In this document: piece after piece, positions 1-22,274 of the stretch | Position numbering within the stretch: the first letter of the stretch is position 1 | Layout: each line of letters opens with the position of its first letter | Source: Candidatus Hermodarchaeota archaeon | GTDB taxonomy: Archaea > Asgardarchaeota > Hermodarchaeia > Hermodarchaeales > Hermodarchaeaceae | Assembly: GCA_016839805.1 (NCBI GenBank) | Contig: JAEOTO010000043.1 | Span: 1-22,274 of the forward strand | Length of the DNA: 22,274 nucleotides | Reading direction: 5' to 3' | The notes under the pieces: model-generated | The model's input: only the letters and a program-made list of their open reading frames with translations | Told to the model about the DNA's origin: nothing | Databases searched by the model: none | Position numbers and translations under genes: made by a program

Positions 1-2
1 CC

Positions 3-299
3 CAGTTCCAACTCAAGGAGAAGGAGTACCTTATTGACATAATGGACAACGAGGATGGCTATACTGCCATCTTTGACACCCCTGCCACAAGCACCGACGA
101 TGTCAAGACCCGCGTGGATGGTCGTCATTTGCAGTTGTGGATCCAGGGACAACTCTTTCGGGAATTGGAACTCCCAACTCCCGTTGAACTTACTTCGCTC
201 CACTTCAAGAATGGTGTCGTGGAATTACAACTACGAACCAAGAAGCCAGAGGAAGAACCCACAAAAGCCTCCGGGGAACCGACCGACAAGACGGCGTAG
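3..299 (+). CDS. Small heat-shock protein (Hsp20/alpha-crystallin domain), 5'-truncated by the window edge
   Basis: The frame is open from nt 3 (QFQLKEKEYLIDIMDNEDGYTAIFDTP...). The pattern 'YLIDIMD...DTP...DDVK...FRELELPTPV...FKNGVVELQL' matches the archaeal sHSP pattern (PLVDV..ElPG..edik..y.kei.LP..V....yKNGVLEv.l). ATG 42 is probably internal. Confidence 0.8.
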   Translation, partial: QFQLKEKEYLIDIMDNEDGYTAIFDTPATSTDDVKTRVDGRHLQLWIQGQLFRELELPTPVELTSLHFKNGVVELQLRTKKPEEEPTKASGEPTDKTA

Positions 300-306
300 G
301 TCGAAT

Positions 307-352
307 GGACGGGTTAGCCAGGCCCGTCCTTCCCCACTATTTCTTTGTCTTT
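307..352 (+). terminator. Hairpin plus T-rich tract after the Hsp20 gene
   Basis: GGACGGGTT-AGCCA-GGCCCGTCC (7 Watson-Crick plus 2 G-U pairs) at 307-329, followed by TTTCTTTGTCTTT at 340-352. It begins just after the stop codon. Confidence 0.55.
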
Positions 353-416
353 CAGTTCTAATCATGTTTGGATAGATGTTCCATCAATTTTTTAGGGAGA
401 AGGCACTTCAGCCCGT

Positions 417-1019
417 TTGAGGTTCGTGTGCGTGGCCCATGAGGATTTCCATGAAGAACTTGCCACCCTGCATAAGCAGTATGGTATACCCAGGCGTGTT
501 GAGTTTGCCATGGAAATGATACCTGAAGAATTTGCTCTCGTGCAACGATCGGTGGAACGTGGTCGATGTCATGATGTAACAATCTTCATTCGACATCAAG
601 GCCAGTTTGTCGTTATTGATAAACACGCTTATGCGAAAACTGGAATTGTTCGGGCACCCTCTGGTGGGTCGATGCCTTCAGAAGGCCTAATTACAGCTGC
701 AAAACGCGAAGCCCGTGAAGAAACAGGATTTGATGTTGAAATAGAACGTTTTGTCTTAGAATCCCACGTATTGTTATCCTGTTGTGATCAACCTTCGGTT
801 CCCTGGGTTTCTTATGTGTTCCTTGCCCGAGTAATTGGAGGTCAACTCGGTGCTGAGGATGTAAGAGAAATTTCTGGAGTGCACTTACGGACTCGCCATG
901 AATTGCTTAAAGATGTGGGACCATTAATGCTGGCTTCAGGTCTGGGTGGCTTCAAATACCGAGCGAAAATGACAGAAGCTTTTTTTGAGGAATTGGATGC
1001 GCAGGGTATTGTGATATGA
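417..1019 (+). CDS. NUDIX hydrolase
   Basis: Complete Nudix box GX5EX7REUXEEXGU = G-GSMPS-E-GLITAAK-REAREETGF. The start is uncertain (TTG 417, or GTG 432 downstream of GAGG). Confidence 0.88.
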   Translation: MRFVCVAHEDFHEELATLHKQYGIPRRVEFAMEMIPEEFALVQRSVERGRCHDVTIFIRHQGQFVVIDKHAYAKTGIVRAPSGGSMPSEGLITAAKREAREETGFDVEIERFVLESHVLLSCCDQPSVPWVSYVFLARVIGGQLGAEDVREISGVHLRTRHELLKDVGPLMLASGLGGFKYRAKMTEAFFEELDAQGIVI

Positions 1020-1032
1020 CAAACTGTGAATG

Positions 1033-2343
1033 CTAGAAGGGAGCTCCACAGTGGACACAGAATTTGGCTTTAGAGGTAGTAATCCGCCCACATTGATTAC
1101 AGATTTTTCCAGCTTCTGCATCAGGCTCTGTTGATGTACTCGACGGTTCGCTTTCGGGGGCTTCTTCTGTTTCTTCTTTCGAGGTATCCGTTGTAACTGA
1201 TTCTGGTTCCGATGGGGCTACCTTAGCGTCAGTGACAGTGGTTTCTTTAACTTCGAATCGAGTGATTGGACCATTTCGCATGGTGGATTCTTTTTGTAAA
1301 ATATGTTGAGATGCAATAATTGCATAGTTGAGTCGTTCAGCTTTTTCAGCTAGAGTAGTTTTTTTGCCTTCAATATCGCCTTCCTCATCTCCTATAAGAA
1401 TTCGGGCGTTGAGAGTTTCCAATTCATCTTTGACCTGGACGAAATCTAATTGAATTTGGGCAAAATATCCTTGTAGCTGTTCAACTCCAGTTTGGATCTG
1501 CTCATCCATGCGTTCTAATTTTTCGTCGTACTCGGCAACAAGCCGGTCATAGACGCGTTCACTGACTTCCCCTTTTTTCTTAAGAGTTTCAAGTCGCTCG
1601 AGTTCAGCCCGTTCATTGATATAAGTATCAATGAGGTTTTCTAGTTCAAAATCGCTATCACCAGCGGCTTTACTCAACTCATCTAAAAGCTGATTGGATG
1701 CGGTTCCATTTTCGGCGTACTCATCTTCAAGGGTAAGTTGACGCCCACGAGCCATAAGACTTGCAAGCACTTTTGATGGAACAGCAATTGGTTCGATGGT
1801 CTCAACCTTCGATTCCTCAACAGGTTCAGTTACCGACGCTGCCACTTCAGCTTGAGTAGATGCTGGTTCGGTAGCTGATTGCAGAGGAACTATGGTACTG
1901 CCACAATAGATACAGAATTTAGATCCGCCTTTCACTTGTCGTCCACAATTGGGGCAATCCATAGTTGTTGGCACCGAGACAGGGGCTGCAACTTCAGCTG
2001 CTGGTCTCTCTGGCAGTGATGTGGCGTTTGGCAGTATTTGACCACAATTGATGCAAAAATTCGAACCAGGAGGATTCTTGGTAAATCCACAGTTAGGACA
2101 GCCAGCCGTAGTTGTTGTTGGGATTGAGGGAGCTGATTCTTTAAGAGTAGTTCCACAACCCGTGCAGAATTTTTCTGAACCCTTCAAGACTTTACCACAA
2201 TTCTCACACGTCAGTTGCTTCTTCTTTGGTTTGGGAGTGGGTTGAATCCTAACTTTAGATGTTGAAACGGGAGTACCACACACTGTGCAGAACTTTGACT
2301 TTTTTGAGAGTGTGGCTCCACAACGACTACACTTCGAACTCAT
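1033..2343 (-). CDS. Multi zinc-ribbon protein (five CxxC-x10/11-CxxC units) with a CdvA-like coiled-coil domain
   Basis: Four N-terminal ribbons (CSRC/CTVC, CENC/CTGC, CPNC/CINC, CPNC/CIYC) and one C-terminal ribbon (CNQC/CVHC). The central helical part contains 'LERLETLKKKGEVSERVYDRLVAEY' and 'ELETLNARILIGD'. ATG 2343 is preferred over TTG 2358 because GGAG lies just upstream of it. Confidence 0.8.
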   Translation of the reverse strand: MSSKCSRCGATLSKKSKFCTVCGTPVSTSKVRIQPTPKPKKKQLTCENCGKVLKGSEKFCTGCGTTLKESAPSIPTTTTAGCPNCGFTKNPPGSNFCINCGQILPNATSLPERPAAEVAAPVSVPTTMDCPNCGRQVKGGSKFCIYCGSTIVPLQSATEPASTQAEVAASVTEPVEESKVETIEPIAVPSKVLASLMARGRQLTLEDEYAENGTASNQLLDELSKAAGDSDFELENLIDTYINERAELERLETLKKKGEVSERVYDRLVAEYDEKLERMDEQIQTGVEQLQGYFAQIQLDFVQVKDELETLNARILIGDEEGDIEGKKTTLAEKAERLNYAIIASQHILQKESTMRNGPITRFEVKETTVTDAKVAPSEPESVTTDTSKEETEEAPESEPSSTSTEPDAEAGKICNQCGRITTSKAKFCVHCGAPF

Positions 2344-2479
2344 CGAACTGATCTCCAAATAGTATTAATTATTGATTGCTACAAAAAGCATCCTTTATTA
2401 CTTTTGCAAAAGCAGCATATCCACGCGCTAGGCTTAAAACATCTTGAAGGAGGAAAAAACAGAAGTTATGAGAGGGGAT

Positions 2480-3430
2480 TTATTTTTTCCCTTTTTTCTT
2501 TTTCTTAGGTTTCTTTTTGGGTTCATCGATATCAGCTGTTTCAGTGGTAATTCGAAAGATATCGATAAGTTCGCTGACATCAGCTTCAGCTACGGAATCA
2601 CGCAGACCGTGAGATCCTTCATTGCTTTTCTTGAGAAATTCAGTTGCTAGTACACGACCATCTTCGACAAGAATTCGAGGTGTATAATCACCACCAAAGA
2701 AAGGACCATCAGGAAGAGTGCGAGTACGCTCTAATTGAGAGGTAGTTTGAGTTTTCCCCAGAAAAGATACTGTTCGATCAACACTAGTGAATACTTCCTG
2801 TCCAATAATAACTAGTTCTCGATTATAACCAGGGGGTGGTGAAGTGTTCGCTACTCGACCAATGATATCATCTTGTGCTGGTGCAGGGACTGAACTGATA
2901 CTAACTGCCCGTTGTGGCCATTGATGTTCTGCACCATGGTATTCAGTACCTAGCTGGTTTGATTCAACAGGCATAGCCACTGGTGAAGGCTTTGGTGTAG
3001 GTTTGGGTGCTTTCACTTTTGTTTTAACAGGCTTCGGTTTTGGTGCCGGCTCATCTGGCGTTATTTCTATTGTTTTATCAGGAAGATCGACCTGCACGGC
3101 AACCTCAGGTTTCGGAGCCGCGGGCGTTGGCTTTTCACCTAGTAACGTGAGAAAGGCGTCAGGTTCTTCTCCACCATCAATTGACATAACTTTGTAAACA
3201 AGTCCCCGTTGACTGCGGACGGCCTGTCCTTGTCGGGCGGCAATGAACTTCTTGCGGACGCCTGCATCGGCTCCCTTCCAGAGCCAGATTTTCCGATCGT
3301 CATCATCTACTATAATAAGAACTCGTTCTGGAACTAGTTCCGTTTTGAGCTTTTTTGGCGTAGGTAGCTCCATGAGTTCCCCGGTTTCAACGACGTCATA
3401 CACTTGGAGGCGAACGGACAGTACCCTCAC
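2480..3430 (-). CDS. One-domain gelsolin-like protein with Pro/Lys-rich linker, uncharacterised C-terminal domain and polybasic tail
   Basis: The N-terminal ~100 aa 'L.PERVLIIVD...KIWLWKGADA...KKFIAAR......VMSIDGGEEPDAFL.LL' fits the gelsolin-repeat consensus (L.s.dvfilD...iyvW.G.....Ek..A......v.qG.Ep..F). It is followed by a PAPKPKP-type linker, a beta-rich domain (PPPGYNRELVIIG...LPDG.F...YTPRILVEDGRVLATEFLK) and the tail KKKPKKKKKGKK. Confidence 0.8.
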   Translation of the reverse strand: MRVLSVRLQVYDVVETGELMELPTPKKLKTELVPERVLIIVDDDDRKIWLWKGADAGVRKKFIAARQGQAVRSQRGLVYKVMSIDGGEEPDAFLTLLGEKPTPAAPKPEVAVQVDLPDKTIEITPDEPAPKPKPVKTKVKAPKPTPKPSPVAMPVESNQLGTEYHGAEHQWPQRAVSISSVPAPAQDDIIGRVANTSPPPGYNRELVIIGQEVFTSVDRTVSFLGKTQTTSQLERTRTLPDGPFFGGDYTPRILVEDGRVLATEFLKKSNEGSHGLRDSVAEADVSELIDIFRITTETADIDEPKKKPKKKKKGKK

Positions 3431-3662
3431 CTTCTTATTGTTCTCAATATCTGCAATAACTTTTAAAGATGGTGCAGCGTCAGCGAGCTCTCAAAAGTGA
3501 GTTGCGGATAATTTAGGTGCAATTTTGATTTATTCAAGCTAAGTTAGCCATTTCAGCGTTGGAATTATCGAGAACCAGCTTTGAAAAAATTGAAGATTTG
3601 AAAAGGCTAGCTTTTTGTAGGTTTAGGGTGCACTGCGTGCATGGGAGGATTGTGAAGAACCC

Positions 3663-5693
3663 GTGTTTCATACAAAATTTCGCGACGTAATCATTGAAGA
3701 GTTATCAGGGACAATCGCGAAGGATTATATCTCAGAACTTACCCGATTCCACCGTATACAGGCATCACCTGGATTCCATGACGCCATATACTACGTTAAA
3801 CAAATCTTAGACCTATTTCCAGGGATCAATACCGAAATTGAAGTGTTTCCCGCTGATGGCAAAACCCGGACCTGGCAATGGACTGCACCGTTGGGGTGGC
3901 GAGTAGCGGACGGTGAACTTTACCTTGTGAGTCCAAAACAAGAGCTTCTTGCTAGATTTGCTGAGACGCCTGTAAGTGTCGTCGCACATAGCCAAACGAC
4001 AGACGTTGTAGCACCTTTAGTCTATCTTGAGGATGGAACCCGTGAAAAAGACTATAGGCGTATCGACGTAAAGGGTAAAATCGTTTTAACACCCAGTCGC
4101 GCTCAGTTGGTGCATAGAGAGGCAGTGATAAAAAGAGGAGCACTGGGAGCAATTCATTTTCCACCTCTCGAACGAAGGAGCAAACAACCAAATCTCGTTC
4201 CTTACTTGGGCATCTGGCCCAATGCTGTTGAAAAAGACCAAGCTGGATTTGCCTTCGCTGTTTCCGGACAAGTCGGAACACGCCTTCGTCACTTAATCGA
4301 ATCCGAGCCTGAAGTTCTGGTCCACGCTAAAGTTGACGCTGAACTTTTTTCAGGAGAGCAACGAGTCCTAACAGCGACAATTGAAGGACGAGAATTTCCA
4401 ACAGAAGAAATTGTGCTCATTGCTCATCTCTGTCATCCTCGACCTAGCGCTAATGACAATGCCAGTGGTAGTGGGTTATTGATGGAGATAGCTCGGACGA
4501 TTACAGCGCTCATCAAAGCAGGCAAATTACCCGAGCCCCTTCGAACGATTCGATTTCTCTGGGTTCCTGAATGGTATGGAACCATTTCGTATTTCCATGC
4601 GCACCCTGAATTCGCAACGCGGACGATAAGTGCGATTAACTGCGATATGGTTGGAGAGAACCCCCTCCTCTGCGGAGGTGTCTTGTCACTTCATCGAACT
4701 CCGGATTCACTCCCTAGCTATATCAACGATCTGCTCGAATACCACTTATCAGCTGCAGCAAAAGAACCACGTTTAATTGCACCAGATGGCGGAAATCAAC
4801 CCTTCCATTTTGAGGTCAAAGGCTTTGACTGGCGAAGTGATAATCTTATGTTTGTCGACTCCACTTTTAGTGTTCCCTGCCCTATGCTAAACCATTTTCC
4901 AGATGCCTTCTATCATAGCAGCCTTGATTCCATAGAGAAGTGTGATACCACGCGCTTACAACGGGTAGGATACGGAGTCCTTATGACAACTTTAGTGCAA
5001 GCTTATGCTGAGTCCGATGATGCCATGTTTCTGGCTACCCAAGTTCATGCTCATGCACATACTCGAATTACTCAAACAACTCAGCGCTACATCCATGATG
5101 CCATCGAATCCATTGCCCAATCAGATCGAGGAGCGATGCTCGCTCGTATCCTAAGAAAAGCCATGGAAAGTATTCGCCATATCACCCGCCGCGAAAGTAT
5201 GGCTCTCCAAAGCGTCAAAGTTCTTAGTCCCCATGATCAGGAACTGTATGACTTTATTGATAACATGGTTGACGATCTAGCCCAAGAACGCCAAGAAGAA
5301 ATTCGGAAACTACGAAACGTAGAAGACCTGCTGTCACGATCCATTGGCTATTCTCCATTAAAACGCCTGGTCCTACGCAAAAAGGAACGCGAAGCGAAAC
5401 GACTCATACCTCGTCGGAAGTTCCAGGGACCCCTAGATTATCCTAATCTCAACCGACAAACAAGGCCTAATGATACCGAATGGTTACGCACACAACAAGA
5501 AAAAGAACCTAATTTCGTAAATGTACTCTTTGAACTTATCAACTTCATGGATGGCCACCGAACCCTCTACGAAATAACATCAGCCCTAGAAGCTGAATTT
5601 GGGGACATCGCTAGCATTTACACAATCGACCGATTTACAAAGATCTTAACCGAATTAGATCTCATTGAAACCCAGAAAGTTAAGTCTTCGTAA
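3663..5693 (+). CDS. M28-family metallopeptidase with PA insert (DUF4910-type) and C-terminal winged-helix-like segment
   Basis: Motifs AHLCH, SANDNASG, RFLWVPE..GT, INCDMVG, SD and YHSSLD. PA-domain signature 'DY..IDVKGKIVL...GALGAI'. C-terminal 'NFMDGHRTLYEI'. No signal peptide seen. GGGAGG lies upstream. Confidence 0.85.
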   Translation: MFHTKFRDVIIEELSGTIAKDYISELTRFHRIQASPGFHDAIYYVKQILDLFPGINTEIEVFPADGKTRTWQWTAPLGWRVADGELYLVSPKQELLARFAETPVSVVAHSQTTDVVAPLVYLEDGTREKDYRRIDVKGKIVLTPSRAQLVHREAVIKRGALGAIHFPPLERRSKQPNLVPYLGIWPNAVEKDQAGFAFAVSGQVGTRLRHLIESEPEVLVHAKVDAELFSGEQRVLTATIEGREFPTEEIVLIAHLCHPRPSANDNASGSGLLMEIARTITALIKAGKLPEPLRTIRFLWVPEWYGTISYFHAHPEFATRTISAINCDMVGENPLLCGGVLSLHRTPDSLPSYINDLLEYHLSAAAKEPRLIAPDGGNQPFHFEVKGFDWRSDNLMFVDSTFSVPCPMLNHFPDAFYHSSLDSIEKCDTTRLQRVGYGVLMTTLVQAYAESDDAMFLATQVHAHAHTRITQTTQRYIHDAIESIAQSDRGAMLARILRKAMESIRHITRRESMALQSVKVLSPHDQELYDFIDNMVDDLAQERQEEIRKLRNVEDLLSRSIGYSPLKRLVLRKKEREAKRLIPRRKFQGPLDYPNLNRQTRPNDTEWLRTQQEKEPNFVNVLFELINFMDGHRTLYEITSALEAEFGDIASIYTIDRFTKILTELDLIETQKVKSS

Positions 5694-5708
5694 TGAGAAG
5701 TGATTACT

Positions 5709-6161
5709 ATGAGCCACGACCAAGCCCTTCAATTACAAGATCGTCTTGAAATGATACTCGATCAATTTGAGACCAAAGTGACAGACATCAATAACATCAC
5801 TACGAATGAACAATTAGAAGCATTAATTGAAGCATCAGACCATTTACACGGCATCTTATCTGAAGTGAAAAACTACTTTATTGATGTACGTAACCAATTG
5901 GCAGGTGTCCACGGTATCCCACCTGCTAAAGAACTCGCCCAACTTGTAATCGGGGCCTCCACCGAAGCATTAAGTGCGATTCGCGAAACTAAACACAACC
6001 TTGAAGAATTAAAGGGAAAAATCAAAGGACAACGGAAAAAACCCTTAACTCAAGAAGAACTTCATTACGCTGATTTTAGTGCCAAAGTAGCAATCCGAAA
6101 AAGCCGAACTATCCTTAATAAAATCTCAGAACGCGTAGAAGAACTCCCCAACCAACTCTAA
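5709..6161 (+). CDS. Hypothetical all-helical (bundle/coiled-coil) protein
   Basis: 150-aa ORF starting 15 nt after the peptidase stop, with amphipathic helices throughout. ATG 5709 follows GAAGTGA (RBS-like), so it is preferred over GTG 5700. Confidence 0.7.
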   Translation: MSHDQALQLQDRLEMILDQFETKVTDINNITTNEQLEALIEASDHLHGILSEVKNYFIDVRNQLAGVHGIPPAKELAQLVIGASTEALSAIRETKHNLEELKGKIKGQRKKPLTQEELHYADFSAKVAIRKSRTILNKISERVEELPNQL

Positions 6162-6193
6162 TTCCCATAACTCCAAACAGGAGTGAATAACCG

Positions 6194-6472
6194 ATGAATC
6201 GATGGGCTCTAATCAGTATAGTAAGCATCATCCTGACTCTCCTTATGATATTTCTATGGTTCATCATACCCGGATTTCCCCTCCTCATCTTCCTCTTTCT
6301 ACCACCCTTATTCTATTGGGGCCTACAAGAAAAGGAGGAAGAACGCTCACCCGATGAGTACCCAGATGAAGCAGTACCCCGATTCTGTCCGCAATGTGGA
6401 AAACAATTGCTTGAACCCCGGGAAACCTTTTGCCCTCGCTGTGGTACACCCATCCATTCAGATAAAACCTAG
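6194..6472 (+). CDS. Small membrane-anchored zinc-ribbon protein
   Basis: Hydrophobic N-terminal ~44 aa (helical hairpin broken by IPG/LPP), an acidic linker, then CPQC-x11-CPRC. GGAGTGA RBS upstream. Confidence 0.8.
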   Translation: MNRWALISIVSIILTLLMIFLWFIIPGFPLLIFLFLPPLFYWGLQEKEEERSPDEYPDEAVPRFCPQCGKQLLEPRETFCPRCGTPIHSDKT

Positions 6473-6523
6473 ACTATCCTATGATTAGTTCTCATTACGG
6501 AAGTTAGTGTGTGGTAGTCCCAT

Positions 6524-7966
6524 TCACCTCCGTTCTTTCCAAACATATTGGTAAGAACCGTAGATGAGGAGAGTAAGGAATAGTAAGAGAAGAACTACAT
6601 GGGTGTGGTATCGATGAACCGAGAAGATGACAATGCTAGCAAGAGCGACAAGGGCAAACCACCAAGTTGTTAGATTATTTACAATCGTTCCCCCCAGTGT
6701 ACGAAATTGGAATACCCACTTATGAACCAATGATAACGACGCCATTGGCAGACCACGTTCTATGGGACATGCAGGGGCTGAAAGAATTTGGGATGAGATA
6801 AGAGGTCCATGTAAGACTGCTCCAAATAGGATTAGAAAGGGTAGTAGAGCGATGAGATAGAACTTGTAAATACCACGGGGAAGGAAGATATGAGCAGCTA
6901 ATGAAAGAAGGACTGCTAGCAGAACGAGTTGTTCCTGGTATTGTCGAGTAGATTGATTCGGTATCCAATGGCTTAGAATCCAAAACAGGGCTAGAAAAAT
7001 CATCCAAGGAATTGCATAATGCACAGCATTAAAGATGAGAAATTTGAAAGGTTCAAACCAATAGAATGCAAGTACGGATACCGGAATGGGGTGGGTTGGA
7101 GCAGGTAGAAGATCATAAAACCAGTACGGTCCTAGCCCACTAGCAACTGCCTGAAGGTAATCAATTGGGAAAAGAACTAGATAAGGCATGGAAAAAGACA
7201 CAGCCACAACAATCATGATTGCTAACGAGATCACTAGTTGTTTCATACCCTCGCGATATTCCAGAAAGAGAATAACAGGTATTAACAAGGCAGCGGTTTG
7301 TTTGACCATTGCTGCGATGGTCATCCATAGAATAGCCCAGCGTAATTCATTTCGGATCATGAAGTAAAAACCGAGAACCAAAAAGAAAGTATGAATTGGT
7401 GTACTCAGCCATAGATAATTCCCCCACCATAAGGATATTGGATTTAAGGCATACAGAAGCATTACCACAACAGGAATAGCCCGATTCCGTGTAAGGATCC
7501 GTGCTGCAACATACATCATCGCACAGGTTGCAATATCGAACAATACAAAGGCAAAGCCGACTCGAAGAAATGTCAGGTCTTGACCAAGCGATAAGGCTGT
7601 AAATCTTATATCAGGAAAGAGAAGCTCTGAGGGGACATAATAGAACGCAGCAAGAATGTACACAAACAGGGGCGTATAGATATAGGTTTGCACTCCATCG
7701 ACGGTGAAGAGGGTCTCAGTGTAGGGGAGGTTCCCCTGAACAAATGCTTCTACGAAGTTCAAGTAGTAATAATCAAAGTCTGCAAAGGCTTCTACGACTT
7801 CGAAATGCATTCCGAAGGTAGGATGATATCCTAGATGAAGGAAGTGGATTGATGTAAAATGAAAGATTGCGAGTTTGAGAAGTACTATGGGAATAAAAGG
7901 AACCCAAAATAATGGATCAGCCAGGCTCCGTAGCTTGGTGATTGACCAGGGTTCGTCAGCCGACAT
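6524..7966 (-). CDS. GT-C fold polytopic glycosyltransferase (GT87 / PIG-M-like mannosyltransferase)
   Basis: Many hydrophobic helices. The first loop carries DxD (ADFDY), G.LPY and TYIYTPL, followed later by 'FD', 'LYALNP' and 'AAMVKQ.A.LLIP', the conserved order in GT87/GT50 enzymes. Confidence 0.75.
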   Translation of the reverse strand: MSADEPWSITKLRSLADPLFWVPFIPIVLLKLAIFHFTSIHFLHLGYHPTFGMHFEVVEAFADFDYYYLNFVEAFVQGNLPYTETLFTVDGVQTYIYTPLFVYILAAFYYVPSELLFPDIRFTALSLGQDLTFLRVGFAFVLFDIATCAMMYVAARILTRNRAIPVVVMLLYALNPISLWWGNYLWLSTPIHTFFLVLGFYFMIRNELRWAILWMTIAAMVKQTAALLIPVILFLEYREGMKQLVISLAIMIVVAVSFSMPYLVLFPIDYLQAVASGLGPYWFYDLLPAPTHPIPVSVLAFYWFEPFKFLIFNAVHYAIPWMIFLALFWILSHWIPNQSTRQYQEQLVLLAVLLSLAAHIFLPRGIYKFYLIALLPFLILFGAVLHGPLISSQILSAPACPIERGLPMASLSLVHKWVFQFRTLGGTIVNNLTTWWFALVALASIVIFSVHRYHTHVVLLLLFLTLLIYGSYQYVWKERR

Positions 7967-8068
7967 ATGACTTCTTTATACGTACAGTTCTTCGAGGATT
8001 AAAGGCTTATAGAACGCCAAATCAGTTACTTTTTGAATGTTAAAGGAACTTTATTCCATCCGTCAGGC

Positions 8069-8076
8069 TTAATAAG
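8069..8076 (+). promoter_or_regulatory. TATA box for the longin-domain gene (near-leaderless)
   Basis: TTAATAAG ends about 29 nt before ATG 8105, which fits an archaeal TATA box with a very short leader. No RBS is visible. Confidence 0.45.
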
Positions 8077-8104
8077 TTTCATCACACTACATTATGTCGC
8101 ACCA

Positions 8105-10195
8105 ATGATTAGGGATGTTTACGTACTCAAACGGACTGGTGAAGTTCTGGTTCACAAGCCTTTTAGTAAACGCGGCGTTGATGATGCCATCTTTAGTGGA
8201 TTCTACAGCGCTCTCAGTGCTTTTGCTGAAGAACTTGGTCATGGTGGAATTGAAACCATTCAAATGGGCGATGTTAGTTTTTACTATGAACACAGCGAAG
8301 ACCTCCTCTTCGCCATTGCGGCAGATAAATCCCACAACGCAAAAGATGTCAAGATCGTGTTAACTGAGGTTAAACAGCAATTCACGGAAAAATACGCCGA
8401 CCGTGTTGCCGATTGGGATGGCAATCCCCTCCCCTTCCAAAAATTCACGAAAGACATCGAACTCATCGTCTCCGCCAAACCCAGTACCCAAGGCGAAGCA
8501 ACACTATTCACACTCCCCTTTGCCCTGGATGGCACACGATTAAAAGGCAAGTTCTTAACCGATCCAGAAATTAATGGCGACTATATTCTCGACTCCCGAC
8601 TCGAACTAGCCGCTGTTCATCTCCTCCTAGATGATATTCGACGAACCGAAAATAACCTCAAACCCTTGAAAGAAGGATGTTACGAATTTATTGCCAAACT
8701 CCTCTGGCCCATTTGGGTAGTAAAAAGTCCTGATGACCGGCTGTTACTCATTGATGGACTCAAACTCTTACAACCACAAGTTGCTAGAGGGTTTGTTCCT
8801 CCAGCTAGCCGTTATGAAGCACTACTCAACGTGAACGCATCCCCCGAATATCTAGCGGTGATGAACAAGCTCACCGAAGAAGTCCGAACAGCCGCCCAGT
8901 CCACACCATTTGACATCCATGTCATTCCAGCCAAGTTAGCTCAACAAATCCAACAGTTAGCTCGCATCACGAATGGTCAAGCACAGTTCGGTGTGCAACT
9001 TCCCAGTCGAATAAACCACAATCAAGCCAAGAAAGAAGCTGAGAATTTCTTCGCTGAAGCCATCAACACATACACAGAAGCAAGTAACCAATGGACAGAA
9101 TTTCGCACTTACTTTCAAAAGGATACCCAGAAATGGGAAGAACGCATTAACACCGAAATCATCACGCTTGAAGAACATTACAAAACCCGAAAGGTAACCA
9201 TAAAAAAAGAGATTGATATGGTCCTTACTGAGCTAGCTAAAGAAGAAGAGAAGGAATTAGTAGAAGTCGATAAATGGCGACAGAACCAAGAAACAACAAT
9301 ACTTGCCCCACTACAGACTAGTCTCGAACCACTCACCCAACAAATTTCCCAACAACAAACAGCACTGGAACAATTCCTCGAGAAAAACTCAGGCAGCAAG
9401 AGAGGAGCCAAGACCTTCATCAGTCAACTTACCCAAACCTTAGACCAATTCAACACCTTCACCACCTACGTTCGAAACCAATCCAAAGAAACCCGAAAAC
9501 AAATCCAACAAACTCAGCGAGAACTTAGCGACCTAGACAAGCAAGTGCAAGAGAAGAAACACCAAGTTCACCAACGTTTCGCAGTCCAAGAAAGGGAAGA
9601 AATCAAACGCCTTGATGCCTTACAAGAAGAACGGGAGATCCAACTCCAAGAAACCCAACACCGACTCAATAAACTCAAAGACCACGCTAATGAAATCGAT
9701 GACCTTATCAACGAACACATCATCCACAGCCAAAAACAACTCGAAACGTTTGAAAAATACCTCATTGAAAACGGAGCGTTGCTTCCCGCAGACTCCAAGA
9801 CTCCCATATACATTCCAATCTATTTCGCGGGGCTCAAACGAGAAGACGACAGTACCAAATTAATCATCATCCCACCACTTATTGTTCCACCCTCAAAACA
9901 TGAAACAGCTACAGCTCTTGGACAACGTTCCACCCCAATAGCATCCCTTTCAGCTGAGATGATACAATACTTAAAACAGCCCCTTGAAGCCGCATTAGCC
10001 AAGGATGAAAAATTCGCCAAACAAATCACACGATTCTCCCCACGACATAATCTACTACAAGACCCCCATATCGAAAGCCTCCTCTACTCAGGGCTGCATG
10101 CCATGTGGCAATCCAAGCTAATCCCCGAACGCCAACACACTCAAATCAAACTAGCCTGCATCGATATCTACCGCAGCACCAACGATAATTCCTAG
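8105..10195 (+). CDS. Longin-like domain protein with split alpha/beta domain and long coiled coil
   Basis: The N-terminus 'MIRDVYVLKRTGEVLVHK.F...VDDAIFSGFYSALSAFAEEL...IETIQMG...LLFAIAAD...VLTEVKQQFTEKY...WDGN..F..F' is a typical Asgard longin-like domain. A Q/E/K-rich heptad region at ~9060-9770 is bracketed by 'KLLWPIWVV' and 'IYIPIYFA'. ATG 8105 is preferred over TTG 8033. Confidence 0.8.
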   Translation: MIRDVYVLKRTGEVLVHKPFSKRGVDDAIFSGFYSALSAFAEELGHGGIETIQMGDVSFYYEHSEDLLFAIAADKSHNAKDVKIVLTEVKQQFTEKYADRVADWDGNPLPFQKFTKDIELIVSAKPSTQGEATLFTLPFALDGTRLKGKFLTDPEINGDYILDSRLELAAVHLLLDDIRRTENNLKPLKEGCYEFIAKLLWPIWVVKSPDDRLLLIDGLKLLQPQVARGFVPPASRYEALLNVNASPEYLAVMNKLTEEVRTAAQSTPFDIHVIPAKLAQQIQQLARITNGQAQFGVQLPSRINHNQAKKEAENFFAEAINTYTEASNQWTEFRTYFQKDTQKWEERINTEIITLEEHYKTRKVTIKKEIDMVLTELAKEEEKELVEVDKWRQNQETTILAPLQTSLEPLTQQISQQQTALEQFLEKNSGSKRGAKTFISQLTQTLDQFNTFTTYVRNQSKETRKQIQQTQRELSDLDKQVQEKKHQVHQRFAVQEREEIKRLDALQEEREIQLQETQHRLNKLKDHANEIDDLINEHIIHSQKQLETFEKYLIENGALLPADSKTPIYIPIYFAGLKREDDSTKLIIIPPLIVPPSKHETATALGQRSTPIASLSAEMIQYLKQPLEAALAKDEKFAKQITRFSPRHNLLQDPHIESLLYSGLHAMWQSKLIPERQHTQIKLACIDIYRSTNDNS

Positions 10196-10200
10196 TCCGA

Positions 10201-10436
10201 CTATCCCATATTCTGATAGTATTTTCCATGAAACATTGTATGTGATTCTGTCCATAAAGCCTGAATAACCTGGATGGCTTCCCGGGTTTAATCAACGCGG
10301 TTCGCATGCTCGAGAAATGTGGTTCCTAATCATTCACCAGCACATGATCTAGCCCCACCGCTTCGACAGCCTGAGCAGCTTTAATCGCTTGAGCAGGCGA
10401 AAAGAACTCCGAGAGAAGATGAATACCCAGTTTCAC
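10201..10436 (-). pseudogene. Degraded LLM-class (luciferase-like, possibly F420-dependent) oxidoreductase
   Basis: Fragment 1 (GTG 10436): MKLGIHLLSEFFSPAQAIKAAQAVEAVGLDHVLVND* resembles the LLM N-terminus (MKfGi...A..AE..GfD.vwv.DH). Fragment 2, in another frame from 10326: GTTFLEHANRVD*TREAIQVIQALWTESHTMFHGKYYQNMG* resembles the LLM segment 'G.pf....R...l.Ea.++.r.LWte....F.GkyY'. There is an internal deletion, a nonsense TAA at 10290-10288, and a 3' truncation. Confidence 0.8.
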
Positions 10437-10572
10437 AATCCATTCAATTCACAGAACAATTATTGGACTTTAGTTTTTTCAACACCTTTCAGGTTTATTC
10501 ATGAAAGGAAAAATCAGCAGAATTACTAGTAAAACGAAAATGAGAACTGGAACCGACAAATAAAAACGCGGG

Positions 10573-11259
10573 TTACGTAAATTCTTCCTTTTTCTTCGTT
10601 CCTTCACGTCCAGCGACTCGTCGTGCGGCCAGATGACGAAGCAAACTCACCGTCGTCCGCAACTTTGATGTTTCTTTCAAAATCAGCGTTTCAGCTGCGT
10701 CTTTATTCGTAACCATGTTAGCTCGAAGCAACACCTTCCGCATCCACGCCAACTGATCATCATCAAACGCCGGATTCGTAATCGCCTTTGAACTCAAATT
10801 CACCGTCATATGCTCCTTTGTCGACTCAGGTAACGTTTCATATTCTTCCTTGGTGACCATATAGATCAGCGCACCGACATCAATGCTATCCGGTAACACT
10901 CTTTCCATGAACCGTCGAATCCCCACGGTCACCGCTAGCGACCCAATCAACACAATAGTTTGTTCGCTGATACCCGCCGTCAACAGTGCCGCAGCCACCT
11001 CAACACCAAGATTCCGAATCACTGTTTGTACCGTAAACTCCACAGGTCGTATCTTCTCCTCCTCATCCGGGGCGTCAAAATCATGATAGCCTAATACTAG
11101 ACCCGAGCGAGAAAATTCCACCTTGAAGCCGTGTTCACAGACTTTCCCTGGAACAACTCGTCCCATAATGATGTTGCCTTGCACACTACTCCACGCGTCA
11201 TCGGGCACCTCCAGTTCTCCCGGGGTACTACATTTGGGACACGTGATTTTCAGCTTCAA
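10573..11259 (-). CDS. Asgard-type CxxC...CxH zinc-finger protein with C-terminal alpha/beta domain (possibly DENN-core-like)
   Basis: TTG start with GGAG RBS. The N-terminal domain reads 'ITCPKC...EVP...VCEHGF.V.F...G.V.GY..FD', and the C-terminal part has alternating helices and strands. Confidence 0.7.
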   Translation of the reverse strand: MKLKITCPKCSTPGELEVPDDAWSSVQGNIIMGRVVPGKVCEHGFKVEFSRSGLVLGYHDFDAPDEEEKIRPVEFTVQTVIRNLGVEVAAALLTAGISEQTIVLIGSLAVTVGIRRFMERVLPDSIDVGALIYMVTKEEYETLPESTKEHMTVNLSSKAITNPAFDDDQLAWMRKVLLRANMVTNKDAAETLILKETSKLRTTVSLLRHLAARRVAGREGTKKKEEFT

Positions 11260-11420
11260 CGTTCGACTCCTCGCTGGAGCAAGCCAACTAGTCTCAAGGA
11301 GACTTCTCCCTAAAATATCCTTCCATCAACACATCAGAAGGCAGGATTTCACTTCTTGTCACTGATAACTTGTTTATACGCATTTATGATAACGCAATTT
11401 TAATTGAATAACCTTCAAAT

Positions 11421-11471
11421 CAGATAAAGGTATTTAAAGCGTCTTACCACGGTCATAATAGCGGTTTGGCG
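11421..11471 (+). promoter_or_regulatory. BRE-TATA promoter plus conserved transcript-start element of the giant surface-protein gene (copy 1)
   Basis: CAGATAAAGG-TATTTAAA-GCGTC, then ATAAT and CGGTTTGGCG (11462-11471). A near-identical copy lies at 22150-22200. Confidence 0.75.
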
Positions 11472-11590
11472 AAGGATATCAGCGGAGCAAGTTTCCATTT
11501 ACAATGCAAAATCAATTACCATGCCATACGAATGGAAAGGAGATCTTCTTTCGTTACACTGCGAAATCTACAGCATTAGAGTGGAGTTGT

Positions 11591-14500
11591 ATGAATCGTC
11601 GGACTCTTGTCTGTTTGAGCTTTTTAGCCGTATTCCTTTTTTCCTTTATTTTTACTTTGGATTCAGTCACGGCTGTGAATCCGATTGAATTGGATCAAAC
11701 ACCCTTATCTGGTTCAGATTTGAGCCCGGTATCAGCTGCACTGTCCTCATTACCTCCACCCCCTGCCGGGCCAACCTATTCTGATGGTCAATACCAATAC
11801 GAAGGACTAGGAACTTCTCTCACCACAACGGAATACGCAAAGGGCTCTAATCTTTCGCTTCAAGTCTCTGACTTTGACTATGGTGAAAATAGATATGGGC
11901 AAGTTCGGCTACCTCGAGGTTGGACGGGTTATCGTCTAGAAGCTGATGTATACAATCTTTATGACCAACCCTATTTCATTCAGGGTAATCGGGAAAATGG
12001 GAATTTTAACACTATAGGCGCCGCTTGGACGGCCCAGAATAATGGCATGGGCGATAATACTTCTAATCCATATTATGGTACTAACTGGGGACCTACCTAC
12101 GGGTATTCGGGGAATGGCGTTCAAACGTGGGTAGAATGGTGGAGTGGATGGACCTGGGATGTCAACTCCTATGTAGTTTGGATAAATCCCATTAACATCC
12201 TACGGGACGACCCAGTTTATGCTAAACTCACATTTAGAGTTAATGTGAACCTTCTGGCAGGTAGCAGCGGTGGCCGAGGCCGAATGGTCATCTATGCAGA
12301 AATCGCTGGTATTGTCTACCGGTTGCTATTGGATGAACATTGCCCGAATAATAACCAATGGTACCAATTGAGCATCTCAGTACCCTATGATGATTTAGAA
12401 ACCTGGACAGTGCCAGGAACCATCAATGTTCGGTTAGGCCTATCATTTACAGGCACACAAAGCGCGTGGGATTATGAGTACTGGGGACTTCAATTTGATG
12501 ATGTAACACTAGAAGTTCGAGGACTGGTCAATCCCAATGATACCACCTGGCTTGATTTAGTAATGAACTCCACAATCGCAGACACTGCTGGATACGGATA
12601 TGGATCTTATTCGCGAATAGGAGCTTGGGCAAATCCCACCGAAGTCCATAAACGAGTTGTAGCCCATTGGCAAGCCACTAATACTGACGCACGTATGGTT
12701 GGGTTCAATTACAACCTAACATTATTCATCACCAGAGACGCAACGACCGAACAACAGGTTGGAACAGACGGTTCCAAATTTATGGTAAGAAATAATTCAG
12801 CGGTGTATTGGACCACCTGGGTGTATGCTTATCAACCGTATTTCTTTGCGGAATACAACCTTTCCATCACTCGTCCCACCAGCGAAACTTGGATCATCCA
12901 TAAAGTCACTGATGCCCTCTTCACAGATCGAACCAGCGCTGTTACCACAACTTCAACGCACTTCGTGCTTCCAAGTTCAGCAATAAACGACGTTTATGGG
13001 TGGTGGAACTTCACTTTTACTTCCACAAATCGCATAACATCAATTTCAACAGTTCAACCAATCTATTACATTAACCCTCGAACTCCCAATTCCATTACAC
13101 TAACAACTAATTTTGGTACTAATGTTGGTGAGGCTAACTTAACCCTCTATAACCCCGATGGCGATGTTATCAATGAAGAAATGAAGGTTCTCGCTGGCAG
13201 CTCTGTTGACTTCGCGACAATCAACTTCAATAATGGCTCAAAATATGTTGCGGGTCTATATTCTCTCTGTGTAAGTTATGATAACGGTACAACTCCTACA
13301 CAAACAGCTGCAGGGTTTCTTTCTCATGAATTCATAATCCAGCATTCATCAGATTTAACACAAGAATCCACAAATCTCTGGGTGAGTTATGGACCAGGTT
13401 CTTTCTATCCACGTGTTGTTTATAATGATACGGACAGGCTACTACCACCCTTTAATGTAGAGGAGGCTACAGTAACAGGTACAATTTCTGGGAATCCTGT
13501 AACATTCTATGAAGCTGGTGGCAGGTATGAAGCACAAATTGCCAATGACTTGTTAATTCCTGGTAATTACACTTTGAACGTGAACGCCAACAAAGTATAC
13601 TATGATAGTGATAGTTGCATAATCAACGTTTATGTCCGAAGTGACACAACAATAAGCTCTCCTGAATCCCCTGGACTAACCGTTCCATATGACGAAACTT
13701 TTGTAGTACAGGTCAATTATATCGATGGTTCCAGTGCAGGAATAACAGGTGCGAGCATATCTACACCAGGTTGGGTAAGTACAAGTGTTTTAGAGCTAGG
13801 AACCGCTGGTTGGTATAATCTTACCGTTGATACAACCGATAAGACATCTCCTGGTACTTATCAACTAACAATTAAGGCGTCAATGGAATATTATCAGAAT
13901 CAGTCGCTAGTTCTAACAATTGTTATTCGAGAAATTTCTACTTCAATCACCTATGACCCTCCAGGATCAGTACCTTGGGATGAAGACGTTGTTATTTCCT
14001 TTGATTTCGCTGTTAATGACCCAGAAAGCCAACATCATGGTAACGGACTCAGTAGTGCTTCTGTAAGCGCTCAACTCGATGGAAGCACGATATTTCCAGG
14101 GTCAGATTACATTTTAACAGATCTTGGGAGTGGACAATACACACTAACCATACTTGTATCAAGTGGAGAAATCAGCACCATAAAATCGTACACCCTCGTA
14201 ATTCAAGTGACTCCAGCAGATTCAAAATATAGCGATGCGAGTCGAACCATTACTTTCACTATCCGACCACTTGAAACAACCATTATTTATGATCCACCTT
14301 TACCAAAACCATGGGGTGAAGATTTAGTCATCATATTCAACTACTATGTCGATGACTCTGATAGTTCTCATAATGGTGAAGGTATCACAGGAGTGACTGA
14401 TATCACAGGTACAACACTTGATGGAGGTGCACTCCTCGGAGGTCAATACACACTTGTAGAGAACGGTGGAGGTCAATATACTCTTACTATCCTATATTCG

Positions 14501-17500
14501 AGTGGAAGAATTAGTAGTATCAAATCTTACACACTTCAGCTCTATGTTAACTCACCTGCTTCCGAATATTCCGATAGTAGTCGTCAAATCACTTTCAGTG
14601 TTCGCCCATTAATCATGCAAATCACGTTCGACCCAATTTCCACCACTCCATGGGGTGATAATGTTGTAATTGTATTTTATTATCGTGTTAGTGATACGGC
14701 TAGCAGTCAACATGGGAATGGTTTAGCAGGTGTCACGAGTATCGCTGGTTCCACGTTAGATGCAGTTGCCCTCAATCCAGTCGACTATTTGCTCATTGAT
14801 AACGGCGGTGGACAATACACATTGACTATACTCTATTCTAGTGGTAAACTTGACCTTATCAAAACCTACGATCTTGACCTTTATGTGAATTCACCTGATA
14901 CACAACATGAGGATGCATCTCAAAGTACTACATTTACGATAAGAACCCTTGCCACACAAATCACATATGATCCAGTGATTCCCGTACCCTGGAGCGAAGA
15001 TGTGGTCATCACTTTCTATTATACGGTAAACGATCCAGCTAGTTCTCAAGATGGAAACGATATCACTGGGGTCACTGCAATTACAGGCTCTACGCTTGAT
15101 GCAGTTGCACTCAATCCAGGCGACTATTCCCTAGTGGAAGTGGGAGGTGGTGAATACACACTTACAATCCTCTATTCCAGTGGTAGAATCAACAGCATCA
15201 AAGCTTATTCTCTCTTCTTATATGTCGTTTCTCCTGATGCCCAGCATAATGATGCATCTATCACATTTTCCTTTTCGGTTCGACAAATCCAGACCTTCAT
15301 TACATACGACGCAGTATCCCTCACACCCTGGGCAGAAGATATTGTCATCACCTTCTATTATGTCGTTAATGATCCCACTAGTTCACAGCATGGAAATGGA
15401 ATTCCTGGAGTTACAAGTATTGTCGGTTCGACGCTAGATGCTGTTGCATTAAATCTTGGCGAATACTCACTCGTGGATAATGGGGGTGGCCAATACACCC
15501 TCACCATTTTGTATAGTAGCGGCAAACTGGACAACATTCAATCTTATACTCTTCAACTCCATGTCGTTTCACCAGATACACAGCATGAGGACGCTACTCA
15601 GACAATCAACTTCACTGTTCGCACGCTTCTTACTTCGATCTCATTTGACCCTATTTCGCAAGTTCCCTATGGTGAAGACGTGATTATCACCTTTTATTTT
15701 GTGATTAATGATATCCAAAGCTCTCAAGATGGTTCGGGTTTGACGGGTGTAACATCCCTTACTGGTTCAACCTTAGATGGAACTGGCTTAGACCCAGCGG
15801 ATTATACACTGGTAGAAGTTGGGAGTGGCGAATACACCCTGACCCTCCTTTTCAGTAGCGGGAAGATCAATTCAATCAAAACATATACACTGGCTTTGCA
15901 CGTTGTATCACCAGCTGCTCAATATAATGCGGCTGATCGAACGACTACATTTATTGTCCGACAATTAGGCACCAAAATCTCCTATGATCCACCACTTCCC
16001 ACCCCTTGGGGGCAAGACGTCATCATCACAATTTATTATCTTGTTGAGGATACGGCTAGTGCCCAGCATGGAAATGGTATCACTGGTGTCACTAGCATCG
16101 CTGGTTCAACATTAGATGGAACAGCCCTTAATCCCAGTGAATATACCCTAGTGGAAGTTGGTAGCGGGGAATATACGCTAACCCTGCTTTATTCTAGCGG
16201 GAAACTAGAAAACATCAAAATTTACAACCTCCAACTCGTTCTTTTAGCACCTTCAGGTGAATATGCAAACGGAAACCAACAAGTCACGTTTACTATTCGG
16301 GCATTAACCACCCAGGTATTCTTCGATCAACCATCTCCAACCCCCTGGGGAGATGATGTGGTCATTATCTTCTATTATCGAGTAAGTGATTTGGCAAGCA
16401 CCCAACATGGAAATGGCATCACCGGCGTCACCAGCATCACAGGCTCCACCCTGGATGCTGTAGCATTAGATCCCGGTGATTACATGCTTGTCGACAATGG
16501 TGGCGGACAATACACCCTCACCATCCTTTACTCCAGTGGCAAACTTAATAACATCAAAACCTACACACTTTCCCTCTATGTGAATACCCCCCTCAGTCAA
16601 TATGATGATGCTTCCCGATCCTTAGATTTCGATGTCCGCATAATCGATACCCTCGTAACCTATACTCCCACTCCACCTGTACCCCGTGGAACCGATGTCA
16701 TAATCGTATTCTATTACACAGTTAACGATCCCTCAAGTTCTCAACATGGTAACGGTATCATAGGTGTCACCAGTATTGCAGGCTCCATGCTAGACGCTGT
16801 TGCTCTCAATCCAGCGGACTACACTCTAGTAGAAAATGGTGGTGGCCAATATACCCTTACCATCCTCTTCTCAAGCGGAAGGATCAGTTTAATAAAAACC
16901 TACTCATTATACCTCAACGTGCACTCGCCTGATGCACAACATGAAGATGCCTCCGAGAATGTTGGATTTGCGATTCGAACCATCCGAACAGCAATTAGCT
17001 ATGATGCTGTGGGAAGTGTTGCTTGGGGTTCAGATGTAGTCATCACCTTCTATTATATCGTCGATGACTCAGCTAGTGGAGAAGACGGAAATGGAATAGC
17101 AGGTGTCACCAGCATCGCTGGCTCAACCCTCGATGGACTTGGTCTCAACCCAGCTGACTACTTGCTTGTTGACGATGGTGGTGGCCAATACACCCTTACT
17201 ATCCTCTACTCCAGTGGTAAAATTGCCACAGTCAAAATATATTCATTGGCTTTACATGTGGTAGCACCAGTTAGTTATCATGAGAATGCCGACCAAACCA
17301 TCGGTTTTCGAATTCGTAACCACAATGTCGCCAGCAACATTGATCCCATTTCCACAATTCCTTGGCAGAACGATGGGACACTAATATTACGGGTTAACGA
17401 TGATGATGTAGGCACGCCTTTACCAGACATTGATATGATTGCCATCGAAATCATTGGACCAACAACTCTGTTTATTGATCACAACAACTGGAATACTTGG

Positions 17501-22274: not shown

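Follow-up and report, generated by a model that had tools for sequence, protein, structure and literature searches.

Giant adhesins of bacteria, such as SiiE, the LapA/MpIBP-type RTX adhesins and invasin/intimin, comprise thousands of residues, arranged in tens of modules of about 100 aa, and carry a binding tip. They are exported by type 1 or type 5 secretion, are anchored in the outer membrane or through a retention module, and have neither a C-terminal transmembrane (TM) helix nor a cytoplasmic domain. In eukaryotes, classical cadherins, clustered protocadherins, Eph receptors and RPTPmu are type-I proteins in which a distal binding domain is carried by a stalk of tandem beta-sandwich modules, followed by one TM helix. 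The cells of Asgard archaea have dense surface proteins and no ordered S-layer; in the cultured Lokiarchaeum, proteins protrude from the surface and some of them bridge protrusions (PMC9834061).

The window analysed here (22,274 nucleotides of Candidatus Hermodarchaeota archaeon, assembly GCA_016839805.1, contig JAEOTO010000043.1) contains a giant gene, which a first-pass annotation had described as coding for a candidate Asgard adhesion receptor with a distal head, a long stalk, one TM helix and a structured cytoplasmic tail. This interpretation as a whole is partly supported by the present work. The product is probably a member of a multigene family restricted to Asgard archaea, a type-I protein that presents a glycan-binding head on a stalk and uses its tail as a docking platform. 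No description of this giant family with a three-helix tail was found in the literature searched.

General features of the giant gene and its product

The giant gene is one open reading frame on the forward strand (11591–22072, +), exactly as first reported. The longest possible frame is 11504–22072 (3,522 aa), and the start was placed at 11591 (MNRRT...) because the N-termini of the homologues agree with it (MNRRT, MNRKP and MKRRT); the protein therefore has 3,493 residues. No RNA run is listed as containing the gene, and the sole match is a marine-sediment DNA run, possibly the source of this DNA.

Hydropathy analysis detected only two hydrophobic segments, at aa 3–32 and aa ~3217–3243. The first belongs to a predicted Sec-type signal peptide (aa 1–28; 11591–11674, +), composed of MNRR, a hydrophobic core and SVTA followed by V. 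The second is a predicted single TM helix (21239–21319, +), modelled by AlphaFold2 (AF2) as a helix at aa 3215–3245 with pLDDT >90. Its flanks follow the positive-inside pattern, with approximately seven K/R within the 22 residues after the helix and none before it. The predicted topology is accordingly type I, as had been proposed, and 245 residues are left as a tail C-terminal to the helix. The predicted cytoplasmic location of this tail is supported by the positive-inside flanks and by the fusion, elsewhere among Asgard surface proteins, of the same kind of three-helix module (see below) to a cytoplasmic longin-like domain.

Most of the ectodomain is a stalk of about 24 tandem modules of ~113 aa (aa 609–3215; 13415–21235, +), established by phmmer and an iterated HMM self-search, and the repetitive stalk of the first-pass annotation is thus real. 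The self-built HMM recognizes 20 significant modules between aa 609 and aa 2997, and module-sized gaps raise the count to ~24, up to the TM helix. The ten best-conserved copies (aa 786–1914; nt 13946–17332) are 42–50% identical to one another (alignment A4). A beta fold is known from models for the three N-terminal domains only, the 113-aa repeat being defined by sequence. The profile of alignment A4 has no significant relative in the PDB, and the repeat has none in Pfam. Comparison by hhalign of the repeat profile with the modelled immunoglobulin (Ig)/macroglobulin (MG)-like domain gave a probability of 5%, so that the repeat is without a link to the modelled fold.

The distal head

The first-pass annotation had placed a binding head at the distal end and had asked for domain-wise AlphaFold models and Foldseek searches. 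AF2 modelling followed by Foldseek and VIA-align points to a CBM-like fold in the first of three N-terminal domains, in a head model of moderate confidence (mean pLDDT 68). Head domain 1 (aa ~60–313; 11768–12529, +; pLDDT 70–90 across most of the domain) is predicted to be a beta-jelly-roll with an invariant NGNF...W motif. VIA-align matches it to CBM15 (1gny; Z 11.4, rmsd 3.0, 142 aligned). Many entries of CBM4/16/22/36/61 also match, with Z values of 8.7–10.7 for over 20 CBM entries across model residues 99–286, consistent with a jelly-roll of ~150–190 residues. The Eph ligand-binding domain reaches Z 9.2 in the same comparison, and the Foldseek multi-domain matches to the head region include CtXyl5A and the Eph and RPTPmu ectodomains. 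At the sequence level, no Pfam match assigning aa 1–610 to a CBM family was found at E <= 10.

Head domain 2 (aa ~322–477; 12554–13021, +) is modelled as all-beta, with pLDDT of 50–60 rising to 85–90; the fold searches of the head were dominated by head domain 1 and by the domain that comes next. The latter is predicted to be an Ig/MG-like beta-sandwich (aa ~480–587; 13028–13351, +), with a complement C5/C3 MG domain as match in the fold search of the AF2 model (Z 11.4, rmsd 1.9–2.3, 93–96 aligned). It also matches alpha-2-macroglobulin and the Ig domains of S-layer proteins and PECAM, and the S-layer entries 8c8o, 8qox and 7ptp are among the fold matches of the N-terminal model.

Structure and conservation of the tail

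In the AF2 model of the tail, two juxtamembrane helices are followed by a pair of three-helix modules, between which lies a disordered Pro-rich linker. The basic juxtamembrane motif SIPWxVRRMRKLAK and the two helices occupy aa 3246–3295 (21326–21475, +; helices at aa 3249–3262 and 3271–3295), and P3, V6 and R7 of the motif do not vary among 17 diverse tails, one of them the window's. Module 1 (aa 3317–3370; 21539–21700, +; pLDDT 85–88), with the sequence ELDKIPGLGxEEKxVLAxEMRKIPRKDRIWFLDDLRRQM, is nearly invariant in 20 homologues. The linker (aa 3371–3441; 21701–21913, +; pLDDT ~40) carries the short motifs LEEVxPxEPP and EDRTAPTVLPP, which are at least 80% conserved in close homologues. Module 2 (aa 3442–3492; 21914–22066, +; pLDDT 91–96), with the sequence EIRRELDKIPGLxxEEKxALxDHLQYLSKEERQATYRSL, is a second, internal copy of module 1; modules of its type also occur in other Asgard surface proteins, likewise within the tail.

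Searches of Pfam and NCBIfam with the whole protein, the head, one repeat and the tail gave nothing above threshold, and the tail has no sequence relative in Pfam or NCBIfam nor, in a search with the tail-only profile A2, in the PDB. Matches to CFSR, Y_Y_Y and Enkurin were dismissed as noise, and a match to Pol III tau arises from the Pro-rich linker. Foldseek and VIA-align searches of the tail yielded generic three-helix or long-helix matches only (Z <= 6.2).

Tails are 55–76% identical across the homologues, whereas the last 400 residues of the ectodomain are 20–32% identical in the distant ones. Values of pN are 0.09–0.16 for the tail and 0.27–0.55 for the ectodomain. Since the low pN of the tail is accompanied by saturated pS (0.64–0.79 for module 1), its conservation reflects purifying selection and not gene conversion. 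The survey of homologues suggested in the first-pass annotation thus ended in its favour: the tail is largely structured in the models, its linker apart, and is conserved under selection, so that it cannot be put aside as a disordered, non-conserved or extracellular segment.

Distribution and mosaic structure of the family

The tail was found exclusively in Asgard archaea (36 clusters among 1.84 billion representatives), and the Asgard origin attributed earlier to the giant protein is supported. It is always C-terminal and stands directly after a TM helix wherever upstream sequence is present. With profile A2 it was detected in 48 of 201 genomes, among them all 18 of the window's family and 24 of the 43 of a second family. 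A survey with alignment A1 had given 153 of 201 genomes, a number inflated by ectodomain columns, as distant families matched the part before the TM helix only; profile A2 was used instead. The window's own tail matches positions 1–192 of profile A2 with an E-value of 2.9e-78.

The features by which the family is recognized are all present in the window's protein: a large secreted ectodomain of tandem modules, a C-terminal TM helix followed by the motif SIPWxVR(R/K)MR, then module 1 (..L..L.GLG..K..L...M..IP..DR.WF..DL..QM) and, C-terminally, module 2 (..IP.L...EK..L...L..L..EER). Genomes of the window's family carry one to nine tail copies, with tandem arrays of three to four genes, and the tail-bearing open frames of relatives range from 1,400 to 7,100 aa. 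A soluble 645-aa protein of one genome (G073) was set aside as a one-off fusion, because in 18 other genomes of the family the related proteins are without its module-1-like N-terminus.

Heads are exchanged as cassettes between otherwise near-identical proteins. Proteins P0003 and P0020 are 33–35% identical in the head and 82–96% identical in the remainder. For the window's protein and P0009, the identity is 73–87% in the head, 7–50% in the stalk and 66–79% in the tail.

Possible function of the giant protein

On the reading that we favour, the Sec signal peptide would export the ectodomain and the single C-terminal helix would anchor the protein. The stalk, with approximately 25 beta modules, would keep the distal CBM-like jelly-roll head off the membrane, and might give it the reach of ~100 nm proposed in the first-pass annotation. 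The head would most likely bind a glycan, carried by a partner cell, by the cell's own coat or by particles, and might in this way serve adhesion. Inside the cell, the 245-aa tail would be a docking platform, formed by the basic juxtamembrane motif, the two helices, the two three-helix modules and the flexible Pro-rich linker with its short motifs, for a conserved cytoplasmic partner common to all paralogues. As the tail is nearly unchanged under selection, the giant protein makes a good candidate for connecting surface and interior, possibly in signalling.

The protein might instead be a structural part of the envelope or glycocalyx that replaces the S-layer, without ligand-specific adhesion or signalling; the ectodomain would then be cell coat, and the tail would only anchor, sort or space it, for example on a sub-membrane scaffold. 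We regard this as possible but not probable. It agrees with the dense surface proteins of Asgard cells devoid of an ordered S-layer (PMC9834061), with the S-layer proteins with Ig-like domains among the fold matches and with the many paralogues in relatives. It also agrees with the surroundings of the paralogue arrays, which are flanked by metabolic genes only (enoyl-CoA hydratase, nitroreductase, HMGL-like and CoA ligase), with no signalling genes beside them. However, variable binding specificity accounts for cassette-swapped heads and fast-diverging stalks more readily than a uniform coat does, a CBM-like binding fold is predicted for the head, and a strongly selected tail of 245 residues exceeds the needs of an anchor.

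The genes upstream of the giant gene hint at a more far-reaching role. The first (8033–10195, +) codes for 720 aa, with a longin-like domain at the N-terminus (Pfam Longin below threshold, E 9.4e-4) and a long coiled coil; the protein has no sequence relative in the PDB. Between it and the giant gene lies a divergent gene on the opposite strand (10573–11259, −), which codes for 228 aa with a CxxC N-terminus and no Pfam match, and which has the same position at L016 and L012. The longin/coiled-coil gene is also found upstream of the orthologous giant gene at G091:C28, G011:C37, G043:C28, G114:C29 and L016, and both genes precede it in two genera. In another Asgard family, surface proteins unite a TM helix, a longin-like domain, the same three-helix module and a coiled coil in one tail. 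The longin domain of the 720-aa neighbour can be aligned to the domain that is fused into the tail of L048 (25% identity, E 1e-6), and the window's genome encodes four more type-I proteins with longin-like tails of ~243 aa. Surface proteins with a fused longin domain are not described in the literature searched.

These observations argue for a true outside-in receptor, in which ligand binding at the head would alter the tail's clustering or conformation, the tail modules would in turn draw in GTPase regulators of the longin type, the 720-aa neighbour for example, and surface contact would thereby act on small-GTPase or cytoskeletal switches. We nevertheless consider such a receptor unlikely. 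Longin/roadblock domains are common in Asgard genomes (at least five per genome), so that the adjacency could be due to chance or inheritance, and the synteny may be mere inherited gene order, since it is seen within one family only. Furthermore, full-length relatives of the longin/coiled-coil protein also occur in families without the tail, and the paralogue arrays have no longin neighbours. Slightly less likely still is the reading that the three-helix modules dock longin-type GTPase regulators, which share a tail with them in another Asgard family and are encoded beside the giant gene here, and that the family represents prokaryotic outside-in receptors with swappable glycan-binding heads, passing contact on to small-GTPase or cytoskeletal switches in close relatives of eukaryotes.

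The L..IPGLG pattern of the modules is similar to the start of a helix–hairpin–helix (HhH) element, and the HhH region at the N-terminus of RecR is among the weak Foldseek matches of the tail (E 3.1), as if the KIPGLG motifs bound DNA or RNA and the tail tethered nucleic acid to the membrane. This is very improbable: no HhH family of Pfam matches at E <= 10, nor does any among the 17 tails, the second Gly is missing in module 2 (GLE or GLS, not G-h-G), the modules are acidic, and the models are three-helix bundles closest to binding modules of the protein A type.

The suspicion that the gene, lengthened by collapsed repeats, is a chimera of the assembly or a pseudogene in decay, prompted by its origin in a metagenome-assembled genome, by the end of the contig 200 nt past its stop codon and by its single copy in the window's genome (one to nine in relatives by profile A2), can be laid aside as extremely improbable, because a second assembler produced an 18,742-nt contig spanning 11000–22109 with one mismatch, internal stops are absent, the protein repeats are only 42–50% identical, and full-length homologues of 2,100–4,500 aa, their parts arranged in the same sequence, come from many samples.

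If the giant protein is indeed a type-I glycan-binding protein with a docking tail, its family offers a variable, cassette-exchanged (predicted) binding tip on a long stalk, and is a concrete, sequence-defined candidate for the protruding surface proteins of Asgard archaea seen by cryo-ET. The tail, being unannotated, strongly selected and common to all paralogues, is a ready bait for whatever the Asgard surface is wired to, and since longin-like domains recur in association with the tails of Asgard surface proteins, GTPase regulators are the candidates to try first.

Comparison with known systems

The giant protein shares with classical cadherins, clustered protocadherins, Eph and RPTPmu the type-I arrangement of a distal binding domain (here predicted), a stalk of tandem modules and one TM helix. 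As in protocadherins, paralogues that vary in the ectodomain share a conserved cytoplasmic domain, and the genes form tandem arrays; the head region, moreover, has the Eph and RPTPmu ectodomains among its best Foldseek matches. Unlike these receptors, it has no Pfam matches to cadherin, Ig, FN3 or MAM families, nor does it contain a catenin-binding, a kinase or a phosphatase domain, its tail being built on two unannotated three-helix modules. Profiles of cadherin (PF00028) and Ig domains gave nothing at E <= 0.1 with the whole protein or at E <= 10 with the head and one repeat, and the tail matches no catenin- or adaptor-binding family. The parallel with cadherins and IgCAMs drawn in the first-pass annotation therefore holds for the architecture and fails at the level of cadherin, Ig and catenin-binding families, and the resemblance to eukaryotic adhesion receptors lies in architecture and not in descent.

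In its thousands of residues, its tens of ~100-aa modules and its predicted binding tip the protein resembles SiiE, the RTX adhesins of the LapA/MpIBP type and invasin/intimin; it differs from them by its Sec signal, its one TM helix and its 245-aa tail. No RTX or BIg/Big profile of Pfam matches the giant protein. Among distant relatives that share the tail, Invasin_D3 is above the Pfam cut-off, and Big_1 and Filamin are below it.

Like the archaeal S-layer glycoproteins with PGF-CTERM or another short anchor, it is a candidate surface glycoprotein with a C-terminal membrane anchor, and it has a predicted Ig-like domain, as do the S-layer proteins of Nitrosopumilus and Sulfolobus. In contrast to the PGF-CTERM proteins, which have a few basic residues after the TM helix, it has 245 structured and conserved ones; a PGF motif is absent before the TM helix and NCBIfam PGF-CTERM does not match.

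Each tail module is modelled as a three-helix bundle of ~50 aa, like the B/Z domain of protein A, the X domain of the paramyxovirus P protein and the BET extra-terminal domain. The best structural matches are of the protein A type (Z 5.8–6.2, rmsd 1.9–2.9), in the range expected of any small helical bundle. A third repeat of distant relatives has BET matches below threshold (17.8–22.1 bits, with a cut-off of 24.5), whereas the window's tail has none, and its modules differ from all these small binding modules in having no sequence-family membership.

The longin-tailed surface proteins of Asgard archaea share the plan of the giant protein: behind a large ectodomain come a single TM helix, a similar basic stretch next to the membrane (R-x-x-I-P...) and a structured tail of ~240 aa. 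They differ from it in the longin domain, which its tail lacks and which is encoded separately upstream, in the longin-like protein. The two kinds of tail meet in one Asgard family, where the three-helix module is part of a longin-type tail.

Gene structure, topology and assembly

The longest ORF of the window, which is the entire 22,274-bp contig of a 2.31-Mb genome (86.7% complete), spans 11504–22072 (+). Its homologues begin with MNRRT, MNRKP or MKRRT, which places the likely start at 11591 and gives a protein of 3,493 aa. Only two hydrophobic segments are found by hydropathy: a signal-like N-terminal segment (aa 3–32; RR, a hydrophobic core and SVTA|V) and one helix at aa ~3217–3243. There are no K or R in the dozen or so residues preceding this helix and about seven in the 22 residues following it; the positive-inside rule therefore predicts a cytoplasmic location for the 245 C-terminal residues. 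The residues E, K, R and P are abundant in the tail, and T, S, N, Y and G in the ectodomain. The location of the ORF, the hydropathy and the K/R flanks confirm the first-pass annotation of 11591–22072 as coding for a protein with a signal peptide, one TM helix and a tail of ~250 residues.

Positions 11000–22109 are also present, with one mismatch, in a contig from a second assembler (marine-sediment run), and protein identity between the tandem repeats is only 42–50%; misassembly of the giant gene is therefore unlikely. The contig ends 200 nt past the giant-gene stop. In this region (22073–22274), our contig breaks off 40–200 nt past the stop, as does the independent contig from Logan, with a G/T branch at 22110.

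Structure and conservation of the tail

A tail-restricted search retrieved 20 giant proteins (2,124–4,498 aa) of Asgard MAGs, with a tail identity of 55–73%. Among aligned homologues the TM-plus-tail region is 55–76% identical; the last 400 ectodomain residues share 20–32% identity in the more distant ones. For the first 125 tail codons, codon-level comparison with 13 loci gave a pN of 0.09–0.16 (0.27 for the most divergent locus) and a pS of 0.64–0.79; ectodomain pN was 0.27–0.55. At such pS values synonymous sites are saturated, and the tail is under purifying selection, not homogenized by gene conversion.

A 284-residue segment (window 21218–22069; numbering in the model starts at protein residue 3210) was modelled with AlphaFold2 from 16 homologous tails. 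The TM helix is followed by two juxtamembrane helices, a three-helix module 1 (model residues 108–161, pLDDT ~85–88), a disordered Pro-rich linker (162–222, pLDDT ~40) and a three-helix module 2 (233–283, pLDDT 91–96). One module is an internal duplicate of the other (ELDKIPGLGxEEK versus ELDKIPGLxxEEK). An extracellular tail, or a non-conserved and disordered one, is at odds with the positive-inside flanks, the sequence identity and the modelled modules; the linker is modelled as disordered.

In fold searches the tail matched nothing beyond small helical bundles of a generic kind (protein A-type, Z ≤ 6.2; RecR HhH, E 3), and Pfam and PDB profile searches gave no match to HhH or any other family. 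Distant relatives match the BET extra-terminal domain, likewise a peptide-binding module of three helices, below threshold; these matches are a lead only. As a domain family the tail is unannotated, and no description of it was found in the literature searched.

Distribution and gene arrays

When 1.84 billion representatives were scanned exhaustively with HMMER, the tail was found in only 36 clusters, always C-terminal and, wherever upstream sequence is present, after a TM helix. Those records that carry a name belong to Hermodarchaeota, Ca. Hermodarchaeum yapensis, Promethearchaeota and MAGs labelled Thor or Odin. The tail-only profile A2 detected it in 48 of the 201 Asgard genomes sampled: in all 18 genomes of the window's own family (1–9 copies each), in 24/43 of a second family and in a few genomes of other families. 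An earlier count of 153/201, inflated by ectodomain columns, was discarded.

In relatives, tail-bearing genes often form tandem arrays, and the next head frequently begins ~250 nt downstream of a tail. Examples (L052–L063; G118:C34:98-117 kb, G043:C15, G011:C24, G052:C2, G060:C3, G106:C156) contain 3–4 giant genes of 1,420–2,325 aa each, flanked by enoyl-CoA hydratase, nitroreductase, HMGL-like and CoA-ligase genes. One copy was seen in the window's genome, which may carry more, unassembled.

A soluble 645-aa protein (L050, G073:C38:5048-6982) has a module-1-like N-terminus (..ERAWFFEDLRRQ) joined to a conserved ~440-aa domain and then a TPR-like end. Its relatives in the family's other 18 genomes, including the window's own (G000:C42:51144-52556), are without the module.

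The ectodomain

Self-search identified 10 clear tandem units of ~113 aa (aa 786–1914), and HMM iteration 20 significant ones within aa 609–2997; module-sized gaps raise the total to about 24 up to the membrane. No Pfam or NCBIfam family was recognized in the ectodomain, and the 113-aa repeat profile matched nothing in the PDB, nor the modelled Ig-like domain. Module size and strand-like patterning suggest that the whole stalk may be Ig-like; its ~100-nm reach is a purely arithmetic estimate.

A segment that includes the head (aa 28–640) was modelled with AlphaFold2 from 15 homologues (mean pLDDT 68) and is all-beta. In fold searches, residues ~126–313 form a carbohydrate-binding-module (CBM)-like beta-jelly-roll (best match CBM15, Z 11.4, rmsd 3.0, 142 residues aligned), also matching many other CBMs and the Eph ligand-binding domain (Z 9.2). 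Residues ~480–587 fold as a sandwich of the Ig/macroglobulin type, matching the MG domain of complement C5/C3 (Z 11.4, rmsd ~2). Among multi-domain structures, Foldseek ranked highest a cellulosomal CBM/Fn3 enzyme, the ectodomains of Eph and RPTPmu, a phage tail tip and glycosidases. An NGNF...W motif and several Trp of the head are invariant.

Between the homologues P0003 and P0020, the stalk is 82–96% identical, the last ~500 residues 63–88% and the head only 33–35%. Between the window's protein and a third homologue, P0009, head (73–87%) and tail (66–79%) are conserved and the stalk is only 7–50% identical. Heads therefore move as cassettes between differing stalks while the tail stays constant, a pattern that would be expected of a head determining binding specificity and a tail with a shared intracellular role.

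Other genes of the window

A 316-aa protein (2480–3430, −) has a gelsolin-repeat-like N-terminal segment (..IWLWKGADAG..EEPDAFLTLLG), a Pro/Lys-rich linker and a polybasic C-terminus (KKKPKKKKKGKK); it has no Pfam match at E ≤ 0.01. A 441-aa protein (1033–2358, −) contains five zinc ribbons separated by a helical region (Pfam Zn_Ribbon_1, E 2.3e-25; DZR, E 1.2e-23). Near the giant gene, 6524–7966 (−) codes for a 480-aa polytopic membrane protein without Pfam match. The 676-aa M28 peptidase/DUF4910 protein (3663–5693, +) is apparently ordinary.

A possible link to longin domains

A 720-aa protein (8033–10195, +) combines a sub-threshold longin domain with a long coiled coil. Its gene and a divergent gene for a 228-aa CxxC protein (10573–11259, −) keep their upstream position at the giant-gene orthologues of several relatives (G091:C28, G011:C37, G043:C28, G114:C29; L016, L012); these include same-genus genomes and a second genus, where the 720-aa protein is 42% identical. 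This conservation could indicate that the tail is coupled to longin-type regulators. In the same direction point surface proteins of a different Asgard family (L047, G200:C87; L048, G134:C56; L049, G182:C123), in which the TM helix is followed, within one cytoplasmic tail, by a longin-like domain, the three-helix module seen here and a coiled coil; the fused longin-like domain (L048) aligns with that of the neighbour at 25% identity (E 1e-6). Such tails have a match in 41/41 genomes of that family, with full-length relatives (43–64% identical to the query) listed in most. The window's genome also codes for four more type-I proteins (G000:C12, 1,372 aa; C33, 968 aa; C14, 933 aa, cut by the contig end; C9, 756 aa) whose ~243-aa cytoplasmic tails consist of a longin/roadblock-like domain and a helical region. 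Common to all four is a basic juxtamembrane sequence, R-x-x-(I/L)-(I/L)-P, resembling the SIPW motif of the giant protein. However, longin-like domains are abundant in the Asgard genomes examined, relatives of the longin/coiled-coil protein are present in families without the tail, and metabolic genes border the paralogue arrays; we therefore hold longin coupling as a minority reading, and a rather improbable one. Accessible publications on Asgard longins make no mention of membrane or surface fusions of these domains.

Function of the giant protein

The first-pass annotation had proposed an adhesion receptor with an Ig stalk. This reading is partly supported: an Asgard giant type-I surface protein, a CBM-like head (fold search) and a structured cytoplasmic tail under selection (pN/pS) are retained, but an Ig fold is recognized only at ~480–587, the repeat-profile searches being empty. 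Adhesion and signal transmission would be candidate roles; the protein may instead be a structural component of the envelope. In cultured Lokiarchaeum, cryo-ET revealed no ordered S-layer but protruding surface proteins, some bridging protrusions (PMC9834061), a picture compatible with an adhesion receptor as well as with an envelope structure.
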